Shown one piece after another: positions 1 to 64,000 of a DNA stretch of 64,000 nucleotides. The notes under the pieces are model-generated. The model was not told the origin of the DNA and made no database searches. It saw only the letters and a list, made by a program, of their open reading frames with translations. This DNA comes from Eubacteriales bacterium (lineage in GTDB: Bacteria; Bacillota; Clostridia; Oscillospirales; JAAYXM01). The position numbers were made by a program, and so were the translations under genes. The stretch lies in assembly GCA_045595365.1 (NCBI GenBank), contig JAZOAI010000035.1, forward strand, positions 5,049 through 69,048, given 5' to 3'. Every line of letters begins with the position of its first letter. Position 1 is the first letter of the stretch.

Positions 1-3
1 TGC

Positions 4-34
4 AAAAAAAGAGAGAAGCCGAGGCTTCTCTCTT
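4..34 (-). terminator. Intrinsic terminator downstream of the solute-binding protein gene
   Basis: Inverted repeat agagagaagcc / ggcttctctct (about 10-20 and 23-33). An A-run at 4-10 on the + strand gives hairpin then U-run on the - strand, just after the stop at 48-50. Confidence 0.8.
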
Positions 35-47
35 TCGAGTTTGTGAT

Positions 48-1592
48 TTACTTGTTCATAACGCGCTCGTAAGCGGTCTTGTAGATCTCGACCATTTCGT
101 CAATCGGGAATGTGTTGAGTTCTGCAACGAATTCATCCCACTTTGAAAGCGGCTCCTGGCCGAGAATTAACTTCAGCATCATCTCGTTTGCGTAACTTCC
201 GATTGCTGCGTTAATGTCGTCAAGCTTTGTAGCTTCTTCCTGTGTGAAGGTTACACGGTCTGCGGGGTTGACCTTGTCAAGAGTGTGTTCAAGAACCATA
301 TCGCGGGTTTCTGCGATATCAGCGGACTCTGAAGCATAGATCGACTCCCCAAGGATGCGAATGGCTGAGCCGTTTGAGTTGAAGCCGTAGAGCGAGAGCG
401 GCTGGGTTCCGGCTTCGTCGGTGATGAACTGCTTCTTGCCGTCTACGATCTCGTAAGTCTCGCCTTCCTTACCCCAGGAAACAAGCTCTGTTGCTTCATC
501 GGTGAAGAACCAGTCAAGGTACTTCGCAGCGTTTGTGATTCGTCTCTCATCGCGTGAGTTCGGGAGAACGTAGCCGTAAACCTCAACATTTTGCTTGTTA
601 ACGAAGCTTCCGCCCTTTTCGGGGTTTGCAATGGGAGCAGGCATAGCCTCAAGGTCAAAGTCCGGATTGTTCGGGCGGGCAAGAGAGTTGAAGAAGTCGA
701 TTCTTGTCTGGTAGTCCGGCATAATGAAGCCGCGGTCTGTTGTGATGAGCTCCTGCCAGCTGCTTGTCGGGATGTTCCAGAAGTTTTCCATAAGGAGGCC
801 TTCTTCGCGCATCTTGCTTAAGAATTCTACTTGCTCGCGGAAGGATTCATCTCTGAGGCCAAAGCCCCATACATCGTCGTCATAGTCGTAGTAAACGCCG
901 CGGTTCCAGTATTTATTGAATGACGGAGAAATAAGCTGTGTCATTGAGCTTCCCGATCTCATGCAGAAGGGGTAAGAGTCGGGGTAGAGCTTCTTGAGCT
1001 CCTTACATACTTCATAAAGCTCATCAAAGGTTGTCGGAACCTTGAGGTTGTGCTTCTCGAAGATGTCCTTGCGGTAGAGCCATGACATAACGTTCTGAGA
1101 GCCTTCGCGGCCATAGTTTGAAATCCAGTAGAGGTTGCCGTCAGCCTCACGGTTGAGGGTGACAATGTTGTCATACTCCTCCTCAGAGAGAGAGTCATAG
1201 AACTTCCATGCGTTGGGCATATAGTCCTTCAAGGTGTCAATTGCAACTAAAGCGCCGTCTCTTGCGTAGGTGTTCATACGGCCGTATACCTGAAGAACGT
1301 CAGGCATAGTATCAGCGCCTGTGAACATAAGCGGGAGCTTTGTGCCGATGTCACTCTCAGGAATAGCAGTAACCTCAAGAGTTGCGCCAACGCCTTCTCT
1401 GATGTATTCCCAGACCTTCCAGTTCTCGTTGTACGGCCAGCTTGGGTGGGATCTGATAGAGATTTTGATAACGTCGTCCTTTGTGAGCGGGTCGAGAGAA
1501 GCCTCGCCGCCCTGCCCTGCCTCGCCGCCTGTGCAAGCGCAAAGCGCAAACATCATAACGAGAGCGAGGACTAATGCGATAAGCTTTTTCAT
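48..1592 (-). CDS. Extracellular solute-binding lipoprotein of an ABC transporter (family 1, LplA-like, probably sugar/oligosaccharide)
   Basis: ORF 48..1736 trimmed to Met49. MKKLIALVLALVMMFALCAC is a lipoprotein signal peptide with a lipobox Cys, preceded by an aaggagg RBS. The TTG-initiated 5' extension would run into the upstream terminator. The ~515 aa size and sequence are typical of large SBPs. Confidence 0.8.
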   Translation of the reverse strand: MKKLIALVLALVMMFALCACTGGEAGQGGEASLDPLTKDDVIKISIRSHPSWPYNENWKVWEYIREGVGATLEVTAIPESDIGTKLPLMFTGADTMPDVLQVYGRMNTYARDGALVAIDTLKDYMPNAWKFYDSLSEEEYDNIVTLNREADGNLYWISNYGREGSQNVMSWLYRKDIFEKHNLKVPTTFDELYEVCKELKKLYPDSYPFCMRSGSSMTQLISPSFNKYWNRGVYYDYDDDVWGFGLRDESFREQVEFLSKMREEGLLMENFWNIPTSSWQELITTDRGFIMPDYQTRIDFFNSLARPNNPDFDLEAMPAPIANPEKGGSFVNKQNVEVYGYVLPNSRDERRITNAAKYLDWFFTDEATELVSWGKEGETYEIVDGKKQFITDEAGTQPLSLYGFNSNGSAIRILGESIYASESADIAETRDMVLEHTLDKVNPADRVTFTQEEATKLDDINAAIGSYANEMMLKLILGQEPLSKWDEFVAELNTFPIDEMVEIYKTAYERVMNK

Positions 1593-1734
1593 TTGTTTCT
1601 TCCTCCTTAATAATTTTGTAGTACATATGTATTTATAGTACATAGTTATATTATAGCATATCGGATTCAAAAAGCAATAGGGTTTGGAAATATTTTTTGT
1701 AAATTTTGCGAGGCGACTATATAACGGAAACCAC

Positions 1735-1770
1735 AAAAAAAGTGGCTTGAAATTTGCATTTCAAGCCACT
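1735..1770 (-). terminator. Intrinsic terminator downstream of guaA-like gene
   Basis: Perfect 13-bp inverted repeat agtggcttgaaat (1741-1753) / atttcaagccact (1758-1770) with a 4-nt loop. An A-run just before it on the + strand gives a U-run on the - strand. Confidence 0.85.
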
Positions 1771-1794
1771 TCAAAGCCGGTTGGCATTATTCCC

Positions 1795-2775
1795 TTATTC
1801 CCACTCGATCGTCCCGACGGGCTTCGGCGTAAGGTCGAGAAGAACGCGGTTGATGCCTTCAACCTCGCTTGTGATGCGGTCTGTGATGCGGTGAAGAACA
1901 GCGTAGGGGATTTCCTCTATGGTTGCGCTCATAGCATCGGTGGTGTTGACTGCACGAATAATTGCAGGCCACCCCTCATAGCGCTTATCGTTGCGGACTC
2001 CGACACTCTTGAAATCCGGAACTGCGATAAAATACTGCCATACCTTTTCTGCAAGACCGCACTTATCAAACTCTTCGCGCAGGATTGCATCAGCCTCACG
2101 GAGAGCATTGAGCCTGTCACGCGTGATTGCGCCGAGGCAACGGACACCGAGACCCGGGCCCGGGAACGGCTGGCGGTAAACCATAGCGTGCGGAAGGCCG
2201 AGAGCCTCTCCGACAACGCGGACTTCATCCTTAAAAAGCAGCTTGACGGGTTCGACAAGCTCCATAGCCATATCCTCCGGAAGCCCGCCGACGTTGTGAT
2301 GAGCTTTTACGCCGTCAGACTCGAGAATGTCGGGGTAGATTGTGCCCTGGGCGAGAAAGTCTATACCGGAAAGCTTTGCAGATTCTTCATCAAAAACCTT
2401 GATAAATTCAGCGCCGATTATCTTGCGCTTGCGCTCAGGCTCGGAAACATCCTTGAGGAGATCGAGGAAACGGTCAGTTGCATCAACATAGACGAGGTTT
2501 GCTCCAAGCTCTTTGCCGAAAACTTCGATGACCTGCTCGCTCTCTCCCTTACGCATAAGGCCGTGGTTGACGTGAACACAGACAAGCTGCTTGCCGATAG
2601 CCTTGATTAAAAGCGCGGCAACAACGGAGGAGTCAACTCCACCCGAGAGCGCGAGAAGAACCTTCTTATCGCCTACCTGTTCTCTGATTTCTTTTACCTG
2701 CTCTTCGATAAACGCATCTGCAAGAGCGCGGGTTGTGATGCGTTCCATAGTTTCGGGGCGCACATTATTCTGCAT
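1795..2775 (-). CDS. guaA: GMP synthase, ATP-pyrophosphatase and dimerisation domains only (no glutamine amidotransferase domain)
   Basis: N-type ATP-PPase P-loop [11 protein letters not shown]. Characteristic GMP synthase C-terminus ...[12 protein letters not shown]. At 326 aa it aligns to the C-terminal two thirds of ~515-aa bacterial GuaA. Confidence 0.85.
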
Positions 2776-2805
2776 AGTAATTCCTCCATTTTATAATGTC
2801 TTTTG

Positions 2806-3732
2806 TTATTCAAAAAGCGGGGTTGAGAAATATCTCTCTGCCGTGTCAGGAAGCACCGTTACAACGGTTTTCCCCTCGCCGAGAACTTTTGCAAGTTTTA
2901 TCGCGGCGGCGACGTTTGTTCCGCTTGAGATTCCGCACATAATCCCTTCTTTTGAGGCAAGCTCTTTTGAGATATGTATTGCCTCTTCATCCTTGATTAT
3001 GCATATGTCATCGTAAATATCGCAGTTTAAAATTTCGGGAATCAGCCCATCGCCTATGCCCATCTGAACATGAGTCCCGATAGAGCCGCCCGAGAGAATC
3101 GCCGCGTGTTCCGGCTCGACCGCCCAGATTGTCATATCCGGGTTTTTCTCTCGCAGAGCCTCTCCTATGCCGGTGATGGTCCCGCCTGTTCCGATGCCGG
3201 AACAAAAGCCGTGAATTTCCTTCCCCACCTGAGCGAGGATTTCCCGAGCTGTCTGAGAGCGCTGAATTGCGGGGTTTGCGGGGTTTTCAAACTGCTGAGG
3301 CACGAAAACGTTTTTGTCCTCGTCGCGCATACGAAGCGCGAGATTCAAACATTCCTCAATACACGCGCCGATGTTGCCCGCATCGTGGACAAGGATGACC
3401 TCTGCACCGTAATGCTCGACAAGCTTTCGCCTTTCCTCGCTGACGGAATCGGGCATAATGATGCGGGTTTTGTATCCCCTGACCGCACCGACAAGAGCAA
3501 GGCCTATGCCTTGATTCCCGCTCGTCGGCTCGACAATGACGGTATCAGGGCCTATTAGCCCGCGCTTTTCGGCATCGCAAATCATATTGTATGCAGTTCT
3601 TGTTTTTATTGACCCGCCGACATTCAGCCCCTCAAACTTGACGAGGATTTCGGCAGACCCCGGCTCGGCAAGATGAGAAAGCCTTATAATCGGAGTGTTC
3701 CCCATTGCCTCTAATATGTTATTATAAACCAT
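2806..3732 (-). CDS. cysK: Cysteine synthase A (O-acetylserine sulfhydrylase), PLP-dependent
   Basis: 308 aa. N-terminal GNTPIIRL, PLP-lysine region GGSIKTR, and glycine loop GIGTGGTITG typical of the CysK/CysM fold-type II family. Confidence 0.9.
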   Translation of the reverse strand: MVYNNILEAMGNTPIIRLSHLAEPGSAEILVKFEGLNVGGSIKTRTAYNMICDAEKRGLIGPDTVIVEPTSGNQGIGLALVGAVRGYKTRIIMPDSVSEERRKLVEHYGAEVILVHDAGNIGACIEECLNLALRMRDEDKNVFVPQQFENPANPAIQRSQTAREILAQVGKEIHGFCSGIGTGGTITGIGEALREKNPDMTIWAVEPEHAAILSGGSIGTHVQMGIGDGLIPEILNCDIYDDICIIKDEEAIHISKELASKEGIMCGISSGTNVAAAIKLAKVLGEGKTVVTVLPDTAERYFSTPLFE

Positions 3733-3761
3733 TGAATCATTCCTTAAAAAACTTACTAAAT

Positions 3762-3790
3762 ATTATATTCCACTTTGGCGATAAAATCAA
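3762..3790 (-). promoter_or_regulatory. Candidate SigA promoter for cysK(-guaA)
   Basis: The - strand reads ttgatt, a 17-nt spacer, then tataat, about 30 nt upstream of the cysK start. Confidence 0.55.
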
Positions 3791-3837
3791 TATTTTTTTA
3801 AAAAAACAGTCGTATTTTCGCGGGCCCTAAATATTAT

Positions 3838-3866
3838 TTGACAAAACCCGACACTGATAATATAAT
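3838..3866 (+). promoter_or_regulatory. Consensus SigA promoter for the 3933..5159 gene
   Basis: ttgaca (3838-3843), a 17-nt spacer, then tataat (3861-3866). Both hexamers match consensus perfectly. Confidence 0.7.
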
Positions 3867-3932
3867 TAATTCATAAACTTTTTGCCTGCAGCGATTTCGG
3901 CAGGCTATTTTTATATCCGGGGTTGTTTTTAC

Positions 3933-5159
3933 ATGATTTTTAACCTGAAGCTGCGCTCATGTTTTCTTGCGGTCCTCGGGAGTATGATTCTCGCCTTTGG
4001 ACTTTACAACATACACTCCATCTCCGAAATTTGCGAGGGCGGAGTTTTAGGCCTTACACTTCTTTTGGAGCATCACTTTTCAATCTCTCCGGCAATATCC
4101 GGGCTTTTATTGAACGCGCTGTGTTACATCATAGGTTGGCGCTGCCTCGGCCGCAACTTTATCGGATATTCGCTTTTTGCAGGCGGCAGTTTTTCTCTCT
4201 TCTATGCTATTTTCGAAAAATTCCCGCCCGTCTTCCCGCAGATTTCGGAGCATCTGCTCCTTGCGGCAATTCTCGGCGCCGTTTTCGTCGGTGTGGGCGT
4301 GGGAATCTCCGTTCGCGCAGGAGGTGCGCCGAGCGGTGATGACGCACTTGCGATGAGCATTTCAAACTTTGTTCGCATCAGCATAAAGTGGGCGTACTTC
4401 ATAAGCGACATAACCGTTCTTGCCTTGTCGCTTACCTACATCCCTCCCGAAAGGCTGTTCTATTCCCTCATAACCGTTCTCCTCTCGGGGCAGATTATCG
4501 ACATTATTCAAAAATCGAACTTCAAAAACCGCACCGAGCCCGCTGTCTCAGATTCAATGCGCGATGTCTTGGTCGCAACTCTTAAAAGCCGCGGCCAGCT
4601 TGATATTGCGCTCGGGCATCGTTTTTATCACATCCCTGCAATCCGCCTGCACTCAGGCGACTTTCCGCTCCGTTACATAGCAATATATCAATCTCTCCAC
4701 AAGTTTTCTGATAACCCCGGCATTATATATTATGGTGAAATTGAAAAATACGCTCTCGTCAAGAGAAAGGAAATAACGGAAATCCCCAGAAACTCCGATG
4801 AATTGTATTATCGTTTTGAAATAAAGGAATGGAAGACACTCCCTGAGCGGATTCTCCCCGACGGCGGCGATTTTGTAAACCTCACAACCTCTCTGTTTCT
4901 CCTCACCCACAGCCGCACGACAAGCGAGCTTTCCCTCGGAAGCGCATATGAATTTGAGCTTTACCGCAAAATAGCTCGGCTGATTTCGGGCGAAGTGAGT
5001 GACGTGGTTTCCGAAAGCGGAAGGGCGCATCTCAAGATTTCAGATAACAAGCTGACTGTCTTCAGGAACGGCCGCCCTTTCTTCTCCTGCGCGCTTGAGG
5101 ATTACAAAACAAGTCCTCTTAAGAATTTCAGATACATTTTCAGGGAACTGAATTCATAA
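3933..5159 (+). CDS. Membrane protein: YitT/YczE-like multi-TM N-terminal half fused to an uncharacterised ~220-aa soluble C-terminal domain
   Basis: ORF 3882..5159 trimmed to the ATG at 3933 (MIFNLKL...). The N-terminal ~200 aa has 5-6 hydrophobic helices and a GGAPSGDDALAM motif, as in YitT/YczE-type proteins. The C-terminal half (GHRFYHIP...RYIAIYQS...GIIYYGEIEKY...) is not recognised. Confidence 0.6.
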   Translation: MIFNLKLRSCFLAVLGSMILAFGLYNIHSISEICEGGVLGLTLLLEHHFSISPAISGLLLNALCYIIGWRCLGRNFIGYSLFAGGSFSLFYAIFEKFPPVFPQISEHLLLAAILGAVFVGVGVGISVRAGGAPSGDDALAMSISNFVRISIKWAYFISDITVLALSLTYIPPERLFYSLITVLLSGQIIDIIQKSNFKNRTEPAVSDSMRDVLVATLKSRGQLDIALGHRFYHIPAIRLHSGDFPLRYIAIYQSLHKFSDNPGIIYYGEIEKYALVKRKEITEIPRNSDELYYRFEIKEWKTLPERILPDGGDFVNLTTSLFLLTHSRTTSELSLGSAYEFELYRKIARLISGEVSDVVSESGRAHLKISDNKLTVFRNGRPFFSCALEDYKTSPLKNFRYIFRELNS

Positions 5160-5179
5160 AACAGGCAGGTTTACAACAT

Positions 5180-5219
5180 AATATGACCTTCACGAAACTT
5201 TCGTGAAGGTCATATTTTT
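5180..5219. terminator. Bidirectional intrinsic terminator between convergent genes
   Basis: Perfect 18-bp inverted repeat aatatgaccttcacgaaa (5180-5197) / tttcgtgaaggtcatatt (5199-5216) followed by a T-run. It sits between the stop at 5157-5159 (+) and the stop at 5218-5220 (-). Confidence 0.85.
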
Positions 5220-7317
5220 ACCGGACTATGTATTTTTTGAGATAATCGGGAAGGAAAGCTTCGTTAATTATGAGTGAATCGCCCGGAATCCACATATCCT
5301 TGAAGTTTGCGCCGGAGTAGATAAAGACGTAGTAGTTTTTGCCTTTCTTTTCTTCGCCGCGGGAGCTTTCAAACATTGTTTCGACAGCTTCTCTTCCATC
5401 CTTGCTGTAAATGTGAACACAGTCGTCACCCGGGATTCTGAATTCCTTTCTCGGGAGTGTTTCTCCCTCGTAGTGGTAAAACTCTCCGTCAAACTCTATC
5501 GGATTCTTACAGAGCCACACGGCGTTTGAAGTGCGAAGGACAAGCTCCTCGTAATAGCCCTTTTCGACAAGGAAGGCAAAGGTGTTCTTGAAGTTCTTGT
5601 TTATTGCAAGATCAAATGTTTTTAAGATGTTATCATCAGGATAATTCCGATTGAGAATCTCTTCGGCTTCAGTTTCCTTGAATATCTTAAGCTCGCGGTT
5701 TTCCTTTGCCGTAACGGAGATGTCTATACGAAGATGAAGAAGTGAGTTCTCGTAGGCAAGCTCCTTGTACGAAAGCTCGGAAATGTCTTTCTCCACCGCA
5801 CGCATAAGAGCAACCGCATCTTCATCACGGATAACCTCGCGCCAGCTCATTCCCGACGAATCAAAATAAACATTCGCCTCGTTTACATTTTCGAGATTCA
5901 GCCAATGAAGCCCCGTTACCTTCTGCTTATACTCCCCGTTTTCAAACATTTTGGACATCGCTTCGTCAAAAATCTCTTTTTCTGCAATATACTGACGCCT
6001 TAAGGTTTTTCCGCTCTTCAGCTTGTATGTGACATAGAAGATTCTTCCCGCTTCAAAAATGCGGTCGGTTCTGCGCGGGATATTTTCAGTTATCTTCATA
6101 TGCGTTTGGCGGACATTTTCAATAAGCTTCGCATCAGAAACGAGGACATTGTCAAAGCGGTAGTTTTCGTGAACAGCCGCACTTTCAATCTCCTGAGACT
6201 CAGGGATTCTCGTTTCATAACCGAATACCGAGGTGTTTGCGACGAACAAAAGCACCGCTGCACTTGCCGCAAAGAAAACAAGAAGGCCTTTGTACGATTT
6301 AAAAACCCTGAAGCTTTTGTTTATGAGCATCTCACAGGCAAAATAGACTATCGCGGCGGCAACTGCAACCTCAATATACACAAAAGCAGGGCTTATGTTG
6401 CTCTCTGACAGAATTGCAAAGACGAAAATTGAGATTGCCGCAGTTGTCATATACTTAAATATCGGGCGAAAAATCGAGAATGCGCACACATCTCCCGAAA
6501 GCTCAATCTTTCTCACGCGGTAGAGAAGATATCCGACAAGATATAACGCGAGGCTCACTGCGATATATACCCAGAACATCCCCTGGGCAAACATATTCGT
6601 CAAAAAAGCGCGGTAGTTCACAGCACTCGCAAACAGCCATACTATCGGCGTGTTTGTCATTATTTTATTGGAAATGAAGTTGGTGTCGGTCATAAAGCCG
6701 TAGAGAAACTCCTCGCTCATAACTGCGATGAAGAGCGCAACTATCATCGGCAGGATATGGGCAAAGGCATTGAGGCCGATGTGTACCGCCGCGTTACCTG
6801 TAAGGAACGCTGTTGCAGTTGCAACCGAGAACATAATAAAGATGACCGACAAATTCAGAAACATCCAGTATATTACCGAAGACGGCGGCATAACTGCGCG
6901 GTAATCCGTAAAGCTCATTATGAGAAGCACAAGTGCATTTACCACAACAGGAATAGCCATGAGTACAAATCCCGAAACGATATCTGAAGCATAGTTCTCA
7001 CAGCGGCTTACCGGAAGCGAATGAACAAAAACGCTTTGCCTTGCCGAATGGACATTGTTAAAAATCAGCACTGCAGCAACCGTAGGCACTGCAATCGCAA
7101 AAAGCATCGGGAAGATTATGTAGGAGTCTGACAGAATTACGGGAACTTTCTGCGTCTCAGGAAGAAAACGGTTTGTTAAATATTCCATATCCTGCATAAG
7201 GAGAACAAACGGAACCGTAAAGAAGAGAAAGATTCCGTACAAAAAGCTTCCCCATTTGAAACGTTTTAAATTGTTCAGGAATATCGCGCGGCTAAAAAAT
7301 GACTTCTTTGAGATCAT
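5218..7317 (-). CDS. Large ABC-transporter permease-like membrane protein (multi-TM N-terminal ~370 aa plus ~330-aa non-membrane C-terminal domain)
   Basis: 699 aa. The N-terminal half is dominated by hydrophobic helices. It overlaps the upstream ABC ATPase gene by 26 nt and is third in a GntR-ATPase-permease operon. The C-terminal domain is unrecognised. Confidence 0.65.
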   Translation of the reverse strand: MISKKSFFSRAIFLNNLKRFKWGSFLYGIFLFFTVPFVLLMQDMEYLTNRFLPETQKVPVILSDSYIIFPMLFAIAVPTVAAVLIFNNVHSARQSVFVHSLPVSRCENYASDIVSGFVLMAIPVVVNALVLLIMSFTDYRAVMPPSSVIYWMFLNLSVIFIMFSVATATAFLTGNAAVHIGLNAFAHILPMIVALFIAVMSEEFLYGFMTDTNFISNKIMTNTPIVWLFASAVNYRAFLTNMFAQGMFWVYIAVSLALYLVGYLLYRVRKIELSGDVCAFSIFRPIFKYMTTAAISIFVFAILSESNISPAFVYIEVAVAAAIVYFACEMLINKSFRVFKSYKGLLVFFAASAAVLLFVANTSVFGYETRIPESQEIESAAVHENYRFDNVLVSDAKLIENVRQTHMKITENIPRRTDRIFEAGRIFYVTYKLKSGKTLRRQYIAEKEIFDEAMSKMFENGEYKQKVTGLHWLNLENVNEANVYFDSSGMSWREVIRDEDAVALMRAVEKDISELSYKELAYENSLLHLRIDISVTAKENRELKIFKETEAEEILNRNYPDDNILKTFDLAINKNFKNTFAFLVEKGYYEELVLRTSNAVWLCKNPIEFDGEFYHYEGETLPRKEFRIPGDDCVHIYSKDGREAVETMFESSRGEEKKGKNYYVFIYSGANFKDMWIPGDSLIINEAFLPDYLKKYIVR

Positions 7318-8188
7318 AACCCAAACCTCCCAGCTCGTAGATAAATACTTCCTCCAGCGTAAGGCTTACCTTATCAAAAACCAACGGAGAAAAGCCTTTT
7401 GCTTTTTCTTCAAACTCTTTGAAATCTCCTTTTAAAATGACTGTATATACAGACCCCATTTTTGACAAATGCAAAATCTCATCACTCATAAGCTCTTCGG
7501 GGAATTCTCCGCCAAATGCCGCCTGAATCTTGCAGATGTTGCCCTTTAAATCCTCAAGCGGCTTTTCGAGAACAAGCTTCCCTTTATGTATTATTCCAAC
7601 ATAGTCGCAGATGTCCTCAAGCTCACGCAGATTGTGAGAAGAAACAAGAACCGTCATTCCTCTTTCTGCAACATCGGATATGATAACGTTCATAATCTGC
7701 TTTCTCATAACGGGGTCAAGCCCGTCAAGCGGCTCATCAAGAATAAGTATCTCAGGGAGACACGACAGAACAAGGCGGAAAGCGACCTGTTTTTTCATTC
7801 CCTTTGAAAGCCGCCTTATTTGCCTGTTTTCATCTATCGGGAGAATTTTTGAAAGCTTTTCATACCGCTCACGGCTGAAGTTTTTATATAACCGCTCATA
7901 CAGCCGTGCCATTTCCTTTGTTGAGAAGCTTGGATAGAAATACCACTCGTCATTTATGGAAAGAACCCTCTGCTTAAGAGCCGTATTCTCCCAGACATCT
8001 TCTCCGTCTATCCTGACACTTCCGCAATCAGAGCGGAAAGCCCCGGTCAGATGATTGATAATAGTCGTCTTCCCGGCACCGTTCGGGCCGACAAGCCCGT
8101 ATATGCTTCCTTTTGGCACGGTCATTTCAAGCCCGTCAAGCGCGCGGAACGCACCAAAGGTTTTTACAACGTCTCTTACCTCAATCAT
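7292..8188 (-). CDS. ABC transporter ATP-binding protein
   Basis: Walker A GPNGAGKTT, signature-like LSKGMKKQ, Walker B ILILDEP, H-loop SSHNL. 298 aa. Confidence 0.9.
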   Translation of the reverse strand: MIEVRDVVKTFGAFRALDGLEMTVPKGSIYGLVGPNGAGKTTIINHLTGAFRSDCGSVRIDGEDVWENTALKQRVLSINDEWYFYPSFSTKEMARLYERLYKNFSRERYEKLSKILPIDENRQIRRLSKGMKKQVAFRLVLSCLPEILILDEPLDGLDPVMRKQIMNVIISDVAERGMTVLVSSHNLRELEDICDYVGIIHKGKLVLEKPLEDLKGNICKIQAAFGGEFPEELMSDEILHLSKMGSVYTVILKGDFKEFEEKAKGFSPLVFDKVSLTLEEVFIYELGGLGYDLKEVIF

Positions 8189-8562
8189 TTGTCTGCTTCT
8201 CCTTCCTCAAAGGCTTTGCGAAGAACCTGCAAAGCCGTCTCCTTATTTTCGCCGTAAAACGCAAGGGCGCGCGCAGCTTCAAGAATCGCATCATAAAGCT
8301 TTTCAACCGTTTCTTTTTCGGCACTCGGGCGGTCGGAAACGAAGTTCCCTTTCCCTTTTATGCTGTATATAAGCCCGTCTGCTTCAAGACTTTTGTACGC
8401 GCGCTGAACCGTGTTCGGGTTGACCGTGAGGCTGACTGACAAATCCCGCACTGACGGAAGCTGCTCATCGGGCGCAAGCGCACCGCACATAATAAGCTCG
8501 CAAATCCCGCAGCTTATCTGCTCGTGCAGGGGTTTGCCGCTTTTATAATCCAGTTTTACCAC
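8185..8562 (-). CDS. GntR-family transcriptional regulator, YtrA subfamily (short, winged-HTH only)
   Basis: wHTH PSVRDLSVSLTVNPNTVQRAYKSLEADGLI. It has an ATGA overlap with the ATPase gene. I prefer the GTG at 8562 (gagagg RBS 7-8 nt upstream) over the ORF-track TTG at 8577, but the start is uncertain. Confidence 0.8.
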   Translation of the reverse strand: MVKLDYKSGKPLHEQISCGICELIMCGALAPDEQLPSVRDLSVSLTVNPNTVQRAYKSLEADGLIYSIKGKGNFVSDRPSAEKETVEKLYDAILEAARALAFYGENKETALQVLRKAFEEGEADK

Positions 8563-8578
8563 GTTATCACCTCTCAAC

Positions 8579-8607
8579 TGTATTATCTGTATTAATACAG
8601 TTGTATT
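8579..8607. promoter_or_regulatory. Probable YtrA-type operator (autoregulation)
   Basis: Perfect palindrome ctgtattaatacag (8587-8600) flanked by further TGTATT half-sites at 8579-8584 and 8602-8607. It lies between the -10 box and the RBS of the GntR gene. Confidence 0.6.
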
Positions 8608-8633
8608 GTAGCATTATTTACCTTCTCTGTCAA
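8605..8633 (-). promoter_or_regulatory. SigA promoter of the GntR-ABC operon
   Basis: The - strand reads ttgaca, a 17-nt spacer, then tacaat, immediately upstream of the operator palindrome. Confidence 0.7.
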
Positions 8634-8725
8634 TAGTTTCGTGAAAATTTTTCAAGTTATAAAAGTAAAGACTTTTCCTTGTGGCCTCGAATGACAATCC
8701 TCGGAATTGTCAAATCCGGGCGGAC

Positions 8726-9136
8726 CTACTTTTGATTGCAAAAGTAGCAAAACAAAGGGGGGATTTCGATTTTCCCCCCCCCTTTAACCCCCTTGAAACG
8801 ACTCAGGGGCTACCGCCCCCGAGACCCATCAATTTTGCCCCTTTGAAAGCTGTTCCGGGTCAAACAGCATATTTTTATCGTAGGGTTCGGCGGTTCCCGA
8901 CGAACCGATTATTTTTTTCGCGGAACGACACGCAGGTCGTTCCCTACAATCCCACCTCATCCACCGCAAGCGAGACCGAGGGGTGTAGGGGACATTCACG
9001 AATGTCCCGCGGGCGATTCTTGAATCGCCCCTACGGTTTATTATCCACCTCATTCTGTAGGGTACGATGCCCACATCGTACCGCTTTAAATATAGCGGGC
9101 GGATGTAGGCATCCGCCCCTGCGTTTTCCACCTCAT
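8726..9136. repeat. Array of short GC-rich hairpins with GTAGGG/CCCTAC flanks interleaved with three CCACCTCAT copies
   Basis: Perfect hairpins at 8726-8747, 8922-8943, 8989-9008, 9011-9030, 9061-9082 and 9097-9118. CCACCTCAT occurs at 8952, 9045 and 9128. No credible CDS is present. See findings. Confidence 0.75.
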
Positions 9137-9298
9137 CCGAGTTGCTTCGCAACCCACCTGTCTCGCTGCGGCTCGGTCACGTCGCGGGTCTGACAGCCCA
9201 CCGGACTGTCATTCAACACCGCGCCGACACTTCGCTACCCTCAAGGGAAAGGCGGGATTTAATTAAGCCGGGCAATGTGTCGAAGCCCCGTGAATTTG

Positions 9299-9327
9299 TT
9301 GACTTCAGGATGTAATTTTGCTATGAT
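9299..9327 (+). promoter_or_regulatory. Candidate SigA promoter for the AT-rich ORF
   Basis: ttgact (9299-9304), a 17-nt spacer ending in TGc, then tatgat (9322-9327). Confidence 0.55.
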
Positions 9328-9374
9328 TTAAGTAGAACAAAGGAAAGTTAGCAAGGAGTTAAGGAAGTGGTATT

Positions 9375-9902
9375 ATGAAAAAGAAATTGATAATTGTTTT
9401 TGTTGTAGTAATTCTTTTGATTTCTTTATTGCCTTTTCCGCAAAACATTGTGAGAACATATTATGGAGTGAACACAGAAAACGGTAAAAAGGTTGATATA
9501 GCCCTTGATATGAAATATTTGAGATTTCTGCTCCTAAAAGATAAAATGAGTGGAACAATCACCGTAAAAACCGAAACGGAAACATTTACTTATGGAGAAC
9601 ATTTGCATTATACAGGACAATCGCATTCAGAAAATAATGCTGGTGATTATGCACATAATTTTAATGGTTGGTACTACAATGATATGATGTATATGAAAAA
9701 ATACGAAAATGGTACAGCTTCAAAAATGCCCATTGGATTTGAAGGTCTTTTAGTTCATATAAGTTCTGGCTTTGATAAAATACTGATATTTCATAACGCA
9801 AATGAGGAAATTGGAACCCGAGAAGACAGTAGATATATTGGAAGTGCAGAACAAAATCAATTAGAGGAAGCCAAGGAGTATTTTGCAGGATACTATGATT
9901 AA
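9375..9902 (+). CDS. Hypothetical secreted or membrane-anchored protein (175 aa), AT-rich gene
   Basis: N-terminal MKKKLIIVFVVVILLISLL signal/anchor, aaggag RBS region upstream, own promoter and terminator. No family recognised. Confidence 0.6.
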   Translation: MKKKLIIVFVVVILLISLLPFPQNIVRTYYGVNTENGKKVDIALDMKYLRFLLLKDKMSGTITVKTETETFTYGEHLHYTGQSHSENNAGDYAHNFNGWYYNDMMYMKKYENGTASKMPIGFEGLLVHISSGFDKILIFHNANEEIGTREDSRYIGSAEQNQLEEAKEYFAGYYD

Positions 9903-9920
9903 AAAGTAATATGATATAGA

Positions 9921-9950
9921 ATGGGCAAGTTGCAAACCTTGCCCATTTTT
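9921..9950 (+). terminator. Intrinsic terminator
   Basis: atgggcaag (9921-9929) / cttgcccat (9938-9946) followed by tttt. Confidence 0.8.
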
Positions 9951-10035
9951 CGTTGTATCAGAATCAATTTCTGTGCGCAATCTCAACAAAACAATTATTC
10001 CTCAGAATTACCAGGCACAGACCCCAATCTCTTCC

Positions 10036-10064
10036 TTTACAATTAAATATATATTTGTTATAAT
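10036..10064 (+). promoter_or_regulatory. Candidate SigA promoter (extended -10)
   Basis: tttaca, a 17-nt spacer ending in TGt, then tataat, about 40 nt upstream of the ATG at 10103. Confidence 0.55.
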
Positions 10065-10102
10065 AATAAGTTGTCCGAATATTTGCTACAGAGGAAAATG
10101 TT

Positions 10103-11689
10103 ATGATACAAATAGGAAATCTCAAGCTTTCGCTTTCCGATGACGAGAAAAAGTTATATTCGCGCGCAGCTCGTGCGCTCAACATTTCTCCGAAGGAAAT
10201 CCGCGAGCTTAAAATACTGAAAAAAGCCGTCGATGCCCGCGAAAAGTCAAACGTTCATTTTGTTTTTTCCGTTGAGGTTTCGGTCTCGGGAAACGAAAAA
10301 CAAATCGTTTCAAGAGCTTCGCGCCGCGATGTTTCAATAAAACCCGCGCCGGAGCCCCTGGCGAATATATCTCCCTCCCTTTCTGCACGTCGGCCCGTTG
10401 TTGTCGGCGCAGGCCCCGCAGGCCTTTTTGCCGCACTTACTCTTGCGAGACACGGCGCGCGCCCGATTCTGATTGAACGCGGGCAGGCGGTTGAAGAGCG
10501 AAGCCATACGGTAAACGAATTCTGGAAGACAGGGCGACTCAACCCAAGCTCCAACGTTCAGTTCGGAGAAGGCGGTGCCGGTGCGTTTTCTGACGGCAAA
10601 TTGAATTCGGGGACTCACGACAAGCGACGGATGAGCGTTTTTTCGACATTTGTCAAACATGGCGCGCCGAAGGAAATAATGTATGTCCGCAACCCACACA
10701 TAGGCTCAGACAATCTCCCGAAGGTCGTTTCGGGAATCCGAGAGGAAATAAAGGAACTTGGCGGGAGCGTTTATTTTGAAACCGCGCTCACCGAAATCCA
10801 CACCAGAGATAACAGGCTCACGGCTATCTCCTGCACCTCTCCCGAGGGGGAAATAACCTTTGAAACCGATAATGTCATCCTCGCAGTCGGCCACTCCGCA
10901 CGCGACATTTTTGAGCTTCTTCACAATATGGGCGTTACGCTTACTCAGAAGCCGTTTTCGATGGGAGTCCGGATAGAGCATCTGCGGGATGATATTGACA
11001 AATGCAGATACGGCGACTTTGCGGGGCACCCCGCGCTCGGCGCCGCAGACTATAAGCTTTCAAACAAGCTCACAAACGGAAGAGGCGTATATACCTTCTG
11101 TATGTGCCCGGGCGGCGAGGTTATAAATGCTGCAAGCGAAGAGGGCGGGCTTGTGACGAACGGAATGAGCCTCTTTGCCAGAAACCGCGAAAACTCAAAC
11201 AGCGCACTTCTCGTAAGCGTCGGCCCCGAGGATTTCGGCGGAGACTCTCCTCTTGCAGGAGTTTTTATGCAGCGAAAAATTGAGCAGGCGGCATTTTCTC
11301 TCGGCGGCGGAAACTACCGCGCACCGGCGCAGACGGTTGAGGGCTTTCTCACGGGGAAGAAAACAGGGTTTTCAAAAGTTTCTCCGTCATTCCTGCCCGG
11401 AGTAGCGGAATGTAATATTTCCGAACTTTTCCCTGAATATATAACGGAATCTCTCCGCGCAGGGCTCGCAGGCTTTTCGCGCCTTATCCCTGCCTTTCGC
11501 GACGGCACAGCTGTTCTGACCGCCCCTGAAACCCGCTCGTCATCGCCTGTGCGCATATGCCGCGACGATAAGATGATGTCCTCGCTTTCCGGGCTTTACC
11601 CCTGCGGCGAAGGCGCGGGGTATGCCGGCGGGATTCTCTCCTCAGCAGTTGACGGCATCCGCGTTGCCGAGGCCGTTCTCAAAATTTAG
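10103..11689 (+). CDS. FAD-dependent oxidoreductase (COG2509-type uncharacterised FAD-dependent dehydrogenase)
   Basis: Dinucleotide-binding motif VVVGAGPAGLFAALTLARHG. C-terminal GLYPCGEGAGYAGGI motif typical of this family. 528 aa. Confidence 0.8.
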   Translation: MIQIGNLKLSLSDDEKKLYSRAARALNISPKEIRELKILKKAVDAREKSNVHFVFSVEVSVSGNEKQIVSRASRRDVSIKPAPEPLANISPSLSARRPVVVGAGPAGLFAALTLARHGARPILIERGQAVEERSHTVNEFWKTGRLNPSSNVQFGEGGAGAFSDGKLNSGTHDKRRMSVFSTFVKHGAPKEIMYVRNPHIGSDNLPKVVSGIREEIKELGGSVYFETALTEIHTRDNRLTAISCTSPEGEITFETDNVILAVGHSARDIFELLHNMGVTLTQKPFSMGVRIEHLRDDIDKCRYGDFAGHPALGAADYKLSNKLTNGRGVYTFCMCPGGEVINAASEEGGLVTNGMSLFARNRENSNSALLVSVGPEDFGGDSPLAGVFMQRKIEQAAFSLGGGNYRAPAQTVEGFLTGKKTGFSKVSPSFLPGVAECNISELFPEYITESLRAGLAGFSRLIPAFRDGTAVLTAPETRSSSPVRICRDDKMMSSLSGLYPCGEGAGYAGGILSSAVDGIRVAEAVLKI

Positions 11690-11710
11690 GCTACAAAAGG
11701 ACCTTCACCT

Positions 11711-12841
11711 ATGACAACCACTGAACAAAAGAAAAAACATTTTCAGATTATTCCTTTCATAAAACAAAATGCTGTTATGTTTATTGCTCTCATTGCAGCA
11801 ATTATAACGTGCTTTTTTGTACCCGTAGACCGCGAGTATCTCGGCTACTTTGACTTTAAAACGCTCACCTGCCTCTTCTGCGTTCTTGCCGTCGTATGTG
11901 CGCTCCGCAACATCTGTTTTTTCTACGTGCTGGCGCAAAGAGTTGTAGTTCTTTTCAAAAACGCGAGAATGAGCATTCTTGCCCTTGTCTATATCACCTT
12001 TATCGGCTCTATGCTTATCGCAAACGATATGGCTCTTCTTACCTTCCTCCCTCTCGGATATTTTGTTCTCACGGAAACAGGCAAGGAAAAGTATATGGCA
12101 TTCACCTTCATTATGCAGAATATCGCAGCAAACCTCGGCGGTATGCTTACTCCTTTCGGAAACCCGCAAAACCTCTATCTTTATACAAAATTCAATATTC
12201 CAAACCTTGAGTTTATGGGGATTATGGCACTTCCCTTCATTCTTTCGATTGCGCTCATAACTCTCTGCTGTTTTGTTTTCGTGAAGCCCGAAAAGCTTTT
12301 CATATCCGGCAACGAGGTTGTTCTCGACCGCAAAAAGACGGTTCTTTATCTTCTCCTTTTCGCGCTTTCAATAGCAATCGTCTTTCGCGGGATTTCCTAT
12401 CTGGTCGGGCTCGTTGTAATTCCGCTTTTTCTCCTCTATGCTGACCGCCCAGCTCTCCGGGCAGTTGATTATCCGCTTCTCCTCACCTTTGTTTTCTTCT
12501 TTATATTCGCAGGGAATATGGCAAGGATTGATATTGTTCACAAGCTTTTCTCTTATCTCCTTGAGAAGAACACGTTTCTTTTTTCAATCCTCTCTTGCCA
12601 GTTTATGAGTAATGTCCCCTCGGCGATCTTACTGTCGCAGTTTACAGAGGATTATGCAAGCCTTCTCCGAGGCGTGAATATCGGAGGCGTCGGAACGCTC
12701 ATCTCCTCGCTGGCAAGCCTTATAACCTTCAGAACGTATGTGCATCACAACCCCGGAAAAACTAAAAGCTATATAATAAAATTCTCCCTTTTTAACTTTG
12801 CTTTTCTCCTTATCCTTACCGGGTTTATGCTTATAATATAA
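11711..12841 (+). CDS. Anion/ion permease of the ArsB/NhaD (CitMHS/SLC13-like) superfamily
   Basis: 376 aa and polytopic. The motif TPFGNPQNLYLY is characteristic of this superfamily. Confidence 0.65.
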   Translation: MTTTEQKKKHFQIIPFIKQNAVMFIALIAAIITCFFVPVDREYLGYFDFKTLTCLFCVLAVVCALRNICFFYVLAQRVVVLFKNARMSILALVYITFIGSMLIANDMALLTFLPLGYFVLTETGKEKYMAFTFIMQNIAANLGGMLTPFGNPQNLYLYTKFNIPNLEFMGIMALPFILSIALITLCCFVFVKPEKLFISGNEVVLDRKKTVLYLLLFALSIAIVFRGISYLVGLVVIPLFLLYADRPALRAVDYPLLLTFVFFFIFAGNMARIDIVHKLFSYLLEKNTFLFSILSCQFMSNVPSAILLSQFTEDYASLLRGVNIGGVGTLISSLASLITFRTYVHHNPGKTKSYIIKFSLFNFAFLLILTGFMLII

Positions 12842-12868
12842 TCTTCAAAAAAGGAGGCATCTGCTGTT

Positions 12869-14824
12869 TTGAACAAGTTTACCATTGAAGCTCCGTATTC
12901 GCCGACGGGCGACCAGCCCGCCGCGATTGATGCGTTAGTCCGCGGAATTGAAATGGGCCTTTCCGAGCAGACGCTTCTCGGTGTTACGGGCTCAGGAAAA
13001 ACCTTTACTATGGCAAACATTATCGAGCGGGTTCAGAAGCCCACGCTTGTGCTTGCCCACAACAAAACGCTTGCGGCTCAGCTTTGCTCTGAGCTGAAAG
13101 CATTTTTCCCGAATAATGCCGTTGAATACTTTGTTTCATATTTTGATTATTACCAGCCCGAGGCATATATTCCGCACACTGATACCTATATAGAAAAGGA
13201 TTCCTCAACAAATGAGGAGATTGACCGCCTCCGCCACAGCGCAACAGCCTCACTCGGCGAGAGGCGCGATGTTATAATCGTCGCAAGTGTTTCATGTATA
13301 TACGGCCTCGGCGACCCGATAGATTATTCAAGCATGGTAATCTCTCTCCGCCCCGGGATGACAAAGGAGCGCGACGAGGTTATCCGCAAGCTTGTTGAAA
13401 TCCGCTATGAGAGAAATGACGTTGCCTTTGAGCGCAACAAGTTCCGCGTGCGCGGGGACACTGTTGAAATCTTCCCGGTTTACTCAAACGATTCTGCCAT
13501 ACGTGTTGAATTTTTCGGGGATGAGGTTGACAGAATTTCAGAAATCAACATTGTTACGGGGGCTATAAAGCGCGAGCTTTCCCACGTTGCAATTTATCCC
13601 GCATCCCACTATGTTTCAACTCCCGAAAAAATGGCAAAGGCGTGCAACGAAATTATAGACGAAATGGAAGCGCGAGTCCGCGAATTCGAAGCAGACGACA
13701 AGCTTCTTGAGGCACAGAGAATCCGCCAGCGCACGGAATATGACGTTGAGATGATAGAAGAGCTTGGCTATTGCAACGGCATTGAAAACTATTCGAGAAT
13801 CATAAGCGGCAGAGAACCGGGGAGCGCTCCGTTTACACTTATGGACTACTTCCCCGATGATTTTCTTCTGATAGTTGACGAATCCCACGTTACTCTCCCG
13901 CAGGTGCGCGGGATGTATGCAGGTGACCGCGCAAGAAAGGAAACTCTTGTGAAATACGGCTTCCGCCTGCCGAGTGCATTTGATAACAGGCCATTAAATT
14001 TCGCCGAATTTGAAGACCACATCAACCAGGTTATCTACGTTTCGGCTACCCCCGGCGAGTATGAGCGCGAGCGCTCGGCGCAAATTGCAGAGCAGCTCAT
14101 CCGCCCGACAGGGCTGCTTGACCCCGAAGTCGACATCCGCCCGACAGAAGGGCAGATAGATGACCTTATCGGCGAGATTAACGCGCGCGTTGATGCACAC
14201 GAGCGCGTCCTCGTTACAACGCTGACAAAGAAAATGGCAGAGGACCTCACGGCGTATCTTGAGCAGGCGGGGATACGCGTCAAATATCTTCACCACAACG
14301 TTGAAACAATCGAGAGGATGGAGATAATCCGCGATTTGCGCCTTGGAACGTTTGACGTTCTTGTCGGCATAAATCTCTTAAGAGAAGGGCTTGACATCCC
14401 CGAGGTTTCCCTTGTGGCAATACTTGACGCTGACCGCGAAGGCTTTCTCAGAAGTGAAACCTCGCTTATCCAGACAATGGGAAGAGCGGCGAGAAATGAC
14501 CACGGCAAGGTAATTATGTATGCCGACAGTGTGACCGGCTCAATGCGCCGCGCGATTGACGAAACCATGCGCCGCCGCACACTTCAGGCGGCATATAATG
14601 AAAAACACGGAATCGTTCCGAAAACCATTATCAAGGATGTTGCAGAGCTTCTTGAAATATCGAAGGATGCAACAGAGCCAAAGCGCGAAAAGCTGACCGG
14701 GAAAGCGCGCGATGAGATGATAAGAAAGCTTGAGCGCGATATGAAGGAAGCCTCACGGCTGCTTGAGTTTGAATATGCCGCGATGCTCCGCGACAGAATA
14801 ATAGAGCTTCGAGGGCAAGAATAA
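12869..14824 (+). CDS. uvrB: Excinuclease ABC subunit B
   Basis: TTG start. PTGDQPAAI, Walker [11 protein letters not shown], helicase motifs, and the C-terminal UVR domain [14 protein letters not shown]. Confidence 0.97.
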
Positions 14825-14839
14825 GAAAGGTTTATCCGT

Positions 14840-17665
14840 ATGAACAAGAGTATTTTTATAAAAGGCGCAAGAGAACACAACCTCAAAAACATAGATGTCG
14901 AAATCCCGAGGGACAGCCTTGTCGTAGTCACAGGGCTCTCAGGCTCGGGCAAATCGAGCCTTGCCTTTGACACAATCTATGCCGAGGGGCAGCGCAGATA
15001 TGTTGAGTCGCTCTCCTCATACGCAAGAATGTTTCTCGGTCGTATGGACAAGCCCGACGTTGACTATATTGAAGGGCTCTCTCCCGCAATATCCATCGAC
15101 CAGAAAACAACCTCGAAAAACCCGAGGTCAACCGTCGGAACGGTCACGGAGATATACGACTATCTCCGCCTTTTGTGGGCAAACATCGGAACTCCCCACT
15201 GCCCCGTATGCGGGAAGGTTATTGACCAGCAGACCACCGACCAGATTTGTGACCGCATCATGGCGCTTCCTGCAGGAACAAAATTTCAGGTGCTTGCGCC
15301 GGTTGTCCGCTCGCGCAAGGGTGAACACGAAAAGGTTTTTGAAAGCGCAAAGCGCGCAGGCTATGTGCGTGCGCGCGTTGACGGAAGCGTTTACGATCTT
15401 TCCGAGGATATAAAGCTTGAAAAGAATAAAAAACACAATATCGAAATTATAATCGACCGCCTCGTCATAAAAGATGGGCTTGAAATGCGCCTTACTGACT
15501 CAATAGAGACGGCAACGAAGCTTTCAGGCGGGCTTTGCCTTATCGACGTTATCGGCGGTGAGGAACTTACCTTCTCACAGAACTACGCTTGCGATGACTG
15601 CGGCATAAGCATAGAAGAGCTTACCCCGCGAATGTTTTCTTTTAACAACCCCCACGGCGCATGCGCCGATTGTTCGGGTCTCGGAACTCTTTTAAGGGTT
15701 GACCCTGACCAGATTATTCCCGATAAGTCAAAGTCCATCCTCGGCGGCGCAATCCACGCTTCCGGCTGGGGAAACCCCATCCCCGGTTCTATCTCAAGAA
15801 TGTATTATGACGGGCTTGCAAAGCACTATAACTTTGACCTCAACCTTCCTGTGTCGGAAATTCCGGAGGAAGCTTATAATGCGCTGTTGTACGGAACGGG
15901 CGGCGAGAAAATCCCCCTGCATTACGACAAGTCATACGGCAAGGGCGATTACACCCAGGCGTGGGAAGGGCTTGTTGCAAACCTTGAGCGGCGGTACCAC
16001 GAAACTGCAAGCGAATATTCCAAGGCAGAAATCGAGGAGTGTATGATTCACACGCCCTGCAAAGCCTGCGGGGGAAAAAGGCTTCGCCGAGAGGCGCTCG
16101 CCGTCACGGTCGGCGGGATAAACATCTCGGAAATGTGCGATATGCCCGTAAATGACGCGCTTTCATTCATAAACGGTGTTGAGGAATCTCTCACGGAGCG
16201 CGAAAAGAAGATTGCCGCGCTTATTCTCCGCGAAATCCGCGAGAGACTCGGCTTTTTGCAGAGTGTCGGGCTTTCGTATCTCACACTCTCGCGAAGCGCG
16301 GGGACTCTTTCGGGCGGTGAAAGCCAGCGCATACGCCTCGCAACGCAAATCGGCTCATCTCTTATGGGCGTTCTCTATATTCTCGACGAGCCTTCAATAG
16401 GCCTTCACCAGCGCGATAACGAAAAGCTTCTCTCAACACTTAAGCGGCTTCGTGACCTCGGGAACACTCTCATTGTCGTTGAACACGACGAGGACACGAT
16501 GAAAAACGCTGACTATGTAATTGACGTCGGCCCGGGCGCGGGAGTCCACGGTGGCGAAATCGTTGCCGCAGGCAAGCTTTCCGACATCATAGCCGAGGAG
16601 CGCTCAATAACCGGGCAATATCTCTCAGGGAAAAAGAAAATCCCCGTTCCTTCCGAGCGTCGGCGCGGAAACGGAAAGTTCATCGAAATAGTCGGTGCAA
16701 AGGAAAATAACCTTAAAAATATAAATGTGAAAATCCCGCTCGGGAAATTCACCTGCATAACCGGTGTTTCGGGTTCGGGCAAATCCTCGCTCACTAACGA
16801 AATCCTGTATAAACACCTCGCCGCAAAATTAAACGGCGCAAAAACGCACCCCGGACAGTTTGACAAGTTCTCGGGAATTGAAAATCTCGACAAGATTATC
16901 GACATTGACCAGTCCCCCATCGGGCGAACACCGCGCTCAAACCCTGCGACATACACCGGCGTTTTCAACGACATCCGCAACCTCTTTGCGATGAGCCCTG
17001 ATGCAAAAATGCGCGGCTATTCAAGCGGCCGCTTTTCCTTCAACGTTCGCGGCGGCAGATGCGAGGCGTGCTCGGGCGACGGTGTCAATAAGATAGAAAT
17101 GCATTTTCTCCCGGATGTATACGTCACTTGTGACGTGTGCCACGGAAAGCGCTATAACCGAGAAACACTCGAGGTCAAATACAAGGGCAAGAACATCGCA
17201 GATGTTCTTGATATGACCTGTGAGGAGGCCTATGAGTTTTTCAAGCATATTCCGAAAATTGCGAAAAGGATAGAGACGTTAAACGACGTCGGCCTCGGAT
17301 ATATAAAGCTCGGTCAGGCATCAACCACACTCTCGGGCGGCGAGGCGCAGCGCGTCAAGCTTGCAACGGAGCTGTCAAAAAAGAGCACGGGCAAAACGAT
17401 ATATATTCTCGATGAACCGACAACAGGTCTCCACGTTGCCGACGTTCACAAGCTTGTTGATATGCTTGCGCGGCTGACTGACGCCGGAAACACAGTTGTC
17501 GTAATTGAACACAACTTGGATGTTATAAAGTGTGCCGACCACATAATCGACCTCGGCCCCGAAGGCGGCAGCGGCGGCGGAGAAATCGTCTGCGAGGGAA
17601 CGCCCGAGGAAGTAGCAAAATGCGAAGCTTCTCATACTGGAAGGTATCTCAAAACCGTTCTGTAA
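14840..17665 (+). CDS. uvrA: Excinuclease ABC subunit A
   Basis: 941 aa. Two ABC modules ([14 protein letters not shown] and [10 protein letters not shown]), zinc-finger cysteine clusters, LSGGE signatures. Confidence 0.97.
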
Positions 17666-17735
17666 AAGTTTTTTGCAAAAAAAGAGGAAATTCGGTCGTT
17701 TGTGAGTATATTACTTATATAAGGGGTGATACGTG

Positions 17736-18740
17736 ATGAATATAAGGCAGATTGAAGAGCAAAAAGAAGCCCGCGAGCTTTCGGAGTTTGCTTGTCTTTC
17801 GTCTGAAAGCCTCGGCAGAGCAAGAATGGAGAGCGAATGCGAAGTCCGCACCTGCTTCATGCGCGACCGCGACAGGATTATTCATTCAAAGTCATTCAGG
17901 CGCTTAAAACATAAAACCCAGGTTTTCATATCGCCCGAGGGCGACCATTACCGCACGCGCCTCACTCACACCCTTGAGGTTTCAGGAATCGCGAGGACTA
18001 TCGCCCGCGCACTTTCTCTCAACGAGGGTCTCTGCGAAGCAATCGCCATGGGCCATGACCTCGGCCACACTCCCTTCGGCCACGGCGGAGAGCGCGAACT
18101 TGCCGCTCTGACTGACGGCGCCTTCCGGCACAATCTCCAGAGTGTCCGCGTTGCTGAGAAAATTGAACATCAGGGAAAGGGCTTAAACCTCACGCGCGAA
18201 GTGCTTGACGGCATAGCTTGCCACAGCGGAGACTTAAGAGCAAAAACGCTTGAGGGGAGAGTTGTCGCCCTTGCCGACAGAATTGCATATATAAACCACG
18301 ATATTGACGATGCCTGCCGCGCGGATCTCTTGCAGGAAAGCGACATTCCCCGGGAGTTTACGGGCATTCTGGGCAATCGCCCGAGTGAGAGAATAAACAC
18401 TCTTGTTATGGACACAATCAAAGAGAGCCTCGGCCGTGACGAAATCAGAATGTCAGAGGATGTCAAAGGCGCGATGATGGGGCTTCGCAAGTTTATGTTC
18501 GAACGCGTTTACAGAGCTGACTTTGCCCTGCGACAGGAAGAAAAGGTCCGCGACGTTATCGGAAGGCTTTTTGAGTATTATATAAGCGACATTGACCGCC
18601 TCCCGGAGGAATACAGCAAAATCGCGGAGGAGGACGGAGAAATTACGGCAGTCTGTGATTTTATAGCGTGTATGTCAGACCGCTACGCACTCAATACATA
18701 CAGCGAAATTTTTCTCCCTATTTCCTGGGGGCATATTTAA
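17736..18740 (+). CDS. dgt: dGTP triphosphohydrolase-like HD-domain protein
   Basis: HD motif region HDLGHTPFGHGGE. The position immediately upstream of dnaG-sigA is typical of Firmicutes. The ATG at 17736 is preferred over the GTG at 17733. Confidence 0.85.
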   Translation: MNIRQIEEQKEARELSEFACLSSESLGRARMESECEVRTCFMRDRDRIIHSKSFRRLKHKTQVFISPEGDHYRTRLTHTLEVSGIARTIARALSLNEGLCEAIAMGHDLGHTPFGHGGERELAALTDGAFRHNLQSVRVAEKIEHQGKGLNLTREVLDGIACHSGDLRAKTLEGRVVALADRIAYINHDIDDACRADLLQESDIPREFTGILGNRPSERINTLVMDTIKESLGRDEIRMSEDVKGAMMGLRKFMFERVYRADFALRQEEKVRDVIGRLFEYYISDIDRLPEEYSKIAEEDGEITAVCDFIACMSDRYALNTYSEIFLPISWGHI

Positions 18741-18766
18741 CCGAAGGATAATTGAGATGAAAGGAA

Positions 18767-20521
18767 GTGAAAACGTTGGCTTTTCCCAGAGAATTTATGG
18801 ACGAGCTTTTGGCAAGAAACGATATTGTATCCGTAGTTTCAAGGTATGTAAACCTCAACCGACGCGGCTCGAATCACCTCGGGCTGTGCCCTTTCCATAA
18901 CGAGAGAACGCCGTCGTTTTCTGTTTCATCGGAAAAACAGTTTTTCCATTGTTTCGGCTGCGGGGCAGGCGGAGATGTCATTACCTTCGTTATGAAGATT
19001 GAAAACATTGACTTTTCGGAGGCAGTTGCAAAGCTCGCCGACTGGGCAGGGCTTCAGATTCCGGAATCCTCTTACGGCGCAGAAGAGAGGGGGAAACGGC
19101 GGCGCGCGTATGATGCCTGCCGGGATTCAGCAAAGTTTTTCTACGAAAAGCTGAAGTCCCCCGACGGCGAAAGAGCAAGGAGCTATCTCCTCGGGCGAGG
19201 GCTTTCCCCCGCAACAATAACGCGTTTTGGCCTCGGCTATTCCCCAGACGGGTGGGACGGGCTTCTTTCAGAGCTTACCTCGCGGGGATACACAAAATCC
19301 GAGCTTTTGGAAGCCGGGCTTGTGACTACCGGAAAATCAGGAAAGATATATGACCGCTTCCGCGACCGCGCAATGTTCCCTATAATCGACATTCGGGGAA
19401 CCGTCATCGGTTTTGGCGGAAGAATAATGGGCGATGGAGAGCCTAAGTATTTAAACTCGCCCGAATCCGCAGTTTTTAACAAACGCAGAAATCTTTATGC
19501 GATGAACCTTGCCCGCAAGAGCGCGGCAGACTATTTCATCCTTGCTGAAGGATATATGGACGTTATCGCACTTCATCAGGCAGGCTTTGACAGCGCAGTC
19601 GCATCGCTCGGAACCTCGCTTACCGACGAGCAGGCGCAGCTTATGTCAAAATACAAAGGCAGGGTTATTATTTCCTATGACTCGGACAAGGCCGGGCGTG
19701 CAGCTTGCGAGCGCGCGATTGACATATTAAAGCGCGCGGGGCTTGATGTGAGAGTCCTTTCAATGGCCGGAGCAAAGGACCCTGACGAATACATCAAGAA
19801 GTTCGGAAAGGAAAGGTTTGCAGAGCTCATTGATCGGGCGCTTCCCGCGGCTGAATACAGGCTTCTGTCCACAAAGCAAACCTATGATTTAAGTGATGAC
19901 AAGCAGAGGGTTTTGTATATAAAAGAGGCGGTTTTGCAGCTTGCAAAGTTGGCGAGTGAGTTTGAGCGCGAGATATATGCCGGCCGGATTTCTAAGGAAA
20001 CCGGCGTCACGCGCGATGCAATTTTAAAAGAAGCGGAGCGTGAAAGAAAAAAGCTCCTCCGCGAGAAAAAGAAGGAAGAGGAACGCAAAACACTCGACCC
20101 CGTAAGCGCAATTATGCCGAAGGACAAAACGGCAAGATACAAAAACCCGCGCTCGGCGATTGCGGAAGAGGGGCTTCTGTCTCTTTGTGCATCCGATGCA
20201 AAGCTTTGCCTTGCCGCAACAGAAAAGGTCACCGGAAGTATGTTTTCATCAGAGCTTTTAGGGCGCGCCTTCGACATCATCTGCCGGGAGGCGCGGGAGG
20301 CAGGAAAGGAAGCTGATATGCACACCATCTGCGAAAGCATGAGCGAGGATGAGGCTTCGCATATAGCCGCCGTTTTTGCGAGAAGGGGCGGTGTCGGGCG
20401 CGAGGCGCTCGGCGATTATATAGACATAATCACTCAGGAGCATTTGAAAGGGAGCGGGAATGACGATGATGCCGCACTTTTAGCTGCTGCAGAATTCTAC
20501 AAAAAAAAGAAGGGGATATAA
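18767..20521 (+). CDS. dnaG: DNA primase
   Basis: CHC2 zinc finger [42 protein letters not shown]...SYDSDKAG. The start is uncertain: GTG at 18767 or TTG at 18776. Confidence 0.95.
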
Positions 20522-20523
20522 AA

Positions 20524-21678
20524 ATGGAAAACGAAAAGAAAGAAAGAAACATAACGATAGAGGAAAAAAAGCAAATTATCCGTGACCTTATCGAAACAGG
20601 AAAGAAAAAGGGCAAGCTCTCTCAGAAAGAGCTTTCTGCCGTTGCAGAAGAGCTTGAAATGAACTCTGACGAAATTGAAAAGCTTTACGATGCACTTGAA
20701 AATCACGGCATTGAGCTTCCTCTTGAGGAATTTATCGCAGAGCTCCCCCCGGAAGACGATTTTCTCGAGGATGCTCCCGAGGACCTCAGCGAAATCGAAG
20801 AAATCCCGGAGGAGGAGCTGGCTGACAGCGCATCTCTTCTCGAAGGGCTTTCGATAGATGACCATGTCCGCGTCTACCTCAAAGAAATCGGAAAGGTTGA
20901 CCTCTTAACTCCTGAAGAAGAGGTTATGCTTGCAGATAAAATGGCGCAGGGCGATGAAATGGCAAAGGTTCGCCTTGCCGAAGCAAACCTCCGCCTTGTT
21001 GTTTCTATTGCAAAACGCTATGTCGGACGCGGTATGCTCTTTTTGGACCTTATCCAGGAGGGGAACCTCGGCCTTATAAAGGCTGTTGAGAAATTTGACC
21101 ACACAAAGGGCTATAAGTTCTCAACCTATGCGACCTGGTGGATTCGCCAGGCGATCACCCGCGCAATTGCAGACCAGGCAAGAACTATCCGTATCCCCGT
21201 TCATATGGTAGAAACTATCAATAAAGTTATCCGTGTTTCCCGCCAGCTTCTTCAGGAGCTCGGGCATGACCCGACACCGGAAGAAATCGCCGAGGAAATG
21301 CAGATTCCTGTTGCGCGAGTCCGCGAGATTTTGAAAATCGCGCAGGAGCCCGTTTCTCTCGAAACTCCGATAGGCGAAGAGGAGGACTCTCACCTTGGCG
21401 ACTTTATCCCCGCAGAAGATGCTCAGGAGCCTGCAGAAGCGGCGTCCTTTGCCCTCCTCCGCGAGCAGCTTGTTGAGGTTTTGAAAACTCTCACCCCGCG
21501 TGAAGAAAAGGTCTTAAGGCTTCGCTTCGGGATAGAAGACGGCAGAACACGCACTCTTGAAGAGGTCGGAAAGGAATTCAATGTTACCCGTGAGCGTATT
21601 CGCCAGATCGAAGCAAAGGCTTTGCGCAAGCTTCGCCACCCCAGCCGCTCAAAAATGCTTAAGGATTTTCTCAACTAG
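20524..21678 (+). CDS. sigA: Primary RNA polymerase sigma factor
   Basis: Region 2 [15 protein letters not shown], region 4.2 [19 protein letters not shown], and an acidic region 1. Confidence 0.97.
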
Positions 21679-21695
21679 GAAGGTGCAATTTTACT

Positions 21696-22505
21696 TTGAA
21701 GATTATAGACTCACACGCACACATATTCCCGCAGAAAATTTCGCAGAAGGCGAGCCGTGCCATCGGAGACTTTTATAACATCAGAATGCATCACGACGGA
21801 ATGGCGCACATCTTAAGCGAGCTATCGCTTGATGCGGGAATTTCAAAAACGCTTGTCTGCTCTACTGCGACTACCCCGCATCAGGTAGAGGCGATAAACG
21901 ACTTTATATTCAAAAAATGCAAGCAATATAAAAACTTTCTCGGGATTGCAACGCTTCATCAGGATATGGAAAACCCCGAGGCTGAGATTTTGAGAATTGA
22001 GAAGCTCGGACTTTCCGGAATAAAGCTTCATCCTGATTTTCAGAAATTCAGGATTGACGATGAAAAGATGTTCCCTACATACGCATTGCTTGAAAAAAAG
22101 AAGCTCCCCATTCTCTTTCATATGGGGGATAAGAGATATGACTTTTCCGGCCCGCGCCGGCTTATCAACGTTATGGAGCGCTTCCCTGACCTCATATGCA
22201 TCGCCGCGCATTTCGGCGGTTATTCCGAGTGGGACGAGGCTGAGCATTATCCCAAAAGCCCGAATCTCTTCTTTGACACCTCAAGCTCTCTTGATGTTCT
22301 GTCCCCGAAGAACGCTCTCGCGCTTATCGCGAAATACGGTGTCGACCAGTTTATGTTCGGAACAGACTTTCCCATGTGGACACCGAAAGAAGAGATTTCA
22401 AAAGTTCTTTCACTCGGGCTTTCGGACGAGGACAATAAAAAGATTTTTTCCGAAAACTTCGAAAGGCTTTTCGGCCTGACTGATAAAACGGAGGGGGAAC
22501 AATAA
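21696..22505 (+). CDS. Amidohydrolase-family metal-dependent hydrolase (TIM barrel, COG2159-like)
   Basis: TTG start. N-terminal IDSHAHIFP metal-binding signature. 269 aa. Confidence 0.75.
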   Translation: MKIIDSHAHIFPQKISQKASRAIGDFYNIRMHHDGMAHILSELSLDAGISKTLVCSTATTPHQVEAINDFIFKKCKQYKNFLGIATLHQDMENPEAEILRIEKLGLSGIKLHPDFQKFRIDDEKMFPTYALLEKKKLPILFHMGDKRYDFSGPRRLINVMERFPDLICIAAHFGGYSEWDEAEHYPKSPNLFFDTSSSLDVLSPKNALALIAKYGVDQFMFGTDFPMWTPKEEISKVLSLGLSDEDNKKIFSENFERLFGLTDKTEGEQ

Positions 22506-23698
22506 TGAAGCTTACTTTCCCGATTGTTCTTGACGGCGCGACAGGCTCTGAGCTTATGAAGCGTGGTCTTCCCCCAGGGGTGTGCCAGGAAAAATGGATA
22601 ACGGAAACCCCCGAGCCGTTGATGGAGCTTCAACGCGAATACGAAGCGGCAGGAAGCCGCCTTGTTCTCGCCCCCACCTTCGGAGCGATTTCGCACAAGC
22701 TCGCGCACTACGGCCTTGAGAGCGAGGCTTTTGAAATAAACCGTGCGCTCGTAGATGTTTCAAAGCGCGCAGTCTCCGACAATGTCCTTGTCGCGGCCGA
22801 TGTTTCGCCGACAGGGCTTTTCCCCGCGCCTTATGGCGGCGAAACCATGGAAAGCCTTGTTAAAAAATACTCGGCTCAGCTTTCGGCACACTCTGCGGCA
22901 GATGTTGTTGTTTCGGAGACGAATATGTCCATCGCCGATGCGCGCGCTGCGGTAATTGCCGCAAAAAGGTTGTATGACAAGCCGATTCTTGTTACGTTTA
23001 CGGTGGATGAATCCGGCAGAACCATGATGGGCGCAACTGCAGAGGCGGCACTTGTAATCTTCCGCGCGCTCGGAGTCTCGGCATTTGGATTCAACTGTGG
23101 CTCGGGTCCTGCCGAAATGCTTTCCGTAATCGAATCGCTTTCCGATATTCGCGGAAACCTTCCGCTTATCGCAAAGCCAAACGCGGGGCTTCCGCAGATG
23201 GTAGACGGCAAAGAAACCTACACTATGTCGCCCGAGGAGCTTGCTTCATATGCGGAACGCTTTGCAAAAGCGGGCGTTCGGGCGTTCGGCGGCTGCTGTG
23301 GGACATCGCCTGAACACATCCGCGCACTTTCCGAAGCAGTGTCATTCCTTTCGTTTGACATCGAAGGTGAAGCTGCACCCGAACATCTCGCAACAGAGCG
23401 GGTAATTCTCCCCGTTTCGGAGATTTCTCTCAGTGACGAAATCGCCTGCTCGGAATTTCTTATGGACGACCTTATGGACTGCTTTGACAAATGCCCGCTT
23501 ATAAGAATTTCATCGAATGACGACATCTCAATTTTTGAAGAAAATCAGCATGCAGCAGCGCTTCCCATCTGCATCGTGTGTGACGATGCGCATCTTCTCT
23601 CCCGCGCGCTTGTTTCCTATAACGGCCGCGCAGGTGTCAAAACCTCCTGCAAAGAAGCTCTGAGCATTGCCGAATTCTTCGGTGCCTATATTCTTTAA
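22505..23698 (+). CDS. Homocysteine S-methyltransferase-domain protein (MetH N-terminal-like) with an unassigned ~110-aa C-terminal extension
   Basis: LDGATGSEL start of the Hcy-binding barrel. Zinc-ligand cysteines in GFNCGSGP and GGCCGTSPEHI. Its start overlaps the upstream stop (taATG). Confidence 0.8.
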   Translation: MKLTFPIVLDGATGSELMKRGLPPGVCQEKWITETPEPLMELQREYEAAGSRLVLAPTFGAISHKLAHYGLESEAFEINRALVDVSKRAVSDNVLVAADVSPTGLFPAPYGGETMESLVKKYSAQLSAHSAADVVVSETNMSIADARAAVIAAKRLYDKPILVTFTVDESGRTMMGATAEAALVIFRALGVSAFGFNCGSGPAEMLSVIESLSDIRGNLPLIAKPNAGLPQMVDGKETYTMSPEELASYAERFAKAGVRAFGGCCGTSPEHIRALSEAVSFLSFDIEGEAAPEHLATERVILPVSEISLSDEIACSEFLMDDLMDCFDKCPLIRISSNDDISIFEENQHAAALPICIVCDDAHLLSRALVSYNGRAGVKTSCKEALSIAEFFGAYIL

Positions 23699-23710
23699 GG
23701 GGTGTGAGAT

Positions 23711-24472
23711 ATGTATTTTGATACACACGCACACCTTGACGACAAGGCATTTGACAACGACAGAGAGGAGCTTATTGCCTCTTTTAAAAAGGCAGGGGTC
23801 ACCCGCGTTTTAAATGCGGCATGCAGCCTCTCCTCATCAATGAAAACGGCAGAGCTTTGCGAAAAATACAGCTTTATCTATGGCGCCTGCGGGCTTCATC
23901 CCGATGCCGCCGAGAGCTTTGATTCCGACACTCTCTTGGCTCTTTCCTCTCTCGCAAAGCGCAAAAGAATCTGCGCTATCGGTGAAACGGGGCTTGACTA
24001 TTATTACGACGATGTTCCGCGCGAGAAACAGAAAATCGCATTTGAGGCTCAGGCTTCTCTTGCCTACGAGCTTCATATGCCGGTTATTGTCCACGACAGA
24101 GAAGCGCATCTTGACTGCCTTGAAATTTTAAAGAAATTCCCGGGAATCCGGGCAGTTTATCATTGTTTTTCGGGCAGCGTTGAATACGCAAAAGAGCTTG
24201 TGAAGCTCGGTTTTTATATGTCCTTCGGCGGCGCGGTCACCTTTAAGAACGCAAAAACCGCTCCCGAAGTGTTAAAAAGCATCCCGCATGAGCGCGTGAT
24301 GCTTGAAACTGATTGCCCGTATATGGCGCCTGTTCCGTATCGCGGAAAAAGAAACCACCCCGGGCTTGTTCCTCACGTTGCGGCGAAAATTGCCGAGCTT
24401 TGGGAAACTTCCGCTGAGGCGGTCGGGGAAATCACAACGAAAAATGCATTGACTTTTTTTGAAATCGACTAA
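23711..24472 (+). CDS. tatD: TatD-family metal-dependent hydrolase/DNase
   Basis: MYFDTHAHLDD, GETGLDYYY, and a conserved HCFSG region. 253 aa. Confidence 0.9.
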   Translation: MYFDTHAHLDDKAFDNDREELIASFKKAGVTRVLNAACSLSSSMKTAELCEKYSFIYGACGLHPDAAESFDSDTLLALSSLAKRKRICAIGETGLDYYYDDVPREKQKIAFEAQASLAYELHMPVIVHDREAHLDCLEILKKFPGIRAVYHCFSGSVEYAKELVKLGFYMSFGGAVTFKNAKTAPEVLKSIPHERVMLETDCPYMAPVPYRGKRNHPGLVPHVAAKIAELWETSAEAVGEITTKNALTFFEID

Positions 24473-24482
24473 AGGAGAAGCT

Positions 24483-25034
24483 ATGATTAACCACTGGAAG
24501 CAATTTAAATTCCGCATAGGAATGAGAAATATCAAAACGGCAATTTCGGCAACGCTTTGTGCGTTTGCTTATCTTCTTATAAACCGCGACCCTACCTTTG
24601 CGTGTATCGGTGCTGTTTTCGGCACCGGGAGCGATATGGAAAACTCGTGGCTAAACGGCGGAAACCGACTTTTCGGCACAATTATCGGCGGCGTTATAGG
24701 AATTGTTTTTTATCACTTTTATATGATGATTTATCCCGACGGTGACCCCCAGCGGCTTCTGATGCTTCTTTTTCTCTTTGTCGGAGTCGTGATTCTCATA
24801 ATCGCGTGCCAATTTTTCAAGTGGCCGGGGGGGATTCAGCCCGGCGGCGTTATTCTCTGCATTATCCTGTTCACAAAATCGGTGGACAACTACATCCCCT
24901 ACTCTTTAAACCGCATGCTTGACACTGCAATCGGCGTTGTTGTTGCCCTGATTGTGAACTTGCTTCTCCCTCGGGAAAGACTTATAAGTATTCTTCAGGC
25001 ACTTAAGCTCAGAAAAAAAGACGATGTGAAATAA
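24483..25034 (+). CDS. Small FUSC/aromatic-acid-exporter-like membrane protein
   Basis: Trimmed to the ATG at 24483 (aaaggag RBS). The RIGMRNIKTAISATL N-terminus is typical of the ArAE/FUSC-like family. 4-5 TM helices. Confidence 0.6.
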   Translation: MINHWKQFKFRIGMRNIKTAISATLCAFAYLLINRDPTFACIGAVFGTGSDMENSWLNGGNRLFGTIIGGVIGIVFYHFYMMIYPDGDPQRLLMLLFLFVGVVILIIACQFFKWPGGIQPGGVILCIILFTKSVDNYIPYSLNRMLDTAIGVVVALIVNLLLPRERLISILQALKLRKKDDVK

Positions 25035-25050
25035 TTCACATCGTCTTTTT
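25018..25050. terminator. Bidirectional intrinsic terminator between convergent genes
   Basis: 13-bp inverted repeat aagacgatgtgaa / ttcacatcgtctt with loop ataa. A T-run follows on the + strand and an A-run precedes, which gives a U-run on the - strand. Confidence 0.85.
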
Positions 25051-25074
25051 CAGATATTTAAAGCTTAAAACAAA

Positions 25075-25908
25075 TCATATCTTTTTGAGAATTGGCTCGA
25101 AAGCGATTCCGTCAGTTTTTGAAACTCCAAGCTTCTCCGAAAGCTTCGCCGCGCGGCAGATGAAATCCGAGGAGCTCTTCACCGCTTTTTGTATCGGCAT
25201 TCCCTTCAGAACATTTCCGAATACAATCGATGCAAAAAGGTCACCCGTACCGCAGAACTGCCCCGCAACGCATTTTGAGGAGAGTGAAAAAAGCTTGCCG
25301 GCGACAGCATCACAAATAATGTTCGAAACGCGCCTTTCACGGTAAATCCCGGTTATAACCGCACATCCGGCACCGAGCTGAGTGAGGTGAAGCGCGAGGT
25401 CAAAGAGCTTGTCGTCGTCTGCCTTTTCCATCTCTGCATAGTCACAGTCTGCGAGAAAGCAGGCCTCCGTCAGATTCGGGGTTATGATGTCCGCCTCGCG
25501 GACAAGCTCGCGCATCTTCCTGACAAGCCCGTCTGTGTATGTCGGATAAAGGGCGCCGTCATCTCCCATAACGGGGTCAACAAAAAGCATTGTGTTCTCC
25601 CGCCTGTTTTTCTTTATGAACTCAGATATGATGTCAACCTGCTCCTCACTCCCGATAAATCCGGTGTATATCCCGTCAAACAAGAGATCAAGCTTTTCCC
25701 AGACTGAAAAATAGCTTTCCATTCCGCCGGTTAAATCAGAAAAATAATAGTCAGAAAAGCCCGTGTGGTTGGATAGAATTGCAGTCGGCACAGGAAGAAC
25801 TCGAACTCCGATTGCGCTCATAACGGGGATCGTGACGTTCAGCGCACATCTTCCGAAACCCGACAGGTCATTCACTACAGCGCAGTTTTTCAGACTTTTT
25901 GTATTCAT
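25075..25908 (-). CDS. pdxK: Pyridoxal/pyridoxamine kinase (ribokinase superfamily)
   Basis: 277 aa. The N-terminal VNDLSGFGRCALNVTIPVMSAIGV...LSNHTGF pattern is typical of PdxK/PdxY-type kinases. C-terminal GTGDLF anion-hole motif. Confidence 0.75.
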   Translation of the reverse strand: MNTKSLKNCAVVNDLSGFGRCALNVTIPVMSAIGVRVLPVPTAILSNHTGFSDYYFSDLTGGMESYFSVWEKLDLLFDGIYTGFIGSEEQVDIISEFIKKNRRENTMLFVDPVMGDDGALYPTYTDGLVRKMRELVREADIITPNLTEACFLADCDYAEMEKADDDKLFDLALHLTQLGAGCAVITGIYRERRVSNIICDAVAGKLFSLSSKCVAGQFCGTGDLFASIVFGNVLKGMPIQKAVKSSSDFICRAAKLSEKLGVSKTDGIAFEPILKKI

Positions 25909-25935
25909 TTGTCGGGTCTCCCTTCTCTTTTGTGA

Positions 25936-27309
25936 TTAATCAATGTCAGGAAGTGCCGCAAAGCTTTTTGCAAGCTCTTCGTCACTCGGGACATATGCTT
26001 CAAGCTCGTTGTTATGGAACTTTTCGTATGCATACATATCGAAATATCCCGTTCCGGTAAGCCCGAAGACGATAGTTTTTTCCTCGCCGGTTTCCTTGCA
26101 CCTCATGGCTTCGTCAATCGCAACTTTAATTGCATGTGCGCTTTCCGGAGCAGGGAGGATTCCTTCAACTCTTGCAAAAGCCTCAGCGGCAGCAAAGACC
26201 TCCTTCTGGGAAACTGTAGTAGCTTCCATAAGCCCCTGATGATAAAGCTCGGAAAGGGTTGAGTTCATACCGTGATAGCGAAGCCCGCCCGCATGAGTTG
26301 CAGAGGGGATAAAACCGCTCCCGAGGGTATACATTTTTGAAAGCGGGCACACCTTTCCTGTGTCGCAATAGTCGTAGACATATTTTCCGCGCGTAAGGCT
26401 CGGGCAGGAGCTCGGCTCGACGGCAATAATTCTATAATCCCGCTCGCCGCGAAGCTTTTCGCCCATAAACGGAGCGATGAGCCCGCCGAGGTTTGAACCT
26501 CCGCCTGCACATCCGATAATTATATCTGCCTTGACGTTGTATTTGTCAAGCGCAGTCTTTGCCTCAAGCCCGATTACCGACTGATGAAGCATAACCTGAT
26601 TTAAAACGCTTCCGAGAACATAGCGGTACCCTTCAGTTTTTCCCGCCGCTTCAACGGCTTCTGAAATTGCACAGCCGAGGCTTCCTGTAGTTCCGGGGTG
26701 TTCTGCGAGGATTTTCTTTCCGACCTCAGTCTCCATAGAGGGAGATGGGGTGACCGATGCGCCGTAGGTTCTCATAACCTCGCGGCGGAACGGCTTTTGC
26801 TCATATGAGCATTTTACCATATAAACCTTACAGTCGAGGTCAAAATACGAACACGCCATTGAAAGCGCTGTTCCCCACTGGCCTGCACCCGTTTCCGTGG
26901 TAACGCCCGAAAGCCCCTGCTCTTTTGCGTAATACGCCTGCGCGATTGCGGAATTGAGCTTGTGGCTTCCGCTTGTGTTGTTGCCTTCAAACTTGTAGTA
27001 AATTTTCGCCGGAGTCTGAAGCTTTTCCTCAAGGCAGTATGCGCGGATAAGAGGAGACGGGCGGTACATCTTATAGAAATCGCGGATTTTCTGCGGAATT
27101 TCTATATTGACCGTAGTCTCGTCAAGCTCCTGGCGAACAAGTTCTTCGCAGAAGACCTCTGAAAGCTCTGCCGCCGTGATTGGCTTCTTGGTTTCGGGGT
27201 TGAGAAGCGGAGCGGGCTTCTGCTTCATCTCCGCGCGAAGATTGTACCAGTATTTCGGCATCTCCGATTCTTCAAGATAAATTTTGTAAGGAATTTTTTC
27301 GTTTGCCAT
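25936..27309 (-). CDS. trpB: TrpB2-type tryptophan synthase beta-like PLP enzyme
   Basis: 457 aa. The long N-terminal extension (PKYWYNL...) is typical of TrpB2. PLP-lysine motif SGSHKLN and glycine loop GCAGGGSN. Confidence 0.88.
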   Translation of the reverse strand: MANEKIPYKIYLEESEMPKYWYNLRAEMKQKPAPLLNPETKKPITAAELSEVFCEELVRQELDETTVNIEIPQKIRDFYKMYRPSPLIRAYCLEEKLQTPAKIYYKFEGNNTSGSHKLNSAIAQAYYAKEQGLSGVTTETGAGQWGTALSMACSYFDLDCKVYMVKCSYEQKPFRREVMRTYGASVTPSPSMETEVGKKILAEHPGTTGSLGCAISEAVEAAGKTEGYRYVLGSVLNQVMLHQSVIGLEAKTALDKYNVKADIIIGCAGGGSNLGGLIAPFMGEKLRGERDYRIIAVEPSSCPSLTRGKYVYDYCDTGKVCPLSKMYTLGSGFIPSATHAGGLRYHGMNSTLSELYHQGLMEATTVSQKEVFAAAEAFARVEGILPAPESAHAIKVAIDEAMRCKETGEEKTIVFGLTGTGYFDMYAYEKFHNNELEAYVPSDEELAKSFAALPDID

Positions 27310-27345
27310 AATACGTTATCTCCTTTCAAATCAACTAAAACAAGA

Positions 27346-27620
27346 ATAAAAAATCCTGCCCCAGAGCATTTGCTGGGACAGGATAAAAAAACAAATCCTG
27401 CGGTGCCACCCGGCTTGGCGCGAAAGGCGCGCCCACTTTACGCATACTTACATATGCAGACCTTTGGTCACGGAGAGCCACACTCCGTCGCACATACTCG
27501 AAAAAATCTTTCTGATTGCCCTCGAAAGCCCATTCAGCTTTGCACTTTCCGCCGCAATCACACCGCCTGCGGCTCTCTTGGGGAAAGGAAACAAGGCTTA
27601 CTTACTCTTCCTCAACGGTT
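27346..27620 (-). promoter_or_regulatory. T-box riboswitch leader (probably tRNA-Trp responsive) with terminator/antiterminator
   Basis: The - strand carries stem I elements (ggaagagta; AGAGAG box agagagccg...). It also carries the conserved T-box sequence ccgGGUGGCACCGCAgg (27399-27415 region). A terminator atcctgtcccag/ctggggcaggat (27353-27384) plus U-run follows. A GAA-UGG-G triplet context at 27530-27532 is a candidate specifier. Confidence 0.85.
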
Positions 27621-27626
27621 TAGGTC

Positions 27627-27655
27627 ATTATATCACTCCCGAAAAAATGTGTCAA
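27627..27655 (-). promoter_or_regulatory. Consensus SigA promoter of the T-box-trpB2-pdxK unit
   Basis: The - strand reads ttgaca, a 17-nt spacer, then tataat. Both hexamers match consensus perfectly. Confidence 0.75.
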
Positions 27656-27751
27656 GTATTTTTTCATTTTCATATATTGTTTTAAGAAAATTCATTGTAA
27701 TTTGCTTAAAAAGATGATATGATAAATAGAAACAATCAGGAGTATATAAAT

Positions 27752-28411
27752 ATGGATAAAAGAAAAAACCTCGGACTGCCGGAATACACTCTCGGCGAAG
27801 AACTCGTAAATTCAATCTCACACGGCTGCGGTGCCGTTTTCGGAATAGTTGCGCTTGTTCTATGCGTTGTTTTTTCCGCCAGAAGCGGAGATGCTTGGAA
27901 AATTGTCAGCAGCTCGGTTTATGGCGCATCGATGATTCTTCTTTACACTATATCAACTATCTACCACGCGCTCGGCATAAACCGTGCAAAGCGTGTTTTC
28001 AGAACGCTCGACCATTGCAGCATATATCTTCTCATCGCAGGAACATACACCCCGTATACCCTCGTTGCTATGCGGGGGCCTGTCGGCTTCTCGGTTTTCG
28101 GAATTATCTGGGCGGCGGCAGCGTGTGGAATTGCGCTCAACGGCGTCAGTGTTCAGAAATTCCGGGTAGTTTCGATGATCCTTTATATCGCTATGGGCTG
28201 GGCAGTTGTTTTCTCCGCAAGAACTCTTGCGGCAACAGTCTCTCTTGCCGGAATTATTCTCCTCATTTCAGGCGGAGTTCTCTATACAATAGGCGCGGTT
28301 CTTTACGGAATCGGAAAAACAAAAAAATATATGCATTCCGTGTTCCACTTTCTCGCCCTCGGCGGAAGCGTTTGCCACTTTATTTCGATCTTCTCTTATA
28401 TTATTCTATAA
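27752..28411 (+). CDS. Hemolysin III / PAQR-family membrane protein
   Basis: Trimmed to the ATG at 27752 (aggag RBS 9 nt upstream). Seven TM helices. N-terminal EELVNSISHG and C-terminal HSVFH motifs of the HlyIII family. Confidence 0.85.
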   Translation: MDKRKNLGLPEYTLGEELVNSISHGCGAVFGIVALVLCVVFSARSGDAWKIVSSSVYGASMILLYTISTIYHALGINRAKRVFRTLDHCSIYLLIAGTYTPYTLVAMRGPVGFSVFGIIWAAAACGIALNGVSVQKFRVVSMILYIAMGWAVVFSARTLAATVSLAGIILLISGGVLYTIGAVLYGIGKTKKYMHSVFHFLALGGSVCHFISIFSYIIL

Positions 28412-28810
28412 AAGAGAGTCCACACTTATGTTCGCTATCCCGTTCTGCTCAAACTCGCGGATATAGCTTTCCTTCCGCGCTGGAAGCTCTTCCGAATCGA
28501 CCTCACCCTCGGCAACATCGCGGTGAGCAAGCTCTTCGGCGAGGATTTCAAAAAATACGGCATCCTCATAGTCCATAATCGCTTCATGGATTCCGCCCTC
28601 TGAAAACGCGTTTGACGGGATGAAGCCCTCATCGGAAAGCTCAGTCAGTGAGTCCATCCCGCAGCGCAGGCATTGTGAAAAAATATGGCTTTCAACTTTG
28701 TCAAAATCGGGGATTCTGTCGTTCCCTCGGGTTGAATTCAGGACCCAGTTTCCTATATACACAAGATCAAGAAGTCTTCTAAACTGTTTCGTGGTAAGTT
28801 CAATCTGCAT
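28406..28810 (-). CDS. Hypothetical acidic cytoplasmic protein (134 aa)
   Basis: ORF with plausible coding character. The ATG at 28810 has a ggatggg RBS-like sequence 8 nt upstream. No family recognised. The 3' end overlaps the hlyIII-like gene end by 6 nt (convergent). Confidence 0.5.
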   Translation of the reverse strand: MQIELTTKQFRRLLDLVYIGNWVLNSTRGNDRIPDFDKVESHIFSQCLRCGMDSLTELSDEGFIPSNAFSEGGIHEAIMDYEDAVFFEILAEELAHRDVAEGEVDSEELPARKESYIREFEQNGIANISVDSLL

Positions 28811-28922
28811 TTTTATCACCCATCCATTTAAATACTATTCAATTATACAACATATGTTATTATTTTTCCACATATAAATAATCACGCAAAATTTTCATTA
28901 AATGAATCGGAGTTGTTTTTAT

Positions 28923-29975
28923 ATGAGTAAACTGCGTCTCGCCATCCTTTTTGGCGGAGCCTCAAGCGAACACGAAATTTCCCTGCGTTCCTCGGCAAGT
29001 GTGCTTTCGGGGCTTGACAAGTCGAAGTACGACATTTCGGTTGTCGGCATAACGCGCACAGGGGATTGGTATTATCTCCCGAAGGTGACACCCGAAGCTA
29101 TTGAGAAGGATACCTGGCAGAGCCTTGAAAAATATGAATGCACACTCTCCCTAAGCCGCAAAAGCTCAGGGCTCTATATATTTGAAAGCAGAGAGCTTTT
29201 CCCGATTGACGTTCTCTTCCCCGTTATGCACGGTGAAAACGCGGAGGACGGCCGCCTTCAGGGCGCGTGTGAGCTTGCGGGCATTCCGTGTGTCGGGCCC
29301 GGCTGCGCTTCCAGTGCCGCGTGTATGGATAAGTCTCTTACAAAGCTTCTCGCCGCAACGACGGGGGTAAAGCAGGCAGACTGGATTTGCGTAACGTCGT
29401 CCGATTTTAAAAAGCGCGATATACTTTCTGAAGTTGAGAAAAAGTTTGAATACCCCGTTTTCGTGAAGCCTGCAGGAACAGGCTCTTCCGTCGGCGCTGC
29501 AAAGGCAACTAACCGCGCGACTCTTGCCGAAGCGCTCTCCTCGGCGCTCGTCTACGGCGGCAAAGCTCTTGTTGAAGAATTTATCCCCGCCCGCGAAATA
29601 GAGACAGCGGCGCTCGGGAATGACTCCGTCTCTATTTCCGTTTGCGGAGAGGTTTTGTCGGCAACGGAGACATACTCATATGAATCAAAATACATAAACA
29701 GCGCATCAAAAACAGTCATCCCGGCAGACCTGCCCGCGGATGTTTCCGAAAAAATCCGCAATTTCGCGGAGAAGATATACCGCGCCTGCTCTTGCCGTGG
29801 CCTTTCAAGGGTTGACTTCTTTATACACAAAAAAACGGGCGAGATTATCTTCAATGAGATAAACACCATTCCCGGGTTTACAAGCATAAGCATGTATGCA
29901 AAGCTTTTTGATGCGTGCGGAATTCCTTTTCCTGAGCTTCTTGACAGAATCATCGCGTGTGCGGCGGAGGAATAA
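28923..29975 (+). CDS. ddl: D-alanine--D-alanine ligase
   Basis: Trimmed to MSKLRLAILFGGASSEHEISLRS. ATP-grasp motifs. C-terminal FNEINTIPGFT. Confidence 0.95.
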   Translation: MSKLRLAILFGGASSEHEISLRSSASVLSGLDKSKYDISVVGITRTGDWYYLPKVTPEAIEKDTWQSLEKYECTLSLSRKSSGLYIFESRELFPIDVLFPVMHGENAEDGRLQGACELAGIPCVGPGCASSAACMDKSLTKLLAATTGVKQADWICVTSSDFKKRDILSEVEKKFEYPVFVKPAGTGSSVGAAKATNRATLAEALSSALVYGGKALVEEFIPAREIETAALGNDSVSISVCGEVLSATETYSYESKYINSASKTVIPADLPADVSEKIRNFAEKIYRACSCRGLSRVDFFIHKKTGEIIFNEINTIPGFTSISMYAKLFDACGIPFPELLDRIIACAAEE

Positions 29976-29977
29976 TT

Positions 29978-30781
29978 ATGGATTTGAGGCCTATCGGCGT
30001 TTTTGACTCGGGGCTTGGCGGGCTTACTGCCGTTTCCGAAATAATGCGCCTTCTCCCGGGAGAAAATATAGTATACTTCGGCGATACTGCGCGCGTGCCC
30101 TACGGCACGCGTTCGGATGATACAATCACGCGCTATGCGCGCGAAGACATCGACTTTCTCCGCTCGTTTGACATAAAAGCGATAATTATGGCGTGCGGGA
30201 CCGTCAGTTCCGTATCTCTTCCCGAAATTGAGAAAGACTATGATATACCGATGTTCGGCGTTGTAAAGCCGGCAGCTGCTACGGCGGTTGCGGCAACGAA
30301 GAACGGCCGTGTCGGAATCATCGGCACTTCCGCAACTATAAAAAGCCACTCTTATGAGCGAGAAATTTTGAAGCTTGCACCCTCGGCAGAGCTTTTCTCC
30401 GCGCCGTGCCCATTGTTTGTTCCCCTGGTCGAAAACGGAAGAACAAAAAGCGACGATGTTGTCATAATGACAATGGTTCGTGAATATCTCTCTCCCCTTA
30501 AAGAGCAGGGCGTTGACACGCTCATAATGGGCTGCACCCACTATCCCATCATAGAAAAGGCAATTTCGAGTTTTATGGGAGACACGGTTTCTCTCATTAA
30601 CCCCGGCCTTGAGGCTGCAAAACTGCTTAAGGCTGAGGACAGCATTAAAAAAAGCAACTTAAAACGCGGCAAATATAAATTCTTTGTCTCGGATGATGCC
30701 GAGGGCTTTCTGCAGCACGCCTCCGATTTTCTCGGCGAGGCTCCCTGCGGCGAAGTCGCGCTTGCCCGGGTTGGAAGCTGA
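29978..30781 (+). CDS. murI: Glutamate racemase
   Basis: Trimmed to MDLRPIGVFDSGLGGLT. The two catalytic Cys regions are MACGTVS and GCTHYP. Confidence 0.95.
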   Translation: MDLRPIGVFDSGLGGLTAVSEIMRLLPGENIVYFGDTARVPYGTRSDDTITRYAREDIDFLRSFDIKAIIMACGTVSSVSLPEIEKDYDIPMFGVVKPAAATAVAATKNGRVGIIGTSATIKSHSYEREILKLAPSAELFSAPCPLFVPLVENGRTKSDDVVIMTMVREYLSPLKEQGVDTLIMGCTHYPIIEKAISSFMGDTVSLINPGLEAAKLLKAEDSIKKSNLKRGKYKFFVSDDAEGFLQHASDFLGEAPCGEVALARVGS

Positions 30782-30795
30782 TTACGGAGGATATT

Positions 30796-31230
30796 ATGAA
30801 AAAAGATGTTATAATAACAATACGCGGTCTCCAGAGCTTTGAAGACAGTGGAGATGACAGCGTAGAGCTTGTTACAAGCGGCAGATTTTATGAAAAAAAC
30901 GGATGTTATTATGTTTCCTACAAGGAAAGCGAGCTCACCGGCCTCGGAGACACGACCACAACGGTGAAGATCGAAAAAAATAAGGTTACGGTTATTCGCT
31001 TCGGAGACCTCGAAACGCATTTGATTTTCGAAGAGGGGAAAAAGCATATTTCCTACTACGATATGGGCTTTGGAGCGCTTACCGTAGGAATCAGCACAAA
31101 AAGCATTGACAAAACCCTCTCCGATGACGGCGGGCGGATGAAAATTGATTACGCAATGGAAATCAACAACGCCGTCGCAGGGGAAAGCGCTTTGTGCATG
31201 GACATCCGTGCCGCAGGAATTTCAAACTGA
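30796..31230 (+). CDS. DUF1934 (YwiB-like) beta-barrel protein
   Basis: 144 aa. The pattern ...VELVTSGRFYEKNGCYYVSYKESE...TTTVKIEKNKVTVIRFG... matches the YwiB/DUF1934 family as I remember it. Confidence 0.7.
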   Translation: MKKDVIITIRGLQSFEDSGDDSVELVTSGRFYEKNGCYYVSYKESELTGLGDTTTTVKIEKNKVTVIRFGDLETHLIFEEGKKHISYYDMGFGALTVGISTKSIDKTLSDDGGRMKIDYAMEINNAVAGESALCMDIRAAGISN

Positions 31231-31259
31231 AGAAAAATAATTTAAACGGAGGAAAAACA

Positions 31260-32750
31260 ATGAAAAGAAAGCTTTTGAAAAAAACCGCCTTAATCCTTGC
31301 TCTTGTTTTTTCACTCTCTGTATTTTCATTTGCCGCAGAGATTGATTACGGGGCAGCACTTGACGAAGCTATCGGCATTTATCGCGAAAACAGTCTCTTC
31401 GGAAACCCGAACACAGACTACATACGCCAGGCGCTTATTGATAGCTTCGAAGAGAACCCTGATTTTTTCTATGATTTTCTCAACAAGATTTATGAGAAAA
31501 ACGACCGTTATTCCCACTTTATGGCTCCGCAAACATATGATTCCGCCTACGGCAACACAAACACCATGGTCGGTGTCGGAATCACCATCACTTCATATGA
31601 AGAAAGTGAGCTTCTCACCATCACAAGCGTAGTCCAGGGCGGCCCGGCATCACTTGCGGGTATCTGCGCGGGAGATAAACTTCTCTCGGTTGACGGCACA
31701 AACGTTGAGGACTTCCTCCCTGCCGAAGCCGGAATGGCTATACGCGGAAAGCTCGGAACAGACGTCACTTTGAAGGTTCTTCGCGGAGAAGAAACTCTCT
31801 CCTTCAAGGTTCGCCGCGATGTTGTAAGCCTCTCACACGTCTCTTCATCTATAATAGATGAAAAAATCGGATATCTCCAGCTCAAGTATTTTGACGGCAT
31901 CAACACGTTTATTGACTTTTTGGAAGCCTACCACGGCTTCCGGGATGCCGGTGTCAACACGGTTGTTCTTGATCTTCGCGATAATCGCGGCGGCGATTTG
32001 GACTGCTTCATAAACATCATGGATAACGTTGTCCCCAAAAAAGATGTTCCCTACCTTATGACGTGGCAGGCAAACCCGCTGCAGCTGAAAGTCTTCCAGA
32101 CAGAAGGATATGGCTGGGAATTTAATAAATTTGTTATCCTTATAAACGAAAACACGGCTTCTGCCGCAGAGCTTCTTGCAGGCTCAATGCAAGACCTCGG
32201 ATATGCCGTTGTCGTTGGAAAAACTTCATTCGGCAAGGGAATGGGGCAAAGGCACATTCAGACAAGCACCGGCGATGAAGCGGTTGTCACAGTGCTTGAC
32301 TTAAAGCTTCCGGTAAGCGGAAGCTATGACGGAATAGGAATCAAGCCGGACTATGAGGTTGATATGAAGCTTTCTCCCTACAAGCTTCCGCGCCTTACGG
32401 CACTTAAATCAAAGTCCGCTGCAAGCAAGATTAAACCGGAAAACGTAAAAGCCATCGAAGAAAGGCTCTCTCTTCTCGGATATTTCCACAGAACTCCCGA
32501 CGATGTCTGGGATGCACAGACCGCTTTCGCGATTAATATGTTCTGCCGCGACAATGACCTCCCTGCAATTTCTTCGATATGCAAATGGGAAACGATTGAG
32601 AAGATTGATGGCAAAACACGCGAGCTTGAAGAAAAAATGCTTGTTACGGATACCCAGCTTGAGCGCGCGATGCAGCTTGCGGAGGAATACGCAAAATCTG
32701 ACAAAAAAGCTGAGTGTATTGACCTTGATTTGATAGATTTTGTAAGATAA
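31260..32750 (+). CDS. S41-family C-terminal processing peptidase with PDZ domain and C-terminal peptidoglycan-binding domain
   Basis: Trimmed to MKRKLLKKTALILALVFSLSVFSFA (signal peptide). Catalytic Ser region NENTASAAELLAG and Lys region GKTSFGKG. C-terminal PG_binding_1-like LSLLGYF...DAQTAFAINMF. Confidence 0.85.
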   Translation: MKRKLLKKTALILALVFSLSVFSFAAEIDYGAALDEAIGIYRENSLFGNPNTDYIRQALIDSFEENPDFFYDFLNKIYEKNDRYSHFMAPQTYDSAYGNTNTMVGVGITITSYEESELLTITSVVQGGPASLAGICAGDKLLSVDGTNVEDFLPAEAGMAIRGKLGTDVTLKVLRGEETLSFKVRRDVVSLSHVSSSIIDEKIGYLQLKYFDGINTFIDFLEAYHGFRDAGVNTVVLDLRDNRGGDLDCFINIMDNVVPKKDVPYLMTWQANPLQLKVFQTEGYGWEFNKFVILINENTASAAELLAGSMQDLGYAVVVGKTSFGKGMGQRHIQTSTGDEAVVTVLDLKLPVSGSYDGIGIKPDYEVDMKLSPYKLPRLTALKSKSAASKIKPENVKAIEERLSLLGYFHRTPDDVWDAQTAFAINMFCRDNDLPAISSICKWETIEKIDGKTRELEEKMLVTDTQLERAMQLAEEYAKSDKKAECIDLDLIDFVR

Positions 32751-32773
32751 TTAAAGTTTTTTTGCAAAAAAAC

Positions 32774-32802
32774 TTGCAATTTTCGGATATATATGGTATA
32801 CT
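32774..32802 (+). promoter_or_regulatory. SigA promoter (extended -10) of the rimP-nusA-infB operon
   Basis: ttgcaa (32774-32779), a 17-nt spacer ending in TGg, then tatact (32797-32802). Confidence 0.65.
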
Positions 32803-32879
32803 CACCATATAGTAGGTAAGTAAGAATTCGAGAGTGGGCGAACGCGTCCACTCTCGTACTACTTGTAAGGGGTGTTTTT

Positions 32880-33335
32880 TTGAATAAGATTACAGAAACA
32901 ATTTCCGGGCTTGCCACGCCCATAGCCGAGAAATTAGGGCTTGAAATCTGGGATGTCGACTTTGTAAAAGAGGGCGGCGAAAGGTATCTTCGCGTCTATA
33001 TTGACCGGGAAGGCGGAGTTTCGATAAACGACTGCGAAGCCTTCTCCCGCGCCTTTGACAAAATCCTTGATGAGGCTGATCCGATTGAAGAATCATACAT
33101 CTTCGAGGTGTCAAGCGCGGGGCTTGAGAGGCGGCTTTACCGCCCGTCCGATTTTGAGAGGTATATGGGAAGCCCCGTAACCCTCAAAACCTTTTCTCCA
33201 AAGGACGGCAAAAAAGAATTCTTCGGCAATCTCGAGTCGTATAACGACGGCGATGTTACGCTCTCCTCAGACGGGGAGATGATAAGCTTTGCAAAAAAAG
33301 AGATTGCATCTGTAAGGCTTCGTGTTGAATTTTAA
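32880..33335 (+). CDS. rimP: Ribosome maturation factor RimP
   Basis: TTG start, 151 aa. ...ERYLRVYIDREGGVSINDCEAFSR... is typical of RimP, as is the position upstream of nusA. Confidence 0.92.
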   Translation: MNKITETISGLATPIAEKLGLEIWDVDFVKEGGERYLRVYIDREGGVSINDCEAFSRAFDKILDEADPIEESYIFEVSSAGLERRLYRPSDFERYMGSPVTLKTFSPKDGKKEFFGNLESYNDGDVTLSSDGEMISFAKKEIASVRLRVEF

Positions 33336-33374
33336 AGATTAAATAAAATAAAATATAAAGGGGACGATTAAAAA

Positions 33375-34433
33375 ATGAACGCAGAATTTTTTGCTGCCAT
33401 CGCGCAGCTTGAGGCGGAAAAAGGAATTCCGCAGGACTATATGCTCGAGAGAGTTGCTCAGGCTCTTCTTGCGGCATACAAGCGCGACAACGCAGGAGTC
33501 GTTGAAAACGTATTTGTCGAGCCTGACGTTGAGAAAAAAGAAATCCGTATGTTTGCTAAAAAAGTTGTCGTCGAGGCGGTTGAAAACCCCGCCGAGGAAA
33601 TCGCACTTGACGATGCGAAAAAGTATTCCAAAAAAGCCGGCATCGGAGATGTTGTAAGCATTGACATTTCGACCCGCGACTTTGGGCGAATCGCCGCTCA
33701 GACTGCAAAGCAGGTCATCATCCAGGGTATCCGCGAGGCTGAGCGCGGCGTTGTGTTCCGCGAGTTCACCTCGAAAGAACACGAGCTTCTCACAGCTCTT
33801 GTCACCCGCACCGACCCCCGAAACGGCGGCGCTTCAATTGAAATTTCAGGTTCAAAAGACAAAACAGAAATCTATCTCGGTGCCAAGGAGCAGATTCCCG
33901 GCGAGGTTCTCCGCGAGGGAGACCGCGTAAAAATCTATGTCGTCGAAGTCAAGCGCTCCGACCGTGGCCCGCAGATTATAATTTCAAGAACTCATCCCGG
34001 TCTTGTCCGCCGTCTGTTTGAAATCGAGGTTCCCGAAATTCACGACGGAACAGTTGAGATTAAAAGCATTGCACGCGAGGCAGGCTCCAGAACAAAGATT
34101 GCAGTTTCAACAAACGATGCAAACGTCGACCCCATCGGTGCCTGCGTAGGCCCGCACGGCAATCGCGTTGCGGCGATCGTAGATGAAATCCGCGGTGAGA
34201 AAATCGATATAGTCAAGTTTTCAGATGACATCAGCGAATTCGTTGCGGCAGCTCTTGCCCCTGCAAGCGTCATATCGGTTGATGCAGACGAAGAAGCTCA
34301 TTCCTGCCGCGTTATTGTCGAGGATGACCAGCTTTCTCTTGCAATAGGTAAGGACGGCCAAAACGCCCGCCTTGCCGCAAAGCTCACGGGGTACAAAATT
34401 GATATAAAACCTGCAAGCAGCATTTCCCAGTAA
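33375..34433 (+). CDS. nusA: Transcription termination/antitermination factor NusA
   Basis: N-terminal domain, S1 and two KH domains (GACVGPHGNRV, LAIGKDGQNARLAAKLTG). Confidence 0.97.
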   Translation: MNAEFFAAIAQLEAEKGIPQDYMLERVAQALLAAYKRDNAGVVENVFVEPDVEKKEIRMFAKKVVVEAVENPAEEIALDDAKKYSKKAGIGDVVSIDISTRDFGRIAAQTAKQVIIQGIREAERGVVFREFTSKEHELLTALVTRTDPRNGGASIEISGSKDKTEIYLGAKEQIPGEVLREGDRVKIYVVEVKRSDRGPQIIISRTHPGLVRRLFEIEVPEIHDGTVEIKSIAREAGSRTKIAVSTNDANVDPIGACVGPHGNRVAAIVDEIRGEKIDIVKFSDDISEFVAAALAPASVISVDADEEAHSCRVIVEDDQLSLAIGKDGQNARLAAKLTGYKIDIKPASSISQ

Positions 34434-34456
34434 GCCGGCAAGGTGGTGTCTGTGAT

Positions 34457-34735
34457 ATGACAAAGGAAAAAAAGAGCCCGAGGCGCTTATGCGTTGCGTG
34501 CAGAGAAATGTGCGAGAAGCGCGAGCTTGTTCGCATCACAAAGTCAAAAACCGGCGAAATCTCTCTTGACGTGACCGGAAAAGCTCCCGGCAGAGGCGCA
34601 TATATATGCAAAAACAAAAGCTGTTTGCAAAAAGCTCAGAAAACCCGCGCGCTTGAACGGGCTTTTTCTCAGAACATAACGGAAGAAGTTTACGCCGCTC
34701 TCCAGTCCTCGCTTTCGGAGGTTTGTGATGAGTGA
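34457..34735 (+). CDS. ylxR: YlxR/RnpM-family (DUF448) RNA-binding protein
   Basis: RRLCVACREM...RELVRI...GRGAYIC motif. 92 aa. Conserved position after nusA. Confidence 0.9.
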   Translation: MTKEKKSPRRLCVACREMCEKRELVRITKSKTGEISLDVTGKAPGRGAYICKNKSCLQKAQKTRALERAFSQNITEEVYAALQSSLSEVCDE

Positions 34736-35120
34736 TTCATACTTAAACCTTTTAGGCCTTGCCCGAAGGGCAGGGATGCTTGAGGCAGGAGACGAAGCTA
34801 CAAAGGGGGCAATCGCAAGAGGCGCAGCAAGGCTTCTTCTTATCGCGGCTGACTCGTCGGAGAGAACCCGCGAAACCTTTGAGTTTATTGCCGAAAGCTC
34901 GGCTCTTTCGCATATTACCGTTTCAGAAACCCGCGAAGAGCTTGGAAACGCCATTGGGAAGCGCCCATGCGCAGTTGTCGCTCTCTGCGATACAGGTTTC
35001 TGCGCGGCAATTTTAAAAAAGCTCGCCGATGGAAACGATGAGGCGAGGTCGCTTCTCCCTCACTTTGAACAGAAGGCAGAAAGAGCGAAACGGCGAAAAA
35101 AGACAACCCGCAAACAATAA
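34725..35120 (+). CDS. ylxQ: L7Ae-family ribosomal-protein-like protein (YlxQ-like) with basic C-terminal tail
   Basis: LNLLGLARRAGMLEAGDEAT...LLLIAADSS is typical of YlxQ/L7Ae. Position between ylxR and infB. Confidence 0.8.
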   Translation: MMSDSYLNLLGLARRAGMLEAGDEATKGAIARGAARLLLIAADSSERTRETFEFIAESSALSHITVSETREELGNAIGKRPCAVVALCDTGFCAAILKKLADGNDEARSLLPHFEQKAERAKRRKKTTRKQ

Positions 35121-35150
35121 ATACGAATTCAAACGGAGGTGGAATACTGT

Positions 35151-37484
35151 ATGAGCAGTGCACAGAAATACAGAGTCCGCGATTTGGCGAAGGACTTTGG
35201 AATTACAGCAAAGGCTGTTACGGAAATTCTGACAAAATATTCCGAAGCACCCAAATCAAATATGCAGGCACTTACAGATGACGAACTCAATATAATTTTT
35301 GACGTTCTTACAATCCAGAATCAGGTGGAGAGCTTTGAAAGCCTTATGTCGGAAACTTACCACGAGGAAGCTCCCAAGGAAGAACCCGCAAAAGAAGAAA
35401 AGAAGCAGCCTTCTCCCGAAAAGAAGGAAAAGGCAAAGCCTGCCGCCGCAAGCGCACCCGCAAAGGGCGACAAAACTGACGGCGCCGCAAGCGTCACCAC
35501 AAAGAAGGGCGTTCAGACTCACGTTATCGACACGCGCGGCGGAAGTGTTGACCTTTCGAAATACGACGACAGCGTCGACAACCTTGTTCCCGACAGTGTT
35601 CGTGACATCGGAACAATAAAGCAGAAAATCAAGAAGTCTCCTGACCGCAAGCAGCAGAATTTCGGCTCGAAGCGCCGCCAGGAGGAACAGGAGAAAATGA
35701 AGAAGCTTGAGGCTCAGGTTCAGAAGAAGCCTCAGCTCACGGTTATGATTCCCGACGAAATCTCAGTCGGCGAGCTCGCCTCCCGAATGAAGAGAACGGG
35801 GGCTGACGTTGTAAAACAGCTTATCAAGCTTGGTGTTATGGCATCTCTTTCAGATGTTATCGACTACGACACCGCCGCTATCGTTGCTCTTGAAATGGGC
35901 GCGAAGGTGGAAAAGGAAATTATAATAACAATCGAGGATAAGCTTATTGACGAAAGCGTTGACCGCGAAGAAGACCTTCTCCCGCGCGACCCGGTTGTTG
36001 TCGTTATGGGTCACGTTGACCACGGCAAAACCTCGCTTCTTGACGCCGTCAGAAAAACAAACGTTGTTTCCGGTGAAGCCGGCGGAATCACCCAGCATAT
36101 CGGTGCTTATCGCGTAGATATAAACGGAAGAAAGATCACCTTCCTCGACACCCCGGGCCACGAGGCATTTACCTCTATGCGCGCCCGCGGCGCTCAGGTT
36201 ACTGACGTTGTAATCCTCGTTGTTGCAGCGGATGACGGAATCATGCCGCAGACGGTTGAGGCTATTAACCACGCAAAGGCCGCAGGAGTTCCGATAGTTG
36301 TTGCAATCAACAAGATGGATGCCGAGGGTGCAAACCCCGACCGCATCAAGCAACAGCTCACGGAATATGAACTCGTCGCAGAGGAATGGGGCGGAAACAC
36401 CATAGTCTGCCCGATTTCCGCAAAGCTCGGAGACGGTATTGACGAGCTTCTCGAAATGGTAATCCTCACTGCCGATATGCTCGACCTCAAGGCTAACCCC
36501 AACAGAAGCGCAAAGGGAACGGTTGTCGAAGCGAAGCTTGACCGCGGCCGCGGCCCTGTTGCAACGCTTCTTGTTTCAAACGGAACTCTTAACGCAGGCG
36601 ATGTCATCATCGCAGGCACAAGTGTCGGCAGAATCCGCGCAATGACAGACGACAAGGGAAGAAAGATGAAAACTGCAGGCCCCTCCGTTCCTGTTGAAAT
36701 CATTGGTCTTTCCGAAGTCCCGAACGCCGGTGACATATTCTACGCCGTTGATGACGAGCGTATGGCACGCGAGCTTGTCGAGCAGCGCAAGCAGACAGAA
36801 AAGGACGAAATCAACAAAGCTTCGGCGCGCAAGGTTTCTCTTGAAGACCTCTTTGATCAGATTCAGCAGGGCGAAATCAAGGAGCTTCCGATTATTGTCA
36901 AGGCTGACGTTAAGGGCTCGGCAGAAGCTGTCAAGGCTTCTCTTGAGAAGCTCTCAAACGAAGAGGTTCGCGTTCGCGTTATCCACGCAGGCGTAGGCGG
37001 AATCAACGAGTCCGATATTCTTCTTGCCTCCGCTTCAAATGCTATTGTCGTCGGATTCAATGTCCGCCCCGATTCAAGTGCGCGCGACAGTGCTGCCGCA
37101 TCAGGAACGGACATCAGGCTTTACCGCATAATCTACGACTGCATCGAAGAAATCGAAGCAGCTATGAAGGGGCTTCTTGCACCCACCTTCCGCGAGGAGG
37201 TTCTCGGGCACGCTGAAATCCGCCAGACCTTCAAGGTTTCAAAGGTCGGAACAATCGCAGGCTGCCACGTTACAGACGGTAAGATCATCAGAACCGCAAG
37301 TGTCAGAGTTGTCCGCGACAACATCGTTGTCTTTGAAGGCCAGCTTGCCTCACTCAAGAGATTCAAGGATGATGCGAAGGAAGTCAGCTCCGGATACGAG
37401 TGCGGCTTGAGCGTTGAAAACTTTAACGATATAAAAGAGGGTGACGTCATCGAGGCGTACACCATGGTAGAAGTAAAGGAATAA
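35151..37484 (+). CDS. infB: Translation initiation factor IF-2
   Basis: The ATG at 35151 follows a ggaggtgg RBS. G-domain [28 protein letters not shown]. Confidence 0.97.
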
Positions 37485-37488
37485 CATT

Positions 37489-38793
37489 ATGGGAAGTGTT
37501 CGTATAGGGCGCGTCAATGACGAGCTTATGAGAATTCTCGCAGAGCTTATCCGCACAGTGCGCGACCCCAGAGTTTCAGGGCTTGTGAGCATTGTTCACG
37601 TGGAAACCGCGCCCGATCTCGGAAGTGCCAAGGTTTTTATCAGCGTTCTCGGCGATGAAGAAAAGCGCCGAGACTGTCTCCGCGGTCTCCGCGCAGCATC
37701 GGGATACCTGCGCCGCGAAGCGGCAAAACGGCTTCGTCTCCGCTACACCCCCGAGCTCACCTTTATCGATGATGACTCAATAGTATCGGGAACCCACATA
37801 ATGGAGCTTATCGAAAACGTTTCCCGACGCGACAAGGAAAAGAAAATGCTCACACCGGAAGGTGTTGCGGATTTTCTTAAAACGCGCGATAACATTCTCA
37901 TTCTTACACACAAAAGCCCTGACGGCGACACTACGGGCAGTGCCGCCGCGCTCTGCCTTGCGCTCCGGGGCGCAGGCAAAGAGGCGTATGTTTTTGAAAA
38001 CCCCGAATTTTCAGAAAAGCTTTACCGCCGCGCGCGCACATTCTTCCCCACAGAGAGTTTTTCTCCCTCCTGCATTGTTGCGGTTGACGTTGCTGACCCG
38101 GCGCTTTTGTGCCCCGGGTGCGAGGATTTTGCAGACAGAATCGACCTCGCAATAGACCACCACGTCACGCACGTCTCCTATGCGGGAAGAGAGTGTGTCA
38201 TTCCCGGTGCCGCCGCATGCGGAGAAATCATTTTTGACGTAATAAAAGCACTTTCCGCAAAGCTTACAAAAAAGCTTTCGGATCTTCTGTATATCGCAAT
38301 CGCAACAGACACGGGAAGGTTTCTTCATTCCAACACCACTCCCGAAAGCCACCGGAAGGCAGCAGAGCTTATCGCGCAGGGAGCCGACTTTACCGGGATA
38401 AACAGAGAGTTTTTCACTGAAAAAACTAAGAGCCGGATTGCTCTTGAAGCAGAAATTTTGTCAGGACTTAAGCTGTACTTCGGCGGCCGCGTTTCGGTTA
38501 TCAGAATGACTCGTGAAATGGTCGAGCGAAACCGCGCCACAACCGACGACACCGACAGCATTTCGGCTCTTGCAAGAGTTGTCAAGGGTGTTGTTCTCGG
38601 AGTTTATATTCACGAAAAGGAAAACGAGGTAAAAATCTCTCTTCGCTCTGACGGAAGCATAAGTTGTGCCGAGTTTTGCCGGAACTTCGGAGGTGGAGGC
38701 CACGACGGTGCTGCAGGTTGTTCAATGACCTGCGGGATTGACGAGGCCGAAGATCGCATAATCAAAAAAATTGAAGAGCTTGAACTTTTTTAA
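37489..38793 (+). CDS. rbfA: In-frame fusion of ribosome-binding factor A (aa 1-~115) with a DHH/DHHA1 phosphoesterase (NrnA-like, aa ~120-434)
   Basis: RbfA signature RIGRVNDELMRILAELI...KVFISVLG...LRYTPELTF. Then an internal Met120 (37846) is followed by ILILTHKSPDGDTTGS, AIDHHV (DHH) and GGGGHDGAAG (DHHA1). No stop codon lies between the two parts. Confidence 0.85.
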   Translation: MGSVRIGRVNDELMRILAELIRTVRDPRVSGLVSIVHVETAPDLGSAKVFISVLGDEEKRRDCLRGLRAASGYLRREAAKRLRLRYTPELTFIDDDSIVSGTHIMELIENVSRRDKEKKMLTPEGVADFLKTRDNILILTHKSPDGDTTGSAAALCLALRGAGKEAYVFENPEFSEKLYRRARTFFPTESFSPSCIVAVDVADPALLCPGCEDFADRIDLAIDHHVTHVSYAGRECVIPGAAACGEIIFDVIKALSAKLTKKLSDLLYIAIATDTGRFLHSNTTPESHRKAAELIAQGADFTGINREFFTEKTKSRIALEAEILSGLKLYFGGRVSVIRMTREMVERNRATTDDTDSISALARVVKGVVLGVYIHEKENEVKISLRSDGSISCAEFCRNFGGGGHDGAAGCSMTCGIDEAEDRIIKKIEELELF

Positions 38794-38862
38794 GGATATT
38801 TGCGGAACACATTTGTGCTCCGCAATGTCTGTTTCAGGCGATATGCCTGAGAAAGGTAGTAA

Positions 38863-39720
38863 ATGAACGGAATTGTAATTGTTGACAAGCCTCAGGGGAT
38901 CACGTCTCACGATGTTGTTTCTCGGATGAGGCGCATATTCAAAACGCGGCGCGTCGGTCATTCAGGCACTCTTGACCCCCTCGCCACGGGGGTTCTCCCG
39001 ATATTTATCGGGCGGGCCACGAGGGCGTGTGAATTCGCGCTGTGCGATGAGAAAAAATATATTGCAACGCTAAGGCTCGGGCTTTCGACCGACACGCAGG
39101 ACATTACGGGTGAAATTGTCTCAGAAAGCCCCGTTTCGCTCTCTTGCGAGGAGGTCATCGCCGTTTGCAAAAGCTTTGAGGGTGAAAGCCTGCAGACTCC
39201 ACCGATGTACTCCGCAATTAAGATAGACGGCATCCCCCTCTATAAGCTTGCGCGCGAAGGAAAAGAGGTTGAGCGAAAAGCCCGCGAAATCAACATTTCA
39301 GAGATTTCCGCCCGCCATATTTCGGAAAACGACTATGAAATTGAAGTTTCCTGCTCAAAGGGCACATACATAAGAACGCTTATCTATGACATCGGCCAAA
39401 AGCTCGGCTGTGGCGCGTGTATGACAACGCTTCGCAGAACAAAGTCGGGGGTTTTTGAAATTGCAGATGCGAGAACAATAGAAGAAATCGAAGTCTCCCC
39501 TTCCGTCTTGCCTGTTGACTTTATGTTCTCGGAATACGAAGCGGTCACGATAGACCCGGCGGGCGAGAAAAAATGCCGCAACGGAGCAGATGTTCCGTAT
39601 AATGCAGAGCGCGGCAAGGTTTTTCGCGTTTACGGAGAGAGCGGAGAGTTTTTGATGCTCGCAAAAGGCGGAGAGCGCGGCGAGCTTTGTACTGTAAAAA
39701 GCTTTTTTGAGGTGAACTGA
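38863..39720 (+). CDS. truB: tRNA pseudouridine(55) synthase
   Basis: GIVIVDKPQGITSHDVV and the catalytic-Asp motif VGHSGTLDPLATGVL. Confidence 0.95.
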   Translation: MNGIVIVDKPQGITSHDVVSRMRRIFKTRRVGHSGTLDPLATGVLPIFIGRATRACEFALCDEKKYIATLRLGLSTDTQDITGEIVSESPVSLSCEEVIAVCKSFEGESLQTPPMYSAIKIDGIPLYKLAREGKEVERKAREINISEISARHISENDYEIEVSCSKGTYIRTLIYDIGQKLGCGACMTTLRRTKSGVFEIADARTIEEIEVSPSVLPVDFMFSEYEAVTIDPAGEKKCRNGADVPYNAERGKVFRVYGESGEFLMLAKGGERGELCTVKSFFEVN

Positions 39721-40604
39721 TGATGAAAAGAGCTGTTGCACTCGGTTTTTTTGACGGTGTGCATATCGGGCACGGCGCACTCCTCCGGCGAACAAAAGCT
39801 CTCGCCGAGCGACACGACCTTGCCCCTTGTGTTATGACCTATTCTCAGCATCCGTCAGCGGTCCTTTCAAAAGAAAGAGTTCCTCTCATCAACACGACGA
39901 ACGAGAGAATTCTTCTCATATCGTCGCTGTACGGCATAGACGATGTCGTCATAAAGGATTTTACAAGGCAGTATGCCTCGCTTTCCTGCGAGGAGTTTTT
40001 TGAAAAAATTTTAATCTCGGAGCTTTCCTGCGGGTATGTTATCGCAGGATATGACTTCCGCTTCGGTGACGGCGGTGCGGGGGATGCAGACGCGCTCTAC
40101 GCACTCTGCAAAAAGAACAATATCGATTGCGAGATTGTTGATGCAATAAAGCGCGACGGCGAGGCTGTAAGCTCCTCACGCGTGCGGAAGCTTCTCGAAG
40201 AAGGAGATATGGAAAAGGCGAGAGAGCTTCTCGGCCATTATCACTGCACAATCTCTCCCGTTATTAAAGGCCAGACACTCGGCAAAAAGCTTGGGTTTGC
40301 AACGGCAAATCAAGCGTTTGACGAAACGGTAAAAATTCCAAGGCGCGGCGTTTATCTGTCGCAGGTTACTGTTGGCAGCAGGGTCTTTCGCGGCATAACG
40401 AACGTGGGCGTCCGCCCCACCGTTCTGTCCTCTTCAGAAGTGTTTGCCGAAACGCATATACTCGATTTTTCCGGGGACCTTTACGGCCAGACAATAAAAA
40501 CGGAATTTGTCAGCTTTCTCCGCGAGGAAAAGAAGTTCTCGTCACTTGATGAGCTTCATGAGCAAATATCACAAGACGTCATTCGTGCGAGAGAAGAAAT
40601 TTAG
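39720..40604 (+). CDS. ribF: Bifunctional riboflavin kinase / FMN adenylyltransferase
   Basis: ALGFFDGVHIGH nucleotidyltransferase motif. C-terminal riboflavin kinase domain (...GFATANQ...GVRPT...). The start overlaps the truB stop. Confidence 0.93.
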   Translation: MMKRAVALGFFDGVHIGHGALLRRTKALAERHDLAPCVMTYSQHPSAVLSKERVPLINTTNERILLISSLYGIDDVVIKDFTRQYASLSCEEFFEKILISELSCGYVIAGYDFRFGDGGAGDADALYALCKKNNIDCEIVDAIKRDGEAVSSSRVRKLLEEGDMEKARELLGHYHCTISPVIKGQTLGKKLGFATANQAFDETVKIPRRGVYLSQVTVGSRVFRGITNVGVRPTVLSSSEVFAETHILDFSGDLYGQTIKTEFVSFLREEKKFSSLDELHEQISQDVIRAREEI

Positions 40605-40624
40605 ATATTTTTACAGAAAATTCA

Positions 40625-40653
40625 TTGATTTCACCCATATTATTTGATACAAT
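40625..40653 (+). promoter_or_regulatory. Candidate SigA promoter (extended -10) for the PucR-family regulator gene
   Basis: ttgatt, a 17-nt spacer ending in TGa, then tacaat. Confidence 0.55.
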
Positions 40654-40726
40654 ATAGATGATATAATGTCTTAACTGTGGGTTTCTGTCTTTTGGCAGAA
40701 AGCAATTTATTAAAGGTGGATGAATT

Positions 40727-41818
40727 ATGGCTTGGGTAATGCTTCAGAATACCATACTTCAGATGAAAGAGGCTACAGACAGAACTATCGGCGTTATAAA
40801 CGTCACAGGCTCTGTCTGCGCTTGCACTGACCCGTCACTTAAGGGCACGGTGCGCGAGGGTGCGATAAACGCCCTTGAGGAAATGATAGGCTCTTATCTC
40901 GTTTTTGAGGGCTATACATACAAGCCCGTTTCTACCCCCGGCGCACGCTTTGAATACGTCGTCTTCGTTTCGGGCGAGGATGAGTATGCAAAAAGCCTTG
41001 CCGTTATGGCATCTCTTGCGGTCGGCAACGCGAAAAAGTATTACGACGAAAAACACGACCGCGCAACCTTTGTAAAAAACATCCTTCTTGACAACATCCT
41101 TTCCGGCGACATCTACATGAAAGCAAGCGAGCTTCGGATGCCTCAGGATGTTCCCCACGTCGTCTTCCTCATCCGCCAGACAGACCACTGTGACTCTGCG
41201 GCGCTTGACATCGTTTCCAATATGTTCCCCGATAAGCAGAAGGACTTTGTCATAAGCATAAGCGAAAATGAAATCGCGCTTGTCTGCGAGGTTTCCCCGT
41301 CTGACGAATCCCGCGATTTTATAAAAATAGCAGAGAGCATCCGCGATACTTTAAAGGCCGAGCTTCTTGCGAAAACCGAGATAGGCATAGGCACCGTCGC
41401 CAACGCGCTTCGTGACCTTGCCGTTTCCTACAAGGAAGCTCAATCTGCTATAAGCGTCGGTAAAATGTTTGACACGGACCGCGAGATTATGAGCTATGAA
41501 AACCTTGGAATAGGGCGGATTATTTACCAGCTCCCCACAACTCTCTGTGAAATGTTTCTCTCCGAGGTTTTCCGCGATAATTCTCTTGAATCTCTTGATT
41601 CTGAAACACTTATGACCATCCAGAAATTCTTTGAGAACAACTTAAACGTTTCCGAAACCTCCAGGAACTTGTTTGTCCACAGAAACACACTTGTTTACCG
41701 CCTGGAGAAAATCAAGAAAATAACCGGCCTTGACCTTCGTGAGTTTGACCACGCTATAATTTTCAAGGTTGCCCTTATGGTAAAGAAATATTTATCTTCT
41801 CAGGGGGCCACGTTCTAA
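40727..41818 (+). CDS. PucR/CdaR-family transcriptional regulator
   Basis: C-terminal HTH NVSETSRNLFVHRNTLVYRLEKIKKITGLDL is typical of PucR C-terminal HTH_30. The N-terminal ~290 aa is an unassigned sensory region. Confidence 0.8.
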   Translation: MAWVMLQNTILQMKEATDRTIGVINVTGSVCACTDPSLKGTVREGAINALEEMIGSYLVFEGYTYKPVSTPGARFEYVVFVSGEDEYAKSLAVMASLAVGNAKKYYDEKHDRATFVKNILLDNILSGDIYMKASELRMPQDVPHVVFLIRQTDHCDSAALDIVSNMFPDKQKDFVISISENEIALVCEVSPSDESRDFIKIAESIRDTLKAELLAKTEIGIGTVANALRDLAVSYKEAQSAISVGKMFDTDREIMSYENLGIGRIIYQLPTTLCEMFLSEVFRDNSLESLDSETLMTIQKFFENNLNVSETSRNLFVHRNTLVYRLEKIKKITGLDLREFDHAIIFKVALMVKKYLSSQGATF

Positions 41819-41843
41819 ACCCTATACGAAAGGATTGTGAAAT

Positions 41844-42524
41844 ATGGTTAGGCTTCTCGATGTCTGCAAGGTTTATGAAAACGGAACCCCGGCACTTGCG
41901 GGCATCAATCTCAAAATAGACGACGGGGAATTCGTCTTTCTCGTCGGCTCGTCCGCATCGGGCAAATCAACTATTGTTAAAATCCTTACATGCGAGGTTC
42001 AGATGACCTCCGGCAGAGGCATCGTAAACGGTTTTAACCTAAACCGATTAAAGCCTTCTAAAATCCCGGAGCTTCGCAGAACCGTCGGCGTTGTCTTTCA
42101 GGACTTCCGCCTCATTGACAAAAAAACTGTATATGAAAACGTTGCGTTTGCAATGCGCGCCGTCGGCGCATCTCCCGGCGCTATAAAAAAGCGCGTGCCG
42201 TATGTTCTCCAGCTTGTCGGGCTTGACCACAAGGCAAAATGTCTTCCCAATGAGCTTTCGGGCGGAGAGCGGCAAAGGGTGGCGGTTGCAAGAGCCATCG
42301 TCAATAATCCCAGCATGATTATTGCCGATGAGCCCACGGGCAATCTTGACCCCAAAATGTCGATAGAAATAATGAGTCTTTTAGAAAAGATAAATGAGCT
42401 TGGAACGACCGTTTTAGTCGTCACTCACGAACGCGAACTTGTTGACGAATTCGTCAAACGTGTCATCACGATTGACAGCGGTCGGATTATAAGTGATAAA
42501 ACAGGTGGGTATTATCAAAGATGA
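41844..42524 (+). CDS. ftsE: Cell division ATP-binding protein FtsE
   Basis: 226 aa ABC ATPase (GSSASGKST, LSGGERQRVAVARAI, IIADEPTGNLD) directly upstream of, and overlapping, ftsX. Confidence 0.92.
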   Translation: MVRLLDVCKVYENGTPALAGINLKIDDGEFVFLVGSSASGKSTIVKILTCEVQMTSGRGIVNGFNLNRLKPSKIPELRRTVGVVFQDFRLIDKKTVYENVAFAMRAVGASPGAIKKRVPYVLQLVGLDHKAKCLPNELSGGERQRVAVARAIVNNPSMIIADEPTGNLDPKMSIEIMSLLEKINELGTTVLVVTHERELVDEFVKRVITIDSGRIISDKTGGYYQR

Positions 42525-43408
42525 GACTTTATAACATATCTTATTTTTTAAGAGAGGGAATCCACAGCATTTTCACTCATCGGCTTATGAGCATTGCCGC
42601 GATGAGCGTTATCACTGCGTGCCTGCTCCTTATGGGAAGCTTCTCGCTTCTGGCAGCTAACGTTAACCGCCTTCTTGCCGATGTTGAAAGCAAAAACAAG
42701 GTCGTCGCATTTGTCGACGAGGCATATTCCGAAGAGGATTCGCGCGCGCTTGAGGCGGAGGTTCTCGCAATTTCGGAAATCGCTTCTGCAGAGTTTATGA
42801 CAAAGCAGGAAGCGCTTGACAGCTTCAAAGAGGATTTTGGCGACGAAAGCGAGCTTCTTGACGGGCTTGATGAGCGAAACCCCCTGCGTGACCGCTACAC
42901 AGTTACCCTTCACAGAATAGAGGATACGCAGAAGGTGGCGGATGCGCTCAAGGAAATCCCGGGGATTGCAAAGGTTTCTGCAAGAAGCGACATTTCAGAC
43001 AAAATCATACAGGTGCGCGATGTTGTCACGGTTATATGCACAGCTCTTATAATCATTCTCATCCTCGTATCTGTATTTATAATTTCAAACACGGTAAACC
43101 TCACTCTGTTCAACAGGCGCGAGGAAATTGCTATAATGAAGATGATAGGTGCTACCAACGGTTTTGTTCGCATTCCGTTCGTAATCGAAGGGCTTCTCAT
43201 CGGAATTGCAGGCGCAGTTCTTTCACTTTTCCTCCAGTGGGGAGTTTACGAGTATATTGTTGCAGGGGCGCTTTCGGGAATAAGCTTTATTCCGACAATC
43301 CCCTTCGGAGATTGTGTCGGCTACCTTGCCGCCGTATTTTTCGGAACAGGCATTCTTGTCGGCGGAGTGGGAAGCGCCATAACTCTCAGAAAATTCTTGA
43401 AGGTATAG
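42521..43408 (+). CDS. ftsX: Cell division permease-like protein FtsX
   Basis: 295 aa. N-terminal YFLREGIHSI..., a large extracellular loop, then three C-terminal TM helices with IAIMKMIGAT. Confidence 0.92.
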   Translation: MRLYNISYFLREGIHSIFTHRLMSIAAMSVITACLLLMGSFSLLAANVNRLLADVESKNKVVAFVDEAYSEEDSRALEAEVLAISEIASAEFMTKQEALDSFKEDFGDESELLDGLDERNPLRDRYTVTLHRIEDTQKVADALKEIPGIAKVSARSDISDKIIQVRDVVTVICTALIIILILVSVFIISNTVNLTLFNRREEIAIMKMIGATNGFVRIPFVIEGLLIGIAGAVLSLFLQWGVYEYIVAGALSGISFIPTIPFGDCVGYLAAVFFGTGILVGGVGSAITLRKFLKV

Positions 43409-43420
43409 GAGGCGTTTTGT

Positions 43421-44602
43421 TTGAGTAAGAAAACCGTTCGCATAATCTCTGCCCTTATCGCAGGGGGGCTTGCTTTTCTCCTTCTCTTTTCTTTAGTGTC
43501 GGAGATTGCGCTCTTTGCGCGGGCAGATGCTGCGCAGACTGTTTCAAGTTTAAACAGCAAGCTCTCAAGCCTTGAAAGTCAAAAGGCTAAAATTCAGAAA
43601 GAACTCAAACAAATTGAATCAAAAAAGCAATCGACCATGACAAAAAAGGCGGCTCTTGACCGTCAGATTGATGTTACGGAGCAGGAGATTGATACTATAA
43701 ACGAGCTCATCTCCGCACTTGATGTGCAGCTTGCCGCCGTCTCTTCCGAGCTTTCAAAGGCGCAGGCAGAGGAGCAGAAGCAGAATGATGACTTCTTAAA
43801 GCGCGTCAGAATTATGGAAGAGGAAGGCTCAGCCTCTATGCTCGGCATAATTCTCTCGGCAGACAGCTTTTCGGATATGCTGACCCGAACCGAGCTTATC
43901 GGCGATATTGTTGAGGGCGATAAGAAGCTTATGCGCGAGCTTGCCGAGATCCGCGCCGGCATAGAATCAAAGAAGGCTAAAATTGACGAGACCCGCGCAG
44001 CTCAGGCTGCGGCGAAGAAAAATCTTGTCAATAAACAAAACTCTCTCGAGTCGCAGTATAAATCCGCAAACAACCTCATAAAATCTCTTAACAAAGAGGC
44101 TTCCGAATATGAAAAGGCGTTTAACGAAGCCGAACGGGCTATGGATGCAGCCCGCGCCGAACTTCAGAGCCTGCTTTCCAAATCCGGTTCATCTACATAT
44201 GTCGGAGGTGAATTCCGTTGGCCGACAAAGGCTACGCGGATAACATCGTATTACGGAACCCGCCGCGACCCGATTACGAAGAAAACCTCTATGCATACGG
44301 GAATTGACATCGGCGCCAGCATGGGAAGCAACATCTTTGCTTCAAACAGCGGAACCGTTATCGTCGCCGGCTGGTCAAGCAAGGGTTACGGCAATTACGT
44401 TGTCATTGACCACGGTGGCGGAAAGTCCACACTCTATGCACATATGAGCAAGATTATTACAAAAAAGGGAGCAAAGGTGGTTCAGGGCGATGTTATCGGC
44501 CTTGTCGGCTCGACAGGCTACTCAACAGGCCCGCATCTCCACTTTGAGATTCTTATAAACGGCAAGCACACAAATCCGATGAACTATTTCAAAAACTCAT
44601 AG
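43421..44602 (+). CDS. M23-family metallopeptidase with long N-terminal coiled coil (FtsEX-associated, EnvC/PcsB-like architecture)
   Basis: TTG start after a ggagg RBS. Signal/anchor sequence and ~230 aa of heptad-rich coiled coil. LytM domain with intact HTGIDI and GSTGYSTGPHLHFEI metal ligands. Confidence 0.88.
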   Translation: MSKKTVRIISALIAGGLAFLLLFSLVSEIALFARADAAQTVSSLNSKLSSLESQKAKIQKELKQIESKKQSTMTKKAALDRQIDVTEQEIDTINELISALDVQLAAVSSELSKAQAEEQKQNDDFLKRVRIMEEEGSASMLGIILSADSFSDMLTRTELIGDIVEGDKKLMRELAEIRAGIESKKAKIDETRAAQAAAKKNLVNKQNSLESQYKSANNLIKSLNKEASEYEKAFNEAERAMDAARAELQSLLSKSGSSTYVGGEFRWPTKATRITSYYGTRRDPITKKTSMHTGIDIGASMGSNIFASNSGTVIVAGWSSKGYGNYVVIDHGGGKSTLYAHMSKIITKKGAKVVQGDVIGLVGSTGYSTGPHLHFEILINGKHTNPMNYFKNS

Positions 44603-44616
44603 CTTAAAATACCCGC

Positions 44617-44638
44617 GGGGCGATGAAGACATCGCCCC
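44617..44638. repeat. Solitary GC hairpin of the same build as the 8.7-9.1 kb array
   Basis: ggggcgatg (44617-44625), loop aaga, catcgcccc (44630-44638). No U-run follows. Confidence 0.6.
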
Positions 44639-44696
44639 CGACACTTTACTTGGGCACTAGCCGGAAGCCTCTCCGACACACCCAAAGGAGGAACAT

Positions 44697-45947
44697 ATGA
44701 GAAAAAAACACTTTATGACTACTGCGGCGCTTATGCTTCTCACGGCGGCGCTGACGTACTGCATCACGCTCTATGCAGCAGAGCGTGAGTACAACTCAAA
44801 GCTTGCAGACCTTTCAGAGAAAGAACAGCAATATGCAAGGATTGCGGAGGTCCGAAGCTATATCGACAAGTATTATGTCAATGAATACGACGAAAAAAAG
44901 CTTACCGACGGCGCGCTTACGGGAATGGTCGCTATGCTCGGGGACCGTTGGTCACGCTATCTGACTCCCGAGCAATTCGCTTCGGTTATTTCGTCAATTA
45001 ACAGCAAGGTTGTCGGCATTGGTGTGAATACAACCTACGACAGCGAAAACGACGCCATTCTCGTTCTCGAAGTTTTCGAGGGCTCTCCCGCGGAATATGC
45101 AAAAATCGCGCCGCTTGACAGAATCGTCAGCGTTGACGGAAAAAAGGTTTCCGACATCGGATACGATGCCGCAGTCAAGAGTGTTTCCGGAGCGGTTGAC
45201 ACGCCCGTTTCCCTCGTAATTGAGCGCGAGGGAGCTGATGCTCCCATAAATATGAGCATTACCCGCCGTGAAATAGATGTCCCGAACGTCAGCTCCAAGA
45301 TTCTTGACGGAAACATCGGATACGTTAAAATTACGAGCTTTGATGCAAATGTAGATAAGGATACAGCCAAGGCCCTTGACCTTCTCAAGAAAGCTAATGT
45401 CACGGGAGTTATTTTTGATGTCAGAAACAATCCGGGCGGGCTTTTGCAGGTTCTTGTGAACACGCTTGACCCGCTTCTCCCCGAAGGCACGATTATCCGC
45501 GAGGAGGACAAAAACGGAAAAGTCACAACCTACACCTCTGACAAAAATGAGCTTGCCCTTCCTATGGCAGTTCTGACAAATCAATATTCAATAAGTGCGG
45601 CTGAGTTCTTTGCAGAAGCTCTGCGTGAAGCCGGGAAAGCCGCTATTGTCGGCGAGCCGACGACCGGAAAGGGCGTTGCTCAGAGCAATATCCAGCTAAA
45701 AGACGGCTCCGGCCTTGTTCTCTCGGTCAGCAAATATTTCACGGGGCAAGGAAAAAGCCTTGCCGATACGGGCGGAATTGTCCCTGACAGGCTCATAGAG
45801 CTCACCGAGGAAGAAAACAAAAACTTTTATCTTCTGACTGAAAGCTCCGACCGCCAGCTCCAGGAGGCAGTCAAGGTTATAAATGAGAAGAAAGCTGCGG
45901 CAGAGAAGAACGCCGCGGCAGAACAGAATACGACAGCGCAACAATAA
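44697..45947 (+). CDS. S41-family carboxy-terminal processing protease (CtpA/CtpB-like) with PDZ domain
   Basis: N-terminal anchor, PDZ region, catalytic Ser region NQYSISAAEFFAEAL and Lys region GEPTTGKG. Confidence 0.88.
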   Translation: MRKKHFMTTAALMLLTAALTYCITLYAAEREYNSKLADLSEKEQQYARIAEVRSYIDKYYVNEYDEKKLTDGALTGMVAMLGDRWSRYLTPEQFASVISSINSKVVGIGVNTTYDSENDAILVLEVFEGSPAEYAKIAPLDRIVSVDGKKVSDIGYDAAVKSVSGAVDTPVSLVIEREGADAPINMSITRREIDVPNVSSKILDGNIGYVKITSFDANVDKDTAKALDLLKKANVTGVIFDVRNNPGGLLQVLVNTLDPLLPEGTIIREEDKNGKVTTYTSDKNELALPMAVLTNQYSISAAEFFAEALREAGKAAIVGEPTTGKGVAQSNIQLKDGSGLVLSVSKYFTGQGKSLADTGGIVPDRLIELTEEENKNFYLLTESSDRQLQEAVKVINEKKAAAEKNAAAEQNTTAQQ

Positions 45948-46020
45948 AAAATATATAATTCACCTGTAATATTCACAGCGGAAATTAATATCATAATATA
46001 GATAAATTTTTTCCGCGGGG

Positions 46021-46713
46021 GTGCAACGCTCTTTGCGTATATGCGTAATATACAAAGGGGACATCCGAAGAAAACGCAGCTTTGAAATTCTTTTCCACAG
46101 CTCTTTTCGCGGCGCGGAAATATACAAGGCTTGCCTTGGGCTCAAAATTTCAAAAAGGCAAAAGCGCAAATGTATTAAAGAACTGTCAGAGCTTGGCGTT
46201 TCCTTTGCGGCTCTTCCCCGTGATTTGCCGCTTTCGCGCGAGCTTCTCTTATCCGGGATTTCTCCCGTGTACGGAAGCTCTTCCCTCGCTCTTCAGATTC
46301 CCGAAATGGCGCTTTCCCTTGCAAAAGCCGCCCAAGGTGCAAACGGTTTTTTTATACGCGGCGGAAGCTTCTTCACCGTGACGCGAATAGCGCTCAGGCT
46401 TTTAGAGGAAACGAGCAGCGTATATGTCTCCTGCGCCGATTTTGCCGCGGTCGCTGAGGCCTGTGCAGATATGTGTGGCGCGGTTATCAAGCGTGAGCCT
46501 CCGGAAGATGTGATAAACATTTTTCTTGAAGACGGTGGTTTTTTTCTCAAGTTTCGCGAACGGAAATTGAACTTTTCAGATTTTTCAATTTCTCTCCCTT
46601 CTCCCCATTTTTCCGACATCCCGCCCTGTTGTGCGGCGGCTCTTGCTTCGGCCCTTGAAATATGCGGATTTTTGGGGAATTCTGAGATAAAAACCGAGCT
46701 TTTACCAAAATAA
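46021..46713 (+). CDS. Hypothetical protein (start uncertain)
   Basis: A 230-codon ORF opens at a GTG with no well-spaced RBS. The first in-frame ATG is ~100 codons in. No family recognised. Kept because no alternative feature explains the 0.7 kb interval. Confidence 0.35.
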   Translation: MQRSLRICVIYKGDIRRKRSFEILFHSSFRGAEIYKACLGLKISKRQKRKCIKELSELGVSFAALPRDLPLSRELLLSGISPVYGSSSLALQIPEMALSLAKAAQGANGFFIRGGSFFTVTRIALRLLEETSSVYVSCADFAAVAEACADMCGAVIKREPPEDVINIFLEDGGFFLKFRERKLNFSDFSISLPSPHFSDIPPCCAAALASALEICGFLGNSEIKTELLPK

Positions 46714-46738
46714 AAATTCAAAATATTTAAAACTTTAC

Positions 46739-46767
46739 TTGACAATTCGCATTTTGCTATCTATAAT
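46739..46767 (+). promoter_or_regulatory. Consensus SigA promoter of greA(-lysS)
   Basis: ttgaca (46739-46744), a 17-nt spacer, then tataat (46762-46767). Both hexamers are perfect. An ~85-nt AT-rich leader follows. Confidence 0.75.
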
Positions 46768-46853
46768 ATGATACATTGCAAAGTGTGATTTGTTATTTAT
46801 ATAGTAGATAAATTAAAATCATTTTATTATAATAGGAAAAAGAGGTTGGAGAA

Positions 46854-47324
46854 ATGGCAAAAACATACAAACTTACAAAAGAACGACTACAGGAGCTCCG
46901 TGACGAACTCAATTACTTGAAGAATGTTCGCGAGAACGAGGTCGCGGAGCTTATAAAGGAAGCCCGCTCTTTCGGAGACCTTTCCGAAAACAGTGAGTAT
47001 GAAGAGGCGAAGAACGAACAGGGCCGCCTTTTCTCGCGCAAAGCAGAAATTGAAAACATTATAGCAAACGCCGAAATAATCGAGATTTCATCAGATACAA
47101 ACGAGGTCCACACCGGCTCCCACGTTACCGTCAGCGATATGTCCGACGGCTCAAACGAGGAATATTGGCTTGTAGGCTCACAGGAGGCCGACCCCTATAA
47201 GGGAAGAATTTCCGACGAATCCCCGTTCGGGCGCGCTCTTTTGGGCAAGCGCGTTGGTGACGTCGTCGGCGTCGAGGCTCCATGCGGAGTTATTGAGTAT
47301 AAGATAGTTGAAATCAGCAACTGA
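46854..47324 (+). CDS. greA: Transcription elongation factor GreA
   Basis: 156 aa. Coiled-coil N-terminus with GDLSENSEYEEAK and a C-terminal FKBP-like domain. Confidence 0.96.
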   Translation: MAKTYKLTKERLQELRDELNYLKNVRENEVAELIKEARSFGDLSENSEYEEAKNEQGRLFSRKAEIENIIANAEIIEISSDTNEVHTGSHVTVSDMSDGSNEEYWLVGSQEADPYKGRISDESPFGRALLGKRVGDVVGVEAPCGVIEYKIVEISN

Positions 47325-47386
47325 TTTTTTTGGCGGACGCAGAACCTGCGACCGCCAATGATGCATTAAAATGGAGGATTTTTAAA

Positions 47387-48889
47387 ATGGCAACTGAAGA
47401 AAAAAGAACACAGGAAGCTCCCGCCCAGGATTTAAGCGAGATTCTGCAAATCCGCAGGGACAAGCTTGCAAAGCTTTGTGAAGACGGGGACAACCCGTTT
47501 GAAATAGTCAAATATGACCAGACACATCATTCAACGGACATTCTCTCAAATTTCGATGAGATGGAGGGCAAGACCGCCAGCATTGCCGGCCGTATGATGA
47601 GCCGCCGCGGCATGGGAAAAGCCTCCTTCTGCGACGTTCAGGATTTGAAGGGAAAAATCCAGATTTATGTCCGCATAGATGATGTTGGCGAGGAAGCTTT
47701 TTCGAAATTCAAGAAATTCGACATCGGCGATATCGTCGGTGCTGTCGGAACGGTTTTCCGCACAAGAACAGGCGAGCCCTCGGTTCATTGTACGGAAATC
47801 ACTCTCCTTTCAAAGTCATTAAAGCCGCTTCCCGAGAAATATCACGGCCTGACGAACACAGACATTCGCTATCGCCAGAGGTATGTTGACCTCATCGTAA
47901 ACCCCGAGGTCCGCGACACATTTGTCAAGCGTTCAAAAATCATCAGCTCCATCCGCCGTTATCTCGATTCCAACGGGTTTATGGAGGTTGAAACCCCTAT
48001 GCTCGTTTCAAACGCAGGCGGCGCGGCAGCGCGCCCCTTTGAAACTCATTTCAACGCTTTGAACGAGGACTTTAAGCTCCGCATCTCTCTTGAGCTTTAT
48101 TTAAAGCGCCTGATTGTCGGAGGTCTTGAGCGAGTATACGAAATCGGCAGGGTTTTCCGTAACGAAGGCCTTGATACCCGCCACAACCCGGAATTCACTC
48201 TTATGGAGCTTTATCAGGCTTATACCGACTATCACGGTATGATGGATCTTACCGAGAATATGTATCGTCACGTTGCAAAAGAGGTTTTGGGGACAACTAA
48301 AATCGTTTATAACGGGATTGAAATGGACCTTGGCCGCCCCTTTGAAAGAATTACAATGGTAGACGCTGTCAAAAAATATTCCGGCGTCGACTTTAACGAA
48401 ATTCATTCGGATGGCGAAGCAAAGGCTGCTGCGAAGGAACATCACATTCAGTTTGAAAAAAGGCATAAGAAGGGAGATATCTTAAACCTCTTCTTTGAAG
48501 AATTCGTTGAAGAGCATCTCATCCAGCCTACATTTGTTATGGATCATCCGATTGAGATCTCTCCGCTTACTAAGAAAAAGCCTGAGGACCCGAATTATGT
48601 TGAACGCTTTGAGTTCTTTATGAACGGCTGGGAAATGGCAAACGCATACTCCGAGCTTAACGACCCCATCGACCAGCGCGAGCGCTTCAAGGATCAGGAA
48701 GAGCAGCTTTCTCAGGGCAACGAGGAGGCAAACACAACAGACGAGGACTTTCTCAATGCTCTTGAAATCGGTATGCCTCCCACAGGAGGAATCGGCTTCG
48801 GAATTGACCGTATGTGTATGCTCTTTACAGACAGCGCTGCAATCAGAGATGTTCTTCTCTTCCCCACAATGAAGACTGAAAAGGAGTAA
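47387..48889 (+). CDS. lysS: Lysine--tRNA ligase (class II)
   Basis: Trimmed to the ATG at 47387 (ggagg RBS 8 nt upstream). OB-fold anticodon-binding domain and class II motifs FRNEGLDTRHNPEFT and GIGFGIDRM. Confidence 0.96.
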   Translation: MATEEKRTQEAPAQDLSEILQIRRDKLAKLCEDGDNPFEIVKYDQTHHSTDILSNFDEMEGKTASIAGRMMSRRGMGKASFCDVQDLKGKIQIYVRIDDVGEEAFSKFKKFDIGDIVGAVGTVFRTRTGEPSVHCTEITLLSKSLKPLPEKYHGLTNTDIRYRQRYVDLIVNPEVRDTFVKRSKIISSIRRYLDSNGFMEVETPMLVSNAGGAAARPFETHFNALNEDFKLRISLELYLKRLIVGGLERVYEIGRVFRNEGLDTRHNPEFTLMELYQAYTDYHGMMDLTENMYRHVAKEVLGTTKIVYNGIEMDLGRPFERITMVDAVKKYSGVDFNEIHSDGEAKAAAKEHHIQFEKRHKKGDILNLFFEEFVEEHLIQPTFVMDHPIEISPLTKKKPEDPNYVERFEFFMNGWEMANAYSELNDPIDQRERFKDQEEQLSQGNEEANTTDEDFLNALEIGMPPTGGIGFGIDRMCMLFTDSAAIRDVLLFPTMKTEKE

Positions 48890-48892
48890 TCC

Positions 48893-49600
48893 ATGAAAAA
48901 AAGCAGGGATTCAAGAGATATTTTTGCAGTTTTTAAGCCCGGAAGCTTTATGGAAGGCGCGACAACCGGTGAAAAGCTCCGCTATTGGTTTAAAAATGTG
49001 TATTGGTATCACTTTAAAATTGCCACATTCGCTGCAATCTTTTTGATAATCTGTGTTTGCACATTTATTTCCGATGTGTTTTTCCGCGAATACAATGATT
49101 TGGATTATATCCTTGCAGGCGCGCTCTTTGCAGACAGCCAGACGCTTGATGCCTTAACTGAGAAGATTGGCTCTTTTGTTGTAACTGACGATAATGAGCC
49201 GCCTGAAATCGGAAGACAGATGCTCTGCACCCAAAGCGTTATGGGCACGGGCGACCAGGCACTTGCAATAGATGAGTATGTCAGTGCAAGCATAGAAAAA
49301 ATAGCCATAAGCATGGCGGACGACGAGATTCTTCTCTTCTTTTTAGACAAGCGGTACATAGACTGGTATGCAGAGCAGGGTGCATTTGAGCCGCTCTCAA
49401 ACCTCGGAATAGAAAGCGAAAACGAATATTTCGTGCGCGTTGATACAACCGCTTTCTTTGATTCTTTCAATATTTCCCATGAAACCGGAATATATGCCGG
49501 AATTAAAGTTAAAAACAAAGCGCGCCTTAAAAACGAACGTATAGTCCAGAAATATGAAAACGCAACCCGCGTCCTCGCGGGCATCCTTGCCGGAGGCTGA
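48893..49600 (+). CDS. Hypothetical single-pass membrane protein (235 aa)
   Basis: aaggag RBS 6 nt upstream. One TM helix (FKIATFAAIFLIICVCTFI) followed by a ~165-aa acidic domain. No family recognised. Confidence 0.55.
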   Translation: MKKSRDSRDIFAVFKPGSFMEGATTGEKLRYWFKNVYWYHFKIATFAAIFLIICVCTFISDVFFREYNDLDYILAGALFADSQTLDALTEKIGSFVVTDDNEPPEIGRQMLCTQSVMGTGDQALAIDEYVSASIEKIAISMADDEILLFFLDKRYIDWYAEQGAFEPLSNLGIESENEYFVRVDTTAFFDSFNISHETGIYAGIKVKNKARLKNERIVQKYENATRVLAGILAGG

Positions 49601-49605
49601 TTACA

Positions 49606-50979
49606 ATGGGACTTTTTCCAAAGCAGAAAGGAATGGCTCATTTAGAGAGAAACGTTAGCCCCACCAAAATAATTCTCGGGGTTTTTCTCGCTATAATTCT
49701 CACAGGCGCACTCCTTCTGATGCTCCCGCTCTCCTCCTCAACTGCAAAATCAACCGATTTTCTGACAGCGCTTTTCACATCGACAAGCGCAACCTGTGTT
49801 ACAGGGCTTATAGTGGTTGATACTCTCTCTCACTGGTCCCGCTTCGGACAGGTTGTTATCCTTCTCCTCATCCAGTGCGGGGGGCTGGGCTTTATGGCTT
49901 TTGCAACCGTTTTTTCTCTCGTTCTGCACCGAAAAATTTCCCTCAAAGAACGGCTTATCATGTCTCAGTCCTTTTCGGGAGATGGGCTTTCAGGGGTCGT
50001 GCGCCTTACCCAGCACATTCTCATCAGAACTTTTATTTTCGAGATATGCGGCGCACTTATCCTCTCTACAAGATTTATCCCTGAATACGGGCTCGGAGAA
50101 GGCCTTTTTATGAGTATCTTCCATGCAGTTTCCGCTTTCTGCAATGCAGGCTTTGACATAATCGGAGTTTCTGCCGACCACATCGGCAGTATGAGCAAAT
50201 ACGTGGGAGACCCGGTTATATGTCTCACACTCCCCGCCCTTATGATTTTGGGAGGGCTTGGCTTCTTTGTATGGGAGGATGTCCTTGGGAAGAAAAAGCT
50301 CTCAAAATTCAATTTCCACACAAAGCTTGTCCTTCTCACCACCACTGCCCTTCTTCTTGGCGGAACGTTTTTGTTCCTTCTGTTTGAGTATGATAATGCT
50401 GCAACAATCGGAAACCTTTCGTTTTCCAACAAGCTTCTCGCTTCTTTTTTTCAGGCATCTACAACGAGAACGGCGGGCTTTTGCACCTTTTCGCAGCATA
50501 ATATGTCGTCCTCATCAAAAATACTTTCAATTTTTCTTATGTTCATAGGCGGGTCTCCCGGCTCTACCGCAGGAGGAATCAAAACCGTCACACTGGCAGT
50601 CCTTATTCTCACCGCCTTCTCCATAATGAGAGGCCGCGCCGAGATTACCGCATTTGAGCGCAGAATTTCACCTCAGACAATATTTAAGGCTATTACAGTT
50701 ATGATAGCTGCGGCGTTTCTCGCAGCATCTGCTTCCATAATGATCGCTCAGACAAACAACATTGATATGATAAATGCCGTATTTGAAAGCGTGTCTGCAT
50801 TTTCAACAACAGGCCTTTCCACCGGAATAACTTCCCAGCTCAACACGGTCTCGCAGATAACCCTCATCCTTCTTATGTACTTAGGGCGCGTAGGTCTTCT
50901 TACGCTGAGCATCGGGCTTATTGCAAAGCGAAAGCCCTCAAAGATAAGCTACACTGAAGGCAAGCTCATAATCGGTTAG
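49606..50979 (+). CDS. TrkH/KtrB-family potassium uptake membrane subunit
   Basis: 457 aa and polytopic. Repeated pore-loop motifs (SATCVTG, FCNAGFD, TRTAGF, STTGLSTG) typical of Trk/Ktr/HKT. Confidence 0.9.
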   Translation: MGLFPKQKGMAHLERNVSPTKIILGVFLAIILTGALLLMLPLSSSTAKSTDFLTALFTSTSATCVTGLIVVDTLSHWSRFGQVVILLLIQCGGLGFMAFATVFSLVLHRKISLKERLIMSQSFSGDGLSGVVRLTQHILIRTFIFEICGALILSTRFIPEYGLGEGLFMSIFHAVSAFCNAGFDIIGVSADHIGSMSKYVGDPVICLTLPALMILGGLGFFVWEDVLGKKKLSKFNFHTKLVLLTTTALLLGGTFLFLLFEYDNAATIGNLSFSNKLLASFFQASTTRTAGFCTFSQHNMSSSSKILSIFLMFIGGSPGSTAGGIKTVTLAVLILTAFSIMRGRAEITAFERRISPQTIFKAITVMIAAAFLAASASIMIAQTNNIDMINAVFESVSAFSTTGLSTGITSQLNTVSQITLILLMYLGRVGLLTLSIGLIAKRKPSKISYTEGKLIIG

Positions 50980-50996
50980 CAAATGGAGGTAAACAT

Positions 50997-51653
50997 ATGG
51001 ATTCTTTTCTTATAATAGGCATGGGCCGATTCGGAAGCTCTCTCGCTTTAGAACTCTCCAACCTCGGACATGACGTTCTCATTATTGACAGAAGCGAAGA
51101 TCGCGTTTCCCCGCTTGCCGACCACGTAACACACGCGGTAATCGGAGACGCTAAAGACGAAAGCGTTATGAACTCCATCGGAGCCCGCAACTTTGATGTT
51201 GCGGTTGTCGCTATGGCTAATAACATCGAAGACAGCGTTCTCATAACAATTATGCTTAAAGAAATGGGCGTTAAAAAAGTTATCGCAAAGGCGCAGAGCA
51301 TCCTTCATATGAAGATTCTTGAGCGGATAGGAGCCGATGTTACAGTGTTCCCCGAGCGCGATATGGGAAAGCGCCTTGCTCAACATCTTTCGGCTAAGAA
51401 CATAATAGACTTTATTGAGCTTTCGGAAGAATACAGCATCGTCGAAATAGAAGCTCCGTCTCAGTGGTTCGGCAAAAGCCTCGCCGAACTTAATATACGC
51501 GGGCAGTATGGCCTCAACGTCATCGCCGCGCGCGACAAAACAGCCCGCAATCTGACAGTTTCTCCCACTGCGGCATATATTATCCGCGAGGGCGACGTTC
51601 TCATCGTTATCGGCGAGAATGATTCTGTCAACAAGCTTCGGGATGGTCGCTGA
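50997..51653 (+). CDS. TrkA/KtrA-family potassium uptake regulatory subunit (RCK_N plus RCK_C)
   Basis: 218 aa. Rossmann motif IIGMGRFGSSLA and a C-terminal TrkA_C domain. Confidence 0.9.
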   Translation: MDSFLIIGMGRFGSSLALELSNLGHDVLIIDRSEDRVSPLADHVTHAVIGDAKDESVMNSIGARNFDVAVVAMANNIEDSVLITIMLKEMGVKKVIAKAQSILHMKILERIGADVTVFPERDMGKRLAQHLSAKNIIDFIELSEEYSIVEIEAPSQWFGKSLAELNIRGQYGLNVIAARDKTARNLTVSPTAAYIIREGDVLIVIGENDSVNKLRDGR

Positions 51654-52408
51654 TGGAAAGAATCAGCAGTCGGCAGAATCCGACGGTAAAAAAACTTCGG
51701 GCACTTTCGAAAGACAAGGATTTCCGCAATTCGTGCGGAGAGTTTGTGTGCGACGGCGAAAAGCTTTTTTCTGAAGCGCTCTCTGAGAATTTTGAAATAA
51801 CCGCAATACTTGCAAGTGAGAACTTTGCAGAAAAGCTTCCGAATCTCCCGGGAGTTGCCTGCTATGTCGCTCCGCAGGATATTCTTGAGAGCGTGACAAC
51901 GCTCAAAAGCGCACAGAATGTAATTTTCTCCTGCCGGATGCGAAGCTCTGCCCCTGAGAAAATATCCCGCGCAATTCTCCTTGACAGACTTCAGGACACC
52001 GGAAATATAGGAACTATCATCCGGACAGCAGATGCTTTTGGAATAGATGCGGTTTTCTGTGATGGCACAGCAGACATCTATAACCCTAAAACTATCCGCT
52101 CGGCGATGGGTTCGATTTTCAGAGTTCCTGTCATTCAGGAAAGCTTTGATTCTCTTATTCCGTCTCTCCGGAGCGAAGGAAGTCGTGTATACTGCTCCGA
52201 GCTTTACGGCAACGTGAAGTCAATTTCAGAGTGTGACCTCAAAGATACCTTTGTTGTTATAGGCAACGAGGGAAACGGCGTTCGCCCTGAAATTTCCGCG
52301 CTTTGCGACGGAAGTATTATAATCCCGATGTTGGGCGGCGCAGAATCTCTCAACGCGGCAGTCGCCGCCGCAATATTTATGTATGAAATGAGTGGGAAGA
52401 ATGATTGA
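51653..52408 (+). CDS. TrmH/SpoU-family RNA 2'-O-methyltransferase
   Basis: SPOUT motifs QDTGNIGTIIRTA, VIGNEGNGV, ESLNAAVAAAI. The N-terminal substrate-binding domain begins SSRQNPTVKKLR. Confidence 0.88.
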   Translation: MERISSRQNPTVKKLRALSKDKDFRNSCGEFVCDGEKLFSEALSENFEITAILASENFAEKLPNLPGVACYVAPQDILESVTTLKSAQNVIFSCRMRSSAPEKISRAILLDRLQDTGNIGTIIRTADAFGIDAVFCDGTADIYNPKTIRSAMGSIFRVPVIQESFDSLIPSLRSEGSRVYCSELYGNVKSISECDLKDTFVVIGNEGNGVRPEISALCDGSIIIPMLGGAESLNAAVAAAIFMYEMSGKND

Positions 52409-53561
52409 CACAGAAATGTGGGTATGGTTTTCAGAAGCCCTTTATAAAGGCTCCCGAAAGGCCTCCTCGCTTCTTGCTCTCTTTTCTGATATTTCAAAGA
52501 TATACGAGGCTGACCGGGAAACGCTTCTCTCCTGCGAGGTTCCGCTTTCCGAAAAAGAGCTTGAACGCCTCTCCTCAAAAAGCCTTAACCGTGCGCGTAA
52601 AATTATTTCAGACTGTGAAAAGGAAGGGATTCGCATAATAACCCGTGCATCCCGCGAATATCCCGCACGGCTTCTTGAAATCCCCGACGCGCCTGCGCTT
52701 CTGTATGCAAAGGGTAAGCCCTTATCCGTAGATAATGACGCTACTATAGCAGTTGTCGGAACGCGAAGGGCATCCGCCCAAGGTCAAAGCGCCGCAAAAA
52801 AGATTTCTGAGGAACTTGCCCGGTTTTCGGGGGTTGTAGTAAGCGGAATGGCGCGCGGAATTGACGGCCTCTCAATGGAATCAGCCTTGAATGCCGGTGG
52901 CTATGTAATAGGCGTTTTAGGATGCGGGCTTGACATATGCTATCCCCGCGAGAATAAAGCTCTTATGAAGCGGATTGAAAAAGAAGGAACTCTCCTTAGC
53001 GAATATCCTCCGAAAACAAAGCCGGACAGAATAAATTTCCCCAAACGAAACAGAATAGTCAGCGGAATCTCTCTTGGCACAATCGTCATCGAAGCTCCCG
53101 AGAGGAGTGGGGCGCTCATAACGGCAAGAATTGCCCTTGAGCAGAACAGAGATGTTTTCGCTGTTCCATCCGGAATCTTCGAGGTCTCAGCAGAGGGCTC
53201 AAACGCGCTCATCCGTGCAGGTGCGATTCCTGTTATGTCGGGGCGCGATGTTATCTCGGAATACGCACATCTTTTCCCCGAAAAAATCAATATGAATATT
53301 AAAGAGAAGAAAACCTCAAAATCCGCGTCTGAAAAAAGCAAGGAGAAAGAAGCTTCTCTTTCTCCCTCTTTTCTTTCGGCGCACTCGCCCGACGAGCAGG
53401 CTGTCCTCACAGCAATTTCAGGCACAAATCATCGGCCAGACGAAATTTCTGCCGCCTGCAATATGCCGATGGCGAAGGTTCTCTCTCTTCTCACACTTCT
53501 CGAAATACGAGGAAGTATAAAGCAGCTTCCCGGAAGCCGTTTTGAAATCAAGAATAACTAA
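52401..53561 (+). CDS. dprA: DNA processing/protecting protein DprA (Smf)
   Basis: Rossmann-like core VGTRRAS...VVSGMARGIDG...FPKRNRIVSG...GALITA. Start uncertain: the ATG at 52401 overlaps the upstream stop, and the ORF track opens at the GTG at 52392. Confidence 0.9.
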   Translation: MIDTEMWVWFSEALYKGSRKASSLLALFSDISKIYEADRETLLSCEVPLSEKELERLSSKSLNRARKIISDCEKEGIRIITRASREYPARLLEIPDAPALLYAKGKPLSVDNDATIAVVGTRRASAQGQSAAKKISEELARFSGVVVSGMARGIDGLSMESALNAGGYVIGVLGCGLDICYPRENKALMKRIEKEGTLLSEYPPKTKPDRINFPKRNRIVSGISLGTIVIEAPERSGALITARIALEQNRDVFAVPSGIFEVSAEGSNALIRAGAIPVMSGRDVISEYAHLFPEKINMNIKEKKTSKSASEKSKEKEASLSPSFLSAHSPDEQAVLTAISGTNHRPDEISAACNMPMAKVLSLLTLLEIRGSIKQLPGSRFEIKNN

Positions 53562-53576
53562 AAGGAGTTACTGTGT

Positions 53577-55769
53577 ATGTCATATCTTGTAATAGTGGAG
53601 TCGCCCACCAAGGTTAAAACAATCGGCAAGCATCTTGGAAGCAAGTATACAGTCAAGGCATCTATGGGACACTTGCGCGACCTTCCCAAAAGTGATATAG
53701 GAATAGATATTGACGGCGGCTTTGTCCCGAAATATCTTGCAATACGCGGAAAGAGCGCTCTTATCCGTGAGCTTCGCGCACTCGCGGCAGAAAGCGACGC
53801 CATCTATCTCGCAACTGACCCTGACCGCGAAGGAGAGGCAATTTCGTGGCATCTTAAAGAGCTTCTTGAGCTTGATGAGAAAAAGACAAAACGCGTAACT
53901 TTTAATGAAATTACTAAAAATGCAATTCTCGAGGGAATTAAAAAGCCCCGTGATATAGACGAAAACCTTGTAAACGCGCAACAGGCGCGCCGGCTTCTTG
54001 ACAGAATCGTCGGATATAAGCTTTCTCCACTTCTCTGGAAAAAGGTCCGGTACGGGCTTTCAGCAGGGCGTGTGCAGTCCGTTGCAACACGACTTGTAAT
54101 TGACAGAGAAAACGAGATTCGAGACTTTGTCCCCCGCGAGTTCTGGACCATTGATGCGAACTTTTCAAGAATTGCGCCGAAAATCGGGAGCTTCTCCGCA
54201 AAGTTCTACGGGACCGAAGACAAGAAGATTGAACCGGCAACGGCCGAGGAAACAAACTCAATTATCGAAAGCATCAGGAATGCAAACTTTTTCGTAAAAT
54301 CCATAAAACGCGCTCAGAAAAAGCGTTCACCCGTCCCCCCGTTTATTACCTCAACTCTCCAACAGGAGGCTTCCCGCCGTTTCGGGATGTCTCCGAGCCG
54401 CACAATGGCTATTGCCCAGCAGCTTTATGAAGGAATTGAGGTTGACGGCATGGGGCTCACGGGTCTTATCACCTATATGAGAACCGACTCTCTGAGACTT
54501 GCCGACGAGGCTGTATATGCCGTCAGAAACTATATTAACTCAACCTTCGGAGAAGACTACTGCCCGAAGTCCGCGCGGGTTTTCAAAACTAAAAAAAGCG
54601 CTCAGGATGCACACGAGGCAATTCGCCCGGCATACGTTGAGCTTACTCCCGATAAGCTGAAAAAGAATCTGACATCAGACCAATATAAGCTCTATCGCAT
54701 AATCTGGTCGCGCTTCGTTGCCTGCCAGATGGAAAGCGCAGTATATAACACTATGAGCGTTGATATTGCCGCAAACGAATACATCTTCCGCGCGACAAGC
54801 TCTAAAATAGCCTTCAAGGGCTATACAGCTGTTTATTCCGATATGGCTGCAGAGGCAGAAGATGCTCAGGCCAGCTCTCTCCCCGAGCTTTCTGAGAACG
54901 AAAAGCTCATATTTGAAGGCGAGTATAGTGAACAGCATTTTACCACTCCCCCTGCTCGCTATACTGACGGCAGTCTTATCAAGGCTATGGAAGAAAAGGG
55001 CGTTGGGCGGCCGAGTACGTACGCCCCAACAATCTCAACAATTCTTGACCGCGAATATGTTATAAAAGAAGGTAAGAGCTTAAAGCCCACCCCTCTCGGC
55101 GAGGTCGTAAACGGGCTTATGGTTGAGCAGTTTTCCGACATTATAGACGTTGAGTTCACGGCACATATGGAAGAGCAGCTTGACGAGGTCGAAGCAGGAA
55201 ACAAGGACTGGAAAAAGACTCTTGAGGATTTCTATGGTCCCTTCGCAGAGGAGCTTGAGGAGGCAGAGCGCGCCCTTGAGGGCAAACGCCTGAAGGTTCC
55301 CGACGAGGTTACGGACATCGTCTGCGAGCTTTGCGGAAAAAATATGGTGGTGAAATCGGGCCGCTTCGGAAAATTCCTTGCCTGCCCCGGTTTCCCTGAA
55401 TGTAAGAACACAAAGGCTATAGTTGAAGCAACTCCCGGCGAATGCCCCGAATGCGGCGGCCAGATTCTCAAGAAAAAGTCGAAAAACGGATACTGGTACT
55501 ACGGCTGTGAAAAGTTCCCGGAATGCACCTTTATGACCTGGGATGTCCCGCAGAAGGAAAAATGTGAGGTATGCGGCAAAACACTTTACAAACGCTCGGG
55601 CCGCGGCTCGAAGAAGATGTTCTGTGCAAACCCGAAATGTGAAAAATACGAACCGCAGGAAGACAGAAGCAAGGCTTCCGAGAAGAAAAAGGCTTCTTCA
55701 AAAACCGCAAAGAAGGCAGTTAAAAAAACCACATCAAAAAAGAGTTCGGAGAAGAAAAAGAGTGAGTAA
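53577..55769 (+). CDS. topA: DNA topoisomerase I
   Basis: [19 protein letters not shown]...DPDREGE, active-site Tyr region ITYMRTDS, three C-terminal Cys4 zinc ribbons, and a Lys/Ser-rich tail. Confidence 0.97.
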
Positions 55770-57087
55770 TGCATACGTTATAGGAGCGGGGCTTGCGGGG
55801 TGCGAAGCTGCCTGGCAGCTTGCCGAGCGAGGTGTAGATGTCACCCTTTTTGAGATGAAGCCCGAAAAAAAGACTCCCGCGCATAAATCAGACGGTTTTG
55901 CAGAGCTTGTCTGCTCAAACTCTCTCCGCGCGGCAGCGCTTGAAAATGCAGTTGGGCTCTTAAAAGAGGAGATGCGCCGTCTTAATTCCATAATTATGCA
56001 GGCTGCAGACTCTACCCGCGTTGAAGCAGGCGGTGCGCTTGCAGTTGACCGCGAAAGGTTTTCCGAGTATATTACCGAAAGCATTAAAAATCATAAGCAT
56101 ATAACCGTGAAGCATCTGGAGATAGAAGAGCTTCCTGACGTCCGCCCGCTGATCGTCGCAACCGGCCCGCTTACGCAGGAGCCTCTTGCGTCTTCCATTC
56201 GCGAAAAGCTCGGCTCTGACGAGTTTTTGGGTTTTTTTGATGCGGCGGCACCTATCGTTACGTTTGACAGCATAGATATGAACAGCGCATACTTTAAGTC
56301 GCGATATGACAAAGGCAGTGCCGATTATATCAACTGCCCGATGACTGAAGCCCAGTACACGGCGTTTGTAAACGAGCTTGTCTCTGCAGAGTGTGCGCTT
56401 CTTCACGGGTTTGAAGATTCATCTGTTTTTGAGGGGTGTATGCCGGTTGAGGTTATGGCAAAGCGCGGATTTGAAACCCTGCGTTTCGGCCCGCTCAAGC
56501 CCGTAGGGCTTCGCGACCCGAAAACGGGGCAGACGCCTTATGCCGTAGTTCAGCTTCGCCGCGATAACCGCGAAGGCACGCTGTATAACCTTGTAGGATT
56601 TCAAACGCATCTCAAATTCGGAGAGCAAAAAAGAGTTTTTTCGATGATTCCGGCGCTTAAAAATGCGGAATTTGTCAGATACGGCGTTATGCATAGAAAT
56701 ACATATATTAAATCTCCGGAGCTTTTGAATCGGGATTACTCGCTCCGAGGCGACGATATGTTATACTTTGCAGGGCAGATGACAGGCGTTGAGGGGTATG
56801 TTGAATCCGCAGCTTCCGGGCTACTCGCGGGTCTTTCGCTTGCGTGCAAGCTTTGCGGCAAGGAGGTTCCGCAGTTTCCTCAGGAAACTGCGATAGGCGC
56901 GCTTTCTGTGTATGTAAGCTCCGGGAGTATCGGCGATTTTCAGCCGATGAACATAACCTTCGGCATCATTCCTCCGCTTTCTGAGCGAATTCGTGTAAAA
57001 AAAGAGAAGAACGCGGCGCTTGCGAAACGTTCTCTTGACATAATAGACAGGATTTCCGAAAATTTACGAGGGGATGAAAACATATGA
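55762..57087 (+). CDS. trmFO: Methylenetetrahydrofolate--tRNA-(uracil54-C5)-methyltransferase TrmFO (Gid)
   Basis: The GTG at 55762 gives [21 protein letters not shown] (FAD-binding GxGxxG) and a ~441-aa product of normal TrmFO length. The ORF-track start at 55543 lies inside topA in another frame. Confidence 0.92.
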
Positions 57088-58109
57088 GAATTATACTTGA
57101 TACGATGGGCAGCGACAACGGTGCTGCAGAGTTTGTCCGGGGAGCATATATGGCCCTTGATACTCTTGATATTGATATTTCCCTTGTCGGAAATGAGAAG
57201 GAGCTTCTCTCGCTTGTTTCGGAAGCCGACCCGGAAGGGAAGTTTAAAGACAGAATCTCCGTTATCAACGCGAGCGAGGTTGTAGATATGAACGATGACC
57301 CGCTCGCTGTTATGAAATCAAAGCCTGATTCTTCAATGATTGTTGCACTGAAGCTTTTAGCCGAAGGCGCTGGGGATGCTCTTGTATCAGGTGGCAATAC
57401 CGGCGCGCTCCTTACCCAGGCAACGCTTATATTAAAGAGGATTCGCGGAATCCGCCGTGCGGCGCTTGCTCCGATTACGCCGACAGCCTCAGGTTCATCT
57501 CTTCTTATTGACAGCGGAGCAAACGCAGAATGCACACCCGAATATCTCTACCAATTCGCACTTATGGGTTCCTTCTATGCTGAGCATACTATAGGTATCC
57601 CCGCACCACGAGTCGGGCTTCTCAACAACGGCGCTGAGGAGCATAAAGGTGACGAGCTTCACCGCGAGGCCCATAAGCTTCTCCTTGATGCACACAACAG
57701 AGGTGAAATAAACTTTATCGGAAACATTGAAGGGCGCGACGGCCCGCTCGGCGCGGCTGACGTTATCGTCTCTGACGGCTTTTCCGGCAATATCTACCTC
57801 AAAACAATGGAAGGCATCGGCCTTTTCTTCACAAAAGAGCTTAAAAATATTTTTTATTCATCCCTTATCGGAAAGCTCTCGGGGCTTTTGCTCAAATCGG
57901 CAATCAACTCCTTCCGCAAGAAGGTGGACTATAACAACGCAGGCGGTGCCCCGCTTCTTGGTGTCAGAAGACCTGTCATCAAGGCTCACGGCTCTGCAAA
58001 AGCTGTCGCGATTTGCAACTGCATAATTCAGGCGAAGGAATATTCTGATTCGGGTATAGCCGAAAAAATATCCCAAAGCCTTAAAAAAGAGGAAAAAACA
58101 GATGAGTAA
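57084..58109 (+). CDS. plsX: Phosphate acyltransferase PlsX
   Basis: [11 protein letters not shown] start, GGNTGA motif. ATGA overlap with trmFO. Confidence 0.95.
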
Positions 58110-58806
58110 GACACCCGGTGCGCCCGATCTCGGTGCATTTCAAAAAAGAATAGGTTATTTCTTTAAAAACGAAGCTCTTCTCATAAACGCGCTCACCCAC
58201 AGCTCCTATGCAAACGAGAACAGGGCGAGCGGCATTCAGGATAATGAAAGACTTGAGTTTCTCGGTGATGCTGTGCTTGGTATGAACACCGCACTCTATC
58301 TTTTCAAGAAATACCCCGACGAGCCCGAGGGCGAAATGACGAAAATGCGCGCTTCTCTCGTCTGCACAGGGGCACTTTGTGAGCGCGCACGCGAAATAAA
58401 GCTTGGCGATGTCCTACTCCTTGGTCACGGTGAAGAAAGCGGTGGCGGACGTGAGCGTGACTCTATCCTTGCCGATGCTTTTGAGGCTATAATCGGCGCG
58501 ATATATCTCGATGCGGGAGAAGAAGAAGCTCTCCGTTTTATAAGAAAGTTTGTGTTCGACGGCGAGGGCGAGCTTTCGGGCAAAATATCCGACTACAAAA
58601 CAACGCTTCAGGAAATCGTTCAGAAAAACCGCGGTGAAAGGCTTTCTTACCGTATGCTCGAGTCCAACGGCCCCGACCACGAGCGAAGCTTCGTCGTTGA
58701 GGTTTTAATTAACAGCAACCCTGTCGGAAAAGGCGCCGGGCACAGCAAGAAGGAAGCTGAGCAGATGGCGGCAAGGGAAGCTCTGAAGCTTATGGGAATG
58801 GAATAA
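58102..58806 (+). CDS. rnc: Ribonuclease III
   Basis: Signature ERLEFLGDAVL and a C-terminal dsRBD (GHSKKEAEQMAAREAL). Confidence 0.96.
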   Translation: MSKTPGAPDLGAFQKRIGYFFKNEALLINALTHSSYANENRASGIQDNERLEFLGDAVLGMNTALYLFKKYPDEPEGEMTKMRASLVCTGALCERAREIKLGDVLLLGHGEESGGGRERDSILADAFEAIIGAIYLDAGEEEALRFIRKFVFDGEGELSGKISDYKTTLQEIVQKNRGERLSYRMLESNGPDHERSFVVEVLINSNPVGKGAGHSKKEAEQMAAREALKLMGME

Positions 58807-59822
58807 TGGGTTCTGTTATTCCGATTTTTATTCCGCACGTCGGATGTCCCCACGACTGTATCTTCTGTAATCAGAAGAAAATCGCAGGAACGCTTTCGCC
58901 CGTTGAGGCAGGCGAGGTTTCGCGTATAATTTCCGACTCACTCAAAAATGCAAAAACTCCCGCCGAGGTCGCTTTCTACGGCGGAAGTTTCACTGCAATT
59001 GAAAAAGGGCTCATGATTCGTTATCTCGAAGCTGTCTCCCCTTTTGTTGCAAGCGGAGATATTTCCGGTATCCGACTCTCAACACGCCCGGACTGCATAG
59101 ATGAAAGTATTCTGCAAACGCTTCTCAAATACAAGGTTGACACAATAGAGCTTGGCGTGCAGTCCATGGATGAATCTGTCCTTTTGAAATCGGGGAGAGG
59201 ACATACCGCCGAGGATACAAGGCGCGCAGCCACGCTTGTAAAAGGCTTCGGTTTTTCACTTATTCTTCAAATGATGACACATCTACCCGGTTCGGATGAT
59301 GAAAAAGATCTCTTTACTGCGAGAGAAATCGCCGCGCTTTCTCCTGACGGTGTCAGAGTTTACCCCACGGTTGTAATCAGAAACACAGGACTTGAGACCC
59401 TGTGGCACGAGGGAAAATACACTCCCGCAACCCCTGAAGAGGCCGCAGAGCTTGGCGCAGATATTATAGAAATCTTTGAAGCCGCGCAAATCCCCATAAT
59501 CCGCTTCGGCTTAAACCCCACAGATGAACTCTCGGGCGGCGAAGCGCTTGCAGGCGCATATCACCCCGCGCTTGGCGAAATGGCGCGCGGAGAAAGATTT
59601 CTCTCTCTTGCAAAAGCCGAGATTGAAAAGAAGGGCCTTTCGGGCGGCGAAGTAACGCTTTTTGTTCACCCGAAATGCGTCTCTTCCATGAGCGGGCTTA
59701 ATAAACGCAACAAAAAAACTCTCTCATCCCTTTTTGGCTTTGCGAAAATTTCCGTGCAGGGGGATGCCCGGCTTTCTGCCGGTGAGGTTCGCGTTTTGAG
59801 ACAGGCACACAAGGAAATATAA
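58806..59822 (+). CDS. Radical SAM protein (ELP3-like radical SAM core without acetyltransferase domain)
   Basis: N-terminal IPIFIPHVGCPHDCIFCNQ CxxxCxxC cluster motif. 338 aa. The start overlaps the rnc stop (taATG). Confidence 0.8.
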   Translation: MGSVIPIFIPHVGCPHDCIFCNQKKIAGTLSPVEAGEVSRIISDSLKNAKTPAEVAFYGGSFTAIEKGLMIRYLEAVSPFVASGDISGIRLSTRPDCIDESILQTLLKYKVDTIELGVQSMDESVLLKSGRGHTAEDTRRAATLVKGFGFSLILQMMTHLPGSDDEKDLFTAREIAALSPDGVRVYPTVVIRNTGLETLWHEGKYTPATPEEAAELGADIIEIFEAAQIPIIRFGLNPTDELSGGEALAGAYHPALGEMARGERFLSLAKAEIEKKGLSGGEVTLFVHPKCVSSMSGLNKRNKKTLSSLFGFAKISVQGDARLSAGEVRVLRQAHKEI

Positions 59823-59890
59823 GGCTTGAAAAAAAGGCCTTTTCGTGATAAAATGAATTATTAATCAGATACATACTAAGGAGGCTTGAC

Positions 59891-61219
59891 ATGGGTTACA
59901 CTCGTGAGGATATTGAAAGAATCGTAAAGGAAGAAGACGTTCAGTTTATACGTCTGCAATTTACGGACATCTTCGGAACAATGAAAAATGTTTCAATCAC
60001 TTCTCGTCAGCTCTCTCACGCGCTCGACAATAAATGTATGTTTGACGGCTCCTCTATTGAGGGCTTTGTCAGAGTTGAAGAGTCGGATATGTATCTGCAC
60101 CCGGACCTCAACTCCTTCTGTGTCCTTCCGTGGATAAAAGAAGGCGGGCGGGTTGCGCGCCTCATCTGCGATGTATACGACACAAAAGGCGAGCCGTTTA
60201 TGGGCGACCCGCGCTGTGTCTTAAAGCGCGTTCTTGCGGAAGCTTCCGAAATGGGCTTTACCGTCAATATCGGGCCTGAGGCTGAGTTCTTTCTATTTAA
60301 AACCGATGAGAACGGAAACCCGACAGCTATCAGGAACGACCGCGCGGGATACTTTGATTTAGGCCCGGTTGATACGGATGAAAATGTCCGCCGTGAGATG
60401 TGCCGCTATCTTGAAGAAATGGGCTTTGAAATTGAAGCCTCACATCACGAAAACGCTGACAGCCAGCACGAGATTGACTTTAAATACGGCGAAGCTCTGA
60501 CAACGGCTGACAACATAATAACCTTTAAGCTTTTAGTCAAGACTATTGCCCACAAAAACGGGCTTCATGCGACCTTTATGCCAAAGCCGATTTTTGGAAT
60601 TTGCGGTTCAGGCATGCACATAAACATATCTCTCTCCAAAAACGGAAAGAATATATTCTATAATCCGTCAGACGATCTTGGCCTTAGCCGTGAGGCATAT
60701 TCCTTTATCGCGGGTGTCATCGAACACTCCAGAGGTATGTGCGCCGTCACAAACCCGCTTGTAAACTCATACAAGCGCCTCGTTTCGGGATATGAAGCTC
60801 CTATATATATTGCGTGGTCTGCCAAAAACAGAAGCCCGCTTATCCGCGTTCCGAGCGCATCGGGAGAAGGGACCCGCATTGAAATCCGAAACCCCGACCC
60901 AGCCGCAAACCCGTATCTCGCATTTGCCGCAGTTTTGGCATCGGGGCTTGACGGCATCAAAAAAGGGCTTGTACCCCCGCCGTCTGTCGAATCCAACATC
61001 TTTGAAATGAGCAGGAAAGAGCTTGCAGAGAAGAAAATTCTCTCTCTCCCGAAAAATCTTTCAGAAGCCGTTGATGAGTTTGAAAAGGATGAGCTTCTCA
61101 TAAAAACCATCGGAAGCCATATTGCGCCGAAATATATAGAGGCAAAGCGCCGGGAATGGCACGAATACACCTCCACAGTTCATGACTGGGAGGTCAACAG
61201 ATATCTGATTAAATACTAA
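59891..61219 (+). CDS. glnA: Glutamine synthetase, type I
   Basis: 442 aa. N-terminal beta-grasp [13 protein letters not shown] and the catalytic domain, including the [11 protein letters not shown] region. Confidence 0.95.
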
Positions 61220-61233
61220 GAGGTAAACCTACT

Positions 61234-62244
61234 ATGAAGGAACGTCTTATCTTCCCTCCTGTATACGACAGGAAAATGTCAATCCGCGAAACGGAGCATG
61301 GCGTTAAAATGATAAAGGATATGTTCGAGAAAAGGCTTGCGGAAGCGCTTTGCCTTGAGCGCGTCAGTGCGCCGCTTTTCGTAAAAAGCGGAACAGGGCT
61401 CAATGACAACCTCAACGGAATTGAGCGCCCGGTTGCGTTTGACCTTCTCGAGCAACCCGGAAGCGTTTATGAAATCGTTCATTCTCTTGCCAAGTGGAAG
61501 CGAATGGCGCTTCGGGATTACGGTTTTTCCGCAGGCGAAGGGCTTTATACCGATATGAACGCCATCCGCCGCGACGAAATGACTGACAATCTCCATTCCA
61601 TATATGTTGACCAGTGGGACTGGGAACTTGTTATTGAAAAAAAGGACAGAACAACCGAATTTCTCCAAAACATTGTCCGCAAGATTTATGCGGTTGTAAA
61701 AGCCGCCGAGGATGAAGTTTCCGAGTGCTTTGGCACCAAGAAAAAGCTTCCTGATGAAATTTCTTTCTTCTCGACCTATGAGCTTGAGGAGCGTTACCCC
61801 GACCTTACAAGCAAACAGCGGGAACACGCTATTGCAAAGGAATTCGGCGCAGTTTTCATTTCCCAGATAGGCGGAAAGCTTAAGGCCGGCGGGAAACACG
61901 ACGGCCGTGCGCCGGACTATGACGACTGGTCTTTAAACGGCGACATCGTTCTCTATTACCCGCTCCTTGACTGTGCATTTGAGATTTCCTCTATGGGCAT
62001 CAGGGTTGACGAGGAGTCCCTTCTTTCACAGCTTCGCGAGGAAGGGTGTGAAGACCGCCTTGAGCTTCCTTTCCAGAAAGCTCTTATAAACGGTGAGCTT
62101 CCGTACACCATCGGCGGTGGAATCGGCCAGTCCCGCCTCTGTATGTATATGCTTGACTGCGCACATATCGGCGAGGTGCAGTCATCCGTATGGCCGGCGG
62201 CAGATGTTGAGCTTTGCCGTGAGAGAGGCATTAAACTTTTGTAA
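61234..62244 (+). CDS. asnA: Aspartate--ammonia ligase (asparagine synthetase A)
   Basis: 336 aa. Class II aaRS-like AsnA signatures (ERVSAPLFV..., GGGIGQSRLCM). Confidence 0.92.
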   Translation: MKERLIFPPVYDRKMSIRETEHGVKMIKDMFEKRLAEALCLERVSAPLFVKSGTGLNDNLNGIERPVAFDLLEQPGSVYEIVHSLAKWKRMALRDYGFSAGEGLYTDMNAIRRDEMTDNLHSIYVDQWDWELVIEKKDRTTEFLQNIVRKIYAVVKAAEDEVSECFGTKKKLPDEISFFSTYELEERYPDLTSKQREHAIAKEFGAVFISQIGGKLKAGGKHDGRAPDYDDWSLNGDIVLYYPLLDCAFEISSMGIRVDEESLLSQLREEGCEDRLELPFQKALINGELPYTIGGGIGQSRLCMYMLDCAHIGEVQSSVWPAADVELCRERGIKLL

Positions 62245-62253
62245 TTTTATTTA

Positions 62254-62561
62254 TGCTTTGGCTTATTGCAAGACCGCACTATCCGGGGAGTCAGCGGTGC
62301 CCTGTACCTGCAATCCGCTATAGCAGGGGTGAATCCCCGGCTTGAGGCTTCCGGGCGTGTGGCAGGGCTTATGCAGCTTCAGTGTTGATAGGTCGGTCCT
62401 GCGCAGCAAAGGGCTGTGAACCATGTCAGGCGGGGAACCGAGCAGCATTAAGCGGTTTTCTTTGTGTGCCGCAGGTGCGCCGGCCTTGAGCTGTCTGCAC
62501 AAGTCACGCATATGCTCGGCTGTCGAGAGTCGGGTGTGCGGTCGTGCAATGAGCCAAAGCA
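62254..62561 (+). ncRNA. ffs: Signal recognition particle RNA, large Bacillus/Clostridium type with Alu domain
   Basis: Domain IV motif ccaugucaggcggggaaccgagcagcauuaag (about 62421-62452). The 5' Alu-domain block agcggugcccuguaccugcaauccgcuauagcagggg is nearly identical to B. subtilis scRNA as I recall it. Closing helix 62254-62279 / 62536-62561. Canonical position directly upstream of dnaX. The mature ends may lie inside these bounds. Confidence 0.93.
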
Positions 62562-62579
62562 AAGTCAGAGGTGGATTGT

Positions 62580-64000
62580 ATGTATCAGGCGCTTTACCGA
62601 AAATGGAGACCGCAAAGCTTTTCCGATGTTGTCGGGCAAAGTGCGATTTGCGACACTCTCACCCGGCAGATTGAAACAGGCCACACCTCTCACGCATATT
62701 TGTTTTCAGGCTCGCGCGGCACGGGGAAAACAACCTGTGCAAAAATTCTCGCAAAGGCCATAAACTGCGAAAATCCCTTCCACGGCAACCCCTGCAACAA
62801 ATGCCCGTCATGCCTTGGAATCACAAGCGGCGAAATCCTTGATATAGTCGAGATTGACGCTGCATCCAACAACGGTGTTGACCATGTCCGCGACCTTCGC
62901 GACGAAGCTATATACTCTCCCGCAAACGTCAAAAAGCGCGTGTATATTATTGACGAAGTTCATATGTTCTCTAATCCCGCGTTCAATGCTCTTCTCAAGA
63001 TAATGGAAGAGCCTCCCGAACACGTTGTCTTTATACTTGCGACAACCGAGCTTCACAAGGTTCCCGCTACTGTTGCCTCGCGTTGCCAGCGCTTTGTTTT
63101 CAAAAGGATTTCTCTTTCTGCAATCTCAGAGCGGCTTAAGTTTATTGCAAAAAACGAGGGTGCCGAGCTTTCTGACGCGGCGGCTGACTATATCGCAAAC
63201 CTTTCCGACGGCGCAATGCGCGACGCGCTTTCGCTTCTTGACCAATGCATATCAATGGGGAACAAAAACGTTTCTGAAAAAACCGTTGAGGAAGTCGTCG
63301 GGCTTGCCGGCAGAAAACAAACCTTCGATCTGGCGCACTCAATTTTGATGCGCGATATTTCAAAAACGCTTTCTCTTTTGAACGAAATATACACGGGCGG
63401 AAAGAATATAACTTCCGTTCTCACAGAGCTTGCGGAAATTTTTCGGGATGTTCTTGTTTCAAAAACTGCAAACGAGGAGCTTCCTCAGATAAACGCGAGA
63501 TACACAAAGTCTGAGCTGCTCTCTCTCGGTTCTGGCGTTGATACGGCAAGGCTCTGCTCAATTATTGAGGCTCTCCAGAATACTACCGGCTCTATTGCAG
63601 TAAGCTCGAACAAGCGCATTGATGCGGAAATTTGTTGTGTCCGCCTCTGCGAAAGCGCAGGGGAGGGTGACGTTTCCTCGCTTGTTTCACGAATGAACGA
63701 GCTTGAAGCTATGCTTAATAGCGGAAGCATAAAGCTTGAAAAGCCGCAAAAAAGTGAACCCCTTCCGCAGGAGAAAAAGCCTGCAGAAGCGGCGACGGCC
63801 CCGGCTCGCGCACCCGAACCCGTTTCGGAAAAAGCTACATCTGAACCGAAGCCGGCTCCTGCGACTGTTGCTTCCCCCGGCGATTCGGCAGAAGTGTGGA
63901 AGAAGATTATAACCGAAGCAAAACCCAAGCTTTCCCCAGGAGTTTTCCCCCTCTTTTCAGGGGTCAGCACTGAGCTTTCAGGGAATATTCTCACTATCTC
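62580..64000 (+). CDS. dnaX: DNA polymerase III subunit tau/gamma (partial, continues beyond the window)
   Basis: Absent from the ORF track because no stop is reached. The ATG at 62580 follows a gaggtgg RBS. MYQALYRKWRPQSFSDVVGQ, Walker A GSRGTGKTT, zinc module CENPFHGNPCNKCPSC, Walker B IIDEVHM, sensor ATTE. The frame is open to 64000. Confidence 0.95.
   Translation, partial: MYQALYRKWRPQSFSDVVGQSAICDTLTRQIETGHTSHAYLFSGSRGTGKTTCAKILAKAINCENPFHGNPCNKCPSCLGITSGEILDIVEIDAASNNGVDHVRDLRDEAIYSPANVKKRVYIIDEVHMFSNPAFNALLKIMEEPPEHVVFILATTELHKVPATVASRCQRFVFKRISLSAISERLKFIAKNEGAELSDAAADYIANLSDGAMRDALSLLDQCISMGNKNVSEKTVEEVVGLAGRKQTFDLAHSILMRDISKTLSLLNEIYTGGKNITSVLTELAEIFRDVLVSKTANEELPQINARYTKSELLSLGSGVDTARLCSIIEALQNTTGSIAVSSNKRIDAEICCVRLCESAGEGDVSSLVSRMNELEAMLNSGSIKLEKPQKSEPLPQEKKPAEAATAPARAPEPVSEKATSEPKPAPATVASPGDSAEVWKKIITEAKPKLSPGVFPLFSGVSTELSGNILTI

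Follow-up and report, generated by a model that had tools for sequence, protein, structure and literature searches.

A probable BIME-like cluster of GTAG-headed hairpins in the intergenic DNA of an Oscillospirales bacterium

The DNA analyzed is a 64,000-nucleotide stretch from an Oscillospirales genome, referred to here as the window. The hairpin array lies in it between a GntR/ABC operon on the minus strand and a small AT-rich ORF, ORF175, on the plus strand (Table 1). The GC content was 54.6% in the array, 48.6% in the whole window, and 31.8% in ORF175. An earlier note on this DNA, made from the sequence without database searches, had described the region as gene-free although open reading frames of 170 aa (plus strand) and 107 aa (minus strand) run through it. 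Both ORFs exist. The product of the 170-aa ORF had no match except itself among 5.8 billion proteins, in agreement with a gene-free region, and neither ORF should be annotated as a gene.

Table 1. Features of the array and its surroundings, with positions in the window. Units 1 to 6 are the candidate REP units of the probable BIME-like cluster.
Feature	Position	Strand	Description
GntR/YtrA-like regulator	8185-8562/8577	-	divergent; followed by ABC ATPase, then DUF6449 permease
Promoter-like site, GntR/ABC operon	8605-8633	-	TTGACA-17-TACAAT; array upstream
Partial inverted copy of B hairpin 9185-9214	8689-8718	-	70% over 30 nt; left edge of lineage-specific insert
Two further palindromes	8726-8785		CTACTTTTG/CAAAAGTAG and AAAGGGGGG/CCCCCCTTT
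REP unit 1	8880-8906	+	gtag-GGTTCGGCGG-ttc-CCGACGAACC; 10-bp stem with one mismatch
REP unit 2	8922-8947	-	gtag-GGAACGAC-ctgcgt-GTCGTTCC; with unit 1 inverted doublet A, gap 15 nt
CCACCTCAT copy 1	8952-8960	+	followed by partial inverted B-element sequence at 8963-8984
REP unit 3	8985-9008	+	gtag-GGGACATTC-ac-GAATGTCCC; ATTCnnGAAT core type
REP unit 4	9011-9034	-	gtag-GGGCGATTC-aa-GAATCGCCC; with unit 3 doublet B, gap 2 nt 'gc'
CCACCTCAT copy 2	9045-9053	+	isolated fragment
REP unit 5	9057-9082	+	gtag-GGTACGATG-ccca-CATCGTACC; GATGCCCACATC core type
REP unit 6	9097-9122	-	gcag-GGGCGGATG-ccta-CATCCGCCC; mutated head (GCAG); forms doublet C with unit 5, gap 14 nt
B element (second dispersed repeat)	9128-9255	+	contains CCACCTCAT copy 3
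Promoter-like site, AT-rich ORF 9375-9902	9299-9327	+	TTGACT-17-TATGAT; array upstream
AT-rich ORF (ORF175)	9375-9902	+	small; without Pfam family

The six perfect hairpins reported in the earlier note were all recovered, at 8726-8747, 8922-8943, 8989-9008, 9011-9030, 9061-9082, and 9097-9118. The G6/C9 hairpin was located precisely, with arms at 8754-8762 and 8777-8785, and the weaker hairpin at 8884-8906 is present but imperfect. GTAGGG is present at three positions (8880, 8985, 9057) and CCCTAC at two (8942, 9029). The three copies of the short repeat CCACCTCAT were also found, and within the 64-kb window this sequence is restricted to the array region. Three copies compare with an expectation of 0.21, and none of 100 shuffles reached three.

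When a perfect hairpin was defined as a stem of at least 8 bp with a loop of 2 to 8 nt, 6 of the 27 such hairpins in the window fell within 571 nt. In 2000 dinucleotide shuffles of the region, the mean was 0.073 and the maximum was 2, which excludes a chance origin of the six observed. The DNA fold of 8860-9140 reached -57.7 kcal/mol (z = -5.8). No second copy was found when the region was compared by BLAST with the remainder of the window, and BLAST against PLSDB plasmids gave nothing. Against INPHARED phages, a single 68-nt match was obtained, and this match led to a second dispersed repeat, the B element.

The core of the array, at 8880-9122, consists of six GC hairpins in the orientation +,-,+,-,+,-, resulting in three inverted doublets of the form GTAG-hairpin...hairpin-CTAC. 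GTAG lies directly (0 nt) 5' of the stem in five of the six units, and unit 6 has GCAG instead. The stems of units 2 to 6 are perfect and 8 to 9 bp long, and the loops of the six units measure 2, 2, 3, 4, 4, and 6 nt. According to the rule of Quentin 2018 (PMC6006769), a REP carries GT[AG]G at 0 to 2 nt from a fully paired stem of 7 to 20 bp with a loop of 2 to 5 nt; the loop of unit 2 exceeds this range by 1 nt. The REPs of BIMEs are described as alternating in orientation (Nunvar 2010). We conclude that 8880-9122 is probably a BIME-like cluster of six GTAG-tagged REPs in three inverted doublets, abutting a copy of the B element at 9128-9255. A REP/BIME-like repeat had been the first candidate of the earlier note, and it is favored by the GTAG head, the perfect short stem, the short loop, and the alternating orientation, as well as by the extragenic matches and the cognate RAYT family presented below.

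The six units differ from each other, and thus there is no sign of recent amplification at this locus. Their stems had been described as unrelated in sequence. However, units 3/4 and units 5/6 form related pairs, each with a core type that recurs in other genomes, so that the stems are not all unrelated. The 25- to 30-nt inverted arms are 80% complementary in units 3/4 and 73% in units 5/6. Doublet A is made of dissimilar units and therefore conforms in part to the REPIN criterion of two similar inverted REPs. Hairpins of the GC type headed by GTAG or GCAG are confined to the array within the 64-kb window. A 20-mer of unit 6 was found as an exact match in two viral contigs, L002 and L004.

The array had also been read as three degenerate modules, each running from CCACCTCAT through a spacer to GTAGGG and one or more hairpins. 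A better parse is given by the inverted doublets, and CCACCTCAT trails each of the three. Simple tandem duplication of a module of about 90 nt was not supported, as the modules carry hairpins of different subtypes and have only the CCACCTCAT tail in common. The REP model does not explain the triple occurrence of CCACCTCAT or the left 190 nt of the region (8690-8880). The two further palindromes at 8726-8785 have no external GTAG head, and they had no match in any of the loci fetched from other genomes.

The B element at 9128-9255 matches a fecal phage contig and the viral contigs L002 and L003. At least 120 metagenome stretches match B, mainly from the human gut, many of them at contig ends. 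In the window, CCACCTCATCCG comes first, followed by a variable hairpin and CACCTGTCTCGCTGCGGCTCGGTC; next come a covarying hairpin (TGACAGCCC/acc/GGACTGTCA), which CGCGG..CCGCG closes, and finally CCCTCAAGGGAAAGGC. The alignment of B copies gave the order hairpin, ACACCTCATCCG, variable hairpin, CACCTGTCTCCCTGCGGGTCGGTC..., hairpin TGACAGGCC/acc/GGCCTGTCA, and CCCCYCARGGGGAAGGC. The hairpin TGACAGGCC/acc/GGCCTGTCA contains one covarying pair in this alignment, and its closing CGCGG...CCGCG stem covaries as well. Of 90 unique B copies, 24 have the sequence CACCTCATCC at a fixed offset, 53 to 59 nt ahead of the anchor on its upstream side, the position in the window copy being -58. Instead of forming part of the hairpin module, as had been proposed, CCACCTCAT belongs to B as its 5' module. 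CCACCTCAT was rejected both as a component of the REP module and as a target for insertion, because only 2 of its 9 copies in the loci fetched with the REP pattern were within 150 nt of a GTAG unit. Inverted B fragments are present at 8689-8718 and 8963-8984, indicating that the region is a mosaic built from two or more repeat families.

The imperfect inverted copies that bracket B are also what could be expected of recombination sites of another system, such as integron attC-like sites or the ends of IS200/IS605 elements or MITEs, and attC sites likewise conserve structure over sequence. However, attC sites have GTTRRRY core sites and imperfect stems of 60 to 140 nt. The GTAG head and the perfect 8- to 9-bp stems of the array instead fit the REP rule, no cassette ORFs are present, and the 170-aa ORF has no homologue. 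An origin as sites of this kind, or as chance or decayed coding sequence, is therefore regarded as extremely unlikely.

Units of the REP type proposed for the cluster were also found in many other genomes. The search pattern GTAGGGNNNGATGCCYACATCNNNCC represents the core of units 5 and 6 with six stem positions left free, and it was run against one genome per species, where about 0.5 matches are expected by chance. At least 120 genome stretches matched. Among the matches listed, the titles were mostly Oscillospiraceae, Ruminococcus/Ruminococcaceae (R. flavefaciens isolates included), Acutalibacteraceae, Faecousia, Flavonifractor, and Clostridia bacterium. A few stray taxon labels were also seen among the matches listed. 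All three free stem pairs were formed in 158 of the 167 matches listed, compared with about 9 expected by chance, and more than 20 different triplets were used at the free positions of these matches. This result agrees with the earlier view of the array as structure-selected DNA with free stem sequence rather than decayed coding DNA, although covarying arms of a DNA palindrome are not in themselves proof that an enzyme has selected them. The cross-genome pattern search suggested in the earlier note thus established that the element types are not unique to the window locus.

The GTAG head was also recovered in a wider count of hairpins. In the 870 kb of fetched loci, GTAG was the 4-mer directly 5' of maximal perfect hairpins 250 times, and the next most frequent 4-mer, AAAA, was found 37 times. 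A further 136 GTAG hairpins in the fetched loci fall outside the selecting pattern. A scan of these loci for GTAG plus hairpin detected 293 units, compared with 17 in block-shuffled loci. The ATTCnnGAAT core of units 3 and 4 was present in six other genomes among the fetched loci, with varying stems.

The matches were mostly extragenic: 112 of the 167 listed were between ORFs (greedily chosen), and most of the others were at ORF edges. Neighboring units in the fetched loci were most often in + - order. Doublets built as in the window, including the 2-nt 'gc' gap and the mixed subtypes, occur in three of these loci; the commoner doublet form in the fetched loci is about 105 nt long and has a conserved spacer of 53 to 57 nt. 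Matches on several contigs of a single genome were seen in other Oscillospirales MAGs, for example, on five contigs of CAKUNY01. REPs are usually present in more than 100 dispersed copies per genome. The window contains a single REP cluster in 64 kb.

All ORFs of the fetched loci were searched by phmmer, the query being an E. coli YafM sequence. RAYT-like ORFs were detected in three loci, L038, L101, and L031. Their best NCBIfam model was NF047646, REP-associated tyrosine transposase (E values of 1e-18, 5e-13, and 7e-20), with scores of 49 to 71 bits, which are below the curated equivalog cut-off of 80 bits. Pfam Y1_Tnp matched these ORFs weakly. The RAYT family comprises 1396 clusters at an E value of ≤1e-10, and one of them carries the JGI name 'REP element-mobilizing transposase RayT'. 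A single RAYT sequence gave marginal matches in the PDB (E values of 0.05 to 0.13). With a profile of 30 members, the best PDB match was 4ER8, E. coli TnpA_REP, at an E value of 3.7e-8; the HuH motif was aligned, and His78, His80, and Tyr142 were invariant.

The RAYT genes carry REP sequence within their coding region. The REP pattern read in frame gives V-G-x-D-A-H-I-x-P, and its reverse complement gives G-x-M-W-A-S-x-P-T. Both peptides were present in 89 of the best 120 of the 1396 clusters, and 16 more of these 120 had one of them. In some clusters, two to four tandem copies of the peptides were seen. At the DNA level, perfect inverted REP pairs flank the HuH-coding segment in L038, L101, L031, L250, and L251. 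In L031, a different REP subtype occupies the same two protein positions. The inverted in-frame REP pair inside these genes indicates that the REP type of the window is physically tied to the RAYT family. The in-frame reading also fits a remark in the earlier note that similar hairpin units surface as spurious hypothetical proteins in gut Clostridia. No RAYT-like ORF was found in the 64-kb window. The RAYT genes of L250 and L251 had no flanking REPs within 10 kb, and thus the classical REPtron layout was not seen there.

Five orthologous loci, whose permease identities are 81, 76, 68, 68, and 59%, were used to follow the history of the locus. The FAD-protein gene and the GntR-ABC-permease operon are retained in all of them. 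Upstream of the GntR gene they have only 80 to 150 nt, and the FAD-to-GntR interval is otherwise empty or contains other genes. About 58 kb of these loci contained neither the array nor ORF175, and GTAG hairpins were absent as well. A metagenome scan with the permease gave no relatives. The array is lineage-specific DNA in a variable spot, and the relatives are without it.

The array is placed exactly between two divergent promoters, and several proteins of the host are reported to be bound by BIMEs (Nunvar 2010), as would suit an insulator, or an element that the host selects for topology or for protein binding (gyrase, IHF, or nucleoid proteins), the REP ancestry being incidental. However, the relatives share the same divergent GntR promoter and have the short intergenic region without hairpins, and the spacing and phasing of the units are not conserved. 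Selection by the host for such a function is unlikely. Most likely, we infer, the BIME-like cluster is selfish DNA or a relic at a variable intergenic position and not a device for the flanking genes. It may have been imported, perhaps together with B.

No identified promoter reads into the array, because the array is upstream of both divergent promoter-like sites. This position counts against the structured-RNA candidate of the earlier note, and also against terminators or mRNA-stabilizing stem-loops that would serve the GntR/ABC operon or the AT-rich ORF. An action of the hairpins as RNA would be consistent with the strong fold, with the covariation of the stems across genomes, and with a reported stabilization of mRNA by E. 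coli REPs. Four terminator-like matches, representing three distinct hairpins, were found in the region, compared with 1.2 expected. Weak T-rich tails were limited to the hairpins at 8849-8868 and 8891-8907 and to unit 6. Intrinsic terminators were rejected because most units have no T tract and the array is upstream of both promoters; moreover, the two orientations are equally numerous.

The Rfam check proposed in the earlier note showed that no family matches the region. In a scan of the window at the gathering threshold, SRP RNA was the sole hit, outside the region, and in a permissive scan the best score within the region was 22.9 bits, against a cut-off of 42 bits. The matches to McaS, RT-8, isrP, and Clostridiales-2 were sub-threshold and were dismissed as chance matches. 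Rfam also gave nothing on the REP or B copies in eight other repeat-rich loci. Orthologous loci, moreover, have the same operon without the array. An RNA role is considered very unlikely, and the BIME-like cluster is retained as the best explanation.

The proposed mechanism would account for hairpins that are alike in architecture. REPs are non-autonomous DNA elements, and the single strand of each forms a short GC hairpin that has GTAG on its 5' side. A RAYT (TnpA_REP, an HUH-Y1 transposase) binds and cleaves this hairpin, resulting in the spread of the elements. The enzyme reads GTAG, the folded shape, and the loop, and not the letters of the stem; the stems are therefore free to drift if both arms change together. 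Such drift would give hairpins that share an architecture and diverge in sequence. Mobilization of the REP units of the window by a RAYT would be expected by analogy with the systems of E. coli, S. maltophilia, and Marinomonas.

A broader proposal is tentative, and we regard it as possible but on balance doubtful. One REP-RAYT system may span the whole of the Oscillospirales, its head and loop core GTAGGG...GATGCCCACATC being constant across genera because an inverted REP pair sits in frame in the RAYT gene, and its REPs may form mosaics with an undescribed gut-wide B family. If this is true, the transposase gene would carry its own substrate, the REP sequence would be under coding constraint, and self-regulation or self-excision would be possible.

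The kind of element is known already, including GTAG-tagged REPs, BIMEs, RAYTs, and REPs inside tnpA_REP. To our knowledge, nearly all of the work on REP/RAYT systems has been done in Proteobacteria. A literature search on REP/RAYT in Firmicutes, Clostridia, Oscillospiraceae, and Ruminococcus returned rep-PCR typing and unrelated papers, with no description of this family. A family in gut and rumen Oscillospirales widens the known host range of REP/RAYT systems. It also explains recurrent spurious 'hypothetical proteins' in Clostridia annotations, recognizable by the motifs VGxDAHIxP and GPMWASAPT. Many B copies and some REP matches are at contig ends, suggesting that the repeats break metagenome assemblies. 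With free stems and a fixed head and loop, the family offers a natural case of hairpin recognition by HUH-Y1 enzymes. The consequence for the locus itself is modest, the region being a variable and probably selfish insert. The most interesting lead concerns the family and not the window locus: its head and loop core is found across genera, whereas REPs have been termed species-specific (Quentin 2018, PMC6006769).

Among known systems, the GTAG-tagged superfamily of Di Nocera 2013 (PMC3733652) is defined by a GTAG tag ending a palindromic repeat of 20 to 40 bp, and the units of the window have this form. Firmicutes and Clostridia are not mentioned in the main text of that paper. TnpA_REP subclass 2.4 (Quentin 2018, PMC6006769) is similar in that REPs are in frame inside tnpA_REP, with a 'double-foot' GTAG...CTAC. 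That subclass, compared here by its description only, is reported to be abundant in Cyanobacteria and Bacteroidetes, and the same paper mentions Clostridia for the IS200-type subclass 1.1 alone. In the family described here, the REP pair flanks the HuH motif, with one REP before it and one after it.

The REP/BIME system of E. coli shares the mosaic cluster in alternating orientation, and E. coli TnpA_REP (YafM; PDB 4ER8) was the best structural match of the RAYT profile. In contrast, the E. coli REP stems are longer and bulged, the bulge being needed for activity (PMC8266576). In E. coli, REPs flank the RAYT gene and none are inside it, whereas here the REPs are inside the gene.

A likeness in form is also seen to the group 3 REPs and REPINs of Stenotrophomonas, Pseudomonas, and Marinomonas (Bertels & Rainey 2011; Nunvar 2010; PMC8266576), which also have GTAG abutting a short perfect GC palindrome, inverted doublets, extragenic positions, and an HUH-Y1 enzyme. 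The hosts of group 3 are Proteobacteria, whereas the host here belongs to the Clostridia (Oscillospirales). Unlike in group 3, the head and loop core is common to many genera, the doublets often combine hairpins of two different subtypes, which also departs from textbook REPINs, and the copy number in the window genome looks low. REP_Sm is a short perfect palindrome with an 8-bp stem and a 3-nt loop (Corneloup 2021, PMC8266576). For group 3, the same study reported that certain loop positions are strictly required, that GTAG guides the choice of the cleavage site, and that a swap of the whole stem for its complement has a moderate effect on cleavage. This recognition logic would keep the head and loop fixed and leave the stems free to covary, as observed in the family described here.

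RAYT-like genes, which encode TnpA_REP-like HUH-Y1 transposases, contain a perfect inverted pair of REPs (GTAG-headed GC hairpins) in frame, flanking the HuH motif on both sides. The peptides encoded by this pair are VGxDAHIxP and GxMWASxPT. Among the RAYT homologues, P0141, P0144 and P0155 carry 2 to 4 in-frame tandem REP copies. Within 10 kb of the RAYT-like genes of L250 and L251, no other REPs were found.

REPs are also paired in an element roughly 105 nt long that resembles a REPIN or MITE; several genomes carry it, in both orientations, and the table gives examples. Its ends are GATGCCCACATC-type REPs in inverted orientation, with a conserved spacer of 53 to 57 nt between them that contains ..TTCGAATTCGCC..TTTCCGTAAAAACGG...

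The dispersed repeat adjoining the REP cluster of the window, B, is modular and about 130 nt long. Its central hairpin, TGACAGGCC/acc/GGCCTGTCA, covaries, and its tail is CCCCYCARGGGGAAGGC (alignment A1). B was found in at least 120 metagenome stretches, for the most part from human gut, and its copies there are frequently positioned at contig ends. Rfam contains no family for this repeat. Additional modules recur within the same mosaics on the minus strand of the viral contig L002 (7340-7600 and 11880-12000). One is GATTGCCACG-hairpin-CTCGCAATGAC, and another is a short ACACCTCATCCG-hairpin-CACCTTCCCCTCGAGGGGAAGGC element adjoining GTAG/CTAC hairpins.

Features of the window and of loci fetched from other genomes or contigs (L numbers)
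Feature	Location	Strand	Remark
RAYT-like gene with internal REP pair	L038 1572-2081	-	
RAYT-like gene with internal REP pair	L101 1932-2408	+	
RAYT-like gene with internal REP pair	L031 about 7033-7539	-	
RAYT-like gene with internal REP pair	L250 10001-10453		
RAYT-like gene with internal REP pair	L251 10001-10477		
REPIN/MITE-like element	L054 1227-1331		
REPIN/MITE-like element	L054 6834-6939		
REPIN/MITE-like element	L078 365-469		
REPIN/MITE-like element	L084 2768-2872		
REPIN/MITE-like element	L114 7318-7423		
B copy	window 9128-9255		
B copy	L001 100-185		
B copy	L002 12110-12000	-	
Palindrome CTGTATTATCTGTATTAATACAG	window 8578-8600		between -10 element and GntR-like gene start
175-aa ORF	window 9375-9902	+	31.8% GC
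GC hairpin GGGGCGATG-aaga-CATCGCCCC	window 44615-44638		isolated, intergenic
Bacterial large SRP RNA	window 62274-62541	+	Rfam RF01854, 187 bits

The 175-aa ORF beside the array matches no Pfam family, and its N-terminus is hydrophobic. A promoter-like site of its own precedes it, and a hairpin (9922-9945) lies past its stop codon. The ORF is missing from all five orthologous loci, indicating that it is probably acquired DNA. The palindrome is probably the operator of the GntR-like regulator, and its core, TAATACAG, is conserved across the orthologous loci.

The isolated GC hairpin has a stem similar to those of REP units 4 to 6 of the window, but no GTAG head. It may be either a terminator or a REP that has degenerated.
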